A DNA stretch of 64,000 nucleotides, from NCBI GenBank assembly GCA_963810935.1, contig CAWEPK010000003.1:64001-128000 (forward strand). Reading direction: 5' to 3'. The notes under the pieces are model-generated. The model worked only from the letters and a program-made list of their open reading frames with translations, searched no databases and was not told the DNA's origin. Of this stretch, positions 1 through 64,000 are shown in pieces. Source of the stretch: an uncultured delta proteobacterium (GTDB lineage: Bacteria; Desulfobacterota; Syntrophorhabdia; Syntrophorhabdales; WCHB1-27). Positions within the stretch are counted from its first letter, which is position 1. Each line of letters begins with the position of its first letter. The position numbers and the translations under genes are program-made.

Positions 1-702
1 CTCAAAAAGCACCGACGCGCCCGGCGCCAGGTGCGCAGGCATTTCGGAAATGCACCGCTCGTAGCTTTCCGTGCCGGCCGCGCCCGCGACGAGGGCACAC
101 TTCGGCTCGAAGCCCCTGACGTCCACCATCAGCCCGTCCCACTCGCAAGCAGCCACGTACGGCAGGTTCGCGCAGACAAGGTCGAATACCGTTCCTTCCT
201 TAAGCGCGGAGAAGAGGTCCGACGCGCAGAAGCTCACGCGTTCCCGGACGCTTAAGCGCCGGGCGTTCTTGTCTGCGACTGCAAGCGCCCCCGGTGAGAT
301 ATCGACGCACGTTACGGAAGCGGCGCCCGCCTTCGCAAGGAGTATGCCTATGATGCCCGACCCCGTCCCCATATCGAGGACGCGAGAGGTCCTTTTTCGC
401 CGGACGATCTCCATCGCCTCTTCGACGAGAAGTTCCGTCTCGGGCCTCGGTATGAGGACCCGCTCGTCCACGTAGAACGTCTCGGAGAAGAACTCCCGGC
501 GGTTCGTCAGGTACGCAACGGGCCTGCCTTTCCGCCTTTCCCCGACAAGCCGGCCTATCGTTCCCGCTTCCCGGGGGTTGAGGGTCCGCTCGGACGCCGC
601 CAGCACCCCCTCGGTCGTAAGGCCGAGAGCTGATGCGACGATCGCCAGAACGTCGACCCTGGGCAGGTCCTTTTCTGAAAGAAGTATTTCCTTAATGCGC
701 AA
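1..702 (-). CDS. prmC: Release factor glutamine methyltransferase PrmC/HemK (3' end runs off the window)
   Basis: Manual translation from TTG at 702 (not in the ORF track): VLIPRPETELLVE, LDMGTGSG, ANLPY, EPKCALVAG; follows prfA. Confidence 0.93.
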   Translation of the reverse strand, partial: MRIKEILLSEKDLPRVDVLAIVASALGLTTEGVLAASERTLNPREAGTIGRLVGERRKGRPVAYLTNRREFFSETFYVDERVLIPRPETELLVEEAMEIVRRKRTSRVLDMGTGSGIIGILLAKAGAASVTCVDISPGALAVADKNARRLSVRERVSFCASDLFSALKEGTVFDLVCANLPYVAACEWDGLMVDVRGFEPKCALVAGAAGTESYERCISEMPAHLAPGASVLFE

Positions 703-708
703 AGCGTT

Positions 709-1776
709 TTACCGCTCTTTAAGGGATTCTGTCTGAAAGTGTGAGATGAGGGGGTCGAGAAGGGGGTCGAGGTTGCCGGCAAGCACGTCTTCCAGCTTGT
801 ACAGAGTAAGCCCGACCCTGTGGTCCGTCACCCTGCCCTGAGGGAAATTGTAGGTGCGTATGCGCTCGCTCCTGTCGCCTGTCCCCACCTGCTTCCTTCT
901 CTCCTCGGAAACCTCTTGCTCCTTTTCCTGCTCCATCCTCTCCTTGAGACGGGCGCGGAGCACCCGGAGCGCCTTCGCCTTGTTCTTGTGCTGCGATTTC
1001 TCGTCCTGGCACGTCACGACGAGGCCCGTAGGGATATGCGTTATCCTTACCGCGGAATCGGTCGTGTTGACATGCTGGCCGCCGGGGCCGCTCGACCGGT
1101 ATACGTCGATGCGCAGATCGTCCGGGCCGATGCTCAGCTCCAGCTCCTCCGGCTCGGCCAGGACCGCGACCGTCACGGTGGACGTGTGGATCCGGCCCTG
1201 GGACTCCGTCTCCGGCACCCGCTGCACCCTGTGGACGCCGCTCTCGTAGCGCAGCCTCTGAAATGCCTCCGGCGCCTCTATGGCGACGACGACCTCTTTG
1301 AGGCCGCCCAAATCGGACATGTTCATGTTGAGCAGCTCGGTCTTCCAGCGCATCCTTTCGGCGTACTTCATGTACATGGTGAAGAGGTCCCTTGCGAAAA
1401 GCGCCGCCTCCTCGCCGCCCGTGCCGCCCCTTATCTCCAGAAAGCTGGTCTTAACCTCCTGCTCGTCCTTGGCCAGGAGCTTGCTTTTGAGGAGGGCCTC
1501 CAGCCGCTCGTCTTCACCCTGCAGGCGGTCCGTCTCTTCGCGCGCGAGGGCCTTCATTTCCTCGTCCGCCTCGTGGCGCAGCATCTCCCGCATCTTTCCT
1601 AGCTCGTCCCTGACCCCCTTCCATTCCCGGAAAAGGCCGACCACGTCGCGCAACTCCGCGTACTCGCGGGCGAGCTTCTTATATTCCTCCATGTTCGAGG
1701 TGGCGTTCGGGTTCGCCATGTCTGTCTCTATGGCGTCGAACCGCCTCTCCATGGCTTCCAGCTTTTCCGCAATCAT
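709..1776 (-). CDS. prfA: Peptide chain release factor 1
   Basis: [16 protein letters not shown] (PxT), RIRTYNFPQ motifs. Confidence 0.98.
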
Positions 1777-1991
1777 TCCTTAGCCTTGGGCACCCTCTTG
1801 CCGTATTTTCGCTCGAACTTCTCGACCCTTCCGGCCGAGTCGCGCAGCTTCTCCCTCCCGGTGAAGATCGGGTGGCACTTGGCGCAGATCTCGACGGTGA
1901 TCTTGTCTTTCGTCGAGAGCGTCTCGAAGGTGTGACCGCAGGCGCAGCGCACCTGAGCCGTTTTAAGCTCGGGGTGAATCTTCTCTTTCAT
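1773..1991 (-). CDS. rpmE: 50S ribosomal protein L31 (Zn-binding type)
   Basis: MKEKIHP, CACG, CAKCHP, GRVEKF. Confidence 0.97.
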
Positions 1992-2046
1992 TGCATCCTC
2001 CTGTTTATGATGTGACCGGCTCGCGTTTGAAAAGCGCGCCCTTTTC

Positions 2047-3287
2047 TTAAGCCCTGCTCATCGAGTTGAGGAAGTCTTTGTTGGACTCCGTGTCGGAGAG
2101 CTTTTCCAGCAGGAACTCCATCGACTCCACCGTGTTCATCGGCTGCAGGACCTTACGCAGCAGCCATATGCGCGACAGGTCTCCGTTGCCGACGAGAAGC
2201 TCTTCTTTCCTCGTGCCCGACTTGTTGATATCGATGGAGGGGAAGACCCTCTTCTCGGTCAGCTTGCGGTCGAGGTAGATCTCAGAGTTGCCCGTGCCCT
2301 TGAATTCCTCGAAAATGACCTCGTCCATCCTGCTGCCCGTGTCTATCAGGGCCGTTGCTATGATGGTGAGGCTCCCGCCTTCTTCTATCTTCCTGGCCGC
2401 CCCGAAGAAGCGCTTCGGCTTCTGCATGGCGGACGCGTCGATGCCGCCCGAGAGGATCTTGCCGCTGCTCGGGACTACCGTGTTGTAGGCGCGGGCGAGC
2501 CGCGTTATGCTGTCGAGCAGGATCACGACGTCTTTTTTGTGCTCGACCAGCCTTTTGGCCTTCTCTATGACGATCTCGGCCACCTGGACGTGGCGCGTGG
2601 CCGGCTCGTCGAAGGTGCTGCTTATCACCTCGCCGTTCACCGATCTCTCCATGTCGGTGACCTCCTCGGGCCTCTCGTCGATCAGCAGGACGATCAGGTA
2701 GATCTCCTCGTGGTTCGAGGTGATGCTGTTCGCCAGCCCCTGGAGGAGCATTGTCTTGCCCGTACGGGGCGGGGCGACGATTAAGCCCCTCTGGCCCTTG
2801 CCTATGGGCGTAAAGAGGTCCATGACCCTGGAGGACAGCCTGTTGCCCGCCGTCTCCAGCTTTATCCGCTCGCACGGGTATATAGGCGTGAGATTGTCGA
2901 AGATGATCTTGTCCTTGGCTATCTCGGGGTCGTCGAAGTTGATCTTTTCGATCTTGAGGAGGGCGAAATATTTCTCGTTGTCCTTCGGCGGCCTTATCTG
3001 GCCGGCGATGGTGTCGCCTGTCCGCAAGCCGAACCTCTTTATCTGCGACGGGGAGACGTAGATGTCGTCAGGCCCCGGCAGGTAGTTGGAGTCCGTCGAT
3101 CTGAGGAAGCCGAACCCCTCGGGTAGTATCTCCAGTATCCCCTCGCCGTGGATCAGCTCGTTCTTGTCCACGAGCGACTGGAGGATGGAGAAAATAAGCT
3201 CCTGTTTCCTCAGCCCCGTTGCATTCTCCACGCTCAGTTCTTTCGCTATATGCGTGAGATCCCCGATCTTCTTCCTCTTTAGCTCGT

Positions 3288-3297
<10 letters not shown>
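2047..3297 (-). CDS. rho: Transcription termination factor Rho
   Basis: [33 protein letters not shown]. Confidence 0.99.
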
Positions 3298-7325
<4,028 letters not shown>

Positions 7326-7481
7326 ACTATCTCCTTATACGTCGTCATAAGGGATGTTTATTTGTGGAAAACCGGTCCTCCCTCTGGAAAGAGAAGGGGA
7401 AATAATACGCCGCGCCGTTACCATTCTGTTAAAAGAGTGTACACTCATGTCGACTTAATCCGCGCTTCTATCTTTTCCACA
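7326..7481. promoter_or_regulatory. Putative oriC segment (dnaA-dnaN intergenic) with DnaA boxes
   Basis: TGTGGAAAA at 7363-7371 and TTTTCCACA at 7473-7481, each 1 mismatch to TTATCCACA; AT-rich flank. Confidence 0.55.
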
Positions 7482-8770
7482 GTGTCGCTAACATCCTTGC
7501 GCGCCGCCATGGCTTCCTCGACTTTTTTGATGGAGTGGATAACCGTCGCGTGGTCCTTACCGCCGAATTTCTCCCCGATACTGACGAGGGAGCCGGTTGT
7601 CAACTTCCTTGACAGAAATATGGCTACCTGCCGGGGGAACATTATCGTCTTTATTCTTTTGGCGGACTTGAGATCGGATGGCTTGACGGAAAAGTGTGAA
7701 GCTACTTCCTTAATAATATTGTCGATCGTTATTTCCTTTTTCTTGTCTACCAGGATATTTCCCATCACCTCCCTGGCAAGGGATATCGTTATAGGCACGT
7801 TGCGCAGCGAGGCAAATGCCCCGAGGCGTATCAGTGACCCCTCTAAGACGCGGATATTATGCTCGATGTTCGTGGCGAGGTAAAAGGCGACGTCCTGCGG
7901 GAGGGTCACATTCTCCATCTCCGCCTTCTTGTTCAGGATCGCGACTTTTGTTTCGAAGTCCGGGGGCTGGATATCGGCAATGAGGCCCCATTCGAAGCGC
8001 GTCCGGAGCCTCTCCTCAAAATTCGGGATATCCTTCGGGAACTTATCGCTCGTAACCACGATCTGTTTCGTGTTGTCATAGAGGGTGTTGAAAGTGTGGA
8101 AAAACTCCGCCTGGGTCCTTTCCTTGCCCGCTATGAACTGTATGTCGTCGATTAAAAGAACGTCCATCTTGCGAAATTTATTCCTGAAATCTTCCATCTT
8201 CTCAAAGCGCAGCGCGTTTATCAACTCGTTAGTAAATTCCTCGGCGGTTATATACGACATCCGGCTGATCCCGCTCCCGGGCCGCGAAGTGAGGGAATTG
8301 CCGATGGCGTTCAGGAGGTGGGTCTTCCCCAGGCCGACACCGCCGTATATAAATAAAGGGTTATAGACCTTACCCGGGTTATTCGCTACAGCCAGGCAGG
8401 CGGCAGTTGCGAACTGGTTGCTCTCCCCCACCACGAAGTTCTCAAAAGTGTACCTCGGCTTAAAGAGGGCCGAGGCCGGCTGTTTTTTGAGGGCTACGTT
8501 CTTCTTCTCGACCTTTACGTCTTCCCTTTCGAGAAGGTAATCCATCCTTATGTCCTGCCCTGTCGCCTCCTTGAGGAGGGACCTGAAAATGGGCTCGAAA
8601 TTCTCTATAATCCAGTCCCGAAAAAACGCGTTGGGGACGATGACCGAGCAGACGCCGTCCGTGCATTCCTTGATTTTCAGGGGCTCGATCCACGTTTTGT
8701 AATTGTCCTCGCTTATCACCTTGGCAAGGCGAAGCTTTATCTGCGAGCAAGCGTCATCCATGCAAATCAT
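7445..8770 (-). CDS. dnaA: Chromosomal replication initiator DnaA
   Basis: YNPLFIYGGVGLGKTHLL, LLIDDIQF, FFHTFN, GGKDHATVIH. Confidence 0.99.
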   Translation of the reverse strand: MICMDDACSQIKLRLAKVISEDNYKTWIEPLKIKECTDGVCSVIVPNAFFRDWIIENFEPIFRSLLKEATGQDIRMDYLLEREDVKVEKKNVALKKQPASALFKPRYTFENFVVGESNQFATAACLAVANNPGKVYNPLFIYGGVGLGKTHLLNAIGNSLTSRPGSGISRMSYITAEEFTNELINALRFEKMEDFRNKFRKMDVLLIDDIQFIAGKERTQAEFFHTFNTLYDNTKQIVVTSDKFPKDIPNFEERLRTRFEWGLIADIQPPDFETKVAILNKKAEMENVTLPQDVAFYLATNIEHNIRVLEGSLIRLGAFASLRNVPITISLAREVMGNILVDKKKEITIDNIIKEVASHFSVKPSDLKSAKRIKTIMFPRQVAIFLSRKLTTGSLVSIGEKFGGKDHATVIHSIKKVEEAMAARKDVSDTVEKIEARIKST

Positions 8771-8786
8771 GCCTTTTGTGAAGTCG

Positions 8787-8879
8787 ATTTCAACACGTTT
8801 TCAACATTTGTGGAAAACTTTTTGGATTCCTGCAGAATTGAATGCTCTATATTCTACACTAAAATAGAGTTTCTTTCAA
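8787..8879 (-). promoter_or_regulatory. dnaA sigma70 promoter with DnaA-box pair in the leader
   Basis: Minus strand TTGAAA-N17-TAGAAT (8879-8851); TTTTCAACA 8798-8806 and TGTGGAAAA 8809-8817 arranged as an inverted pair. Confidence 0.6.
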
Positions 8880-8968
8880 TTCCTTTATGGAGTGTGCGCT
8901 CCGCCCGTTTTCGTACCGTTCGGGGCCAGCCGGAACGGGACCCCTATAAAAAGCAGAAAAAGCCGGGA

Positions 8969-10213
8969 TTACTTCTGTTTCAGGTATACGAGGTCCGTTG
9001 GGGCAAACGATACGTCCTTGCCGGCCTTTGCCCAGGAGGCGTCGACTCCGAAAACCTCCACAACCTCGATCTCACCCTTGAAGCCGCCCTTGGTCCTGCC
9101 GAGGGTTAGGCTTGTCCCTTTGTCTACGACGGGGTCGCCTGGGGCGAATACCTCTAGGACGTCCCCTTTTTGCAGGCCCGACAACCTGCCGGCATTGAGG
9201 TAGATCCTGTCGTTCTCGACCGAGGCTATCCTGGCGTGCCAGTCGAGGTTGAGCAGGGTCTTCAGCAGGTCGTCGGCCATAAGCTCTATGGCGAGGTCAA
9301 TGGCTCTGACCTTGGCCTTCTCTGAGCTCATATCTCCGTTCTCCTTGGAGAGAAAGAACGGGTTGCGGGCAGAGAGCTGGCGGAGCGGCTTGCCTGTTTC
9401 GGTGTTATAGATGTCGAGAGATACCTTGGAGAGGGCGAAGGAGACCTCTTTATCTTCCTTGCCGTCGATTTTTGACGTGCTGCTGTAAACGTCCGAGAGG
9501 GTGCCTTTGATCACTGCCTCGATCCCATAGAGGTCCCAGAGCGACCGCATGACGTCCGGCTTTAAGGGGTCGCCGTGTAACTCAAGGGCATGCAGGTCAA
9601 CAGCGATGATCGCGCCCGTGTCTTCGAGGCGGGAGACGAGCCTCTTGGTTGTCAGCTCGTCGAGGTGCTCTTCCTTATAGTTGGTCTGGTCCGCGAGAGG
9701 GAGCAGGAGGACGCGCCTTTTCATCTTGGGCGAGGGGTATGTGAAACCCACGACCGCGCCGGGCCTTCCCTGGTACGGCCCCTGGAACGCCGCCTGCTGC
9801 ACCTGCGGCTGCGCCAGAGGGCGGGCGGCCGGCCCCGCGGCGCTTCTCTGCTTGATGCTTTCCTCCAGCTTGGCCATCCGCGTTTCCATCTCGGCCCGTT
9901 CTTTCTTGGCCGCGCCGGCCCCCGTCAGCTTGTCGCTGACCGAATCAAAAAGGCCGCCGGAGTAGTCATCCTTCCGCACCCACTCGTACTCGGGTTCATA
10001 CGGAGTGAGCTGGAACCTCCGGTTTCTGGCGTAAATGTACTCTATTCCGTTTACAAGCCTTATATCGCCCGGTTTAGGCTGGTCGTTTCCAGTTACGATT
10101 TCGCCCTTTTCGGTCTTGGTTGGCTGGCTCGTCTCTTTGGCCGACTTCTTGCCAAAAGGAAGACTACAGGATGCTAATAGTACTATAAGGAATAACACCA
10201 AAACTTTTCGCAT
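8969..10213 (-). CDS. Lipoprotein, CsgG/FlgT-like (FlgT C-terminal-like domain)
   Basis: Signal/lipobox MRKVLVLFLIVLLASC; C-terminal IYLNAGRLSGLQKGDVLEV. Confidence 0.65.
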   Translation of the reverse strand: MRKVLVLFLIVLLASCSLPFGKKSAKETSQPTKTEKGEIVTGNDQPKPGDIRLVNGIEYIYARNRRFQLTPYEPEYEWVRKDDYSGGLFDSVSDKLTGAGAAKKERAEMETRMAKLEESIKQRSAAGPAARPLAQPQVQQAAFQGPYQGRPGAVVGFTYPSPKMKRRVLLLPLADQTNYKEEHLDELTTKRLVSRLEDTGAIIAVDLHALELHGDPLKPDVMRSLWDLYGIEAVIKGTLSDVYSSTSKIDGKEDKEVSFALSKVSLDIYNTETGKPLRQLSARNPFFLSKENGDMSSEKAKVRAIDLAIELMADDLLKTLLNLDWHARIASVENDRIYLNAGRLSGLQKGDVLEVFAPGDPVVDKGTSLTLGRTKGGFKGEIEVVEVFGVDASWAKAGKDVSFAPTDLVYLKQK

Positions 10214-10295
10214 AGTGGCTATGTTACACATAAGGTAAATCAAATGTCAAAGGGAATCTCGTGGCGCGAAACCGGCCTTCAGCGGGTCTTCGCCT

Positions 10296-11561
10296 TCAGT
10301 GTGTGGCGCAGCCTATGCAGGGGTCGTAAGACCTGATGAGCATTTCGCAAAGGCGCCTCAGGTCCTCTCCGTCCATGCCGCCGCTTTCGCGGACGACGGC
10401 CTCCAGGTCCTCTTGTATACTGCCGTTGTTCTGGTTCGTGGGTATTACCAGGTTGGCATGCGCGATGCGGCCCGTGTCGTCGTAAGTGTAATCGTGGATC
10501 AGAAGCCCCCGCGGCGCCTCGACCGCCCCGACTCCACGCCCGGCCCTGACAGGAATGAGCGGGTCTTCCTCGACAAGACCGGTCTCGAGGAGGCGGCCGA
10601 CGATTGCCCTGGCCTCTTCTATCTCGTGGGCGCATTCGACTATCTGGGCGATGGTGTTCATGAAAGGGCTGCAGGATTCGGGCCCGAGGCCCAGCTCACG
10701 GGCTGCCAGCAATGCCTGTCCGTTAAGGTGCTCGTAGTTGATCTTGACCCGCGACAATGCGCCGACCGCGTATGACGCCCGCGCGTGCCGGGTGTATTTG
10801 GCCGTGGAATGGGGCAGTACGTACTCGTTTACGATGTCGAGGTAATCGCCGGGCACTGCTGCGCCCGTGTCCGTGGAATAGATCTTTCCCCGGATAAGTG
10901 CATACTCTGACGGGTGCCTGAGGGCAATATACTCCGTCGGCCGCGAAAAGTCGGGCAGGGCAATGCCCTTAAAGAGCGCAACGCTGGCCTCGATGTCGGG
11001 CACGGCCTCGTCGAGGCGCCCTTGCAGGCGGCGCAGGGTCTCCCGCGTGGGCAGGCGCAGCCACTTCGCTACAGTCGGGGACTGGGCGTGGATCGACCTG
11101 CCGCCGATGCTCTCCATGATCTCGTTGCCCAGTTTCTTCAGCCGCAGGCCGGGCGCGACCTTGTCGGGGTCTTTTTCAAGGAGAGGGAAGACGCTGCCTG
11201 TCCCGAAAAAGTCAGGGCCGGCGAGGAGGTATATATGGAGCATGTGGCTCTCCAGCATTTCCCCTGCGTAAAGCAGCTTCCTAAGCAGCAGGGTCTGCTC
11301 CGAGGGCTCGATGCCGAAGGCGGCCTCAGTCGCCTGAAGGGAGGCGAAAAGGTGGGAGACTGAACAGATGCCACAGACACGCGAGGCAAGCACGTGGGCG
11401 TCGAGCCAGGGCCTGCCCTTCAGCATCGCCTCGAAGAAGCGAGGCGACTCCGTGATCTCCCAGGAGACTTCCGGCGGTCCGCCGGCGCCTGAGCGCAGCA
11501 CCAGCCTGCCATGGCCCTCGCACCTCGTTAACCTGTCGGTCCTGACATTGAGCCTCGTCAC
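10296..11561 (-). CDS. Group 3b NiFe hydrogenase (sulfhydrogenase-type) large/alpha subunit
   Basis: GTG start overlaps the delta stop; TRCEGHG, RVCGIC, EAPRG, DPCIGCATH. Confidence 0.92.
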   Translation of the reverse strand: MTRLNVRTDRLTRCEGHGRLVLRSGAGGPPEVSWEITESPRFFEAMLKGRPWLDAHVLASRVCGICSVSHLFASLQATEAAFGIEPSEQTLLLRKLLYAGEMLESHMLHIYLLAGPDFFGTGSVFPLLEKDPDKVAPGLRLKKLGNEIMESIGGRSIHAQSPTVAKWLRLPTRETLRRLQGRLDEAVPDIEASVALFKGIALPDFSRPTEYIALRHPSEYALIRGKIYSTDTGAAVPGDYLDIVNEYVLPHSTAKYTRHARASYAVGALSRVKINYEHLNGQALLAARELGLGPESCSPFMNTIAQIVECAHEIEEARAIVGRLLETGLVEEDPLIPVRAGRGVGAVEAPRGLLIHDYTYDDTGRIAHANLVIPTNQNNGSIQEDLEAVVRESGGMDGEDLRRLCEMLIRSYDPCIGCATH

Positions 11562-12295
11562 TTCCAGGCGGCCTCCTGGCACGCGTTGAACAGGTTGAAG
11601 CTGGCGGCGATGTCCCCGGGCGAAAGACCCGCCTGCTTGAGTATCAGCCTCTCCGACTCGATGTTCGGGTCGTCGATAAAGCCGCGGCAGCCCCAGCAGA
11701 CTGCCCCGGCAGTCACGCACGTCGCAGCGCAGCCGCCCCGGGTGACGGGCCCGAGGCACGTGCGTCCCAGGTCGAAGACACAGACGTTCTCGGCGACTTT
11801 GCATTCAGCGCAGACGGGGTTGTTCGGCTGGTAAGGCACACGGCCGGCCAGAAGCTCCTGCACGACGCGCAGGAACTCGTCTTTGACGATGGGGCAGCCG
11901 GGGATAAAATAGTCTACCGGTATTACGGCGCTTATAGGCCGGGCGGATATGGTGTCGACCGGCGCATCCGGCCCGAACTCTGCTGCGACCAGCTCCTCCA
12001 TGGGGTACCGGTTCTTGAGGCAGTTGACATTGCCCAGGTGGGCGCAGCTCCCCAGGGGTATCACCATCTTCGACCGCCTGCGTATCTCCTTCAGGGCGGA
12101 GAGCTCGGAGCGCCTGGAGCACGCGCCGTCGATGAAGGCGATATCGTAGTGCTCGGCGCGCTCCGTCTTGGCCTCCCTGAACTCGACGATATCGAGGATG
12201 CGGGCGAGGTCCGGCAGCTCCTCTTCGCAGTTGAGCACTTGCAGTTCGCAGCCCTCACAGCAGGTGAGGTCGAATACGGCGATCTTCGGCCTCAT
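11558..12295 (-). CDS. Group 3b NiFe hydrogenase small/delta subunit
   Basis: TCCEGC, GSCA, PGCP, CLGPVTRGGC, CWGCRG. Confidence 0.9.
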   Translation of the reverse strand: MRPKIAVFDLTCCEGCELQVLNCEEELPDLARILDIVEFREAKTERAEHYDIAFIDGACSRRSELSALKEIRRRSKMVIPLGSCAHLGNVNCLKNRYPMEELVAAEFGPDAPVDTISARPISAVIPVDYFIPGCPIVKDEFLRVVQELLAGRVPYQPNNPVCAECKVAENVCVFDLGRTCLGPVTRGGCAATCVTAGAVCWGCRGFIDDPNIESERLILKQAGLSPGDIAASFNLFNACQEAAWK

Positions 12296-13131
12296 AAGGC
12301 CTCGTGCACCCCCGCGAGGCGGGCGCAGCTAAAAACCGGCCCCTCGCGGCAGACAAGCATGTTCTCAATTTGGCAGTGGCCGCACAGGCCGACGCCGCAT
12401 TCCATCCTCCGTTCAAGCGACACCAGTATGTGCTCCTCTTTTATGCCTTTTTTCAGACATTCCTCGATAACGAAACGGTACATCACGGGAGGGCCGACGA
12501 TGATCGCGCTCGTTTGCTCCGGCCTGATCTGCAGTCCGGCAAAAAGGCCCGTGATGACGCCTACGCTTCCCGTCCACCCGACGCCTGCGGGTACGCGGTC
12601 TACGGACTGTAGGACGTCCATGCACCCTCCTTGCTTCCACGCGGCGATCTCGCTGGGGAAGAGCAGCTCGGCCGGCTCCCGGCAGCCATAAAGGAGCGTG
12701 AGCCTCCCGAACTCTCCCGGCCTGTCCGCTGCGTACTGGACTATCGAGCGCAAAGGGTAGAACCCGCAGCCGCCTGCCACGAATAGAAGGTCCCGCCCCG
12801 CAAGCTGCGCGAGGGGGAAGCCGTTGCCGAAGGGGCCGCGGACGCCGAAGAGATCGCCGGGCATCAGCCTGTGTATTGCGTCCGTAACACTGCCCACGGC
12901 CCGGACCCCCAGCTCGAAGGAAGGGCCCCGCGTAGGAGACGAGGCGATGGAGATCGGCGCCTCGCCTATCCCGAATATGGAAAGCTGGATGAACTGCCCG
13001 GGCGCGTGCCCCAGGCTGCTTCCGTCCTCGAGCCGCACAGCCAGAAGCATTTCTTTTGCGGCCATTTTCTCTTTAGTCTCGACTACGGCGAACCTCGGAA
13101 GGAAGATGCCGTGCTCTGCCGCCTGCTTCAA
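12292..13131 (-). CDS. Group 3b hydrogenase gamma subunit (FAD/NAD(P)-binding, 2Fe-2S)
   Basis: TTG start overlapping the beta stop; PGQF, GEAPISI, RGPFGNGF, GPPVM, ERRMECGVGLCGHC, CREGPVF. Confidence 0.88.
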   Translation of the reverse strand: MKQAAEHGIFLPRFAVVETKEKMAAKEMLLAVRLEDGSSLGHAPGQFIQLSIFGIGEAPISIASSPTRGPSFELGVRAVGSVTDAIHRLMPGDLFGVRGPFGNGFPLAQLAGRDLLFVAGGCGFYPLRSIVQYAADRPGEFGRLTLLYGCREPAELLFPSEIAAWKQGGCMDVLQSVDRVPAGVGWTGSVGVITGLFAGLQIRPEQTSAIIVGPPVMYRFVIEECLKKGIKEEHILVSLERRMECGVGLCGHCQIENMLVCREGPVFSCARLAGVHEAL

Positions 13132-14174
13132 GTCGCCCTTCCTGCCGCCTCTTTCGCCAGGCGGTTCCACGCGTAGACGGGGCTTGCGATGTCGACGAGG
13201 CAGGCGTGGATGCAGCGGCCGCAGCCGACGCAGCCCGTGGCGCCCCAACGCTCCAGCATATATTTCCCCTTGCGGTGCAGCCTGTGACGCAGCCTTTCCG
13301 TGCCCGTAGGGCGGAAGTTTTCTCCGCTCGCCACCTCGGCGAAGCCGTCGAACATGCAGCTATCCCACCTGCGCAAGCGCATCCCTGAAGTCCCGTCGGC
13401 CGCGTTCCTATCCATGATCCTGAAGCAGACGCACGTAGGGCAGGTCATCGTGCATGACGCGCAGGAGAAGCATTTCCTTCCCAGCTCCTCCCACATGGGG
13501 CTGTCCCAGCCTGCGTCCAATACGCGCGGTATCTCCGCCGCCGGCACATCGAGGCGGAGGCGGTAGCGGCCCAGGGCCTCGGCGCGCAGCTCATCCCTGC
13601 GGGGGGCGGCCGTCTTAGCTGCGACGCGCGTTTTCAGGTATCGCTTGCAGAGGGCCGAGCCCTTTTCCGTTGCCGCTTCTATCAGGTATGCGTCCCCAAG
13701 ATCCGTAAGCCAGAGGTCGAAGAGACCTTCCGGGGGGAGGGCGGTGCCCATGCTGGGCGCGAAGGCGTAAGGCCAGGGATGGAGGCAGTCTACGCCGACG
13801 ATAACGTTTGCCTCGCGCCTAGCTTTGTAGCTGTCGTCCGGCCCGTATCCGAGGAAGACCGCGTCGAGCGTCTTTAGGGCGTGCAGGTCGTACGGGTGTA
13901 CGCCTATTACTATCGCAGGGCCGCTTTGACCGGCCGGAAGGGTGCGCGCCTTCGGGGGCGGCTCGTATCGAAAGAGAGGCGTTTCCTCGGGGAGCCAGTA
14001 TTTATTCGGCGGCAGGAGGGTAATATCGTAATCGAGCCGCAGGTCGTCTTCGGCCGAAAGCCTGCCGTAGGCGAAACCCGTCCCTTTGCGCTTAACTCCA
14101 TAGACCGTCGCCTCGTCCGCCATCGCGGCTAAGCCCGCATGGAGGCCTGTTTTATCTGCCGTTAGAAGTCGCAT
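13128..14174 (-). CDS. Group 3b hydrogenase beta subunit (4Fe-4S, AsrA-like)
   Basis: CFSCASCTMTCPTCVCF, RRWDSC, GCVGCGRCIHAC. Confidence 0.88.
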   Translation of the reverse strand: MRLLTADKTGLHAGLAAMADEATVYGVKRKGTGFAYGRLSAEDDLRLDYDITLLPPNKYWLPEETPLFRYEPPPKARTLPAGQSGPAIVIGVHPYDLHALKTLDAVFLGYGPDDSYKARREANVIVGVDCLHPWPYAFAPSMGTALPPEGLFDLWLTDLGDAYLIEAATEKGSALCKRYLKTRVAAKTAAPRRDELRAEALGRYRLRLDVPAAEIPRVLDAGWDSPMWEELGRKCFSCASCTMTCPTCVCFRIMDRNAADGTSGMRLRRWDSCMFDGFAEVASGENFRPTGTERLRHRLHRKGKYMLERWGATGCVGCGRCIHACLVDIASPVYAWNRLAKEAAGRAT

Positions 14175-14239
14175 CGTCTCTCGCCATAACGCCTATGCCA
14201 AACATATACATTCCACGCAGGTCGTTCAACCAGACGATA

Positions 14240-14695
14240 CTAAAACCCGACCTTCGCGCCGGTGCGGCTACCCGCTGTCGATCTCGGCGGCGCAGCCCCC
14301 GGCCGGCTGCCCTCGCTATCGTACAGGTGCGCCTGCGCCTGCGCCACGGTGACCGTGTACCTGCCCGCCTCTCTTTCCGTGACCGCGGGCCAGTATGTAT
14401 TGCGCATGATGAGGCAGCTCACGGGGCAGACCTCGACGCAGCGGCGGCACGAGCAGCATTTCAGGCTGTCGATCCGCCACGCTGCCTCTTCCTTTGCGAC
14501 GAGGATCGCGCCGGTGGGGCATTTTCTCTGGCATTGGCCGCAGAAGATGCAGCGGATTATGTCGTTCGCCACGCTGCCCCTCGCAGCGTCGGGGTAGGCC
14601 CGCCTGCGCTCGGGATACATCTCTGTCGCAGGCCGGCCGAAGAGGCTGCGGCCGACCATGCGCGATATACCTGAAAGGCGCTTCGAGTTTTGCAT
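14240..14695 (-). CDS. echF: Ech hydrogenase subunit F (2x4Fe-4S)
   Basis: PATEMYP, CIFCGQCQRKCP, CCSCRRCVEVCP; position in the ech cluster. Confidence 0.88.
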   Translation of the reverse strand: MQNSKRLSGISRMVGRSLFGRPATEMYPERRRAYPDAARGSVANDIIRCIFCGQCQRKCPTGAILVAKEEAAWRIDSLKCCSCRRCVEVCPVSCLIMRNTYWPAVTEREAGRYTVTVAQAQAHLYDSEGSRPGAAPPRSTAGSRTGAKVGF

Positions 14696-14699
14696 GCCT

Positions 14700-14841
14700 T
14701 ACCTCTCCGTGCAGCTTATGCACGGGCAATAATTGGGGTTAAGCACCCCCTCCACGGGCAAAGCTCGTGGAGCCTCCCTGCTCGGCGCTTCGCATACGCT
14801 CGCTCTATTCACACTACCTCTCCGTGCAGCTTATGCACGGG
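14700..14841. repeat. 27-bp direct repeat of the echE 3' end flanking an 88-bp hairpin element (family 1, copy A)
   Basis: TACCTCTCCGTGCAGCTTATGCACGGG at 14700-14726 and 14815-14841; the insert starts GCAATAATTGGGGTTAAGCACCCCCTCCACGGGCAAAGCTCGTGGAG. Confidence 0.92.
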
Positions 14842-15893
14842 TCGATTGTGAGGATGATGACCGGCACGTCGGCCACCTGGCTTCCTTTAAGCATCCGGAC
14901 CATGCCGGGCAGGTTGGCGAACGTCGGCACCCTGACGTGGAAGCGCTCCAGAAACTTTTCCCCGTTGCCTTTGACGTAGTAGACGACCTCTCCCCTCGGC
15001 TGCTCGACCCTGCCGAAAAACTCGCCCTGGGGCGCGCCGGTCACCCGCACCTCGACAGGTCCGGGGGGCGTTTTATCGACTGCCTGTTTTATCAGGTCGA
15101 TGGCGGCGAATATCTCCTCGATCCGCACCCGGCAGCGGGCGTAGCAATCCCCGCCCCGGACCGTTACAGGCGTAAAAGTGAGGTCTTTGTAGGCGGCATA
15201 GCCGAGCAGGCGGGTGTCGGAAGGAACGCCGCTAGCCCTGAGCATGGGGCCGACCATGCCGAGCGCGTAGGCCTCCTCTCCCGATATCACGCCGACCCCT
15301 TCAAGGCGCTGCCTGACGGAATAATCGTCCAGGAAGACACCGGCCAGCTCCCGAATCTCCGGGGCGAGGGCGGTAAGCCTGTCGCAGACCGCGCGGAGCA
15401 TCGAGTCTTCGACGTCCCGCCTCACGCCGCCGATCCTGACGCACCCGAAGATCATCCTGCCCCCGGCAGTCGCCTCTACCATGTCGAGTACGTGCTCCCT
15501 CAGCCTGAAGGTATGCATAAAAAGGCTCTCGAAACCGAGGGCGTCCGCGGTGAGGCCCAGCCAGAGCAGGTGGCTGTTTACCCGCGACAGCTCGGCCCAT
15601 ATCGTCCGCAGGTATTGCGCGCGGGCAGGGACCTCGATGCCCATGACCTGCTCGACCGTCTGGCAGTAGCCGAACCCGTGGGTATAGCCGCAGATGCCGC
15701 AGATGCGCTCTGCGACAAAGGTGTAATCGACGAAGTCTTTCTTCTCGATCAAGCGCTCGAGGCCGCGGTGCTGGTAGCCGATAACCGGAAATGCGTCCAC
15801 GACCGTCTCGTCTTCGGTGACCAGATCGAAGTGGATCGGCTCCGGCAGCACCGGGTGCTGAGGCCCGAAGGGTATGACGCTTTTTTCAGCCAC
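14814..15893 (-). CDS. echE: Ech hydrogenase large subunit E
   Basis: GTG start; PFGPQHPVLPEP, HRGLE, ERICGIC, EQPRGE, DPCISCTER. Confidence 0.95.
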   Translation of the reverse strand: MAEKSVIPFGPQHPVLPEPIHFDLVTEDETVVDAFPVIGYQHRGLERLIEKKDFVDYTFVAERICGICGYTHGFGYCQTVEQVMGIEVPARAQYLRTIWAELSRVNSHLLWLGLTADALGFESLFMHTFRLREHVLDMVEATAGGRMIFGCVRIGGVRRDVEDSMLRAVCDRLTALAPEIRELAGVFLDDYSVRQRLEGVGVISGEEAYALGMVGPMLRASGVPSDTRLLGYAAYKDLTFTPVTVRGGDCYARCRVRIEEIFAAIDLIKQAVDKTPPGPVEVRVTGAPQGEFFGRVEQPRGEVVYYVKGNGEKFLERFHVRVPTFANLPGMVRMLKGSQVADVPVIILTIDPCISCTER

Positions 15894-16354
15894 CGGCCCC
15901 TTCCTTGAGGCGCGGTGCAACCCCTGCGCCCTCTTCTTCCTTCTCGGGTTCGGGGCCCTTACGCCTCTTGGCCGCCTTCGCTTTGCGCGCCTGCGTCGCC
16001 TCAGCCACCCGCTCGATGGAGAAGGGCGCGGGGACGGCAGTCCGGTAAAGCGTACCCCCGTAGTCTACCGTCATGTTCTCGACGTTTATGCCGAAAAGGT
16101 CGTGAATTTCGTTCTCGTAGAGGAATGCGCTCTCGTAAATGAGGCTTATGCTCGGCAGGCTTTCCCCCGGCGCAAGATCGAAGCGCAGGGTAGCCAGGCG
16201 CATCTCCTTGTCGAAGGAATAGTTCATTTCGTACCGGTCGGGCAACGTGGTCGGGCTTATCTGGACAAGCCGCCAGCCGGAGGCGCGCATGGCAGCGATG
16301 CGCCCAAGCAGACTCGCCCTTGGTTATCCTGACTGTTTCTTGTTCCTCGATCAC
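15886..16354 (-). CDS. echD: Ech hydrogenase subunit D (one extra base at 16312, probably a sequencing error)
   Basis: MIEEQETVRITKGE joins LLGRIAAMRASGWRLVQI...AFLYENEIHDLFG when one T is removed from GAGtCTG. Confidence 0.85.
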
Positions 16355-16789
16355 TGTAAAGCCTCTCGATGTCCGCCCTTTGCTTCGAGTGCGGCCGCCG
16401 CCTTGAGCAGGCCGTCGATGACCGCCTCCGGCCTTGCGGCGCAGCCCGGCACGTAGATGTCGACGGGCAGGGCGACGTCTACGCCGCCCAGGATGTTGTA
16501 AGCGTTATGGAAGACGCAGCCCGAAGTGGCGCAGAGGCCGACCGCAACTACGACCTTAGGGGCGGCCATCTGGTCGTAGAGACTGCGCAGCACACCGGCG
16601 TTATCCGGGTTGACTGCGCCTGTGACCAGGAAGATGTCCGCGTGCTTCGGGTTGCCTACGTTCAGGACGCCGAACCGCTCCGGGTCGTACCTGGGGCCGA
16701 GGGCGGCGAACAGACTCCAGTACGCATCCGTTGCAGCTCGTCGCGTTGTAGTGAAATATCCAGGGGGACCGGCGGCGGGCGCGCATCAT
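16351..16789 (-). CDS. echC: Ech hydrogenase small subunit C (one extra base at 16714, probably a sequencing error)
   Basis: SPWIFHYNATSCNGCVLE joins LFAALGPRYDPERFGVLNVGNPKHAD...GLCA...VPGCAARPE when one T is removed from GAGtCTG. Confidence 0.88.
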
Positions 16790-17688
16790 TGCCTTCCCAT
16801 GACGAACGGCAGGACGGTCAGGTTCGAGACCGCCGCCATGACGGTGAAGATCCAGGTGGAGGCGAACGTCGCCTGCCACCGCAGCCTCGCATGTGTGTTG
16901 TCGATGAATACCTCCAGGAAATAGGTGAGAAGGGTGATGACTACGCCTAAGACAGCGTTGAAGGAGAAGAACAGGTAGACGACCGACATGAGGAGAATAT
17001 CTTCGTACCAGTGGGTTATCTCGATAAGTGCCAGATGTGGCCCTGAAAACTCGGTGGAGAGGCCGCTTACGATTTCCTGGTGTGCGTGGCGCGACATCGA
17101 AAGGTCGAAAGGCGACTTCCGCAGCTTTATCGTCAGCGCATAGAGATAGGCGGCAAAGATGCCGGGCAGGTAGGCGATGAGGTAGACGTGCCTGGATGCG
17201 CCGTAGATGCCCGTCAGGTCGAAACTCCCCGTCACCACGTAAAAGCCGATGGCCAGGATAATGATCGCCGGGTCGTAGGCCATCATCTGTATCAGCTCGC
17301 GCTCCGCCCCTATATGCGAGTACGGCGAGTTTACGCAAAAACCGGCCAGGGCAAAGAAGAGGGAAGCGAGGGTAAGGGCGAAGACGACCAGGAGAAAGCT
17401 GCCCCCCGAAAAGAAGAGGCAGCCCGTAAAGACCATGAACAGGAAAAAGAGGATGACAAAGAAGTTCTGCACCCGGTTTACGGCAATCCGCTCCTTGCGC
17501 AGCAGCTTCAGCACGTCATAGAACGGCTGGAGGACCGGCGGCCCGACGCGCGCCTGCATCCATGCCGAGACCTTGCGGTCGAGACCGGCCAGAAGGCCGC
17601 CCGCGAGCGGCGCAAGGACGATATAGGCAAACGCCCGGAAGAAGGCGGCCGCATCCTGCTCTGCGGGGAAGGCGGCGGGCAGGCTCAT
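16786..17688 (-). CDS. echB: Ech hydrogenase membrane subunit B (NuoH-like)
   Basis: DRKVSAWMQARVGPPVLQPFYD, KSPFDLS, TEFSG. Confidence 0.92.
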   Translation of the reverse strand: MSLPAAFPAEQDAAAFFRAFAYIVLAPLAGGLLAGLDRKVSAWMQARVGPPVLQPFYDVLKLLRKERIAVNRVQNFFVILFFLFMVFTGCLFFSGGSFLLVVFALTLASLFFALAGFCVNSPYSHIGAERELIQMMAYDPAIIILAIGFYVVTGSFDLTGIYGASRHVYLIAYLPGIFAAYLYALTIKLRKSPFDLSMSRHAHQEIVSGLSTEFSGPHLALIEITHWYEDILLMSVVYLFFSFNAVLGVVITLLTYFLEVFIDNTHARLRWQATFASTWIFTVMAAVSNLTVLPFVMGRQ

Positions 17689-19586
17689 AGGAGAACAACC
17701 CCGAACATGATGATCGTGCAGAAGCCCGCGGCGAGCAGGCCGGCCGGCAGAAGGCGCGACTCGTCGAACTGGCGGGCCAGGTAGTAGTTGCGGGTGCCTG
17801 CCTCGATGTGGGCGCCCCGTGCGCCGAGGAAAGACCGCCTGCCCGTGTTGCCCCCTGAAAGGTAGATCCCGACAAAGCGGTAGCGCTTACGCAAGGTCCG
17901 GTAAAAGAGACCGAGGGGGAAGATGATCAGCAGGCTCGCCATGATGCCGACGATCATATAGAGGTTGAACGGCTCGACGGTAGTGCCCGTCCCGTAGGCC
18001 GTAACAATGTACGGGTCGATCAGCACGTCCGTGATCGCCGGAAACAGCAGGCAGGTGGCGATAGTGAGGCCCGAAAGGGCTGCCATTGCCGCCCATTCCC
18101 ATATGCCGACGGACCCCTCCCTGTTTTCCGACCGCGTCCTCACCATAATGAGCTTCCCCATCCATTTGGCGTAGAAGAAAAGCGTGGCGCCGCTCCCGAA
18201 CGCCAGGATCACCCCCAGGAGCGGATGCGTATCGACCAGGGCCTTCAGGGTTACAGCCTTGCTTATGACGACCCCGAACGGCGCAAGGAACATGCCTGCG
18301 AGGCCGATGTTCATCATGACGGCGACCTTGGGCATCTTCGTGATGAGCGAACCCATATCCTCGATGTCTCTGCTGCCCGTGCGTTGCTCCACGACCCCGA
18401 CGCACAGGAAAAGCAAGGATTTTGCGACTGCATGGAAAATAATCAGCAGGAGGGCGGACCAGGCGGCCTCATATGTGCCGACGCCTGCGCACATCACGAT
18501 AAGGCCCAGAGTCGATATCGTCGAATAGGCGAGGACGCGCTTCGCGTCGCTCTGGGAAACTGCGATGAGGGAGGCGAAAAGGAAGGTAACGCCGCCTATG
18601 AATGTGAGGCTTACGCCTGCGGGCGTGTTGTTGAGGACCGGGGAGACGCGCAGGAGCAGGTAGACCCCCGCTTTTACCATAGTGCTCGAATGAAGCAGGG
18701 CGGAGACGGGCGTGGGTGCGACCATAGCGGCAGTCAGCCAGGGGGAGAAAGGCATCTGGGCTGATTTCACTATGCCCGCAAAGGAAAGGAAGACCGCGGG
18801 CAGCAGAATAGGGGCCGCCGAGCGTGCTAGGATCATGCGGTCGAGCTCCGTTATCCCCATGCGGCCTAGGTAAAAGATGGCCACAGAGAAGGCCAGGCCG
18901 CCCAGCAGGTTCATCCACAGGGCCCTGAAGGCCGCATCGTCCGATTCCGCGTCGCCGTTGTAGCCGATCAGGAAAAAGGAACAGAGGGTCGTGACTTCCC
19001 AGAAGAAGAGCATCCACCTGAGATCGTTCGAGAAAACGAGCCCGAACATGGCCGATATGAAGAGGTAGAGAAAAAAACCGAAGATCCGGCGACGGTCTTT
19101 GGCCTCCGGGTGGTCCGCATGGTGGCGGGCCATGTAGCCGATGGCGTAGCTCACGATAAGGGCGCCGAGGATGCCGACCAGGAGGGCCATCATCACGGAG
19201 AACTTGTCTGCGAAAAGCTGGCGGCTTCCCCGGAAGGCGCCGGCAACAGGCAAGGCAGCTTCGAAGACAACGGTAAGGCAGGCCATTACACCGCCGAGGG
19301 CGGAGATAAGGTAGCGCTTCCCCGTAAAGCCGAGATACGCAACGAGGAGGCCGAAGGCGAACTCTGCGCCGGTAAGGAGACGGCCGATAACGGGCTGATC
19401 TATTGCGAAGAACAGCGGGTCAGGGCCGGCCTCCAAAAAGAGCAGGACCGCGCCCCCTGCAATAAGGACGTTGGCGATGGAGAAGACCATGCGGCGGAGC
19501 CTTCCGAGCGGCACGGCGAGGCTGCACAGCGAGACGAAAAAAGGGAAGGCGATGAGGAAGACAAGGACGGGCAGTATGCTTCTCAC
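17685..19586 (-). CDS. echA: Ech hydrogenase antiporter-like subunit A (NuoL-like)
   Basis: FFWEVTT, KSAQMPF, AMVAPTPVSALLHSSTMVKAG, HAVAKSLLF. Confidence 0.92.
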   Translation of the reverse strand: MRSILPVLVFLIAFPFFVSLCSLAVPLGRLRRMVFSIANVLIAGGAVLLFLEAGPDPLFFAIDQPVIGRLLTGAEFAFGLLVAYLGFTGKRYLISALGGVMACLTVVFEAALPVAGAFRGSRQLFADKFSVMMALLVGILGALIVSYAIGYMARHHADHPEAKDRRRIFGFFLYLFISAMFGLVFSNDLRWMLFFWEVTTLCSFFLIGYNGDAESDDAAFRALWMNLLGGLAFSVAIFYLGRMGITELDRMILARSAAPILLPAVFLSFAGIVKSAQMPFSPWLTAAMVAPTPVSALLHSSTMVKAGVYLLLRVSPVLNNTPAGVSLTFIGGVTFLFASLIAVSQSDAKRVLAYSTISTLGLIVMCAGVGTYEAAWSALLLIIFHAVAKSLLFLCVGVVEQRTGSRDIEDMGSLITKMPKVAVMMNIGLAGMFLAPFGVVISKAVTLKALVDTHPLLGVILAFGSGATLFFYAKWMGKLIMVRTRSENREGSVGIWEWAAMAALSGLTIATCLLFPAITDVLIDPYIVTAYGTGTTVEPFNLYMIVGIMASLLIIFPLGLFYRTLRKRYRFVGIYLSGGNTGRRSFLGARGAHIEAGTRNYYLARQFDESRLLPAGLLAAGFCTIIMFGVVLL

Positions 19587-19661
19587 GGGGGAAAGACCCT
19601 TCCAAGAACATAAGTACTGTAAGGGAAATCTGCACCGGGCGGGCAGGGACGGCTCTGGCCC

Positions 19662-20291
19662 TCAGTTGACGGCGACGGCTGATTTCCGGATCGGTCCCGT
19701 ATATCCGTCGATTGTACTCACGATTATCAGGACCCATCGGTCCGAGCCGTCTTCCTTCAGGAGGGCGTAGTTGTACCCCCGCATCATCCCGGTCACCGCG
19801 TCTTCGGAAACGAGGCCGGAGGATGGGGTGGCGATCAGCCCGCGCCCTCCGCCTGCGTCTTGGGCGGCGGCCGCGGCAGATTGTTCCGGCGTTTGGGAAG
19901 TTACGTACCCGGGCGGCGGCTTCTCCATACCCGCGACTGCGGGGCTTGCCCCAGGCATAGGTGGGGCGGGCGCTGCAAAAACAATGGGGCGCACGATCTT
20001 CCGCGGCGCGGCGGCCGTACGGACATGGCGGCTTAAGGCAGTCCGCCCGTACGCGTGCCTCACCCTCGCCTTATGGCGGCCCACGAATTTCCGGTGACGG
20101 TTATGTTTCTTTCGCGCGTTCAGGGCGTGCCGTTTTTGCCCATAGGAATGGTCAGCCGCGCGCCGCCAGGTTGCCGTAGTGACTTTCCGGCTCTTGTGCG
20201 CCGCGTACAGCTCAGGGCAGCACAGGAGGCAGCAGACTGTCAGTATGATGGAGAGCAGGGCGACCCGTCGCATCGTTTTGGCAGGCTTCAC
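19662..20291 (-). CDS. Hypothetical secreted protein with Arg/Lys/His-rich and Pro/Ala-rich segments
   Basis: GTG start after AAAGGGGG; hydrophobic signal peptide ending ELYA; no family recognised. Confidence 0.55.
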   Translation of the reverse strand: MKPAKTMRRVALLSIILTVCCLLCCPELYAAHKSRKVTTATWRRAADHSYGQKRHALNARKKHNRHRKFVGRHKARVRHAYGRTALSRHVRTAAAPRKIVRPIVFAAPAPPMPGASPAVAGMEKPPPGYVTSQTPEQSAAAAAQDAGGGRGLIATPSSGLVSEDAVTGMMRGYNYALLKEDGSDRWVLIIVSTIDGYTGPIRKSAVAVN

Positions 20292-20334
20292 GCGTCCCCC
20301 CTTTCGCGGCAGCAAGACCGGCGAGCGATAGACC

Positions 20335-20350
20335 TGCGAGAACCGTGCCA
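20335..20350 (-). promoter_or_regulatory. Putative sigma54 (-24/-12) promoter
   Basis: Minus strand TGGCACGGTTCTCGCA with GG-N10-GC spacing; AT-rich tract upstream. Confidence 0.6.
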
Positions 20351-20437
20351 AATGGTAAGAATTGGTTATTATTTGGAATTTCTGATTTAGCCGGCCCGTG
20401 AAGTGTAAAACGAGGGGACGAACCTGTAAACAATATG

Positions 20438-20598
20438 GCAATTACTGGGGTTCAGCACCCCCTCACCGGGCAAAGCCCGGCGAATCTCCCCGCTCGTAAA
20501 AGCAAACTATCTCAGGTGGAGATGGCGGGATGCAATTACTGGGGCTCAGCGCCCCCTCCACGAGCAAAGCCCGTGGAGCCTCCCCCCTCGCAAAAGCA
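20438..20598. repeat. Two tandem family-1 hairpin elements (B 20438-20504, C 20532-20598) separated by a 17-bp copy of the tRNA 3' end
   Basis: GCAATTACTGGGG(T/C)TCAGC(A/G)CCCCCT...GCAAAGCCC...AAAAGCA twice; GGTGGAGATGGCGGGAT at 20515-20531 equals 20643-20659. Confidence 0.9.
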
Positions 20599-20641
20599 GG
20601 ATGGCCCCATTAGAGTTGACGATAATTTTCGGAGAAATGTA

Positions 20642-20716
20642 TGGTGGAGATGGCGGGATTCGAACCCGCGACCCCCTCGTTGCGAACGAGGTGCTCTCCC
20701 ACTGAGCTACACCCCC
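20642..20716 (-). tRNA. tRNA-Ala(CGC)
   Basis: GGGGGTGTAGCTCAGTGGGAGAGCACCTCGTTCGCAACGAGGGGGTCGCGGGTTCGAATCCCGCCATCTCCACCA; G3:U70 pair, anticodon CGC, encoded CCA. Confidence 0.97.
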
Positions 20717-20734
20717 ACACAGGAGAATTATATC

Positions 20735-21616
20735 CTATTTCATTATGGAGTCCAGGTCAAGCTCTCTGATGAATGCGCAAAGATCTTCCCGCACTTCCTT
20801 GTGGTGCAGGCCGCAGTAGAGGTTCGCCTTAATGAAGCCTGCCTTGTTGCCCGCATCGAAGCGCAGCCCCTCGTATTGAAGGCCGAGGAACGGGTTTGTG
20901 ACGAGGAGCCGCCGTATGGCGTCCGTAAGCTGTATCTCTCCGCCCGCGCCCGCGCCTGTGTCACCGAGTACGGTGAAGATTTCGGGGGGCAGCACGTAGC
21001 GGCCGATTATGGCAAGGTTGCTCGGCGCGTCTTTCATGCTGGGCTTTTCGACCACGTCTTTTATCGCGTAGAGCCTTTCCCTTACCGGCTCCGGCGTGAT
21101 TATGCCGTACTGGGGCGCTGCCTCTTTCGGCACGGCCTGCACGGCTATAACGGGCTTGCCGAATTCATCGAAGACGTCAAGGAGCTGTCGCAGGCACGGC
21201 TTTGTTGCGATAATAAGGTCGTCGGGCAGGAGAACGGCGAAGGGCTCGTTGTTGATAAGGTTCCGCGCGCACAGTACGGCATGGCCCAGGCCCATCGGGT
21301 ATGATTGCCTCACCGAGACGATGCGCACCAGGCCGGAAAGCCCCCTGATCATGTCGAGAAGCTCGGCCTTCTTCTTGTTCTCGAGGAACAATTCGAGCTC
21401 TGCGCAACTGTCGAAATGGTCTTCGACGGAGGCCTTCTGCCTTCCCGTGATGAGGATGATCTCTTCTATCCCGGACTCCGCCACCTCTTCGACGATGAAT
21501 TGTATGAGGGGCTTATCCACGACAGGGAGGAGCTCTTTCGGAACGACTTTGGTTGCGGGGAGCATGCGCGTTCCGAACCCGCCCGCCGGGATAATGGCCT
21601 TTCTCACTTTATGCAT
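20735..21616 (-). CDS. galU: UTP-glucose-1-phosphate uridylyltransferase
   Basis: KAIIPAGGFGTRMLPATK, KELLP, VEKP, GGEIQLTDA. Confidence 0.95.
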   Translation of the reverse strand: MHKVRKAIIPAGGFGTRMLPATKVVPKELLPVVDKPLIQFIVEEVAESGIEEIILITGRQKASVEDHFDSCAELELFLENKKKAELLDMIRGLSGLVRIVSVRQSYPMGLGHAVLCARNLINNEPFAVLLPDDLIIATKPCLRQLLDVFDEFGKPVIAVQAVPKEAAPQYGIITPEPVRERLYAIKDVVEKPSMKDAPSNLAIIGRYVLPPEIFTVLGDTGAGAGGEIQLTDAIRRLLVTNPFLGLQYEGLRFDAGNKAGFIKANLYCGLHHKEVREDLCAFIRELDLDSIMK

Positions 21617-21618
21617 AT

Positions 21619-21978
21619 CTATGCCCCCAGGACGTTTTTGATGGTCTCTTTCAGTTCTCGCGTGTCAGCAGACTTTACTACATATGCATCGGAGACCCAA
21701 CTGGAGAAATCCTGCTGGTATTCGCCGTAAGCCGAGCAAAGTATGACCCGCTGGTCCTTGTTGAGCTTCTTTATCTCACTGAGCGTCTGTATGCCGTCCA
21801 TGCCCGGCATTTTGATATCGAGCACCACAAGGTCGAAGCTGCCTGTCTGCATGACCTCGAGGGCCTCGAAACCGTTCGAGGCGAGAGATATGGTGTAGCC
21901 TTCCTCTTCAAGCTCTTCCTTGAACAGGAGCCTTATGTGCTCTTCGTCATCGACCAGCAGGATTTTTACGTTTTCCAT
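21619..21978 (-). CDS. Single-domain response regulator
   Basis: ILLVDDE, LDIKMPGMDG, YVVKS. Confidence 0.9.
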   Translation of the reverse strand: MENVKILLVDDEEHIRLLFKEELEEEGYTISLASNGFEALEVMQTGSFDLVVLDIKMPGMDGIQTLSEIKKLNKDQRVILCSAYGEYQQDFSSWVSDAYVVKSADTRELKETIKNVLGA

Positions 21979-22031
21979 GGCTTTCCACCCCTATTTTTTG
22001 ATGGGCCGGCCCAAAAGCGGCCTATCCGCCT

Positions 22032-23798
22032 TCATGCCTGCCCGCCCGGCGTTACGGGTGCGCCCGGCCCTTCCGCGGGTTTTTCCTGGCAGGGAAGGTG
22101 CACGATAAACAGGGCGCCCTCCCCAGGCGTGTTCTTTACTTCGATGTCGCCTCCGTGATGGACGACGATCTTGTTTGCGATCGCCAGCCCGAGCCCTATA
22201 CCTTTCTCCTTTGTCGTAAAGAACGGGTTAAAGATGTTGTCGAGGAAGGCGGGCTCGATGCCGCCGCCCGTGTCCCTGACCGATATGGCGAGGAACTGCT
22301 TGTCGGCCAACATCACCCGCTCCGTGGTTACTGTGATGGTGCCTCGCCCGCGCATAGCCTCGAAGGAATTCATCAGCAGACTTATGAAGACCTGCTTGAT
22401 CTGCTGGACGTCGCAGAAGGCGAGGGGCAAATCGGGCTCGTACTGCTTCGCGATCTTTATTGCCGACCAGCTCTTGTCGGACGAGAGGAGGTAAATGATC
22501 TCGTCGAGCAGGCTGTTGACCTCGCACTTCTCGAAAAGGAGCGACGTCTCTTTGACATAGTTCAAGATTTCGGTGAGTATCGCCTCCAACCGGGTGACCT
22601 CTTTGGTGATGATCTCGACATATCTGTTCTCGGCAGGGTCGAGGCGCGCCGTTTTTGCAAGCCGCTTCGTGAAGCCCCCGATTACGACGAGGGGGTTCTT
22701 TATCTCGTGGGCGATGTTCGCCGTCATCTCGCCCAGGCTGCGCAATTTTTCGTTCTCGATCATCCGCCTCTGCGCGTCGCCTAATTCGCGCAGCGCATCC
22801 CGCAGCTTGATGTTTAGAAGCGCGTTATCCAGGCCGCTGGAAATGTAATTGGCAATCATTCCAAGGAGATACTGGTCCTGCTGCTCGTTTGCGACGTCCC
22901 TTTGCTCGACCTTCCTGCCTAACGTGATGGTGCCCAGTATGCGGTCCTTGGCCGCGATCGGGGCGGCCAGGATCGTGAACGCCGCAGCCGCCTGCGCGCC
23001 CCCTTCGTCCGCCTGCACCTCGGAGAAAGAGACGGGCCGGTTGAGGCGCGAGGCCTCGCCTTCGAGGTGGAGGACGCGGCCTTCGATGCTCCCGGCAATG
23101 CCGCCCGATGTAAAGCGCTGGCCGTTCAGTTTCATGAAGGCGAGGTCGAGCTTGATCGTGGCGAAAGAGGCGTTAAGGGCCTTCGACGTAATGAGCGCGA
23201 TATTCTCGAGAATCGCCGAAGGCTCCATGGTGGACGTCAGGATGCGGCCCAGCTCGGAGAGGGTAGCCAGCTCGGTGATGCGTTTTTTCGATGAGAGGAG
23301 GAGGTCGTAGGTGCGGAATATGCCGCCCAGCTCACGGGCGAGGATGGCCAGGACGACTTTCTCGCCGGGGCTGATCGCCTCCCTCGCGGAAGAGGCCGCA
23401 AGGAGAACGCCATACAGGAAGCTGTCGTCGGACAGCGGGATGAAGGCAAATGCCTTGTACCTGGGCAGGATGTCGTCCAGATGGGCATAGAAAAGGCAGC
23501 CAAACCGGGGCGGCACGTCCTTCAGGGTGAAGAAGAGGGGCGAGCGCTTTTGCGCCACCGTGCCGACAACTCCTTCTCCAACGTGGCAGCGGTAGTCGCC
23601 CAAAAGGCCGAAGAGCGCGCTCGTGCGGTTGGTGTACCTGCACGAGAGCCGCTTGTCCTTATCGAGGGTGTAGATAACCGCCTCGTCGAAGTGGAGGTCG
23701 GTCGAGACGAGGTTGAGGATGGCGTTGATGCGCGCCTCTATCTCCAGGTTTGAATGGGAGATCTCGATGACCCTGCCGAGAATGCTAGCGAAATTCAT
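22032..23798 (-). CDS. Cytoplasmic GAF-domain sensor histidine kinase
   Basis: GEGVVGTVA (GAF), AHEIKNPL, DTGGGI, PFFTTKEKGIGLGL; no transmembrane segments. Confidence 0.9.
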   Translation of the reverse strand: MNFASILGRVIEISHSNLEIEARINAILNLVSTDLHFDEAVIYTLDKDKRLSCRYTNRTSALFGLLGDYRCHVGEGVVGTVAQKRSPLFFTLKDVPPRFGCLFYAHLDDILPRYKAFAFIPLSDDSFLYGVLLAASSAREAISPGEKVVLAILARELGGIFRTYDLLLSSKKRITELATLSELGRILTSTMEPSAILENIALITSKALNASFATIKLDLAFMKLNGQRFTSGGIAGSIEGRVLHLEGEASRLNRPVSFSEVQADEGGAQAAAAFTILAAPIAAKDRILGTITLGRKVEQRDVANEQQDQYLLGMIANYISSGLDNALLNIKLRDALRELGDAQRRMIENEKLRSLGEMTANIAHEIKNPLVVIGGFTKRLAKTARLDPAENRYVEIITKEVTRLEAILTEILNYVKETSLLFEKCEVNSLLDEIIYLLSSDKSWSAIKIAKQYEPDLPLAFCDVQQIKQVFISLLMNSFEAMRGRGTITVTTERVMLADKQFLAISVRDTGGGIEPAFLDNIFNPFFTTKEKGIGLGLAIANKIVVHHGGDIEVKNTPGEGALFIVHLPCQEKPAEGPGAPVTPGGQA

Positions 23799-25242
23799 GG
23801 TGCTTTATGGCTTTTTCGTAAAGCGACCGGTATTCGCCGGCCGATTTGTCCCACGAAAAATCCTGTGCCATGCCACGTTTCATCAGCCCGGTCCATCTGG
23901 CGTCGTCGGCGCGTACGGTAAGGGCGCGCTCCACGGCGACCATCATGGCGCCGACCGTGTATTCCCGGAACTTAAAGCCGGTATTCGAATCGGGTTCCGC
24001 GGGGTCGTCTCTGATCGTGTCTTCAAGCCCACCGACTGCGCGAACGATGGGGACGGTGCCGTACCGGAGGCTGTAAAGCTGGTTGAGTCCGCACGGCTCA
24101 TATTGCGACGGCATGAGGAACATATCCGCGCCGGCCTCGATGAGGTGGGCCAGGGCGTTATCGTATGCGATCTTCAACGCGAACGACCGCGGGTATTTCC
24201 GGGCAAGCTCGGTGAACAACTCGTGGTACTTGCGCTCCCCGGTACCGAGCAGGATGTACTGAACGCCGCTGGAAACGAGCTTTTCGAACCCTTGCGCTAT
24301 AAGGTCGAACCCCTTCTGGTCCGCAAGGCGGGAGATGCCGGCTATGAGGGTCGCGTTCTCATCGACCGGCAGGCCGAACGCCTTTTGCAAGGCCGCTTTG
24401 CAGGCCGCTTTTCCCTTGAGGTCGTCTGCGCTGTAGCGCTCCGGAATGAATCGGTCCGTCTCCGGGTTCCAATCATCGTAGTCGATCCCGTTGACTATGC
24501 CGTACAGGTCTTCCTTCCGCGTCCGGAGGATGCCGTCGAGGCCCGCGCCGAACTCGCGCGTCTGGATCTCCTGGCTGTATTTCCTGCTGACCGTATTGAT
24601 GACATCGGCAAAGACGATGCCGCCCTTCAGGAAATTGATTTTCCCGTAGAATTCCAAGAAGTTAGGCGTGAAATATTCCCAGCCTATGTTGAGGAGGTGC
24701 CAATCGAGGTGCCAGAAAAGCCCCGGATAACCGAGGTTGTGGACGGTCAGGAGGGTGGAGATGCGCGAAAGCAGGGGGTCAGGCCTGAAAATAGTGCTCA
24801 GGTAGACGGGCACGAGTGCTGTTTGCCAATCGTTGCAATGGATGACGTCGGGCACGAAGCCCGTCTGGCGGGCCGTCTCGATGATTGCCCGCGAAAAGAA
24901 GACGAAGCGCTCGGCGTTGTCTATAAAATCCCCATCCTGCGTGCTGTAAAGGTTGTCCCGGTAAAAATATTCGTCCCTTTCAACGAGGTAGACCGTCACT
25001 CCATTTAAGCGGCTCTCGACGATCTCAGCATCGACGACCGTCTGCGAGACAGGGACCGCGACGTGGATACCCGTATAATCTATAGGCAGGCCCTTCTCCT
25101 CGACACCCTTATATTTGGGCAGAATGAGCCGCACATCGACGCCGGCCTTTGCAAGTGCCTTGGGAAGCGCCCCCGCCACGTCCGCCAGCCCGCCTGTTTT
25201 CGCGAAGGGAACCGCCTCCGAAGACGCCAGAAGGACCTTCAT
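23785..25242 (-). CDS. glgA: Glycogen synthase
   Basis: KTGGLADV, HCNDWQT, SRLADQKG, EPCGLNQL. Confidence 0.96.
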   Translation of the reverse strand: MKVLLASSEAVPFAKTGGLADVAGALPKALAKAGVDVRLILPKYKGVEEKGLPIDYTGIHVAVPVSQTVVDAEIVESRLNGVTVYLVERDEYFYRDNLYSTQDGDFIDNAERFVFFSRAIIETARQTGFVPDVIHCNDWQTALVPVYLSTIFRPDPLLSRISTLLTVHNLGYPGLFWHLDWHLLNIGWEYFTPNFLEFYGKINFLKGGIVFADVINTVSRKYSQEIQTREFGAGLDGILRTRKEDLYGIVNGIDYDDWNPETDRFIPERYSADDLKGKAACKAALQKAFGLPVDENATLIAGISRLADQKGFDLIAQGFEKLVSSGVQYILLGTGERKYHELFTELARKYPRSFALKIAYDNALAHLIEAGADMFLMPSQYEPCGLNQLYSLRYGTVPIVRAVGGLEDTIRDDPAEPDSNTGFKFREYTVGAMMVAVERALTVRADDARWTGLMKRGMAQDFSWDKSAGEYRSLYEKAIKHHEFR

Positions 25243-25254
25243 CCGTTCCTCCCT

Positions 25255-26265
25255 TTAGAACTCGGCCTCCTGAAGAAAAATGGTCGCCTCTTCAGGAGGG
25301 GTAGGGTTGATATAGAAACCGGTCCCCCATTCGAAACCGGCCATTTTAGTGAGCCTGGGTATGACCTCCATGTGCCAGTGGTAGAAAGGCGCGTCGGTCA
25401 TCTCGACAGGGGTGGTGTGGATCATGTAATTGTACGGCGGGCAGTTGAGCACCTTTTCGAGCTTCTTCAGGACTACCGAGAGGGCGTCGGCTGCCGCGAA
25501 GTAGTTGTCGTGGGCCCTTGAAAAGAGGAAAGATTCCTCGTGGACCTTGGGAAGGATCCATGTCTCGAACGGGAAGCGGGAGGCGAAGGGGGAAAGGGCG
25601 ATGAAACTCTCATTTTCGTAAATGATCCTGCGCCTTTCCTCCATTTCCTGCGCAATTATATCGCAGAAAACGCACCTGTCCCGGTACTTGTAATAATTGA
25701 GAGAGCCGGAGATCTCCTCCGAAAGCCGCTTGGGGATGATGGGCAGGGCGATGAGCTGCGAGTGCGAATGGGCCAGCGAGGCGCCCGCCATGGAGCCCTG
25801 GTTCTTGAAGATCATGATGAACTTGAAGCGTTTGTCCCGGAGCAGGTCGAGGGTCCGTTCCCTGTATGCGATGAAGACATTCTGCACGGAAGGCACGTCC
25901 ATCCCGGTAAGGGTCTGGCTGTGTATGGGCGTCTCGACGATAACCTCGTGCGCCCCGACCCCGTTCATCTTGTCGTAAAGACCAAGCCCCTGCTTGTTCA
26001 GCTCGCCCTCGATGCGCAGCGCCGGGAACTTGTTGGGCACGACTCTTAGTATCCAGTTTGCGCTGTTCGGCGGGGACGAGACGAAGGCCGGGCGGATGGC
26101 GAAGACCTCCGGGGGCGTCATGGCCTCGTTGCCCGGGCAGAGCGGGCAAATGGCGCCCGGCTTGGGCGCTTCCTCCGCCTCGGCGAGGAAGACGGGCCTC
26201 TTTCCGCGCTCGGACGATATGATCACCCATCGGTCGATGATCGGGTCTTTTCTCAACTCCGGCAT
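25255..26265 (-). CDS. galT: GalT-family nucleotidyltransferase
   Basis: CPLCPGNE, VPNKFPAL, GASLAHSHSQ, YHWHME, GFEWGTG. Confidence 0.88.
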   Translation of the reverse strand: MPELRKDPIIDRWVIISSERGKRPVFLAEAEEAPKPGAICPLCPGNEAMTPPEVFAIRPAFVSSPPNSANWILRVVPNKFPALRIEGELNKQGLGLYDKMNGVGAHEVIVETPIHSQTLTGMDVPSVQNVFIAYRERTLDLLRDKRFKFIMIFKNQGSMAGASLAHSHSQLIALPIIPKRLSEEISGSLNYYKYRDRCVFCDIIAQEMEERRRIIYENESFIALSPFASRFPFETWILPKVHEESFLFSRAHDNYFAAADALSVVLKKLEKVLNCPPYNYMIHTTPVEMTDAPFYHWHMEVIPRLTKMAGFEWGTGFYINPTPPEEATIFLQEAEF

Positions 26266-26326
26266 CTACTGCTCCAGTGCGGTGATCTCTTTGACACGGG
26301 CTAAGCTGCGTGGTAATACATAGACG

Positions 26327-27001
26327 ATGATACCGTTGAAGGACAACGTCCCAACGCGCACATTTCCCATTATAACAATTGCCATAGTCCTTGTAAACAT
26401 CTTCATTTTCGCATGGTCCTTCACCCTTTCGCCTGACATGGAACAGGGCCTTGTACACAAGTTCGCCTTGATCCCGAATGACCTGATGATTGCCCTTTCG
26501 TCCAACATTGAACTCCTACCTTATAATGTAATGACTATATTTACCTCGATGTTTCTCCACGGCGGTTTTCTCCACATAGGCGGGAACATGCTTTATCTAT
26601 GGATATTCGGGAACAATGTGGAAGACGCAGCGGGTCATATGCGGTTCATTCTCTTTTATCTTTTGTCCGGGGTCGCCGCGGGCCTCGTGCAGTGCTCCTT
26701 CGACCCGTCCTCCCCGGTGCCGATGATCGGCGCCAGCGGGGCGGTCTCCGGCGTCCTGGGCGCCTATCTGATACTCTACCCGAGAGCCAAGGTTAAGACC
26801 CTCGTCTTTGTCTTTCTGTTCATCACTACCATAGATGTGCCGGCCATGCTGCTTCTGACGGTCTGGTTCTTTGTCCAGATTGCGTTCTCCCACGGGGCCG
26901 GGGGCGTGGCGTGGTTCGCCCATATAGGCGGTTTTATCTTCGGGATGCTCGCCATAAAGATATTCGCCAGGGGCAGGCCGAAGCCGCGCGTCGCCTGGTG
27001 A
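26327..27001 (+). CDS. Rhomboid family intramembrane serine protease
   Basis: SMFLHGGFLHIGGNM, IGASGA, AWFAHIGG. Confidence 0.94.
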   Translation: MIPLKDNVPTRTFPIITIAIVLVNIFIFAWSFTLSPDMEQGLVHKFALIPNDLMIALSSNIELLPYNVMTIFTSMFLHGGFLHIGGNMLYLWIFGNNVEDAAGHMRFILFYLLSGVAAGLVQCSFDPSSPVPMIGASGAVSGVLGAYLILYPRAKVKTLVFVFLFITTIDVPAMLLLTVWFFVQIAFSHGAGGVAWFAHIGGFIFGMLAIKIFARGRPKPRVAW

Positions 27002-27004
27002 TAA

Positions 27005-27020
27005 TGTTTCACGTGAAACA
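27005..27020. promoter_or_regulatory. parS site (ParB-binding centromere)
   Basis: Perfect TGTTTCACGTGAAACA; the palindrome extends across 27001-27024. Confidence 0.9.
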
Positions 27021-27040
27021 TTATCGCGGGTCGGAAAGAT

Positions 27041-28462
27041 CTAATGCAGTAAAATAGCTCCCTGCCTGCGCAGTTCGGCGCGGACATCGTCCGGGTCGAT
27101 GTCACGAACACGGACCGCCTTTCGCGCTGCGACGGCTGCGCAGACGCCCGCCGCCTGGCCGGTAGCGACGGAGATGGGCATGACGCGATAAGAGGAAAGT
27201 GCCTCGTGCGTGCCGGAAATGCAGCGGCCGGCCAAAAGGAGGCCCTCCGTCGACTCCGGTATAAGGCACCGCAGCGGGATGTCGTACGCCTCGCCTGCCG
27301 GTACGCGCCGGAGCGTAGTGCCGCGGCCGGCCGGGTTATGTATGTCAATGGGGTAGGTGCCGTGCGCGATTGCGTCATCGAACTTTCGCGCGGACAGGAT
27401 GTCTTCAGCGGTAAGGACGTAACGACCCGTTATCCTTCGCGTTTCCCTCACTCCCACCGTCGCGCCGCTCTGCGCCAGGTAGGCGTTTTCGAAACCCGGC
27501 ACGTATTTCTTGAGGAAAGCCGCTATCTGGCGCACCTGGCGGCGTCCCTGCCATTCGGCATGGGTCAGGTCGAAAATCTCCATGCCCGACACGTTTGTGA
27601 CGCGGGTGCTGTTGACCGACACGTCCTGCCTGTGTGTCGTAGAGAAGAGCAAGATATCTTCGCGGGGCAGGTCGAGCTCCCCGGCCTGCGTTGCCCGATC
27701 TATAAGCTCCCACAGCCCATGGACGCCCTGCCACTGGCCGGGGTGCGTGCGGCAGTAACCCTGCAGGGCGGATGCCTCGAACTGCGCCATAAGGAACATA
27801 AGGCTCATCGGCTGGACCAGCCCGTCCTCTTTCCGGCCGGATTCGAAGGCGCACCCGGCCAAAGCGGCCACGTCCCCATCCCCGGTGCAGTCTACTATGA
27901 CCTTGGCCCGAAGAACGACGGGCCCCGACTTGGTCTCGAAGACAACGCCCCGGCTCCCTTCGTCCCCGGCCACCCCGCCCGCGAAGGTGTGGAGCAGAAA
28001 TTGTACGCCCGCCTCATCGAGGAGGTCGAAGGCTACGGTCTTGAAGACCTCTGCGTCGAAAGGGACGACGAAGCCCGTAGAAGGCGACGCCGCTATTGCC
28101 CCACCGGCCCTGACGAGCCGTTCCACCAGCGTGCCGAGTGCGCCCCCTATGACGGGTTTGCCTGCGCTGTGGTCCTGTGGGAGCAGCATGCAGACGTCCT
28201 GACCCTTCCGGCCGTCCTTCGCCGGAAGCTCCGTATAATAGGTTGCGATGGGCATGACAAGGGCAGCGGTAGCGTTTCCGCCAAGGAAACCGTACTGCTC
28301 GGCCAGGACAACGCCGGCGCCTGCTCCCGCTGCACCGAGGGCTGCGCCGAGGCCGGCCGGCCCGCCCCCCGCGATGAGGACGTCCGCCTCTCCCAGGTCG
28401 AGGGCGTCTCTCGGGGGGAGTCTAATCTGTGTGGCGTGAGGGGGCCGCTTGAGGGGCGGCAT
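27041..28462 (-). CDS. FAD-dependent oxidoreductase (FAD_oxidored family)
   Basis: GGGPAG, DCTGDGD, GVRETRRI, YDIPLRCL, AGRCIS. Confidence 0.88.
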   Translation of the reverse strand: MPPLKRPPHATQIRLPPRDALDLGEADVLIAGGGPAGLGAALGAAGAGAGVVLAEQYGFLGGNATAALVMPIATYYTELPAKDGRKGQDVCMLLPQDHSAGKPVIGGALGTLVERLVRAGGAIAASPSTGFVVPFDAEVFKTVAFDLLDEAGVQFLLHTFAGGVAGDEGSRGVVFETKSGPVVLRAKVIVDCTGDGDVAALAGCAFESGRKEDGLVQPMSLMFLMAQFEASALQGYCRTHPGQWQGVHGLWELIDRATQAGELDLPREDILLFSTTHRQDVSVNSTRVTNVSGMEIFDLTHAEWQGRRQVRQIAAFLKKYVPGFENAYLAQSGATVGVRETRRITGRYVLTAEDILSARKFDDAIAHGTYPIDIHNPAGRGTTLRRVPAGEAYDIPLRCLIPESTEGLLLAGRCISGTHEALSSYRVMPISVATGQAAGVCAAVAARKAVRVRDIDPDDVRAELRRQGAILLH

Positions 28463-29627
28463 TTCTCCTCCGGTGTGCTGCCCCTGCCGCGACGTGCTGC
28501 TTCCCGGCCCCGACCTGCGTAAGAAGCTGTACGGCGAGCATGTTTGTTTCCTGGGCGCGCTTTTTTAAGGCAGGCAGGGCCGCGTTGATCTGGGCCTGAA
28601 GGGCGGCGTGGCCATCCCAGGCCCTGTCGATGTAAGCGATAAGGCGACCCGAGTTTACGAGCTTCATGGGCGGCATGTCGATGTTTAGGTCCTGAAGGAA
28701 CCCGAAGACCTTGGACGCATAAGGAAGGGCCACGAAGGGCACCCCCCGGAGCGCAGCAAAGATAAGGAAATGGAGGCGCATGCCGACCGCAAATCTGAAA
28801 TCCTTCATGATTGTCAGCATTTGGCCGGCCGTGTAGTTGGCGGAGAGCACGCCTGCCTTTTGCGGCCGGAGCATCTGGGAGATGACGGCGTGGGCGTGCT
28901 GCATGTCGAGCACCTTCCGCTCCATCGGAACAAAGACTACCTGCACGTTATAGCGATCGACTATATAATCTGCGGCGTTTGCGAGCAGGGCATGGTAGGA
29001 ATCCTGGTTAATGTCCGGTGCGGCCAGCCCCGGCTCCCGGACCGACATGCCAACCAGTTGCCCCCTCTCCTCAATGCCTTCGCACTGGAAGGTTTTTGTA
29101 GGGAGCGGCTCGGGGGTCAGGAGCAGGGCCGGGTCTGCCGTCACGACGATCTCTCTAGCGACGCCCGCGTCTTCCAGCACCTTTTTGGCGCTCCGCTCCC
29201 GAACTGTCACGATAGCCGCCTTTTCCAGGGCCTCGCGGACAAGCCGCTGATTGCGGGGGTCGCGCAAAGGGCCCGCGCCAACCGCGTAGAGCATGACCGG
29301 CACGCCCCTTTCGTGCGCCATGTTGACCTCGCGCAGGTATTCCTGCACCTCCCCGTCGAAAAGGATCCCGCCGCCTCCCAGGATGAAAAGGTCGAGACCC
29401 TCGATCTCCGGCAGCACTTCATCGCGCGACATGGTCCGCACGGGCACTGCCTTCTCCACCCTGTGGCGCCCCAGTGTATCGGCCGGGTCTTTGCTGAAAA
29501 CGGTAATATCGACATGGAGGGATGACCGGAGCCCGGCGATGATCGACTGCAAAATGGCCTCGTCGCCCAGGTTGAGGCCCCCGTAAGACCCGGATATCCC
29601 TACCCGATATGTTTTCCGGCCTTTCAT
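28422..29627 (-). CDS. Polysaccharide pyruvyl transferase family protein (CsaB-like)
   Basis: YGGLNLGDEAIL, GGGGIL, VRE, TADPA, GMRLH. Confidence 0.88.
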   Translation of the reverse strand: MKGRKTYRVGISGSYGGLNLGDEAILQSIIAGLRSSLHVDITVFSKDPADTLGRHRVEKAVPVRTMSRDEVLPEIEGLDLFILGGGGILFDGEVQEYLREVNMAHERGVPVMLYAVGAGPLRDPRNQRLVREALEKAAIVTVRERSAKKVLEDAGVAREIVVTADPALLLTPEPLPTKTFQCEGIEERGQLVGMSVREPGLAAPDINQDSYHALLANAADYIVDRYNVQVVFVPMERKVLDMQHAHAVISQMLRPQKAGVLSANYTAGQMLTIMKDFRFAVGMRLHFLIFAALRGVPFVALPYASKVFGFLQDLNIDMPPMKLVNSGRLIAYIDRAWDGHAALQAQINAALPALKKRAQETNMLAVQLLTQVGAGKQHVAAGAAHRRRNAAPQAAPSRHTD

Positions 29628-29695
29628 GGCCTCCTTCCTTTCCGGGTCCGCCCGGGTTTCCCCCGGATCCCTTCCCCTAATAATGGAGGAAGGAA

Positions 29696-29711
29696 TGTTT
29701 CACGTGAAACA
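29696..29711. promoter_or_regulatory. parS site
   Basis: Perfect TGTTTCACGTGAAACA. Confidence 0.9.
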
Positions 29712-29744
29712 TTTTCGCGACCTTCGCCTTTGCTGCCGGCCGGA

Positions 29745-30320
29745 TCAGGCCGCCCGCCTCTTTCCGGCCTTCTTCCAATGCGCCGAGAAAAGAGAAATCA
29801 TTTCGCGGTTAAAGGCGGGGATGTCTTTGGGGCTGCGGCTGCTCACCCAGTTGCGGTCCCGCACGACCTCCTTGTCTTCCCATTCAGCCCCGCCGTTTAT
29901 CAAATCGTCGCGGATCGTGTGGTAGCTCGTAAGTCTTCTGCCCTTGAGGAGGCAGGCCGATACGAGCAGCCAGGGGCCGTGGCAGATGACTGCTATCGGC
30001 TTGCCTGCCGAGTCGATCTCCTTGACTATCTGTTGCGCTTTCTTCTCGATGCGCAAGGCGTCTGCGTTGAGCGCCCCACCCGGCAGAAGGACCGCGTCGA
30101 AGCGGGACGCGTCGGCCTTATCGAGTGACAGGTCAACAGGGAAGGTGTCGGCCATTTCGGTGTGGTTTACCCCCCGCACCTTTCCGCTGTGCGGTGCGAC
30201 GAGTAGAGTCTCGGCGCCTGCGGCCTTGAGCGCCTTTCTCGGCTCGGTCATCTCCGCCTGCTCGAAATGGTCCGTAACAAGAATAGCCACCCTCATGCCG
30301 TCGAGTACTTTATCTGTCAT
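29745..30320 (-). CDS. PfpI/DJ-1 family protein
   Basis: FEQAEM, LPGG, AVICHGPW, SRSPKD; ATG after GGAGG. Confidence 0.92.
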   Translation of the reverse strand: MTDKVLDGMRVAILVTDHFEQAEMTEPRKALKAAGAETLLVAPHSGKVRGVNHTEMADTFPVDLSLDKADASRFDAVLLPGGALNADALRIEKKAQQIVKEIDSAGKPIAVICHGPWLLVSACLLKGRRLTSYHTIRDDLINGGAEWEDKEVVRDRNWVSSRSPKDIPAFNREMISLFSAHWKKAGKRRAA

Positions 30321-30444
30321 ATTACCTCCTTTCCCGCCGCCCGCCAATCGGGGGCGGAATGCGCAGCGGGCCTACCGTATTCATGCATTACTTAAAATTA
30401 GGGCGCGAAACGGGTTTGTCAATCACAGCAAGGGCCATTCCATG

Positions 30445-30485
30445 CGGCTGAAGCCGGTGTAGGGGGTGCTGAACCCCAATGATAA
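30445..30485 (-). repeat. Diverged family-1 hairpin element (copy D)
   Basis: Minus strand ATTGGGGTTCAGCACCCCCT followed by the hairpin CGGC-TTCA-GCCG. Confidence 0.65.
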
Positions 30486-30529
30486 CCCTGCTTGACTTTC
30501 TCGGGGTGGTAGGAATAAGCTCTTTCGCT

Positions 30530-31351
30530 ATGAAAGACCTCTCCCTCGGCATGTTCGATTCGGGCATCGGCGGCCTGACCGTCCTCAAGGAAGTCAGAAA
30601 GCTCCTGCCCCACGAGCATATCGTCTACCTTGGCGACACTGCGCGCGTGCCTTACGGCAACAGGTCGGCCGCTGCCGTCACCCGCTATTCCCTGGAAAAT
30701 GCGCGGTTTCTGCTGTCGAAGGGCATAAAAATGCTGATCGTCGCCTGCAACACGTCGAGCGCCATAGCGCTGCCCGTGCTCAAAAAACGGCTGCCCGTCC
30801 CAGTGATCGGCGTCATCGAGCCGCCGTCCAGAGAGGCGGTCAGCCGCACCCGGACCAAAAGGATCGGGGTGATAGGCACGAGGGCGACGATAGGGAGCCG
30901 CGCCTACGAGCGGACGATCGGGCGCCTCGACCCCTCGGCGCAGGTTGTCTCCAGGGCATGCCCTCTTTTCGTGCCTATCGTGGAAGAAGGGCTCGAGGCA
31001 GACGAGATCGCAAAGCTTACGGTTGAAAAATACCTGGGCGATTTTTCCCGCCTGTCGATAGACGTCCTCGTTATGGGCTGTACCCATTATCCCATCCTCG
31101 AAAAAAAGATCCGCAGCCTCCTCGGAAAGGGCGTTTACATAGTCAATACGGGGAGGGAGACGGCGGCCGAGGTCCGCAGGGTGCTGGAAAAGAACGGCTC
31201 ACTGAGGTCGTCCGGAAAGGGCGGGTGCGATTATTTCGTGACCGATGCCCCCGACAAGCTTTCAGACCTGGGCAGCCGCGTGCTCGGCGAGCCCCTGAAA
31301 AAAGTGAGGCTCGCGAGGTTAGAGACGACGCAGCCCCCGCTTTCCCCATGA
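30530..31351 (+). CDS. murI: Glutamate racemase
   Basis: FDSGIGGLTV, VACNTSS, GCTHYP. Confidence 0.96.
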   Translation: MKDLSLGMFDSGIGGLTVLKEVRKLLPHEHIVYLGDTARVPYGNRSAAAVTRYSLENARFLLSKGIKMLIVACNTSSAIALPVLKKRLPVPVIGVIEPPSREAVSRTRTKRIGVIGTRATIGSRAYERTIGRLDPSAQVVSRACPLFVPIVEEGLEADEIAKLTVEKYLGDFSRLSIDVLVMGCTHYPILEKKIRSLLGKGVYIVNTGRETAAEVRRVLEKNGSLRSSGKGGCDYFVTDAPDKLSDLGSRVLGEPLKKVRLARLETTQPPLSP

Positions 31352-33300
31352 TCGCGCAGGTAGCGCTGCCTCTGCCCATCGACAAACTCTTCTCTTACGC
31401 AGTCCCGCAGTTGCTTGCGCCTTTCGCGCGCCCGCTTATGCGCGTAAAAGTCCCTTTCCACAACCGCTCGGCAGTCGGCTACATCATCGATCTTGAGGAT
31501 GGCGACGCGGGCGGCCTCAAAAGCATCCAGACCCTCGTCGATTGCGTGCCGCTGATCGACGGGGCCTGCTTCGAGCTGTGCAAATGGGCGTCCCTCTATT
31601 ACGCCGTCCCTATCGGCCTTGTCCTCAAGTACGCCCTCTCGTCGACCATAAGTATCGAGAAATACTGTGTTTTACGTGCAACAGACCCGGCCCTCGCCCA
31701 CCTCGACGGGCTAACCCTGAAGAAGGCGTGCACCCAGACGAGCAGGCTGCGCATCCTCGAATACCTTGCCGGCTCGCAGGTGGAGTTGGCAGACCCGTTT
31801 ACCGGAGGGAAGGTCGCCGGCCGGACCTCGCCGGGGCTGCAAGCAACAGGGGCAGCGAGGCCCACGCTTTTCACCGGCTGCGTCGAGGAGCGGCTCAACC
31901 TTTACACCTCTCTTATCGCCGAGGAGCTGGGCCGGGGCAGGAGCGTCCTCATGCTTTTGCCCGATTACCGGGCGGCCGGCGCCTATTTCTACCGCTCCCT
32001 CGTTAAGAGCTTCCCCGGCGCCGTTTTCTGGTACGGCAGTTCTGCGGCAGGCAAGCGTAAGGCAGAGAGCTACTTCAGGGCGAGGGCGGAAAGGGCGCGC
32101 CTTATACTGGGGAACAAAAGCTGTGTCTTTTTACCTGTTGCTGCAAACGGCCTCATTATAGTGGAGAGGCCGGAAGAGGACGAGTACCGCAACGAGGAGG
32201 CGTTCAGGTTCAACGCGGTACGCCTCGCGCTGAAAAGGGCGCAGATCGAGGGCGTCCGCTGTGTAATCGGGAGCGCGGCCCCGCCTGTGGAGATTGCCAG
32301 GTGGGCATCGGACGGCACCTTCGAGGCAAGGGAAGGAAAACCGTTTGATGCGCCCGGCATCGCCTGCTCGATCGGCGGCGACAGGGACGGGGAAGCGCCC
32401 CTGCCCGGCGAAATCGTCCGGTCAATCGAGGAGACACTCGCACAAGGCGGAAAGGTAGCAGTCCACGTCCCTCGGCGGTCTTATGCGTCGGGCCTCTCCT
32501 GCGCTGCCTGCGGGATGCAGATTGCCTGCCCTGGCTGCGGCGCGGCGGCGCTGTCCTATCAAAGACAGACGGAAAGCCTGCTTTGCGGCGCATGCAAGGG
32601 CAGTTTCCCCTATGAGGAGCGCTGCCCGTACTGCGGGTCCGACCTTATCAAGTTCTTCGAGATAGGCGCCGAGTACCTGGAGGCCCGCATCAGGGAAGCC
32701 TTTCCGGCGGCGACTGTCGCGCGGGTAACGGGCGAGGCGGATAAGCCTGCAGGCGGGCGGCAGCGACCGGGCGACGCCGGCATTATCGTAGGGACGAATA
32801 TCCTATCCAAGCTCTACGGTCTCGATACTGCCCTTCTTATCCTTTACGGATGGGAAGATTTCCTGAAGATCGGCGGGTACAGGGCGATGGAGCGGATGTT
32901 CCAGCTCCTTTCGAACCTCCGGGATGCCCTGCGCCCGGCCAGGCTCCTTTTCCATATGCGGAAAGACGCCTTCGACCCTGCCTTTTTTCTCGATAGCCAC
33001 AGGTTTTATAAAGACGAGCTCGAGAAAAGGCGCGCCGCCGAGTTCCCACCATTCATCCGATTTTTCGCAGTAAATATATTGAAGCGCAACAAAGAGGCGG
33101 GAGAGCGCGTCATCCGGGCAGTCGAGAGGCTCGCGCAGGAAGCAGGCCTTGCCGACCAGATGCTCGGGCCCATCCAGGTGAAAGGCGAATACGGATGGAA
33201 GGTCATATTCAAAGGCGACGGCGAGGCCCTTTCTCCGCTCCTTTCCTCCCTCTACCGCCTCCCCGGCGTCCACATCGAAGCCGACCCGTTGTCGGTATAG
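31348..33300 (+). CDS. priA: PriA-like primosomal protein with degenerate helicase motifs
   Basis: N-terminal 3'-DNA-binding domain (FSYAVP, RVKVPF), four CxxC, FPPF; Walker A and DExH not recognisable. Confidence 0.8.
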   Translation: MIAQVALPLPIDKLFSYAVPQLLAPFARPLMRVKVPFHNRSAVGYIIDLEDGDAGGLKSIQTLVDCVPLIDGACFELCKWASLYYAVPIGLVLKYALSSTISIEKYCVLRATDPALAHLDGLTLKKACTQTSRLRILEYLAGSQVELADPFTGGKVAGRTSPGLQATGAARPTLFTGCVEERLNLYTSLIAEELGRGRSVLMLLPDYRAAGAYFYRSLVKSFPGAVFWYGSSAAGKRKAESYFRARAERARLILGNKSCVFLPVAANGLIIVERPEEDEYRNEEAFRFNAVRLALKRAQIEGVRCVIGSAAPPVEIARWASDGTFEAREGKPFDAPGIACSIGGDRDGEAPLPGEIVRSIEETLAQGGKVAVHVPRRSYASGLSCAACGMQIACPGCGAAALSYQRQTESLLCGACKGSFPYEERCPYCGSDLIKFFEIGAEYLEARIREAFPAATVARVTGEADKPAGGRQRPGDAGIIVGTNILSKLYGLDTALLILYGWEDFLKIGGYRAMERMFQLLSNLRDALRPARLLFHMRKDAFDPAFFLDSHRFYKDELEKRRAAEFPPFIRFFAVNILKRNKEAGERVIRAVERLAQEAGLADQMLGPIQVKGEYGWKVIFKGDGEALSPLLSSLYRLPGVHIEADPLSV

Positions 33301-33356
33301 CACGCCCCACCTTGAACAGAACGCTGATTGACATTAGGTTACACAAAGGCTAAGGC

Positions 33357-33881
33357 GTGAACAAACCGCTTCTCAAACGCATTTTCAACCGCCTGCTCCA
33401 CCTTTGTGCCCGCTTTCTGCCGGGCTGCACCACCCTGCGCCCTTTCCTGCACAGGGTTCGGGGCGTGCGGATTCACGGCAAAATCTTTATCGGCGAAGAA
33501 GTCTATATCGAGAACGAATATCCTGAGTGCATCGAGATCGGCGACGGCGTGCAGATCACCCTGCGGGCTACGATAATAGCCCACTTCCGGGGCTCCGGAA
33601 GGGTGGTGATCGGTCCGAACGTCTGGGTCGGCCCGCACAGCTTCATCGCTGCGTCGGCGCCCGGCCAGGTGCTGACGATAGGGGAGGGCGCAGTCCTCGC
33701 CGCAGGGTCGGTAGTGACGAAGGACGTCCCGGCCCGCACGTTCGTTGGCGGCGTCCCGGCCCGGCCCATCGCTATGGTGGGTGTACCCATGAGGCTTACG
33801 ACCAGTTATGAGGATTTTGAAAAGGGGCTCCTGCCGATTCCGCAGGAAGCGCGTATTGAAGGCGCCCCGGCCCCCGGCTGA
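33357..33881 (+). CDS. Hexapeptide-repeat acyltransferase
   Basis: Repeated IGxx units; GSVVTKDVP, GGVPARPI. Confidence 0.85.
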   Translation: MNKPLLKRIFNRLLHLCARFLPGCTTLRPFLHRVRGVRIHGKIFIGEEVYIENEYPECIEIGDGVQITLRATIIAHFRGSGRVVIGPNVWVGPHSFIAASAPGQVLTIGEGAVLAAGSVVTKDVPARTFVGGVPARPIAMVGVPMRLTTSYEDFEKGLLPIPQEARIEGAPAPG

Positions 33882-33891
33882 TTGAGGCAGC

Positions 33892-35676
33892 GTGTCCGCG
33901 ATGGCAGCAACCGCCCGCGAGCTACTGATAATAAGGCTCGATCCACCCTCGGAGAATGATGCGGCCGTCAGTGCGATGGCCGACTTCCTCGGAATCGATG
34001 TCCGCTTCGCCGACCTTGCAGCGCTTCTTTCGGGTGGCCTATTCGCAAACGACGACAACGCCCCCCAGCCTGCCGCAATCGGCGCGCAGGCACTGGCAGC
34101 CGTGATATTGCACGGGCTTGACCAGCCGTTCCGGGCGTTTATGAAGAAACGCGTCTCGTCTCTGCTTGTCTACGGCGTCGAGCCTACCTTCTCCATTTCG
34201 AAGGGCCTGGCAATGATCACGGACGGGCTGGTGAGGCAGGCTATGCCAACCGGCGCCGGCCGCTACGCCTGCCATGTGTCGCCGGACTCGCCTGAGATTT
34301 GCGGGCAGCTTGCGGGCATATCGGCAGGCCAAATAGGCGGCGCGGAGGTCCATCTCCTCGATACGGTCAGCGGACCGGGCGTAACAAAGCTCATCACGCT
34401 GTCAGGCCGGCCCTTTTTCGTCTCTGCCGCGACGCAGGCCTGCCCGGTCTTCATCATTGCCGCGACTCGCGTGGCTGACGTCCGGACATTTGTAAGCACC
34501 CGTCCGGAAGCGGCATCCGGCTGCGCGCATCTCTTCCCTGCGGCCATGTACCTGAAATGGGCCTTCGGAAAAGCGGCCTGGCGCCAGGAGAAAAGCCGCG
34601 CCTGCCTTATCGTCGACGATCCGCTGCTGAAAGAGGGTTACGGCTTCCTGAACTTCCAAAACCTCGCAGACATGATGGACACCTGCGATTTTACCACGTC
34701 CATCGGCTTTATCCCGTGGAATTTCAGGCGGACCGGCCGCAAGACCGCCGACCTCTTCAGACAAAGGAAGGACCGCCTGTCGCTATGCGTGCACGGATGC
34801 GACCACACGCAGGGCGAGTTCGGCCTGTCAGACGCCGCGCGGCTCGGCTACATGGCGCGGACCGCGACGGAGAGAATGGAGCGCCACGCGAACGCGACGC
34901 AACTGCCCTTCGACAACGTTATGGTCTTTCCACAGGGCATCTTCTCGGTCCCCGCCATGCAGGCCCTGAAGGCGAACGGTTATATCGCAGCGATCAACTT
35001 CGATGTCTTTCCGGTCGATTCCGGGGATCAGATCGAGATGAAGGCTCTCCTGGAGCCGGCGGTGACCGACTTCGGCGGGTTTCCGCTCTTCCTGAGGCGG
35101 CGCCCGGAGGAGATCGCAGAGATCGCCTCGGACCTCTTCTGGGGCTGCCCCGCCTTTATAATGGCCCACCACGATTTCTTCAGGGACCGCCGGCGCGCGA
35201 TCGAAGCGGTAAAAAGGATCAACGCCATCGAGGGCGGGGTCGAATGGCGCAGCGCAGGAGAGATCGTCAGGCGGTCGCACCTTTTGAAGGAGGGACCGGA
35301 GGGTATGATGCAGGTTAAGGGATATGTCGCTGAAATGGTTATAGAGAACCCGGAGGCCTTCGAGAGGACCTGCGTTGTGACTAAAGCCGAGTCGTCGGCG
35401 TCACTGGCCGTCAGCCTCCAAAGCGGAAAGCCGATAGCGCGGCAGCATGCGGCGTCCGGCTTGCGCCTTTCCTTCACCATCGGGCCGCGGGCGCGCGAAT
35501 GCGTCGTAATAACGTACCCGCGCGACGCCTCCCGGCCGGCAGAGACCGCGGGGCTCGCCGCCGCGATAGGCGCGGGCGCCCGGCGCTACCTTTCGGAGAT
35601 ACGGGACAATTACATCAGCAGGAACGACACGCTGCTCTCTATCGCCGGGAAAATAAAAAACCGCCTGTTAACGTAA
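33892..35676 (+). CDS. Hypothetical protein with a polysaccharide deacetylase-like (CE4) domain
   Basis: CLIVDDP, CVHGCDH, VFPQG, AHH motifs. Confidence 0.55.
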   Translation: MSAMAATARELLIIRLDPPSENDAAVSAMADFLGIDVRFADLAALLSGGLFANDDNAPQPAAIGAQALAAVILHGLDQPFRAFMKKRVSSLLVYGVEPTFSISKGLAMITDGLVRQAMPTGAGRYACHVSPDSPEICGQLAGISAGQIGGAEVHLLDTVSGPGVTKLITLSGRPFFVSAATQACPVFIIAATRVADVRTFVSTRPEAASGCAHLFPAAMYLKWAFGKAAWRQEKSRACLIVDDPLLKEGYGFLNFQNLADMMDTCDFTTSIGFIPWNFRRTGRKTADLFRQRKDRLSLCVHGCDHTQGEFGLSDAARLGYMARTATERMERHANATQLPFDNVMVFPQGIFSVPAMQALKANGYIAAINFDVFPVDSGDQIEMKALLEPAVTDFGGFPLFLRRRPEEIAEIASDLFWGCPAFIMAHHDFFRDRRRAIEAVKRINAIEGGVEWRSAGEIVRRSHLLKEGPEGMMQVKGYVAEMVIENPEAFERTCVVTKAESSASLAVSLQSGKPIARQHAASGLRLSFTIGPRARECVVITYPRDASRPAETAGLAAAIGAGARRYLSEIRDNYISRNDTLLSIAGKIKNRLLT

Positions 35677-35725
35677 ATCGGAAGACCGGATACAAATAAC
35701 GGGGGATCAGCGGATGCGAAAGGCC

Positions 35726-37159
35726 TTACTTCCGCCTCTTTGCCCTGAAATCGTACAGGCCGAGCTCGCGCAGCCTGGCGATGCCTACGAAGAACGTGTC
35801 CCTGTTTATGCCGAGCCGCTCCATGATGGTCCTCGGCTCAGGCACTTCCGCGTCCTTCCCCGCGACGCTTTCGAGCTTCATCAGGTGAAGGTAGAGGCGG
35901 TATTCGGCCGCAGTGAGCTTTGCGTCGATGAGGTAGTCGGTGATGACGTGCATCTCGCCGGACGCCTTTTCGATGCCGTTGTGCTTTATCTCTTCCGGGA
36001 CGTGCTCCACGCCGATAACGGAGTCTTCGCACATGATGTAGGCGCGCTCGAGCACGGATTCCAGTTGCCTGATATTGCCCGGCCACGAGTACGCCATCAT
36101 GGCCTGGAGGGCGTCGGTGGAAACGCTCTTCCTGCCGTTGTGCGATTCGTTCATTTTCTTCAGGAAGTGCTCGACGAGAATGGGGATGTCGGTCTTCTTG
36201 TCCCGCAGGGGCGGGATGGTGAAGGCTATGACGTTCAGCCTGTAATAAAGGTCTTCGCGGAAATTGCCCCTCGCGATCTCGTTTTCAAGCTTCTTGTTGG
36301 TGGCTGAGATGATGCGCACGTCGAGCGTCAATGTCTCCTTGCCGCCTACGCGCCTTATCTCTTTCTCCTGGATCGCCCTCAATATCTTCGCCTGCATGGC
36401 CAGGGTGAGGTCCCCTATCTCGTCTAAGAAAAGGGTGCTTCCGTTCGCCTGCTCGAAAAGACCCAAATGCCTGGTGAGTGCGCCTGTAAATGCGCCTTTC
36501 TCGTAGCCGAACAGCTCGCTTTCGAGGAGCGTCTCGGGAATAGAGGCGCAGTTTATGGCAAAGAACGGGCGGTTCTTCCTCGGGCTGTTGTAGTGGATGC
36601 TCTTGGCGAAGAGCTCTTTGCCCGTGCCGCTCTCCCCGTAGATAAGGACCGTGGAATCGGTCGGCGCCACCTTCCTCACTATGCCGAAAAGGGCCTTCAT
36701 GCTCCCGTGGTCGCCGATGATGTTGTCCAGGTGGAACTTGTCGAAAAGCTGGTCCTTCAGCATCAGGTTGTCTTTCAGGAGCTTCACCTGGTTGGCCGCG
36801 TTGTTCATGACCAGCAGGAGATGGTCTTTTTCGAGGGGTTTTTCAAGGTAGTGGAACGCGCCCAGCTTGGTCGCCTCTATTGCCGAAGGTATCGAGCCGT
36901 AAGCGGTCATGACTACGACATGGCACGGGATATTGTGGGACTTCACCTCTTTGAGGATCTCCGTGCCTTCGATATCGGGAAGGCGCAGATCGGTCAGGAC
37001 GCAGTCGAACGATATGTTCTTAACCAGCTCCAGGGCCTTCTTTCCCGTCCCGGCGTCCTCGACGTAAAAGCCGTCCTTCGCGAGTATCGTCTTTACGATA
37101 TCCCTCTGGAGCGCGTCGTCCTCGACGACAAGTATCGTGCCCTTAAGATGCTGTTGCAT
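35726..37159 (-). CDS. Sigma54-dependent response regulator with an atypical C-terminal winged-HTH
   Basis: Receiver domain; GESGTGKE, GAFTGA, FLDEIG, WPGNIRQL. Confidence 0.92.
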   Translation of the reverse strand: MQQHLKGTILVVEDDALQRDIVKTILAKDGFYVEDAGTGKKALELVKNISFDCVLTDLRLPDIEGTEILKEVKSHNIPCHVVVMTAYGSIPSAIEATKLGAFHYLEKPLEKDHLLLVMNNAANQVKLLKDNLMLKDQLFDKFHLDNIIGDHGSMKALFGIVRKVAPTDSTVLIYGESGTGKELFAKSIHYNSPRKNRPFFAINCASIPETLLESELFGYEKGAFTGALTRHLGLFEQANGSTLFLDEIGDLTLAMQAKILRAIQEKEIRRVGGKETLTLDVRIISATNKKLENEIARGNFREDLYYRLNVIAFTIPPLRDKKTDIPILVEHFLKKMNESHNGRKSVSTDALQAMMAYSWPGNIRQLESVLERAYIMCEDSVIGVEHVPEEIKHNGIEKASGEMHVITDYLIDAKLTAAEYRLYLHLMKLESVAGKDAEVPEPRTIMERLGINRDTFFVGIARLRELGLYDFRAKRRK

Positions 37160-38634
37160 CGGCCGGCACCCTTATAGTTACCACTGTGATCTCTCCTGCT
37201 CTGCTGTGTGCTGAAATCGTGCCTCCGTGCTCTTCGACCAGCCGCTTGGTGATCGTCAGCCCGAGGCCTATCCCCAGTTTTTTAGTCGAATAGTACGGCT
37301 CGAAAATCCTGTCGATCTCCCCCTCCATGCCTTTGCCGTTATCTGCGACCGATATGCACGCCATTCCGTCCTCGACCGTGCACTCTACAACGATCCTGCC
37401 CTTGTCCTCGATTGCCTGGGCGGAGTTGATTATGAGGTTCATGACGCACATCCGCATGTACTCCCTGTCGCAGTAAATGCGCATCGCCTTGTCTGCGCAT
37501 TGCGTGGCCACCTCTATGCCGTCCCTTATCTTGTCGTGGACCATGTAAAGGGCGTCGTCGAGGAGCATTTCGGCCGTCACCCAGCCCTTGTTAAGGGTGA
37601 TCGGCTTTCCCATGAAGAGGAAATTGTTTATCAGCTCGTTAACGCGGTAAAGCTCTTTCTTGAGGTTGTCGAGGAGGGCGGCGACGTCCTCGTGCGCAGC
37701 CGCGCCGTCTTCCGCGAGCCGCTCTTTTATGTGGCCTATCGAGAGGGAGAGGAAGTTGAGCGGGTTGCGCACCTCGTGGGCAATGCCGGAGGCGAGCTGC
37801 CCGATCATAGAGAGCTGCTCCGTCTTTTTCAGCTTCTCCTCCAGCTCCTTCCTCTCGGCTATCTTTTCCACCATCTCGTTGAAGCTCCGCACCAGCACGC
37901 CTATCTCGTCTTTGCGGTCCTTATCCTGGATTTTGACGAGCTTACCTTCAGCCACCTTCTTGGCCGCCCTGGCGATCTTCTTGATGGGGTCGGTGTACTG
38001 GTCCGCAAGGATCAGCGATACGATGATGCCTATGCCGAAGGCGAAAAGCGTGCTTAGTACCCTCTTGAGGTGGTTCTTTCTCTGGAGGTACTTGTAGTCG
38101 TCGAGGATCATGCTGATGTGGATGTAGCCTAAGTTCTGCCCCTTTATCGAAACGGGCATGATGACGTTGTAAAGGCGCTGGCCTTCTTTTCCGCTTTCCT
38201 CGCCGAGCCTTGCCGTAATAATGAGGTCCTTCTTGCCCGTCTTCTCCGCCGCCGTTATCTTCGGGTTCTCCCTGGTCCCGACCTTGCCGGGGTTGGAGGC
38301 TCGCTATTACCTGCGAGTCGTCACTTACTATCGATATCTCCTTTATGCCTTTCCTGTTGAGGAGGTTGACGTAGCTCTTGAGCCTCTGGCCGCTGTCTCC
38401 CCGGTAAGTCATCTCCTCGACGCTTATCTGTATCGCCTTGGTGATATCGTCTATATCGTGCGTCACCTTGTCGATGATCATCTCCTCGCTGCGCATCGAG
38501 ATGATAGTGAGGGAGCTTACGGAGATGGCGAGGACGACAAGCAGGATCAGAAGAAGTTGCGTCCGCAGGGAAAGACGCCGGAAGACGCTCTTGGTGCGCT
38601 CCAGGTTCGTGAAGGCGTTGAAAACCTTTTTCAC
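37143..38634 (-). CDS. Membrane HAMP sensor histidine kinase (one extra base at 38298/38299, probably a sequencing error)
   Basis: Two TM segments, DEIGVLVRSFNEM, AHEVRNPL; the two ORFs join (VIAS-SNPGKVG) when one C is removed from GAGCcTCC. Confidence 0.88.
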
Positions 38635-38689
38635 GGCCGCTCCGCTTCTTTCAAGTATAGTATGTTTCGCCATTGACGGGTTGAGACTT

Positions 38690-39157
38690 TTATTCGAGCA
38701 GGCAGACGGCGTAGCACTCGATCCCTTCTTTCCGGCCGGTAAACCCCATGCCCTCCGTCGTCTTGCCCTTTATGCTCACTTGGGTTGGGTCGATGGACAT
38801 GATGCGCGCGATGCCGGCCCTCATGGCCTCCCTATAGGGCTGGATCTTCGGCGTCTCGCAGACGACGACCGCGTCGACGTTGACGACGCGGAAGCCTTTT
38901 TGCCTCGCGATCTCGACCGAGCGCGCGAGGATGACCGAGCTTGCAATCCCTTCTATCGACTTGTCCGTATTCGGGAATAGGACGCCTATGTCGTCTGCGC
39001 CTGCCGCGCCGAGCACTGCGTCACTCAGCGCGTGGAGCAGGACGTCTCCGTCGGAATGACCGAGAAGCCCCCTGTCATGCTCGATGCGGAGCCCGCCGAG
39101 AAACAGGCTTCTGCCTTCCGCGAAGGCGTGCGCGTCGTAACCTATGCCGATCTTCAT
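38690..39157 (-). CDS. ispF: 2-C-methyl-D-erythritol 2,4-cyclodiphosphate synthase
   Basis: IGIGYDAH, HSDGDVLLHA, DIG, KGKTTE. Confidence 0.96.
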   Translation of the reverse strand: MKIGIGYDAHAFAEGRSLFLGGLRIEHDRGLLGHSDGDVLLHALSDAVLGAAGADDIGVLFPNTDKSIEGIASSVILARSVEIARQKGFRVVNVDAVVVCETPKIQPYREAMRAGIARIMSIDPTQVSIKGKTTEGMGFTGRKEGIECYAVCLLE

Positions 39158-39852
39158 GCATGTCCCTTGAGCTGGGCGAGTATGCCCCTGGCGATGACCA
39201 GGTCTTCAGGGGTCGTTATCTTGATGTTGTAAGGCGAGCCCTCGACGACCTTGACCTTCTTGCCCAGGTATTCTATGAAGGACGCGTCGTCGTAGCCGCA
39301 GAGCTTCTTTCCCATTCCTTCCCTGTACGCCTTCGTTATCAGGTCGTACTTGAATGTCTGGGGCGTCTGGATCTGCCAGAGGGAATCCCTTTCGAGGGTC
39401 TTCATGACGAAGCCTTCCTTCGAAATCACCTTGATCGTGTCGCGCGCGGGTATCGCCGGGACGATCGCGTCGAACATCTCCATGAGGAATATCATTTTCT
39501 CTACGAAGGCGGGCGATATGAACGGACGGGCCGCGTCGTGGATTACGACTACGTCGCATGCCTCGTCGATCGACTCGAGCCCGTTCCGCACGGAGTCCTG
39601 CCTCAGGCGTCCCCCGATGACCACCTTCAATATCTTGCTGAAGTGGTAGGTCTCCAGTATCTCTTCCTGCACGAGCGGCAGGTCCTTGTGGCTGACGACC
39701 AGATAGATGCCGTCTACGGGCCTGCATTCCTGGAAGACCTGGAGCGTATGGACGAGAATAGGCTTGCTGTCGAGGAGAAGGAACTGCTTGCTCGTAGGCG
39801 AGCCCATGCGCTTGCCCGCCCCGCCGGCGAGGACTATAGCCAGCGTTCTCAT
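39154..39852 (-). CDS. ispD: 2-C-methyl-D-erythritol 4-phosphate cytidylyltransferase
   Basis: GAGKRMG, RQDSV, HDAARP, QTPQ, KITTPED. Confidence 0.96.
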   Translation of the reverse strand: MRTLAIVLAGGAGKRMGSPTSKQFLLLDSKPILVHTLQVFQECRPVDGIYLVVSHKDLPLVQEEILETYHFSKILKVVIGGRLRQDSVRNGLESIDEACDVVVIHDAARPFISPAFVEKMIFLMEMFDAIVPAIPARDTIKVISKEGFVMKTLERDSLWQIQTPQTFKYDLITKAYREGMGKKLCGYDDASFIEYLGKKVKVVEGSPYNIKITTPEDLVIARGILAQLKGHA

Positions 39853-39854
39853 GC

Positions 39855-40901
39855 CTACCTCACGCGCTCCTGGTATCCGTACTCTTCGGGATAGTCAAGC
39901 TCTTTATCCGCCTGCTCTTTCAGTCTCCCGAAGATCATACGGCCCGAAGTCGTCTGCAGCAGGCTCGTCACTACTATATCGACCGTTTTCCCGATGACCT
40001 TCCTCGAATCGTCCACAACCACCATGGTCCCGTCGTCGAGGTAGCCTATGCCTTGCCCCTGCTCCTTGCCCTCCTTAACGATCCTTATGTTGACCTGTTC
40101 ACCGGGGAGGATCACCGGCTTGAGCGCGGAGGCAAGCTCGTTCATGTTGAGCACCCTGATACCTTGTAACTCCGCAACTTTATTGAGGTTGAAGTCGTTA
40201 GTCACTATTTTCCCCTGAAGGCTTTTCGCCAGGGCTATCAGCTTCGAGTCGACTTCCTTGATTTTGGGGAAATCGATATCGACGATTTTTACTTTGACGT
40301 GCGTCTGTTTTTGCAGCCTGTGTAGTACGTCGAGCCCCCGCCTGCCCCGCGTTTTTCTTACGGGGTCCTGCAGGTCCGCTATGTGTTGAATCTCATAGAG
40401 GACGAACTGGGGAATGACGAATACGCCTTCGATGAACCCCGCCTCGCAGATATCTGCGATCCTGCCGTCTATAATCACGCTGGAGTCCAGGATCTTGTTG
40501 CCTTCGCTGCCCTCTATATTCCCGAAGAGGGGCAGCTTGGACAAATCGATGGTATGGCTTTTCTTCTCCCCGATGCGGAAGCCCAGATACCCCATGATCA
40601 CGTAAAGCAATATGTAGATCGGCAGGGTGATGGGCACGTCTTTGGCGTGAGTCAGAAGGAGCTTCGAGATGAAGAGGTTCGTCACGAAAAGACCCATTAT
40701 GACGCCCACAAGGGTCCCGATGATGATCTTTAGCGGTATCTCCTTCAGTTTCTCTTCGAGCTTGATGATGAGGTAGCCCAGGATGATGCCCGATGCGACC
40801 CCGATCAGGTCGAAAAGCGGGTTCGGAGAGATTTCATTAACAATGAAATAACCGGTAACGGCCGTTACCGCTATAAAGACAAGCTGTACGATAATGGCCA
40901 C
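39855..40901 (-). CDS. Membrane PIN/TRAM domain protein (YacL-like)
   Basis: ILDSSVIIDGRI, RGRRGLD, TNDFNLNK, GYLDDGTMVVV. Confidence 0.93.
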   Translation of the reverse strand: MAIIVQLVFIAVTAVTGYFIVNEISPNPLFDLIGVASGIILGYLIIKLEEKLKEIPLKIIIGTLVGVIMGLFVTNLFISKLLLTHAKDVPITLPIYILLYVIMGYLGFRIGEKKSHTIDLSKLPLFGNIEGSEGNKILDSSVIIDGRIADICEAGFIEGVFVIPQFVLYEIQHIADLQDPVRKTRGRRGLDVLHRLQKQTHVKVKIVDIDFPKIKEVDSKLIALAKSLQGKIVTNDFNLNKVAELQGIRVLNMNELASALKPVILPGEQVNIRIVKEGKEQGQGIGYLDDGTMVVVDDSRKVIGKTVDIVVTSLLQTTSGRMIFGRLKEQADKELDYPEEYGYQERVR

Positions 40902-40908
40902 AACTAAA

Positions 40909-41403
40909 CTAACCTTTTGGCGATTCCGCGAAAATGCTCTCTATGTCGGTAACGATATCTTCTTCGTTCTTGCGGAGGGCTATTGACAGCTCCTTCTTGA
41001 TGAGATTACGTGCGGTCTCGAACATCTTCCTTTCGCCGAACGACAGTTCTTTCCACATTCTCAGGCTGTAAAGCTCCCTCAACACCATAGCGATCTCGAA
41101 GATGGAGCCGCTCTTGATCCGCTCCATATACTCCTTATACCGCCTGTTCCACGGAGACGTATCATGGATGAATGTCCGGTCCTTCAGGATCTCGAACACC
41201 TTCAGCACCTGCTCGGGGTCTATCACGTAACGGAGGCCGGCGTGCTGGGCACTGTCGACAGGTATCATGATCGTCATGTCGGAGTCCAGGATACGCATGA
41301 TGTAGAAAGACTGCCTCGTACCCGAGATTAACTTCTCTTCGATCGATTCTATTCTCCCTACTCCATGGCCAGGATATACTGCAACTTCTCCAACTTTTAG
41401 CAT
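40909..41403 (-). CDS. carD: CarD/CdnL family transcription regulator
   Basis: VYPGHGVG, WNRRY, LSFGERKM; carD-yacL-ispD-ispF order. Confidence 0.92.
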   Translation of the reverse strand: MLKVGEVAVYPGHGVGRIESIEEKLISGTRQSFYIMRILDSDMTIMIPVDSAQHAGLRYVIDPEQVLKVFEILKDRTFIHDTSPWNRRYKEYMERIKSGSIFEIAMVLRELYSLRMWKELSFGERKMFETARNLIKKELSIALRKNEEDIVTDIESIFAESPKG

Positions 41404-41441
41404 TTGACCTCCAATCTCGGGTTTAATCCCGTCTTGCCACT

Positions 41442-41470
41442 ATTATACCAGTTTAGAGAATCAAATTCAA
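41442..41470 (-). promoter_or_regulatory. Sigma70 promoter of carD
   Basis: Minus strand TTGAAT-N17-TATAAT, with TG upstream of the -10. Confidence 0.6.
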
Positions 41471-41653
41471 TAAGGTGTCGTCATCACACTTGTTTTATTC
41501 GGGCGAAAAACAAGCTGAGCGAGGGCGTCCGCCCGGGGCCGGGGGTCTTGCGCCGGTTGACAAATATCAGGGCCATGCTTACGCTTCGAAGAGGCAAAAC
41601 GGGGCAGACGGGCTCGCGGCGGGCCTCATCCTTCTTTAAAAAGGGGCGAAAAT

Positions 41654-42180
41654 ATGGGCATCAGGGGTATCTTTGTCGTCGCGGCACTGGTATTGGCCGT
41701 CTGTCCTGCCGGGTGCACCAGGGGTGGGGACGCAAGGCAGTCGCCGCACCAGGACGTCGCGCGCAACCTTGTCCCCTCGAAGGCCGAGGCCAGGGGGCGC
41801 AGCTTCGTTATCGAGCTCGAGCGAGCTGAAGGTCACGATGAAGGTGAACCCCGCATCGAGCGAAATCACCCAGACGCCCAGGCTCCGGGGCCGCTACAGG
41901 ATCACCAATACGTCGCCAGGGGCAGTAGAAGTCCAGGGGGTGACCATAGAGTATATGGACGCCGGGGGAAACCCCATCGCCTTCGACGCGGCGGAGCACA
42001 TCACGCGCGCCCTCAAGCTCACGCAGATACTCCAGCCGGGGGAGGTCTCCGACAAGGCCCTGGAGCTCGACCATCCCGAAAGCGGCGGTGAAGGACCTGG
42101 CGGGGATCGGCATTAACCTTGTCTATGTGCCTTCCGAGCTGAAGACGGAAACCCTTAAGCTATCGGAGAGGATCGAATAG
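41654..42180 (+). CDS. Hypothetical lipoprotein (extra bases near 41818 and 42068, probably sequencing errors)
   Basis: Signal/lipobox ...LAVCPAGC; a 174-aa ORF is restored by removing one base after each of two GAGCT sites. Confidence 0.6.
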
Positions 42181-42218
42181 GTAAGGGCGCGCAAAGCGCC
42201 GGATGGGGCAGTCCGCCC

Positions 42219-43619
42219 CTACCCATACCTGGTTATCCTATACTTCTTCATAAGTGCATAGAGCCTGGGCCTGGACAGCCCGGATATCCTGCAGGCTTCC
42301 CTTATGTTGCTGCCCGCTATGCTCATAAGGTCTTCAAGGTACTGCCTTTCCGCCTCTTGTAAGGCAGACTCCCTGAACCCCTTCAAAGGAGGAAGGGGTG
42401 AAGAAGGGGCACTCTCTTTAGCAGGCAGGTGGGTCTCTTTGGTCACAGACGCCCTTGCCAGGCTCACTCTTATATGGGTAGGCAGGTGCTTGGGGAACAA
42501 GGTAGGCTCATGCCTTGCCATGGTAAGGGCCCTTTCTATGGCATTTACCAGCTCCCGCACGTTCCCCGGCCACTCATAGGTAGACAGGGAGTCCAAAAAC
42601 TCAGGCGCAAACCCCTTGGTCCCTATGCCGTATCTCTCGGAGAGCTTTGCCATGTGGTACATGACAAGCTCCCTTATATCTTCCTTCCTCTCCCTTAGAG
42701 GGGGCAGGTCTATGGTAAAGGTCTGGAGACGGAAGAGAAGGTCCCTCCTGAAGTGGTGGGACTCGACCATCTCATCCAGGTTCCTGTTCGTAGCAGCCAC
42801 CAGCCTGAAGTCCGACTCTATCTCCTTCTTCGAGCCGACGGGCCTGAACCTGTGCTCCTGCAATACCCTTAAGAAGGCCTTCTGTATGACAGGGGGCAGC
42901 TCTCCCACCTCATCTAAGAAGAGGGTGCCCCCGTGCGCCTGCCTGACAAGGCCGTCCTGGTCCTTATCGGCCCCTGTGAAGGCCCCCTTCTCATAGCCGA
43001 ACAGGGTGCTCTCTACCAGTGTCTTAGGCAAGGCTGTGCAGTCTACGACAACGAAGTTCTTATTGGCCCTCGGGGAGTTCTCGTGTATGGCCCTGGCGAA
43101 CAACTCCTTGCCTGTGCCCGTCTCCCCTATGATTAAGACCGAGGCGTCGGAGTTTGCCGCCTGGGCTAAAACATCGAAGCAGCTTCGCATCCTGGGGGAG
43201 GAGCCTATGATGCCCTCCCACTTCAAGGCAACCGCAGGCTTCCTTGCCCTCTTTTCTTCCCTGTACTGCAATGCCCTTAAGAAGGGGAGCATCATCTCCT
43301 TTATCGATGACGGCTTCTCTATGTAGTCCCATGCCCCGTTCTTGATGGCAAGCTCCGCCCCGTCCGGGTCTCCATAGCCGGTCATTATGATAACCTCGGG
43401 AGGGGGGCTTATCTCTCTTATCTTGGGAAGGATGTCCAGGCCTGAGCCGTCAGGCATGCGGATATCGAGGAAGACTATGTCGAAGCTGTCTTTGGAAAGC
43501 TGCCTCATCCCGTCGGTCAGGGTATGCGCCGATTGGGCATCGTGACCTGTCCTATGCACCATGCTTGAGAGCATGTCGCACATGACCACATCGTCATCGA
43601 TGATCATTACGTGGGCCAT
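42219..43619 (-). CDS. Sigma54-dependent Fis-family response regulator
   Basis: MAHVMIIDDD receiver; GETGTGKE, GAFTGA, WPGNVREL, Fis HTH (ACRISGLSRPRLY). Confidence 0.93.
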   Translation of the reverse strand: MAHVMIIDDDVVMCDMLSSMVHRTGHDAQSAHTLTDGMRQLSKDSFDIVFLDIRMPDGSGLDILPKIREISPPPEVIIMTGYGDPDGAELAIKNGAWDYIEKPSSIKEMMLPFLRALQYREEKRARKPAVALKWEGIIGSSPRMRSCFDVLAQAANSDASVLIIGETGTGKELFARAIHENSPRANKNFVVVDCTALPKTLVESTLFGYEKGAFTGADKDQDGLVRQAHGGTLFLDEVGELPPVIQKAFLRVLQEHRFRPVGSKKEIESDFRLVAATNRNLDEMVESHHFRRDLLFRLQTFTIDLPPLRERKEDIRELVMYHMAKLSERYGIGTKGFAPEFLDSLSTYEWPGNVRELVNAIERALTMARHEPTLFPKHLPTHIRVSLARASVTKETHLPAKESAPSSPLPPLKGFRESALQEAERQYLEDLMSIAGSNIREACRISGLSRPRLYALMKKYRITRYG

Positions 43620-43764
43620 AGTCTTGGGGTCAGGATTTCTGTCCGGTACTGCGTTACACTTAATTAGCGAAACGGAATAAGTATAATTGTATAGTAGTAT
43701 TGCGGTTCTGACAATGAGAATTTTGCGGTTGAGCGCGGGTTGCGCGCCGTTTGCCGGAGGGATA

Positions 43765-44673
43765 GTGAAGGTAAGCAACGAGAAGCGGCTCGTATGGGCC
43801 ATGGTCGTCACGTTCGTCGTGCTTTTCGCCGAGCTTGTCGGCGGCATGGTCGCCAACAGTCTGGCCTTGCTGGGAGACGCGGGCCACGTGCTCACCGACG
43901 TCCTTGCCCTGGCCTTAAGCCTCATTGCGGTGTACGTGGGCAAGCGGCCGTCCGACTACAGGGCCACGTACGGCTACCAGCGCATCGGGATACTTGCCGC
44001 CCTCATTAACGGATCGACCCTTGTGGTCATCTCGCTTTTTATCTTTATCGAGACATATAAGCGCTTCTTTGCTCCTCCGGCAGTCGATTCCGGGCTTATG
44101 CTCATTGTGGCGGTCACCGGCCTCGTGGGGAATTTCATCATGGCGCGCCTCATCGGGTCGGACCATGCCGACCTTAACATGAAAAGCGCCCGCCTCCACG
44201 TGATAGGCGACATGCTGACCTCCGTCGGCGTCATCGCGGCAGGAGTCGTGATCCATTTTACAGGCTGGCGCCTGGCCGACCCGATTGCCGGCGCGGTCGT
44301 CGGCGTCGTCATAATCTACGGGGGCTGGCGGGTCATCAAGGAGGCCCTGTGGGTCTTCCTCGAGCTTTCTCCCCTCGGGTTTCACGCGGAGGAGATATCG
44401 AAGGCGATCTGCGGGATGGAGCACGTCCTGGGCGTGCACGATATTCACATCTGGTCCATAGGGCACGGGGTGCCCGCCTTCTCCGCGCACGTTCTCTTGA
44501 ACGACAGGAAGATAAGCGAGACGGACGAAGTGAGGCGGGCGATCGAAGAGAAGCTCGCTTCCTTAGGGATCAGGCATACGGTCCTGCAGATGGAGTGCGC
44601 GGAATGCCAGACAAACGGCCTTTATTGCCAGATCGCGGGCCCGGAAGAGGTAGATCTACACCACCATAATTGA
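43765..44673 (+). CDS. Cation diffusion facilitator (CzcD/ZitB-like)
   Basis: SLALLGDAGHVLTD, HVIGD, VHDIHIW; GTG after GGAGG. Confidence 0.92.
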   Translation: MKVSNEKRLVWAMVVTFVVLFAELVGGMVANSLALLGDAGHVLTDVLALALSLIAVYVGKRPSDYRATYGYQRIGILAALINGSTLVVISLFIFIETYKRFFAPPAVDSGLMLIVAVTGLVGNFIMARLIGSDHADLNMKSARLHVIGDMLTSVGVIAAGVVIHFTGWRLADPIAGAVVGVVIIYGGWRVIKEALWVFLELSPLGFHAEEISKAICGMEHVLGVHDIHIWSIGHGVPAFSAHVLLNDRKISETDEVRRAIEEKLASLGIRHTVLQMECAECQTNGLYCQIAGPEEVDLHHHN

Positions 44674-44677
44674 AATG

Positions 44678-44836
44678 GGGCGGGTTGGCCGGTCGGGTCG
44701 GGGCACTCGCTTTGCAGGCCGCGCTAAGCGGTCGCGAAGTGGGTCGCGCGCCTTTCGCGTCGTTTTCTCGGCGCGAGTCCTCACGTACCAACTACGTACG
44801 CTGCGGCTCGCCTCCCTCCGGCCGGCCAACCCGCCC
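44678..44836. repeat. MITE/REP-like element with 19-bp terminal inverted repeats
   Basis: GGGCGGGTTGGCCGGTCGG (44678-44696) and CCGGCCGGCCAACCCGCCC (44818-44836), 18/19 complementary. Confidence 0.7.
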
Positions 44837-44925
44837 AGCACACCCTATCCGGCTTGACAATTGGCGCCGATTCGATAAAACTAGAATAGGGGAAATGCTT
44901 TGATGATGCAAAGCGAAGGTGAAAC

Positions 44926-45774
44926 ATGAACCAGGCAAAGACATTCCTGCTGATGGTCGTGCTGACCGTCATACTCGTGGGCCTCGGCAGCATGATCGGA
45001 GGAAATAACGGGGCGGCCCTGGCGTTCGTGGTTGCCCTCGGGATCAATATGGTCAGCTACTGGTTCAGCGACAGGATAGTGCTCGCCATGTACCACGCGC
45101 AGCAGGTCAGCGAAAGCGAGGCGCCCGAGCTGTACAATATCGTGGCGACTTTGGCGCAGCGCGCGTCGCTGCCGATGCCGAAGGTATATATAATCGATAG
45201 CGACAGCCCGAACGCCTTCGCGACGGGCAGGAACCCCGAGCACGCGGTGGTCGCGGTCACTACGGCCATTATGCGGGTCCTCAACAGGCAGGAGCTGGAA
45301 GGCGTGCTTGCCCATGAGCTGTCCCACGTGAAGAACCGGGACATATTGATATCGACTATTGCGGCGGCCCTCGCAGGCGCCATCACCATGCTCGCCAGTT
45401 GGGCAAGGTTCTCGCTCTTCTTCGGAGGCAGGGACGACGACGAAGGCGGCGGGAATATCGTGAGCGTAATTATCTTTTCCATAGTCGCGGCCTTCGCGGC
45501 AATGCTGATCCAGCTTGCCATTTCGAGGTCCAGGGAGTACATGGCCGATGCCGGCGGCGCGCACCTCGCGGGCAACCCGCTTTTCCTTGCGAACGCCCTG
45601 CGCCGCCTCGATAGCGCGGTGGCCCGCAGCCCCATGCCGGACGCCAACCCGTCCACGGCCCACATGTTTATCGTCAACCCCTTTTCCGCAAAAGGGATCG
45701 TCTCCCTTTTCAGCACGCATCCGCCCATGGAAGAACGGATAAAGCGGCTGGAGGAGATGGCCCATAGACGATAA
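44926..45774 (+). CDS. htpX: Zinc metalloprotease HtpX
   Basis: PNAFATG, AHELSH, SRSREY, FSTHPP. Confidence 0.96.
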
Positions 45775-45817
45775 TTTCCGCGCCGTCCGCTCCCTCTGCC
45801 TGAAGATCGTCAAAGAG

Positions 45818-47044
45818 GTGGAGGAAGGCAGCCTGCTCGACGAGGCCATCGACAGGAACTTTTTGCGCTCAGCCCCGCTCGCTACGTACAAGCCGCTGAT
45901 ATACGAGATCGCGTCCGGCGTTGTCCGGTGGAGGCTCTACCTCGACTGGGTGCTCTCCCGGCTTGCAAAGGAAGGCGTCAAAAAAGACGTCCGCCGGCTC
46001 CTGTGGATGGGCCTTTACCAGATCCTTTTCATGAAGAAGGCGGCCTACCACGTAGTCAACGAGACGGTGGAATACGCCAAGGCAGAGAAAGGCGCGGGCG
46101 TGGCCGGCTTCGTCAACGCAGTATTGAGGCGTGCGATAAGAGAGAAAGACGCGCTTGCCGCCGCCTTGCCGCCCGATCCCGTCGCACGCATGTCGATCGA
46201 ATACAGCTTCCCCGAATGGCTTGCGGCAAGATGGAACAAACGGTTCGGCACTGAGGCCGCCCGCGGCCTCCTCGCGAACCTGAATAAAAGTCCCTCGTTC
46301 GCGCTTCGGGTCGACGCGCGCAAAATCACCCGTGAAGAGGCGGCAGGCATGATCGCCGGCTTGGGGATAGTGGTCGAAAAGGGGCGCTTCGCCCCGCAGG
46401 CCCTTAGGATCGACAAAATCGGCCCGCTCATCGAAAGCGGCCTTCTCGAAAAGCACCTCTTCTGCGTGCAGGATGAGGCATCGCAACTGGCGGGGCTCGC
46501 AGTCGCGCCAGCCCCCGGCGACCTTGTCCTCGACGCATGCGCGGGGCAGGGGACGAAGACGGGCCAGATCAGGGAGGCATGGTCCGAGGCGCGCATCATT
46601 GCAATGGACATAGACGGCGCAAAGCTGCGCAGCGTACGGGAAACACGTTGTATCGTCCGGGGCGACGCGCTGAAAAGTCCCTTCAAAAAAGGCAGGTTTG
46701 ATAGTATACTCCTTGATGCCCCCTGCTCGTCTCTCGGGATCGTGAGGAAGCACCCGGAGGTGAAATGGAGGCGGACCGAAAAGGACATCGCCGCGTTCGG
46801 CAATCTCCAGGCGCGGATGCTGAAGGAAGCGCATGAGTTGCTTAAGGAAGGAGGCCGTCTCGTTTACAGCGTCTGCTCTTTTGAGCCGGAGGAAACGACG
46901 GACGTAATGGAGAAAGTGATAAAAGAAGGACTGTTTGCGCCGGAGCCGCCATTGCCCGAAATCAGCGGGGAGGCATATTTTGTGTCCCTGCCGCACGTGT
47001 CGGGGATGGACGGTTTTTTCATCGCGAGGCTCAGGAAAGCATGA
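45818..47044 (+). CDS. rsmB: 16S rRNA m5C967 methyltransferase RsmB/Sun (true start probably upstream, near 45764)
   Basis: NusB-like N-terminus (GFVNAVLR), VQDEASQL, LLDAPCS, YSVCS, DGFFIA. Confidence 0.88.
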   Translation: MEEGSLLDEAIDRNFLRSAPLATYKPLIYEIASGVVRWRLYLDWVLSRLAKEGVKKDVRRLLWMGLYQILFMKKAAYHVVNETVEYAKAEKGAGVAGFVNAVLRRAIREKDALAAALPPDPVARMSIEYSFPEWLAARWNKRFGTEAARGLLANLNKSPSFALRVDARKITREEAAGMIAGLGIVVEKGRFAPQALRIDKIGPLIESGLLEKHLFCVQDEASQLAGLAVAPAPGDLVLDACAGQGTKTGQIREAWSEARIIAMDIDGAKLRSVRETRCIVRGDALKSPFKKGRFDSILLDAPCSSLGIVRKHPEVKWRRTEKDIAAFGNLQARMLKEAHELLKEGGRLVYSVCSFEPEETTDVMEKVIKEGLFAPEPPLPEISGEAYFVSLPHVSGMDGFFIARLRKA

Positions 47045-47752
47045 GGCTCCTAACACTCCTGTTTTATGCAGCCGCCTGCGTGCTTGTATTCGTCCTTGCC
47101 GTCTCTTTCACCATAAGGCTCGTGCTCCTCGACGAGCGGACCATCACGTGCCCGGAGTCTGACCGGCCTGGATATAGAGGAGGCAAAGTCGGTGGCTGCC
47201 CAAAGCGGCCTTCCCCTCGTAGTCAGCAAGTATGAAAAAAGGAAGGACATCGCATACAACCGGGTCATACTCCAGAACCCCGACGCGGGCGTGCCCGTGA
47301 GGTCGGGAAGGACCGTGACTGTCCTCCTCGCGGACGGTCCGATGATGGCGATCATCCCCGCGTTCGTCGGCCTCTCCCTGGACGCAGCCGGGGCGGCACT
47401 TCAGCAGCAGGGCATGAAGCTCCGGAAGGTGATCTACGTGCCGAGCGGAGAGGCGAACCGCGTGCTGGCCCAGGTGCCGGAAAGCGGGGAAAACATCCTC
47501 GACCCGGACGGAATCGTGCTCGTCGTCGGCACAAAGGGCAAGCGCTTCTATGTTATGCCGGAGATCGCCCCCGGCGACTACGCGGCTGCTGTGAAGGAAT
47601 TGGACCTGAAACAGATCAGGCACGTGCAGGTGCCGACCGGGCGGCCGGACGGCCCGCCCGCCGGCCCTCTCAAGACGAACATCCTTCCCAAGACCATATT
47701 CAAAGACGACGACATGCTCGAATTGCTGCCGGGCAGCGGAGGACAAAAATGA
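47041..47752 (+). CDS. PASTA domain protein (one extra base at 47158, probably a sequencing error)
   Basis: N-terminal TM; CPE-LTGLDIEEA is restored by removing T from GAGtCTG; VILQNP, VLAQVP. Confidence 0.82.
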
Positions 47753-48411
47753 AAGTGTCTATAGCGCCTTCCATCCTCTCGGCCGATTTTGCAAGGTTAG
47801 GAGAGGAGATCAAGGCCGTGGAGGCAGCCGGCGCGGATGTAGTGCACATCGACGTGATGGACGGCCATTTCGTGCCGAACATTACGATAGGACCGGCGGT
47901 TGTCGGGGCGGCAAGGAGAGTCACCAGGTTAGCCCTCGACGTCCACCTCATGATCGAGCACCCTGAATCGTTCGTGGACGCCTTCGCGGACGCGGGGGCC
48001 GACATCATTACGGTGCACGTCGAGACGGGTTACCACCACCAGAGGACGCTCAGCCTGATACGCTCCCTCGGCAAGAAGGCGGGCCTTGCGCTCAACCCCG
48101 GCACCCCCCTTAGCGCAGTCACGGAGCTTCTGCCCGATATCGACCTCCTGCTCGTGATGTCGGTCAATCCCGGTTTCGGCGGCCAGGCGTATATCCCGTC
48201 GTCGACGAAGAAGATAGCGGCGGCCAGGCGCATGCTCAATGCCGCGAAATCGAAAGCCGTCCTCGAGGTTGACGGCGGCATAAAGGTGGACAACGCGCAA
48301 GTAGCCGCAAAGGCGGGCGCAACCATGCTCGTCATGGGAAGCGGCCTCTTCGAGAGCAAAGACTACAAAACGAGGATGCAGGAGGTGCGCAAGGTGCTTA
48401 AATGGAAATAG
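47749..48411 (+). CDS. rpe: Ribulose-phosphate 3-epimerase
   Basis: IAPSILSADF, HIDVMDGHFVPN, MSVNPGFGGQ, EVDGG. Confidence 0.97.
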   Translation: MKVSIAPSILSADFARLGEEIKAVEAAGADVVHIDVMDGHFVPNITIGPAVVGAARRVTRLALDVHLMIEHPESFVDAFADAGADIITVHVETGYHHQRTLSLIRSLGKKAGLALNPGTPLSAVTELLPDIDLLLVMSVNPGFGGQAYIPSSTKKIAAARRMLNAAKSKAVLEVDGGIKVDNAQVAAKAGATMLVMGSGLFESKDYKTRMQEVRKVLKWK

Positions 48412-49043
48412 CGCGGCAGAAGGCGTACCGCAAGACCTTCGACCTTGCATGCGCCACCCTCGCCGGGCTGCCCGTAGAAGAGCAGACGGCGAAGGCCGGC
48501 CTTTCCCTTTCCAAACAAGGCGACGCCTATGTCATATCCGTACCCTCTTTCGACGAGACCATAGAGCTTGCAGTGCCCGGTTTCTCGTTCACAAGCACGA
48601 AGGGCTCGAACATCACCCTAACGGCGAAGATCATTATCCTGCATTACCTGATCAACGCGTCGGGCATGCCCTTAGGGGCAGGGCTCGTGCCGTATGAAGA
48701 CGTCCGCGGCTGCCGCTCCTACCTGCCCGTCTTTGAGCGCAGGGTGGTCAAGCCGCTGCTTAACGCCTTCGGCTTCGCCAGAGACGCGTTCAATGATGCG
48801 GGCAGCGCGCTAGGCGGCAAGCAGGAAGAATACGGCAACGCCTCTTTCACGCTATCAGCCTTCCCAAGGCTCCCGATCACCTTCATCCTATGGGAAGGCG
48901 ACCAGGACTTCCCACCCGCCATAAAAGTACTTTTCGACAAATCGATCGACACCTACGTGCCCCTGGAAGACATAGTAGTGGTCTCGAAAATGGCGGCGAC
49001 GAGATTGTTGAAGAGTGCGCGCAAGGTGCTTGAGGCGGAGTAA
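48402..49043 (+). CDS. DUF3786-like protein
   Basis: ILHYL, FPRLP, LWEGDQDFPP, LFD, LED pattern. Confidence 0.7.
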   Translation: MEIARQKAYRKTFDLACATLAGLPVEEQTAKAGLSLSKQGDAYVISVPSFDETIELAVPGFSFTSTKGSNITLTAKIIILHYLINASGMPLGAGLVPYEDVRGCRSYLPVFERRVVKPLLNAFGFARDAFNDAGSALGGKQEEYGNASFTLSAFPRLPITFILWEGDQDFPPAIKVLFDKSIDTYVPLEDIVVVSKMAATRLLKSARKVLEAE

Positions 49044-49063
49044 AGTGTAAAAGCGTGCGTGGT

Positions 49064-49343
49064 GGGTGGCTGGACTGGCCGCATGAAGGATACGTCCCTA
49101 TGCGGCGCCCTGCTCGCCTTGCGCCCTCTGACTTACCACCCCCATGCACCGTGGTTCCTTTCAGCACTCCGGGAACGTAGGGGCACCCGGCAAACCTACT
49201 TTTAACTGATAGGCCCGGTCAGCAAGGCTCCCATTGCATCCGCATATGAAGCATCCTCCATGCGGCTCCTCCGGCCACGGCCGCCGCAACCGAATAAAGC
49301 GCATTTATAAGGCGGCGGCAAGAGCGGGCTGTACGACATCCAT
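49064..49343 (+). repeat. Family-2 dispersed repeat, copy 1
   Basis: Core GGGCACCCGGCAAACCTACTTT (49181-49202) plus several blocks shared with the other two copies. Confidence 0.85.
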
Positions 49344-49590
49344 GTTAGATTAGGCACTGCTAACACAAGTCAATTCAATCCGCTGTCCTGAATGATAGCA
49401 GATTGCCGATCGAAACAAAGAGCCGTTTTCCGTGCTTTTTTGTTGTTATTTCTCTTTGATGGGTCTATAGTGACAAAAAGGCCTAAAACCAGTGAACAAT
49501 AAAAGAAAAAGATAAATGGGGCCCAGTGTCATCGTCGCAGTTCTTCTTGGTGGTGAAGCCTTCTCGCCATAGTCGCAAATGGAGGGAGGA

Positions 49591-50211
49591 ATGGAAAAGT
49601 TCTTACAGCAAATTCTGGGAAAGCTGCTCAGACTTGAGGACGGCGAGAAGAGAAAGAGACTTGCCGCGCTTTACGCCAATGGTAAGACGTTAGATGTTGG
49701 CATGACTCAAAGTCCGAATGAACGTTTAACGGGGGATCATGTGGTCGGTTTGGACGTGGTGGTTCCAGCGCACCTCCCCAAAAACTATTCCAGGTTCATA
49801 CAAGGGGATTGCACACACCTCAACGCGGTGCTCCAAGGCGAAACGTTTGATACAATAATAGCATTGGAAGTGATTGAACATTTGCCCGATTGGGTCGAGT
49901 TTTTTAGGCAAGCGCATGAATGTCTTAACCTAAATGGGAAATTCATCGTTTCCACTCCCAGCCCCGTCTTATGGCGAACGGTCTTGGCGAATGGCCTTTT
50001 TCCAAAAGGAATATCCTTTAGCGGAAGGGGGGTTGACGGTAAAATAGCGTGCAAACCGTGGTATGGGCACGTAATATTGCATCAACCGCGTATCTTGAAC
50101 GCCGTAGCCCAAGAACTGGGATTCAAACTTCTGGAAGTACGAAATTCCTCCGAATCCTGCTCGCTTCCGTTCCTTCAAAAGAACCTGTTGTTTGCGTACG
50201 TAAAGCATTAA
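49591..50211 (+). CDS. Class I SAM-dependent methyltransferase in AT-rich DNA
   Basis: TLDVG, VVGLD, FDTIIALEVIEHL, GKFIVSTP; ATG after GGAGG. Confidence 0.78.
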   Translation: MEKFLQQILGKLLRLEDGEKRKRLAALYANGKTLDVGMTQSPNERLTGDHVVGLDVVVPAHLPKNYSRFIQGDCTHLNAVLQGETFDTIIALEVIEHLPDWVEFFRQAHECLNLNGKFIVSTPSPVLWRTVLANGLFPKGISFSGRGVDGKIACKPWYGHVILHQPRILNAVAQELGFKLLEVRNSSESCSLPFLQKNLLFAYVKH

Positions 50212-50352
50212 CCTTTGTTCTTGTTGAATACGGCTCCAAATCTTCTAATTTTATGTGAAAGGCTATTTCATTTGTTTCAGGAAGGACTTCTTACATGACC
50301 CGACATTGTCCAATAGACTGAATATCTGCTCTTACGCTTTTAACGCATCACT

Positions 50353-50650
50353 ATGGATACGGTATCCCCTGCTCTTACCGCCGCCAAAGGGATGCGCAAC
50401 GTAGCTGCTCCGTTAGCGGCGGTCGCGGCCGGAGGAGCGCCTCAAGGGGTTGCGATATGTGGATGCCATGTGAAGTGCGTCGGCCGGAGGCATACGCATG
50501 TACGTCGTAGGGCACGCGCTGAGCAGGGCGCCGCATCCTTCATATCAGTCGAAAGTAGGTTTGCCGGGTGCCCGCACGGTCGAAAGCGTGTTGAAAAGGT
50601 ACCACCGTGCATGCGGGTGGTCCGCAGTAGGCGCGAGTCCAGCCGCCCGC
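50353..50650 (-). repeat. Family-2 dispersed repeat, inverted copy
   Basis: AAAGTAGGTTTGCCGGGTGCCC (50552-50573) is the exact reverse complement of 49181-49202; further shared blocks lie on both sides. Confidence 0.85.
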
Positions 50651-50728
50651 GTTACTCCGCAGTTGCTTTTCGCCTTTTCCGCCGTTTGTCGCTGTCCGCC
50701 GTGGGTGTCGCCTGCCCGCCCGCCCGGC

Positions 50729-51280
50729 TCAGACCGCTGTCACCTCTACCGTGCTCGCTTGCGGGCCTTTCTCCCCCTCTTCTTCTGCAAAGCGGACCTC
50801 CGAGCCTGGTTTCAGCTTTTCGAACCCGCCCCCGAGGACGCTGTTCCTGTGAAAATAGACTTCCCTGCCTTCTCTCGTTACGATGAAGCCGTAGCCCTCC
50901 CTTTGGGAGAGGGTGTTCACCACGCCGCGCTCCGGCCGCAGATCGCGCTTGACGATCCCCTGGACCTCACGCGAGTATTCGACGAGCCTCCGTTCCATGG
51001 CGTCGAAGGCGTCCTCTATAGCGGCATAGACGTCCTCATGGGCGTGGTCGAGGAGCGGGTCCCGGTTTACGACCAACTCGGCACCTGGCACCGTAATATC
51101 GACCTGTGCCTGGAATATCTTGCCCTTTCTCTGGCGGCGCTGCGGCACGTCGATCACGACGCGGCCGCCTATGATCTCCGGGTGGAGGCGGTCGAGCTTA
51201 TCTGCGCGCTCCTTGATCTTCGACTCGACTGAATCGGAATGGTCCGTGTGACGGAACGTTATCTGGAGTGGAACCTTCAT
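50729..51280 (-). CDS. HPF/RaiA ribosome-associated protein fused to a cold-shock domain
   Basis: LQITFRH, DVYAAIEDAF, GYGFI, VYFHRNS, EKGPQAS. Confidence 0.9.
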   Translation of the reverse strand: MKVPLQITFRHTDHSDSVESKIKERADKLDRLHPEIIGGRVVIDVPQRRQRKGKIFQAQVDITVPGAELVVNRDPLLDHAHEDVYAAIEDAFDAMERRLVEYSREVQGIVKRDLRPERGVVNTLSQREGYGFIVTREGREVYFHRNSVLGGGFEKLKPGSEVRFAEEEGEKGPQASTVEVTAV

Positions 51281-51421
51281 CCTTGTTTACCACCTTTAAG
51301 AGATTTTAACTTGTAAGGAATATAATTCGGGGCAGACCGGGCGTCAACGAGGACTTTCGGACGGGTGATTCTGCCGCGCTGTATCTTTAAATACTGCGCT
51401 GGAAATGTTAGGATGATGCCC

Positions 51422-53398
51422 ATGCCCTTACAACAGGAAGACGAAAGTCTGATACAGCGGGCGCGCCATGTAGTGATCGGCAAGCCCCGCGACATCAGAG
51501 ATAGCTCCCTTTTCCACAAGCTGAGCCTCATCCCGCTGCTCGCGTGGATAGGCCTAGGCGCAGACGGCCTTTCTTCATCGTCTTACGGCCCGGAAGAGGC
51601 CTTCCGCACGCTCGGGTCTCACATCTACCTCGCGGTCTTCCTGGCGCTCGCCACTGCGGTTACCGTCTTCATCATCTCATATGCCTACTCGCGCATCATA
51701 GAGCATTTCCCCCACGGCGGCGGTGGATATATAGTTGCGACCCATACGATCGGCGAGAGGGCGGGCGTCATTTCCGGCTGCGCCCTTCTGGTAGACTACA
51801 TGCTGACCATCACCGTCTCCCTCGTCTCCTGCGCGGACGCCTTTTTCAGCTTTCTCCCGATGAGCCTGCATCATTACAAGATAGGCTTCGTCATCTTTCT
51901 CATCATCCTTCTCGTCGTGCTCAACGCGAGGGGCGTCAAGGAGTCGGTCCTTTTCCTCGCCCCCATATTCATGGTTTTCGTGCTCACCCACATCGTGCTG
52001 CTCGGTTACGGTATCCTTAGTCATACGGCGGACATCAAGCCTATTATGGGAGGGATGAGGGGGAGCCTGCACCATGACCTTGGCGCTGTCGGCCTGCTCG
52101 GCATCCTCGCTATTGTTTTGAGGGCCTATTCGATGGGCGCAGGAACGTACACGGGTATCGAAGCCGTCTCGAACGGCCTGCAGATCATGCGGGAGCCCAG
52201 GGTGCACACGGGCAAGCGCACTATGGCCTACATGGCCTCATCCCTTGCTATAACGGCAGGAGGTCTCTTTGTTTGTTATCTCCTGTGGGGAGTCAAGCCG
52301 GAAGAAGGCAGGACGCTCAACGCCATCCTCGCCGGCGCCATGTTCGGCAAGTGGCCCCTCGGTAATTTCCTTGCCCTTATCACCATCCTTTCGGAAGGCG
52401 CACTGCTCCTCGTAGCAGCGCAAACGGGTTTTATAGACGGCCCGAGGGTTATGGCGAATATGGCCATCGACTCCTGGCTGCCGAGACGCTTTTCGTCGCT
52501 CTCCGAACGATTCACCATGCAAAACGGGGTCATGCTCATGGGCATAGCGGCCCTGCTTCTCCTTATTTACACGCACGGCTCCATCTCGGCTCTGGTCGTC
52601 ATGTATTCCATCAACGTGTTCCTCACATTCTCCCTCTCGGAATTCGGCATGTCCCGCTTCTTTATCCGCAACAGGCGGAGGGAGAAAAAGTGGAAGCAGC
52701 ACCTTCCCGTCCATATGACGGGCTTCACGCTCTGCGTTACCATTCTCGGCGTCACCGTTTATGAGAAGTTCAGTGAGGGCGGCTGGGTGACGCTGCTTAT
52801 CACGACCGCAGTCATCGGGGTGTGCTACCTGGTCCGCTACCATTACACGAAGGTGCGAAAGAGCATCAGGCAGCTCGACGAGATACTCATGGGGATACCG
52901 GCCAACGAGGAGCCGAACATGGCGCCCCTCGACCCCGGTGCGCCGACGGCCGTCCTGCTCGCCCCTTCCTTCAACAGCTTCGGCCTCCATACCCTGCTGT
53001 CGGTAGTCCGCTGCTTCCCGCACCTCTACAAGAACTTCATTTTCGTGGGGGTTGCCGAAATCGATTCCGGCTCCTTCAAGGGAGCGGCCGAAGTGGAGGC
53101 CCTGAACGAAGCGACGAAGGAGTCCCTTGAGAAATACGTGAAGGTAACGCGGCGGCACGGCTTCCCGGCGGATTACAGGACGGAGACCTCGACGGACGTT
53201 CCGGGGACCGTCGTGGAGCTGTGCAGGTCAATTGTGCAGGATTATCCCCGTTCCACTGTTTTCACGGGCCAGCTCATGTTCCACAAAGAGACCTGGATCG
53301 ACAAGGTGCTCCACAACCAGACAGCGTTTGCGATCCAGCGGCGCCTTCAGTGGGAAGGCATACCAACGGTGATTATGCCGATCAAGGTTAAGATTTAG
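51422..53398 (+). CDS. APC family permease (YdaO/KimA-like)
   Basis: ADGLSSSSYGPEE, GGGGY, TGIEAVSNG; many TM segments and a soluble C-terminal domain. Confidence 0.85.
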   Translation: MPLQQEDESLIQRARHVVIGKPRDIRDSSLFHKLSLIPLLAWIGLGADGLSSSSYGPEEAFRTLGSHIYLAVFLALATAVTVFIISYAYSRIIEHFPHGGGGYIVATHTIGERAGVISGCALLVDYMLTITVSLVSCADAFFSFLPMSLHHYKIGFVIFLIILLVVLNARGVKESVLFLAPIFMVFVLTHIVLLGYGILSHTADIKPIMGGMRGSLHHDLGAVGLLGILAIVLRAYSMGAGTYTGIEAVSNGLQIMREPRVHTGKRTMAYMASSLAITAGGLFVCYLLWGVKPEEGRTLNAILAGAMFGKWPLGNFLALITILSEGALLLVAAQTGFIDGPRVMANMAIDSWLPRRFSSLSERFTMQNGVMLMGIAALLLLIYTHGSISALVVMYSINVFLTFSLSEFGMSRFFIRNRRREKKWKQHLPVHMTGFTLCVTILGVTVYEKFSEGGWVTLLITTAVIGVCYLVRYHYTKVRKSIRQLDEILMGIPANEEPNMAPLDPGAPTAVLLAPSFNSFGLHTLLSVVRCFPHLYKNFIFVGVAEIDSGSFKGAAEVEALNEATKESLEKYVKVTRRHGFPADYRTETSTDVPGTVVELCRSIVQDYPRSTVFTGQLMFHKETWIDKVLHNQTAFAIQRRLQWEGIPTVIMPIKVKI

Positions 53399-53457
53399 CG
53401 CGCTGCGCTCAAGTCTTGCGGTCCTCGCGATAATAAAGGCAAAGCGCATGTGTTGTA

Positions 53458-53599
53458 CGGCCGGACTCGCGCCTGTGCTTCAGGACTTTTGTACCGTGGG
53501 GCATCCTGCAAACCTACTTTCAACTGACAAGCACGGTCAGCAAGGTTCCCGTTTCATCGATAATAGCGGGACACCTGCGGCAAGAACGGGCGGTACGTC
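53458..53599 (+). repeat. Family-2 dispersed repeat, short copy
   Basis: GGACTCGCGCCT, GGGCATCCTGCAAACCTACTTTCAACTGA, GGTCAGCAAGG, GCGGCAAGAACGGGC match the other copies. Confidence 0.82.
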
Positions 53600-53605
53600 T
53601 ACAGT

Positions 53606-53649
53606 TTGACTGTTGCGACAATTGGCGCTATAATATAGTCAAATGTCGC
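53606..53649 (+). promoter_or_regulatory. Sigma70 promoter of the TA operon with an inverted-repeat operator candidate
   Basis: TTGACT-N17-TATAAT (53606-53634); GCGACAATTG and CAAATGTCGC straddle the -10. Confidence 0.7.
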
Positions 53650-53680
53650 CCACACCTTCAAGGAGACCATTATAGCCCAG

Positions 53681-54091
53681 ATGAATGTCGAAAACATTCT
53701 CGGTCTGAAAGTCAAGATCGAGAACCCTCTCGATTTAATCCACCTCGGGGCCAGGGGAGTATCAAAAAAACAGATCGGCAGGCTCTCCGAGGCGATGTGC
53801 CTGTCCATGGCAACCATCGCGAATTTGCTGGTAGTAAGCCTCAGAACGATACAACGGCAACCCAAAGGGAAAGTTTTCGATAAGAATGTGTCCGAACGCG
53901 CTATTAAGCTGGCTCAGCTTACGGCCCACGGCGTCAGCGTTTTTGGAGCCAGGGAAGAATTCTGCGTCTGGCTTCAGACGCCGGTCGTTGCCCTCGGAAA
54001 CAAAACTCCCATGAGCATACTCGACTCCACAATGGGCGTCGAGCTCGTCGACGATATCATCGGCAGGATAGAACACGGCGTCTTCTCGTGA
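53681..54091 (+). CDS. Antitoxin, Xre/MbcA/ParS family
   Basis: HTH (VSLRTIQR), WLQTPVVALGNKTP, RIEHGVFS. Confidence 0.88.
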   Translation: MNVENILGLKVKIENPLDLIHLGARGVSKKQIGRLSEAMCLSMATIANLLVVSLRTIQRQPKGKVFDKNVSERAIKLAQLTAHGVSVFGAREEFCVWLQTPVVALGNKTPMSILDSTMGVELVDDIIGRIEHGVFS

Positions 54092-54546
54092 TCGTCTATC
54101 GAATCAGCTCACGCTTACACGCTCGAGACCTCTCCGGGGCGGGCGCCGGGCTTCACGGCGGCCGATGGAACCCTAAAGGGGTCAATGTAATATACGCGGC
54201 AGAGAGCAGGGCCCTCGCCGCCCTTGAGCTATATGCAAACCGTGCAAGGGCGACGGCGCTCTCAAACCTCAACCTTGTGTCTCGCGTTGTCCCCGATGGC
54301 GTCCCCGTAAAGAAGCTTCTCCCTGCCGACCTTCCTGCGGGGTGGAATGTCTATCCAGCGCCCGATGTCCTTGCCGACATAGGCGGGAGGTGGGCGATGT
54401 CGATGGAGACGCTCCTGTTGTGTGTTCCGTCAGCGCTCATGGAAAAAGAGTTCAACTACATCATCAACCCCGCCCATGCCGACATGACGAAGTTAACGAT
54501 TGGAGACATCGAAGAGTACAGCTTCGACCAACGGCTCCTCGAATAG
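54088..54546 (+). CDS. RES domain toxin (NAD+ phosphorylase family)
   Basis: VYRI, GGRWN, YAAESRALAALE, VPSA, NYIINPAH; overlaps the antitoxin stop. Confidence 0.9.
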   Translation: MIVYRISSRLHARDLSGAGAGLHGGRWNPKGVNVIYAAESRALAALELYANRARATALSNLNLVSRVVPDGVPVKKLLPADLPAGWNVYPAPDVLADIGGRWAMSMETLLLCVPSALMEKEFNYIINPAHADMTKLTIGDIEEYSFDQRLLE

Positions 54547-54595
54547 GGCACGTGGCTGACTAACCTCTCCTGTGACAACAGGCCGCGATACGAGG

Positions 54596-55276
54596 TTAGT
54601 CCAGCCTGAACAGCTCGCCGTCTACCATGTTTAACCGCCGGTCGCCTGCTGCGCCTATCTCCGGGTCGTGGGTGACGAGGACTAGCGCCGAGCCGAGCTT
54701 CTTCCTTATTTCAAGGATATAACCCAGCACCTCTCTCCCCGTCTTCCTGTCGAGGTTGCCTGTCGGCTCGTCTGCAAGTATCAGCTCCGGCCGGTTGATG
54801 AGGGCCCTGGCGATTGCCACCCTCTGCTGCTCGCCGCCCGAGAGCTCGCCGGGCTTGTGGCCCCTGCGATGGGAAAGCCCCATTATCTCCAAGAATTCCT
54901 CTGCGGCAGCCTGGGCGTCGGCGGGCTTGGTGCGCTTTATCCACAAGGGAACCATGATGTTCTCGATGACGGAGAAGTCCTGCAAAAGGTGGTAGAACTG
55001 GAAGACGAAGCCGACCTTTTCGTTCCTGAAGCGGCATTGCTCGTCGCCGGTGAACAGGCCGATGTCCTTTCCCCTGTAAGCGATCTCGCCTCCCGTCGGA
55101 TGGTCGAGGGAGCCGACGAGGTGGAGGAAGGTGCTTTTCCCCGCGCCTGACGGACCCATGATCGTCACGAACTCGCCCTCCGCAACGTCGAAATCTATGC
55201 TGCGCAGTACGGTGACCTCGGCGCCGTCCTTATGGTAGCTCTTCTTCAGTCCCCTGGTCGCCAGCAGGCTACTCAT
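54596..55276 (-). CDS. lolD: Lipoprotein-releasing ABC transporter ATPase
   Basis: [36 protein letters not shown]. Confidence 0.88.
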
Positions 55277-56465
55277 ATCGAAGGGTCTCCACGGGGTCTA
55301 TAGTGGACGCCTTATAAGAAGGATAGAGCGTCGAGAGCAGGCACAGAAGTATGGTGACCGCCGCAATCAAAAAGACGTCCAGGTTGTCGATCTTCATGGG
55401 GAGCGTGCTGATGTAATAGACGTCGCTCGGCAGCTTGATGATTTGGAAATGGGTCTGGATCTCGAGGAGCGTATAGCCCACGATCGTGCCGAGGAGCGCG
55501 CCGACTACGCCTATCGCCAGCCCTTCGGCGACAAAGACGCGCATGATGCTCCTGTTCGTCGCGCCCATCGCCTTGAGTATGGCGATGTCCTTCTTTTTCT
55601 CCATCACGGTCATGACGAGGGCGCTGATAATGTTGAAGCTCGCGACGAGGATTATGAGGGCGAGGATGATGAACATGACGAGCTTCTCCAGCCTGAGCGC
55701 GGAAAGGAGGTTCCTGTTCTGTTCCATCCACGTCCTTCCGTAGAAGCCGGGACCGAGCTTCCTGACGATGCGGTCGCGCACCTCGCCCGCCGCATAGACG
55801 TCCTTCACCTTCACCTCGATGCCGGTGACGCTCGCCCCTAACGCAGACTGCACTTCCGCAAGCGGCATGATCGCAACCAGACTGTCGATATCGAACATGC
55901 CCGTCTCGAAGGCCCCGCCCATGCGGACGCGCAGGGTCTCCGTCGTTGCGCCTGCCGGGGAAAAGCCGCCGAAGGGGACGATGAGCGTGAACAGGTCGCC
56001 GGGCATGAGCCCAAGCTCCCTGGCAAGCTCTTTGCCGAGAAGGATCGTGTCTTTCCGGTTGAGGGCGTCGATGCTGCCCGTCTTCATCAGGCGGCCGAGA
56101 TAAGCCGCGTCCTTGGGCTCGATGCCCCTTACGAGCACCCCTGCCACGCGGCCCGGCCCCTGGGCCATGGCCTGGAACTCGATGAACGGGGCGGCGCTCG
56201 TAACGCCGTCTATGTGCTTCAGGCGCTCGACTACGGCCTGGGGGTCTCTCATCCCCCAGTCGGGGACGATGACGATATGGGGACGGATGCCTAACAGCCT
56301 GTCCCTGATCTCGTCCTGGAAACCCGTCATGACGGCGATGACGAGGATGATGGCCATTACGCCTATGGCAATGCCCGCTACCGCGATCCAGGTAGTAAAG
56401 GAGATGAACTTGTCCTTCCTCTTAGACCGAAGGTAGCGCAGGGCTATGGACGTCTCGTAGCGCAT
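55269..56465 (-). CDS. Lipoprotein-releasing ABC transporter permease LolC/E
   Basis: [31 protein letters not shown]. Confidence 0.9.
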   Translation of the reverse strand: MRYETSIALRYLRSKRKDKFISFTTWIAVAGIAIGVMAIILVIAVMTGFQDEIRDRLLGIRPHIVIVPDWGMRDPQAVVERLKHIDGVTSAAPFIEFQAMAQGPGRVAGVLVRGIEPKDAAYLGRLMKTGSIDALNRKDTILLGKELARELGLMPGDLFTLIVPFGGFSPAGATTETLRVRMGGAFETGMFDIDSLVAIMPLAEVQSALGASVTGIEVKVKDVYAAGEVRDRIVRKLGPGFYGRTWMEQNRNLLSALRLEKLVMFIILALIILVASFNIISALVMTVMEKKKDIAILKAMGATNRSIMRVFVAEGLAIGVVGALLGTIVGYTLLEIQTHFQIIKLPSDVYYISTLPMKIDNLDVFLIAAVTILLCLLSTLYPSYKASTIDPVETLRYE

Positions 56466-56480
56466 GGTCTCCTTTTTGAG

Positions 56481-57968
56481 CTATTCCCCATCATCTTTTA
56501 ATGGCGACGGCCGCAGGAGCGGGAAGAGAATGACTTCCCTGATCGACTGGCTGTCCGTCAGAAGCATCGTAAGGCGGTCTATGCCGATGCCCTCGCCCGC
56601 AGTCGGAGGCAGCCCGTATTCGAGGGCCATGATGTAGTCCTCGTCCATGGCCGCGCCCTCTTCCTTCTGCTTTATCTGCTCTAAGAACCTTGCCTTCTGG
56701 TCTTCCGGGTCGTTAAGCTCGTTGAAGCCGTTCGCTATCTCCATGCCGCTGACGTAAAGCTCGAAGCGCTCGGTGACCTCCGGCCTTTCCTTGGACCGCT
56801 TGGCGAGCGGCGACACCTCGACGGGGTAGCCCGTTATGAAAGTGGGCTGCACGAGCTTCTCCTCGCAGAGCTTCTCAAAGACCTCGGTTACGATCTTGCC
56901 CTTCGGCATATCCGCTGCGCCCTCTATGCCCAATTCCTGCCCCAGGGTCCGCAATTTCTCTGCGTCGGCGACTGAGGACGGATCGATGCCTCCGTAATCG
57001 ACAAGGGCCTGCTCCATCGTGACGCGCTTCCAGGGCCTGCCGAAATCGATGTTCTGCCCGTTGTAGACGACGCTCGTGCCGCCCGTAAGCGTCGAGACGA
57101 GGGATGAGACCATCTCTTCGGTCAGGTCCATCAGGTCCTCATATGTTGCATAGGCCTGGTAAAATTCGAGCATCGTGAATTCCGGGTTGTGCCTTACGGA
57201 GATACCCTCGTTCCTGAAGTTCCGGTTGATCTCGAAGACCCGCTCCAACCCTCCCACGATGAGCCTCTTTAAGTAAAGCTCGGGGGCAACCCTCAGGTAA
57301 AGGTCGAGACCGAGGGCGTTGTGGTGGGTTTTGAAGGGCTTCGCCGTCGCGCCGCCGGGCGTTACCTGCATCATCGGCGTCTCGACCTCGACGAAGGAGC
57401 GGCCTGTCAGGAAGGCCCGTATCAATTCAATGATCCGCGCCCGCCGCAGGAAGATCTCCCGCACGTTCTGATTGACGATAAGGTCTACGTAGCGCCTGCG
57501 GTACCGCTCCTCGACGTCGCGCAGGCCGTGCCATTTCTCGGGCAGGGGGCGCAGCGATTTCGTAAGCAGGCTCATGGTTTCAGCTACAATGGTCAGCTCG
57601 CCGGTTTTCGTCCTGAAAACCTTTCCCTCTACGGCCACTATGTCGCCCACATCGAATTTCTTGAAAAGCTCGTAGTCGGGGGACTTGAGCATATCTTTCC
57701 GGACGTACGCCTGGAGGCGCCCTTCCCGGTCCTGTATGTGAATGAAGCAGCTTTTGCCGAAGTCCCTGAAGGCGATCATGCGCCCCGCGTACGAGACGTG
57801 CGCGTTCTTCTCTTCGATCTGCTCCGCCGAAAGGCCCTCGAATTCCTTATGGAGGGAACCACTGCGGGCATACTCGCCCCTTATCTGCGGGTACGGGTCT
57901 ATCCCCGCCTGCCTGAGGTGTTCTTGCTTTTCTTTGCGGACGTTCAACAGCTCATTAATCGGCTCCAT
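56481..57968 (-). CDS. lysS: Lysyl-tRNA synthetase (class II)
   Basis: [39 protein letters not shown]. Confidence 0.98.
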
Positions 57969-59238
57969 CGGCCCCTCCGAACCTAACGACAACGTCGTAA
58001 TCGGTCGTCGCGGTTACGACGCCCTTTTTGATTTCGCCTACAGTGCATGCGCCCTTTATGAATGCGATGCCGTCGATATCGGGCGCCTGCAGGATGAGCC
58101 GCCCGGTCATGGAGTCCGCCTCACGTGCCTCGACCACGACGTCCAGCGTCCGTCCTTTAAGTCTGCCCAGCCGCTTTTTCGATATCTCCTTCTGCATCTC
58201 CATGAGCGTCGCGTACCGGTCCTTCTTTACCCCTTTTCGCACGTGCCCTTTCAGGCGCGCGGCCGGCGTGCCTTCCTCGCGGGAATAGGTGAACGCCCCC
58301 AGGTTGTCGAATTCCCACTCCGAGGCGAATGCGCACAATGCCCGGAAGTCGTCGGGCCCTTCTCCCGGATATCCTACCATAACCGTCGTGCGAAGCACAG
58401 AATCGGGCATGAGGCGCCTGATCTTTCCGAATATCAGCGCGAGGTCTTTCTTCGTATAGCCCCTGTTCATTGAGGCGAGGATCGCGTCCTCCGAGTGCTG
58501 TATCGGAACGTCCAGATACGGGACGATCCTTTCGTCGCCCGCGATGATGTCGAGGAGCGCGTCGTCGATGCCTTTCGGGTGGAGGTAGAGCAGCCTAAGG
58601 AAATAATTGCCTTTCACGCCGAGAAGACGCCTGAGGAGCGCCTTAGTGTCCGTGCCCGTGTCTTTGCCGTAGGCGGTCGTGTCCTGGCCGATAACGTTGA
58701 ACTCCCTGTAGCCCGATTCCAGGAGGCGCTCGAACTCGGCCTCTATCTCGTCTGCCGGCCTGCTTTTGAGCGGCCCCCTGATCGATGGTATCGTGCAGTA
58801 GCTGCACCGGTTGTTGCAGCCGTCCTGTATCCTCAGGTATGTTGTCGGCGCGGGCGTGAGCACCTTCCTCACCGAAGGGTCACATGCGCTGCTGCCGACG
58901 CCGAAGAAGCCCTTCCCCGAAACGATGCGTTCCGCGTCACCACAAGCGTCCCTGCCGAGGAAAAGATCGACTTCGGGGAGCAGCTCTTTAAGCTTCTCAC
59001 CGTAGCGGTCTACAAGGCAGCCCGTCACCACGATTCTTTTCCCGTCTGTCCTTTTTGCCTCGGCCAGTATCGTCTCGATTGATTCGCTGCATGCCTCCGC
59101 GATGAAGGCGCACGTGTTGACGACTACAAATGGGGCGTCTTCGGAAAGCTCGTGGCCCGCGGATTCGAGCTTGCCTGCGATGTATTCGGAATCGACGAGG
59201 TTCTTGGGGCAGCCCAGGCTTACGATTCTATATTTCAT
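57955..59238 (-). CDS. rimO: Ribosomal protein S12 methylthiotransferase
   Basis: [36 protein letters not shown]. Confidence 0.93.
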
Positions 59239-60007
59239 GGAGCAGGCACCCACTAGTGCATTCCGGTTTTCTCGACCCCGAGCAGTGCGAGCCGATCCCG
59301 ACTACGTGGCAGAGGAAGAAATCGTACCTGAGCGGGTCTTCGGGGCAGAATTTTTTCAGCTCTTCGGTGATGCGGCAGGCCGTCTTCCAGGACTGCGCGT
59401 TCCGGTCCGTCCATCCGAGGCAGCGGCCGATCTTGAAAATGTTCGCATCGAGGGGGATGGTGAGGTCGGCAGGGCGCATGAAATGCCAGAGCCCGAAATC
59501 GATATCGTCTTTTCGCACCATCCAGCGGGCGTAAAGGCTCCACCGCTTGAAGGGGCTCGTCGGCGCATTGCGGGGGAAAAAGAAGAGCAGGTCGTGGGGG
59601 GACTCGATTATGTCATCGTGGGCCCTCCAGACTGCATGCCTCAAGTCGCCCTCATAGAAGTGCTCGACCATCGCCCCGATGCCGCCCCACCGCTCCACGA
59701 CTTTTCTCAGCACTGTGAAAAGCCGTACGATCTCAGCGCCGCTCTGGTAACGGTAGCGCGCGTCACTGAGGCTCGAAAGGTTGCCCGACGCGATGAACGC
59801 GTAAGGGCTCGGGGCCATGCGCGGAAGGAACTCGCCGAGGAAACGCGTTATCTGCTGCACCCGGCCGTATGCGAACTGGGAGGCTATGAAGCCCACCATC
59901 TCGATGTCGCGCGGGTCTTCGTACTTATGCACGAAGGAAACAGGGTCGTTTGCTACGAGCGGCCTGATCCTATCTTTTTCTCTTTGATATATGCGCTCCA
60001 GATCGAT
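59228..60007 (-). CDS. TIGR02757/DUF2400 family protein (start uncertain)
   Basis: DPVSFVHKY, AYGRV, RWMVRKDDIDFGLW, PLD, PEDPLRYDF; frame open to about 60007. Confidence 0.75.
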   Translation of the reverse strand: MDLERIYQREKDRIRPLVANDPVSFVHKYEDPRDIEMVGFIASQFAYGRVQQITRFLGEFLPRMAPSPYAFIASGNLSSLSDARYRYQSGAEIVRLFTVLRKVVERWGGIGAMVEHFYEGDLRHAVWRAHDDIIESPHDLLFFFPRNAPTSPFKRWSLYARWMVRKDDIDFGLWHFMRPADLTIPLDANIFKIGRCLGWTDRNAQSWKTACRITEELKKFCPEDPLRYDFFLCHVVGIGSHCSGSRKPECTSGCLLHEI

Positions 60008-60050
60008 AACGGTTCCTTTCTCGCTCTTTTAGTATTGTTTTTCGAAAAAG

Positions 60051-60596
60051 CTATTTGGAGGCGTTTTCAGCCCTGTCTTTCCATTCCCGCAGACGCCTGT
60101 CGAGAGAGCGGCCCGTCTCCCGCACGGCCTCCTTCCACTCGTCCCACTCTTCGATGTTGGGCTCTACGCTGCCTCCCTTTATGCCCATGTCGGAAAGGCG
60201 GCCGATAACGGCCTTCCTGACGTTGGCCGCGCTTGCGGCAAGCTCCGCGCGGAATACGTCGCCGAGCGCCCTCGCGTCCCGGCCGAGCGTGCCGCCCGCC
60301 TGGTCGCCCACGATCTGCATCAGCTCGAAGAGCCTCTCTTTGTCTGCGGACGAACCGAACTCCTCTATGAGCAAGTCGAGGAGAACGCCTATTTTGTCAC
60401 GCCGCCCTCCTTGCACGCGCCCATATTCAGCAAGGAATTCCTCGGGCCCGATGATCCCCTCCAGGAACCTGCGGCCGACCGCCTTGAGCCTTTCGGTAAC
60501 GCCCCTGCGGGCGAACTCACGCTTTTCTTCCTCGCCCATTACTAGGTTTTTGGTCCGTTCCATGGCGAGCTCTATAGCGCTTTTTATTTCAGCCAT
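60051..60596 (-). CDS. Hypothetical protein
   Basis: Helical protein starting MAEIKSAIELAMERT; in operon with its neighbours. Confidence 0.7.
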   Translation of the reverse strand: MAEIKSAIELAMERTKNLVMGEEEKREFARRGVTERLKAVGRRFLEGIIGPEEFLAEYGRVQGGRRDKIGVLLDLLIEEFGSSADKERLFELMQIVGDQAGGTLGRDARALGDVFRAELAASAANVRKAVIGRLSDMGIKGGSVEPNIEEWDEWKEAVRETGRSLDRRLREWKDRAENASK

Positions 60597-60605
60597 ATAA
60601 AAACC

Positions 60606-61004
60606 TTATTCCGATTCGATGTCCGGCCGAAAGGCGTCGTTCGTTGCGTAGACCTGAGGACTATATTCTACAACAGATGCTTCTTCTACGCTATAGAAGA
60701 CATGCCAGCAGCGGGGGCTCACGCGCAGCTTGTCGCCCTTGGCGAGCACTGCTTCCAACCGCTCGCCCGTATCCATATCGATAAAGACCGCCCTTATTCT
60801 GCCGGCCACAACGTAGAACGTCTCGTCTTTTTTCTCGTGATAATGCCTGCCCCTCCAGAAACCTTGCCTGATCGTGAAAAAGGCTATGTGGCGGGCCTCC
60901 TCCGCGTAGCAGATCTGGGCGAACTCGCCCTTCTCCTCTGCCCATCGCTTGGCGCGCTCGCCCTCGTTCGTCTCCGGGAGCTTTTCCAGAAAGACCTTGT
61001 CCAT
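60606..61004 (-). CDS. Cupin domain protein
   Basis: RGRHYH...ETFY and WHVF cupin motifs. Confidence 0.78.
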   Translation of the reverse strand: MDKVFLEKLPETNEGERAKRWAEEKGEFAQICYAEEARHIAFFTIRQGFWRGRHYHEKKDETFYVVAGRIRAVFIDMDTGERLEAVLAKGDKLRVSPRCWHVFYSVEEASVVEYSPQVYATNDAFRPDIESE

Positions 61005-61006
61005 CG

Positions 61007-61495
61007 CTACCTTGCGCAGTCGGTGGGATCGCCCTTCACTTTTTCGAGGGCGTGGGGTATGGCCGCCTCTATAAAAGAGAGGCATTCGGATGCCGCTTTC
61101 GGGCTGCCCGGCAGGTTGATAATGATCGACTGCCCCCTGACGCCGCAGACAGCGCGCGATATCAGGGCGAAGGGCGTGATCGCGAAGCTCTTCATGCGCA
61201 TCGCCTCCGCGAACCCCGGCAGCTCCTTATCGATGACCAAGCGCGTCGCCTCAGGGGTAACGTCCCTCGGGCCTACGCCCGTGCCGCCTGTCGTTACGAC
61301 GAGGTCGAAGCCGTGCCTGTCGATCTGGTCCTTTATGGTCTGTGAGATCACGGGGGCCTCGTCTGGCACTATTATAACGTCAGCCACGTCGTACGTCTTT
61401 GCAAGCATCTGCTTAAGGCCTGGGCCGCTCGTATCAACCCTCTGGCCAACCGAGCCCTTGTCGCTGATCGTTATGACAACCGCCCTGTACTTCAT
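61007..61495 (-). CDS. mog: Molybdopterin adenylyltransferase MogA/MoaB
   Basis: TISD, TTGGTG, RDVTPEAT, NLPGSPKA. Confidence 0.9.
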   Translation of the reverse strand: MKYRAVVITISDKGSVGQRVDTSGPGLKQMLAKTYDVADVIIVPDEAPVISQTIKDQIDRHGFDLVVTTGGTGVGPRDVTPEATRLVIDKELPGFAEAMRMKSFAITPFALISRAVCGVRGQSIIINLPGSPKAASECLSFIEAAIPHALEKVKGDPTDCAR

Positions 61496-61929
61496 TGAAG
61501 GACCTCTATCTCGTCCCCGACGCGGATTTCGCCGCCTTCGAGGACCTCCGTGAATATCCCTTCCGTCGGCATGACGCAGTCGCCCACCTGTTGGAAAATG
61601 GCGCACCGCGCATGGCACTCCTTGCCTATCTGCGTCACCCGCATGAGCACCCTGCCACCCACGAGGAGCTTCGTCCCGATGGGCAGGACGGGGAGGTCAA
61701 TGCCTTCTGTCGTAAGGTTCTCCGCGAAATCGCCCGGCTTCACGTCGAGCCCCATCTTTTTTATCTTATCTATGCTTTCGGCTGCGAGGAGGCTGACCTG
61801 CCTGTGCCAGGGGCCCGCATGGGCGTCCTCTTCGAGGCCGTGCCCTTCGCGCAGCGTGCATTGTCCGATATTGTGCTTCTTTTCGCCTTTCTCGTCGCTG
61901 ACGTTTACCGAGATTACTTTTGCTTTCAT
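61492..61929 (-). CDS. MOSC domain protein
   Basis: DAHAG, RQVSLL, GDFAENL, IGKECH, GIF. Confidence 0.9.
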   Translation of the reverse strand: MKAKVISVNVSDEKGEKKHNIGQCTLREGHGLEEDAHAGPWHRQVSLLAAESIDKIKKMGLDVKPGDFAENLTTEGIDLPVLPIGTKLLVGGRVLMRVTQIGKECHARCAIFQQVGDCVMPTEGIFTEVLEGGEIRVGDEIEVLQ

Positions 61930-61970
61930 CTCACCCTTTGATATGAACACCCTGCTGTTTGCGGCGCATC

Positions 61971-62039
61971 CGTCATACCGGCGAAAGCCGGTATCCAGAG
62001 AAGTGCCGAACTGGATGCCGGATCAAGTCCGGCATGACG
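61971..62039. repeat. REP-like palindromic element
   Basis: CGTCATACCGGCGAAAGCCGGTATCCAG...CTGGATGCCGGATCAAGTCCGGCATGACG nested hairpins. Confidence 0.8.
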
Positions 62040-62071
62040 AAGGGCAGTAATACCCTGCTCCTGCAGCAAGG

Positions 62072-62551
62072 TCATTTATTCTTCCTTTTGAAGATCCCGC
62101 TCTTGCCCCCGCTTTTTTCGAGCAGGTAGAACGGCCCGAGCTCTATCGATTTATCGATGGCCTTGCACATGTCGTATACCGTAAGGGCGGTCACCATCAC
62201 TGCCGCTATCGCCTCCATCTCAACGCCTGTCTGCCCCTGCACCCGGACGGTGGAGGTAATCTCTACGACGGGCTCGCCGGCCATGAACGTATATTCGATA
62301 TCGACGAACGTGATGGGAAGCGGGTGGCACAGGGGGACGAGCTCGGATGTCTTCTTGGCGGCCATGATGCCCGCGACCTTCGCTACGGTAAAGACGTCGC
62401 CTTTCGGCCCCTGCCCCTTGCGCACGATGTCGTACGCCTCTTCCGACATCCGCACCCGGCCGAAGGCCCGCGCCTCGCGTGCAGTCTCGGTTTTTCCTCC
62501 GACATCGACCATCCGCGCCTTTCCACTTTTATCTACATGGCTTAGCTTCAA
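62072..62551 (-). CDS. moaC: Cyclic pyranopterin monophosphate synthase
   Basis: ARMVDV, PLCHP, TGVEMEA, YDMCKA, KSGGKSG. Confidence 0.96.
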   Translation of the reverse strand: MKLSHVDKSGKARMVDVGGKTETAREARAFGRVRMSEEAYDIVRKGQGPKGDVFTVAKVAGIMAAKKTSELVPLCHPLPITFVDIEYTFMAGEPVVEITSTVRVQGQTGVEMEAIAAVMVTALTVYDMCKAIDKSIELGPFYLLEKSGGKSGIFKRKNK

Positions 62552-63526
62552 TTATCCTCCGATACCGCGCATGCTCCTCTGGCACTTCCTTACGGAGCCT
62601 TCTTCGACTTTCCTCTCCGGCTTTGCCTTCACCGTCCCTACCACGAAGTCGGCCAGCTCCTCGTCGCTCGCGCCCCTGCGCAAGAGCGCCTTCACGTCGT
62701 ATTCGACGTTCGAGAAGAGGCAGGGCCTGATCTTGCCGTCGGACGTAAGCCTTATCCTGTTGCACTCGTGGCAGATGTGCGTTGACATGGGGCTGATGAA
62801 GCCCACCTGGCCCGACCCGCCGTCGAGGTAGAACATTCTTGCCGGCCCCCTGCCGGGGCCGCCTGCGGGATGCAGGTCATAGACCCGGCGGATCATCTCT
62901 TCGAGCCGGGCGGAAGTCAGGATGCGCGAGCGGTCCCATAGGCTTTCCCGGCCGAAAGGCATAAACTCGATGAACCTAACCTGCACCGAGCGCTCCCTGG
63001 CGAAATCGGCAAAATCGATCGCCTCGTCATCGTTGAAGCCCTTTATCATGACTGTATTAATCTTAACCGGGTCAAGCCCTGCCGACGAGGCTTTCTCTAT
63101 GCTCTTCATAACCTTGTCGAATGCGTCAACCCCCGTGATATAGGCGAAGCGCTCGGGCTTGAGCGAGTCGAGGCTGATATTGACCCGCCGCAGCCCGCAG
63201 GCGCGCAGCTCGTCCACTGCGTCCGCCAGCTCTACGCCGTTCGTCGTCAGGCTTATGTCCTCTATGAGGCCCAGGGAGTCGATCTCTTTTATAAGGAAGG
63301 CAAGCCCCCTTCGCTGTAAGGGCTCTCCGCCGGTAAGCCTCACTTTGCGTACGCCCAATGAGGCGGCGACGCGCACGAACCTGAGGATTTCCTCGTATCT
63401 CAGGATCTCGTCGTGGGGAATGAAAGGGACGATGCTCTCCGTGCAGTACCTGCATCGGAGGTTGCACCTGTCCGTGATCGACACCCTCAGGTAGTTGATG
63501 ACACGGTTGAAATTATCCTTGAGCAT
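62552..63526 (-). CDS. moaA: GTP 3',8-cyclase
   Basis: RCNLRCRYC, TGGEP, CHECNRIR, C-terminal IGG. Confidence 0.96.
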   Translation of the reverse strand: MLKDNFNRVINYLRVSITDRCNLRCRYCTESIVPFIPHDEILRYEEILRFVRVAASLGVRKVRLTGGEPLQRRGLAFLIKEIDSLGLIEDISLTTNGVELADAVDELRACGLRRVNISLDSLKPERFAYITGVDAFDKVMKSIEKASSAGLDPVKINTVMIKGFNDDEAIDFADFARERSVQVRFIEFMPFGRESLWDRSRILTSARLEEMIRRVYDLHPAGGPGRGPARMFYLDGGSGQVGFISPMSTHICHECNRIRLTSDGKIRPCLFSNVEYDVKALLRRGASDEELADFVVGTVKAKPERKVEEGSVRKCQRSMRGIGG

Positions 63527-64000
63527 ACTTGACCTTACCGCTCTCTTCCGTATTGTAGCCGCCCAGCGCCCCGAGTCTCGACGCAAACTCCGGCGAGGCG
63601 ATGAGCTCGATCAGTATATCGAACTTCGGGTCCGCCCTGAAATCTTCAGTCACCAGCAGGTCGTATTCCTCTTCCATGATGGGGATGAAATCGAGACCGA
63701 ACGTGCGGGAGACGGCATGGATTGCGAGGCTGGTGTCTGCGATCCCCTCTTTGACTAGGATGGCGGCCGCCGTATGGGTCGCCTCCTCCCGGTCGTACCC
63801 GTGGATCGATCTCGGGTCGATCCCTTTTTCCTTAAGCATCATGTCGAGCAGTATCCGCGTGCCCGACCCTGACTGCCGGTTGACGAACCTTACATCGCTT
63901 CGGTTCAGGTCAGCTACGCCCGTTATGGCCTTCGGGTTCCCCTTTGCGATGAGAAGCCCCTGCATCCTTCTGGCTACGTGGATGAGGGCAACGGGCCTGC
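63513..64000 (-). CDS. PBP-domain C-terminus, probably of a MoeA-PBP fusion (5' part outside the window)
   Basis: FVNRQSGSGTRILLD, EEEYDL, LGGY; upstream of moaA. Confidence 0.75.
   Translation of the reverse strand, partial: RPVALIHVARRMQGLLIAKGNPKAITGVADLNRSDVRFVNRQSGSGTRILLDMMLKEKGIDPRSIHGYDREEATHTAAAILVKEGIADTSLAIHAVSRTFGLDFIPIMEEEYDLLVTEDFRADPKFDILIELIASPEFASRLGALGGYNTEESGKVKYAQG

Follow-up and report, generated by a model that had tools for sequence, protein, structure and literature searches.

A dispersed mosaic hairpin element at core-gene ends, and the accessory genes beside it, in an uncultured Syntrophorhabdales bacterium

Three long repeats in alternating orientation lie among host and accessory genes in a 64,000-nt stretch of contig CAWEPK010000003.1 (hereafter the window), and they raise the question whether such repeats form a recombination system that captures or inverts genes. 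An initial annotation had taken them for the borders of cassette-like modules. Sequence comparison assigns all three repeats to a dispersed mosaic hairpin element, and they do not form a three-site switch.

Repeat copies, host genes and cargo at the locus

The features of the locus are collected in Table 1, and the gene labels of the initial annotation were all confirmed by Pfam. The exact 22-mer that had been proposed as the repeat core was present at 49181 (+) and 50573 (-), and the three named blocks were found at 49135/50621, 49265/50438 and 49311/50385 in copies A and B, respectively. BLASTN gave E-values of 1e-12 for A/B and 3e-13 for A/C, the latter two having 61 nt in common at 85% identity, and covariance model R1 gave no match on copy C. 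The 22-mer occurs six times in the genome and sits within the nested module of all three copies, outside the conserved hairpin core. This module, defined by alignment of 20 distinct copies from three genomes, substitutes for the GTAC apex in copy A and lies in the left arm of the hairpin core in copy B (50540-50621); it has a weak consensus fold only (about -11 kcal/mol), and on the top strand the folds of whole copies A and B were no stronger than those of shuffled sequences (z about -1).

Table 1. Features of the repeat locus in the window
Feature	Position	Strand	GC	Remarks
DUF3786 host gene	48402..49043	+		Pfam; syntenic in 10/10 relatives' loci
Copy A	49062..49380	+	0.61	Right end approximate; model R1 E 6.5e-28; hairpin core 49062-49283 (nested module in apex), second hairpin terminating in GGCGGCGGCAAGAGC (49311-49325), AT-rich tail
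Nested ~85-nt module	49135..49214	+		Ends approximate; contains the 22-bp core
Class I SAM methyltransferase	49579..50211	+	0.48	Pfam; cargo between inward-facing A and B
Copy B	50274..50680	-	0.63	Ends approximate; model R1 E 3e-27 at 50420-50568; purine-rich left flank, hairpin core, second hairpin, shared ~87-nt tail
raiA-CSD host gene	50729..51280	-	0.60	Pfam; stop abuts left end of B; not cargo
APC permease	51413..53398	+	0.58	Pfam; stop adjoins left end of C; an older occupant of this locus
Copy C	53456..53600	+	0.57	Remnant with deletions: left motif, nested module, part of right arm
Xre-RES toxin-antitoxin pair	53681..54546	+	Xre 0.53, RES 0.58	Pfam; cargo right of C
lolD-like ABC ATPase	54596..55276	-		Pfam; far host boundary

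The turn to AT-rich DNA noted inside the repeats was strong inside A and B, where the gaps on the left and right of the methyltransferase gene had GC contents of 0.43 and 0.38, and only mild past C. The shared repeat tail, of which 87 nt are common to another locus, accounts for some of the AT-rich DNA inside B.

Comparison with ten loci of relatives, nine of them lacking the element, separated host genes from cargo. Since raiA follows the DUF3786 gene in 8/10 of these loci, and the APC gene adjoins raiA in two (G012 and G019, both without element), the raiA-APC block is host DNA, with raiA ancestral there, and not an accessory module. The Xre-RES pair was missing at the orthologous site in all ten loci, and its nearest homologues are at other sites, where the element is absent. 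In the order, 2/61 genomes have methyltransferase homologues, among them a resident paralogue with 70% identity and a GC content of 0.60, and a metagenome scan did not find a relative. At the orthologous locus, G001 carries a full element behind the stop of the lolD-like ABC ATPase gene, and G012 and G014 carry cargo without the element. A single travelling unit of element plus cargo was considered and rejected, the methyltransferase and RES homologues having no element nearby (0 in 10 loci). Coverage of the methyltransferase gene was nil in run X4 and low in X2, with covered flanks; because no contig joins across the gap, it was not counted as evidence.

The element family and the search for a mobilizer

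The source genome (G000) holds 38 loci of the element family, whose conserved unit is a hairpin core of about 140 nt. Compensatory changes were found in 26 of its 37 pairs, a number reached in none of 500 shuffles, an invariant G.T pair is carried in the core, and the outer stems differ in sequence yet remain paired. Of the two strands, the one antisense to the upstream gene gave the more stable consensus fold (-43.1 versus -31.1 kcal/mol). With model R1, the element was detected in 29/61 genomes of the order, at copy numbers from 0 to at least 49. An early reading of the family as genus-specific held only for the right-end motif (39 of 49 matching stretches came from two congeners, the other 10 lacking an upstream hairpin), the core being more widespread. 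Modules are shuffled among copies, and 48 of 75 right ends have tails of 25-297 nt common to other loci, a few of these pairs being orthologous. Distant relatives of the element retain terminal inverted repeats with TAG/CTAG flanks.

No Rfam family matched the repeats at the gathering score, the two chance-level matches both lying outside them; they resemble neither dif nor attC, and no recombinase gene lies beside them, as the initial annotation had stated. Literature searches turned up neither the hairpin family nor the G skew described below. Four element motifs were not found in supplements 1-12 of PMC2700814, where alignments may be pictures, so that PMC2700814 or the G. bemidjiensis supplements may already list the distant form.

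Several classes of enzyme were searched for. Integron integrase scored above the cut-off in 0/4 genomes of the genus and in 5/21 genomes searched (66-93% complete); the eight tyrosine recombinases matched in G000 were none of them beside the 38 loci, and no recurrent recombinase appeared among 112 neighbouring or nearby proteins. DUF772 transposases were not found in the high-copy genomes G002, G011, G024 and G030 and present in many zero-copy genomes, and thus do not track copy number. For IS91/ISCR one-ended capture, which uses a Y2 transposase and has one precise end, PF04986 (Y2 transposase) gave no match, as did its control; Y1 matches in G000 were IS200-like and beside a different repeat. 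Neither element junction is precise, and visual inspection of 22 filled/empty pairs, from a species pair that is too diverged, showed no target-site duplication. IS110 (2/4 copies) and IS1182 (3/4 copies) occupy fixed positions within the element, and these, ISAs1, a RAYT-like gene and other palindromes accumulate in its copies; the RAYT-like gene of G001 lies within a tail, and another was found close to a copy in G004. ComEC is encoded in the source genome; a link between ComEC and the repeat vanished on wider sampling, and because 37/41 relatives encode it, ComEC is not discriminating.

Polarity, cargo turnover and the left-hand gene

In many related soil bacteria the element is placed directly behind the stop codon of a core gene, with accessory DNA on the far side. 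In the congener G001 (43 copies), a neighbour without a G000 homologue stood on the right of 26 copies and on the left of 11 (background 23/93), and discordant copies had the non-conserved gene on the right in 17 cases and on the left in 2 (p = 7e-4). Among 31 copies from seven genomes of three other genera, the left gene was conserved in 26 and the right gene in 6 (discordant 20 versus 0), and GC was 0.59 for left and 0.54 for right genes. In G000, the right gene had GC ≤ 0.535 in 13/29 copies against a background of 235/1359 (p = 6e-4). These neighbour counts bear out the expectation that copies mark variable-gene boundaries and are not placed at random. Polarity was not seen in G002 (9 copies; 6 versus 5), many copies in G024 face in reverse, and conserved genes flank about 40% of the G001 copies on both sides.

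The orientation of a copy matched that of its upstream gene in 27/38 cases in G000, 28/43 in G001 and 24/35 elsewhere. As a copy follows a gene at its stop, convergent genes yield inward pairs and divergent genes outward pairs, and the alternation in the window arises because DUF3786 and raiA converge and raiA and APC diverge. Alternating orientation as a trait of a recombination system is thus not supported here. No inversion joint was present in the contigs of four runs, although contigs cannot show absence.

Module content varied, with the same sites holding different cargo in different genomes. Cargo differed among G000, G001 and G002 at the radA-nspC site, and different cargo occupied the orthologous position at two further G000/G002 sites and, in G001, at the present locus. 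Alignments of G000 with G002 end within the repeat or at its right end, and 22 of the 26 G001 sites scored are empty in G000. The proposal of a platform for gene capture or inversion thus keeps its variable-gene boundaries and its cargo differing between genomes, and loses alternation as a feature of the system.

Over roughly the final 60-80 codons, host genes at the left end of the element had an excess of G over C; this skew was confined to the left, absent from empty orthologues and replicated in four genera. In the window's own three genes the skew was weak (0.14, 0.11 and -0.12), the G001 mean over 60 codons was 0.02, and the APC end in G012 appears G-rich though it lacks the element. Strand-biased heteroduplex formation or repair is our guess at the source of the skew. 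Fourfold-site divergence was raised in the last 30 codons (22/77 versus 95/560, p = 0.018, six genes). Polymorphism among conspecific strains was dense at the same ends: the last 200 bp of the DUF3786 gene held 15 of the 20 SNP positions listed, an X4 contig matched the window over 48300-48908 and then differed at 13 positions in 209 nt, extending into copy A, and one strain contig over the APC end had 24 differences in 964 nt, compared with 1-3 in its neighbours. A single study supplied all of these strain data, and SNPs inside a tract are not independent.

Candidate roles and related systems

We favour, with a confidence evenly poised between acceptance and doubt, a role of the element as a portable homology anchor resembling the NIMEs, where host homologous recombination would swap accessory genes. 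PMC1797815 describes NIME arrays as mosaic intergenic repeats that collect IS, differ between syntenic sites and lie beside diverged genes; they were seen only in Neisseria and proposed as anchors for exchange with incoming DNA. NIME/dRS3 and minimal mobile elements share with the present family mosaic modules, dynamic syntenic sites and a diverged flanking gene, whereas the present element is a 140-nt strand-asymmetric hairpin, polar to the stop codon and flanked on one side by whole accessory genes. The 20-bp dRS3 inverted repeat, as given in that text, was not seen by eye in the element alignments. Because distant relatives retain terminal inverted repeats and TAG/CTAG flanks, the element probably spread as a non-autonomous MITE-like unit. 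Incoming DNA, probably entering by transformation, would pair through about 200 bp of host gene end plus repeat, and we propose the last ~200 bp of the DUF3786 gene as the left arm of copy A; the far junction would be made in a second repeat or by microhomology, and successive rounds would lengthen shared tails and turn over cargo. Horizontal transfer hotspots without mobile elements have, in the available part of PMC5635113, cargo turnover between core genes and raised recombination and diversity in flanking genes; here, in contrast, a dispersed repeat marks one edge and the left gene has a local G skew, neither of which that part names. Lambdoid boundary sequences, short conserved sequences at module joints with a suggested role in guiding homologous exchange (PMC3029335), differ in that the present element is chromosomal, dispersed and itself mobile. 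Against the anchor, recombination was nowhere observed directly, cargo arrives without the element in G012 and G014, a conserved strand-specific fold is unnecessary for plain homologous recombination, and G002, G024 and the weak skew in the window depart from its pattern.

The main rival, which we hold to be unlikely though it deserves attention, is a passive selfish hairpin of MITE or REP type that inserts at stop codons, persists where downstream DNA is neutral and does not itself cause cargo to turn over; such neutral sites are also where accessory genes and IS elements gather. Bacterial MITEs, IMU and Geobacter multicopy sequences are likewise non-coding, structured and variable in copy number; IMU pairs flank cargo (PMC3184786) and multicopy palindromes of unknown function are catalogued in Geobacter (PMC2700814, PMC2996986). 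Like MITEs, the present element is present or absent at orthologous sites, and like REP/REPIN it serves as an IS target; its distant relatives are MITE-like, insertions pile into its copies, and both the cargo at this locus in relatives and the cargo homologues elsewhere occur without it. Terminal inverted repeats are kept in the distant families, whereas here the outer stem is variable, with vestiges at some left ends, and, unlike for MITEs and IMU, neither a target duplication nor, in a survey of the DUF772 family among DDE transposases, a cognate transposase was found, and movement of cargo with a pair is not shown. A passive element also leaves unexplained the breakpoints inside copies, the strain tracts extending into copy A, the left-only skew missing from empty orthologues, and outer stems variable in sequence but paired.

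Integron attC sites are imperfect hairpins with covarying stems, of which one strand folds better. The present element likewise is an imperfect hairpin after a gene with these properties, but it comes without integrase in the genus and mostly as single copies behind core genes, and the AAC/GTT boxes at the stem base of attC had no counterpart among the invariant columns of 39 element sequences. That the hairpin is a single-strand recombination site (attC bottom strand or REPIN-like), at which an enzyme in trans joins foreign DNA on the right to form a distributed gene-capture platform, agrees with the better antisense fold, the invariant G.T pair, the compensatory changes, the strict polarity and one tandem array in G001 (element-TA-element-gene-element); we judge it improbable, as neither an integrase, a recurrent neighbouring recombinase nor a precise junction was found, DUF772 does not track copy number, and the fold may serve the element's own mobility only. 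A distributed, integron-like platform, in which dozens of polar single-strand hairpins behind core-gene stops are read by an enzyme or a host repair pathway, loading accessory genes (toxin-antitoxin, restriction, orphan) on one side with G-biased rewriting of the host gene's final 200-250 bp on the other, is put forward only tentatively, as a rather unlikely reading. A pdif/Xer site has 28 bp, with XerC and XerD arms around a 6-bp spacer, whereas the conserved unit here is a 140-nt hairpin (compared by eye with the dif consensus). Inward pairs are enriched in G001 (5/7 pairs within 5 kb among 37 copies, p = 2e-4 versus random placement), as alternately oriented sites of a pdif-like cassette or inversion system, the model of the initial annotation, would have it; with orientation tracking the upstream gene, raiA-APC being host DNA rather than an accessory module and many cargo blocks having a copy on one side only, we find it scarcely credible. 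Retention as a regulatory RNA or terminator shielding core genes from accessory-DNA transcription fits the strong covariation and a better-folding strand that would be RNA transcribed towards the host gene, starting on the cargo side; it is very unlikely given no Rfam match at gathering level, site gain and loss between congeners, and many copies, including C, that are broken or have apex insertions.

Even if the passive hairpin is the right model, the family is a structured type of MITE that apparently has not been described before and that IS110 and IS1182 target. Many bacterial gene-transfer hotspots have no recognisable mobile element, according to PMC5635113, and this hairpin family tags such hotspots by sequence: a genome has 20 to 50 or more sites, their polarity is fixed, and the adjoining core gene carries a footprint that can be measured. 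The idea put forward for NIMEs, in which repeats act as anchors for gene exchange, thereby becomes testable outside Neisseria, and the one-sided G skew may report the strand used in recombination.

The repeat family and its hairpin

The three repeats, their shared blocks and the gene labels that the initial annotation had assigned to 49064..54546 of the window were all confirmed, and the AT-rich turn it described was strong inside copies A and B and only mild beyond copy C. BLASTN with the three copies found 38 loci in the host genome (G000; 93% complete, 7% contamination, at least one locus duplicated between contigs) in the first round; later rounds reached 173 loci by chaining through nested modules, and these were mostly other palindrome families. 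The copies have in common a purine-rich left flank, the motif TGGACTCGC, an imperfect long hairpin whose apex is GTAC-N4/5-GTAC, another hairpin that comes in two kinds, and a tail. A module of ~85 nt, which contains the 22-bp core noted initially, sits inside the apex of A and inside the left arm of B, and forms most of the remaining sequence of C. R1, a covariance model of the hairpin core, matched A and B and gave no match to C.

Positions of the repeats and associated features
Feature	Genome	Position	Strand
Copy A	G000, window	49062..49380 (right end approximate)	+
Copy B	G000, window	50274..50680 (ends approximate)	-
Copy C	G000, window	53456..53600	+
~80-nt palindromic repeats	G000, window	14726-14792, 20438-20598, 30461-30483	
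TGTTTCACGTGAAACA palindromes	G000, window	27000-27022, 29694-29716	
Inverted repeat flanking Xre-RES	G000, window	53610-53620, 54570-54582	
IS110-family element	G000, C17 (also C5, C7)	L026:1680-3190	
IS1182-family element	G001	L044:2150-3800, L035, L042	
Tyrosine-recombinase clusters	G004; G007	L150:2429-5500; L253	
Element-cargo-element	G002	L048:2100-4300	
ORF at the corresponding place	G000	C7:114170-115950	
Methyltransferase paralogue	G000	L270 (C12:295118-295750)	
G-rich gene end and spacer	G012	L016:4440-4660	

The structure was aligned from 39 uninterrupted cores of 11 genomes, picked from 53 forward full-length matches. With RNA parameters the consensus fold reached -43.1 kcal/mol on the strand antisense to the upstream gene versus -31.1 on the sense strand, and DNA parameters gave the same preference in four of four single copies folded. 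Changes on both sides were found in 26 of 37 pairs, and 95% of the alignment cells pair; slid partners pair in 22-53%, and none of 500 shuffles reached this covariation, a value to be read as support rather than as a probability because the structure was derived from the same sequences and shuffling ignores relatedness.

Across the order, R1 has matches in 29 of the 61 genomes, and copy numbers run from 0 to at least 49 (49 candidates scored per genome); across the phylum it has matches in 9 of 151. Most of the distant matches carry terminal inverted repeats starting AGGCTG, often flanked by TAG or CTAG, and they usually lie behind a stop codon; these features point to a MITE, from which the element would be derived.

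A second palindromic family, of ~80 nt and with many genome copies, is also nested within the main element and adjoins IS200-like Y1 genes. The TGTTTCACGTGAAACA palindromes, which we take to match the parS consensus, suggest an origin region nearby. The imperfect 11-13-bp inverted repeat around the Xre-RES pair resembles IS1182-type ends.

Orientation, polarity and turnover of cargo

A co-oriented gene precedes the left end in 27 of the 38 G000 loci (the counted intergenic classes would give ~42%), in 28/43 in the congener G001 and in 24/35 in other genera. The alternating orientation first read as a feature of the system is thus explained by the upstream gene, since A follows DUF3786, B raiA and C the APC permease. 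Of the ten loci compared in relatives, eight have raiA and two have APC adjoining it; the element occurs in G001 alone, where it stands behind lolD, and that locus also has a remnant behind DUF3786 and carries 7 kb of different cargo. Therefore, the locus holds two cargo slots rather than the three modules proposed.

The suggestion that copies mark variable-gene boundaries was borne out on the right side. In G001, with IS genes skipped, the right neighbour lacked a G000 homologue in 26 of 43 copies and the left neighbour in 11 of 43 (discordant 17 versus 2). From other genera, 40 loci were taken from the best R1 matches and 31 scored, leaving out five without a neighbour and four from G014, whose subtype looked symmetric (one of the four was discordant the same way and none the other way); the left neighbour was conserved in 26 and the right in 6 (discordant 20 versus 0). 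The right gene was AT-rich in 13/29 G000 copies against a background of 235/1359. The nine copies of the congener G002 showed no left/right difference, and in G024 the element is often reversed. The observations of the initial annotation stood, and its interpretation was supported in part: for the variable boundaries, not for the alternation or the module count.

The cargo includes toxin-antitoxin pairs, a restriction endonuclease and an N6 methyltransferase, and many of its proteins match no Pfam family. It differs among three species at the radA-nspC site, G000/G002 alignments break inside copies or at their right end, and at one site in G001 three copies stand in tandem with cargo in the intervals. 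At the window locus of G012 and G014 cargo is present and the element absent, and cargo homologues at other places have no element, which counts against a causal role of the element.

In G002, element-cargo-element stands in place of a G000 ORF, presumably a DEAD-box helicase, with microhomology at one junction. The cargo methyltransferase has a resident paralogue, 70% identical, conserved in G002 and with a GC of 0.60 versus 0.48 in the cargo gene.

Base skew and variation at host gene ends

In 25 G000 genes abutting the left end, G and C made up 0.55 and 0.22 of the fourfold sites within the final 20 codons, compared with 0.35/0.35 in 723 control genes (p = 1.7e-7), and the skew fades by ~80-100 codons from the gene end. 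No mean skew was found in genes facing the right end (n = 12) or in genes before AT-rich DNA without the element (n = 86). The skew recurs in other genera (22 versus 55 genes, p = 2e-4) and is weak across G001 overall and in the window's three host genes. At 22 G001 sites, G in the last 20 codons was 0.50 with the element and 0.37 in the empty G000 orthologue, indicating that the skew is not simply target preference. A G-rich gene end and spacer also precede toxin-antitoxin cargo in G012, where no hairpin was detected; the skew may outlast the element or not require it.

In contigs from four soil runs, all belonging to one study, 15 of the 20 DUF3786 variant positions listed fall within the final 200 bp of the 642-bp gene; one contig shows no difference over 600 bp, and the next has 13 differences over a 209-nt stretch that runs into A. 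The APC gene end shows the same pattern. The pattern is consistent with short recombination tracts that end in the element, and also with linkage to a variable site.

Mobilisation and a possible homology anchor

Searches for tyrosine recombinases, Y1, integron integrase and DUF772 transposases identified no mobilising enzyme. Four near-identical copies of an IS110-family element all lie in one short target motif, two of them in the hairpin apex, and the right non-coding end holds both halves of the motif, making these segments a candidate bridge-RNA guide. Three of four IS1182-family copies in G001 occupy one hairpin position, in both orientations. Such targeting accounts for insertions into copies, not for cargo. 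Tyrosine-recombinase gene clusters, which we take to be RIT-like, lie 200-350 bp right of a hairpin copy in G004 and G007.

On their defining features, pdif, attC and NIME each differ from the element. Neither the family nor its polarity or skew turned up in the literature, with Geobacter-paper supplements partly covered, and the distant form may sit in those supplements. NIME arrays were proposed to work as a homology anchor would, with repeats that anchor exchange with incoming DNA (PMC1797815); recombination reported in hotspot-flanking genes agrees with an anchor (PMC5635113). ComEC is present and near-universal in the order.

Dispersal, polarity, turnover, structure and skew are demonstrated. 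The most economical account, in our view, is a MITE-derived homology anchor for cargo replacement, in which we infer the MITE origin, transformation and causal anchoring. The hairpin would dock behind a stop codon and offer homology common to the whole genome and family; incoming DNA would pair with it along both the gene end and the repeat, and then replace the downstream DNA.
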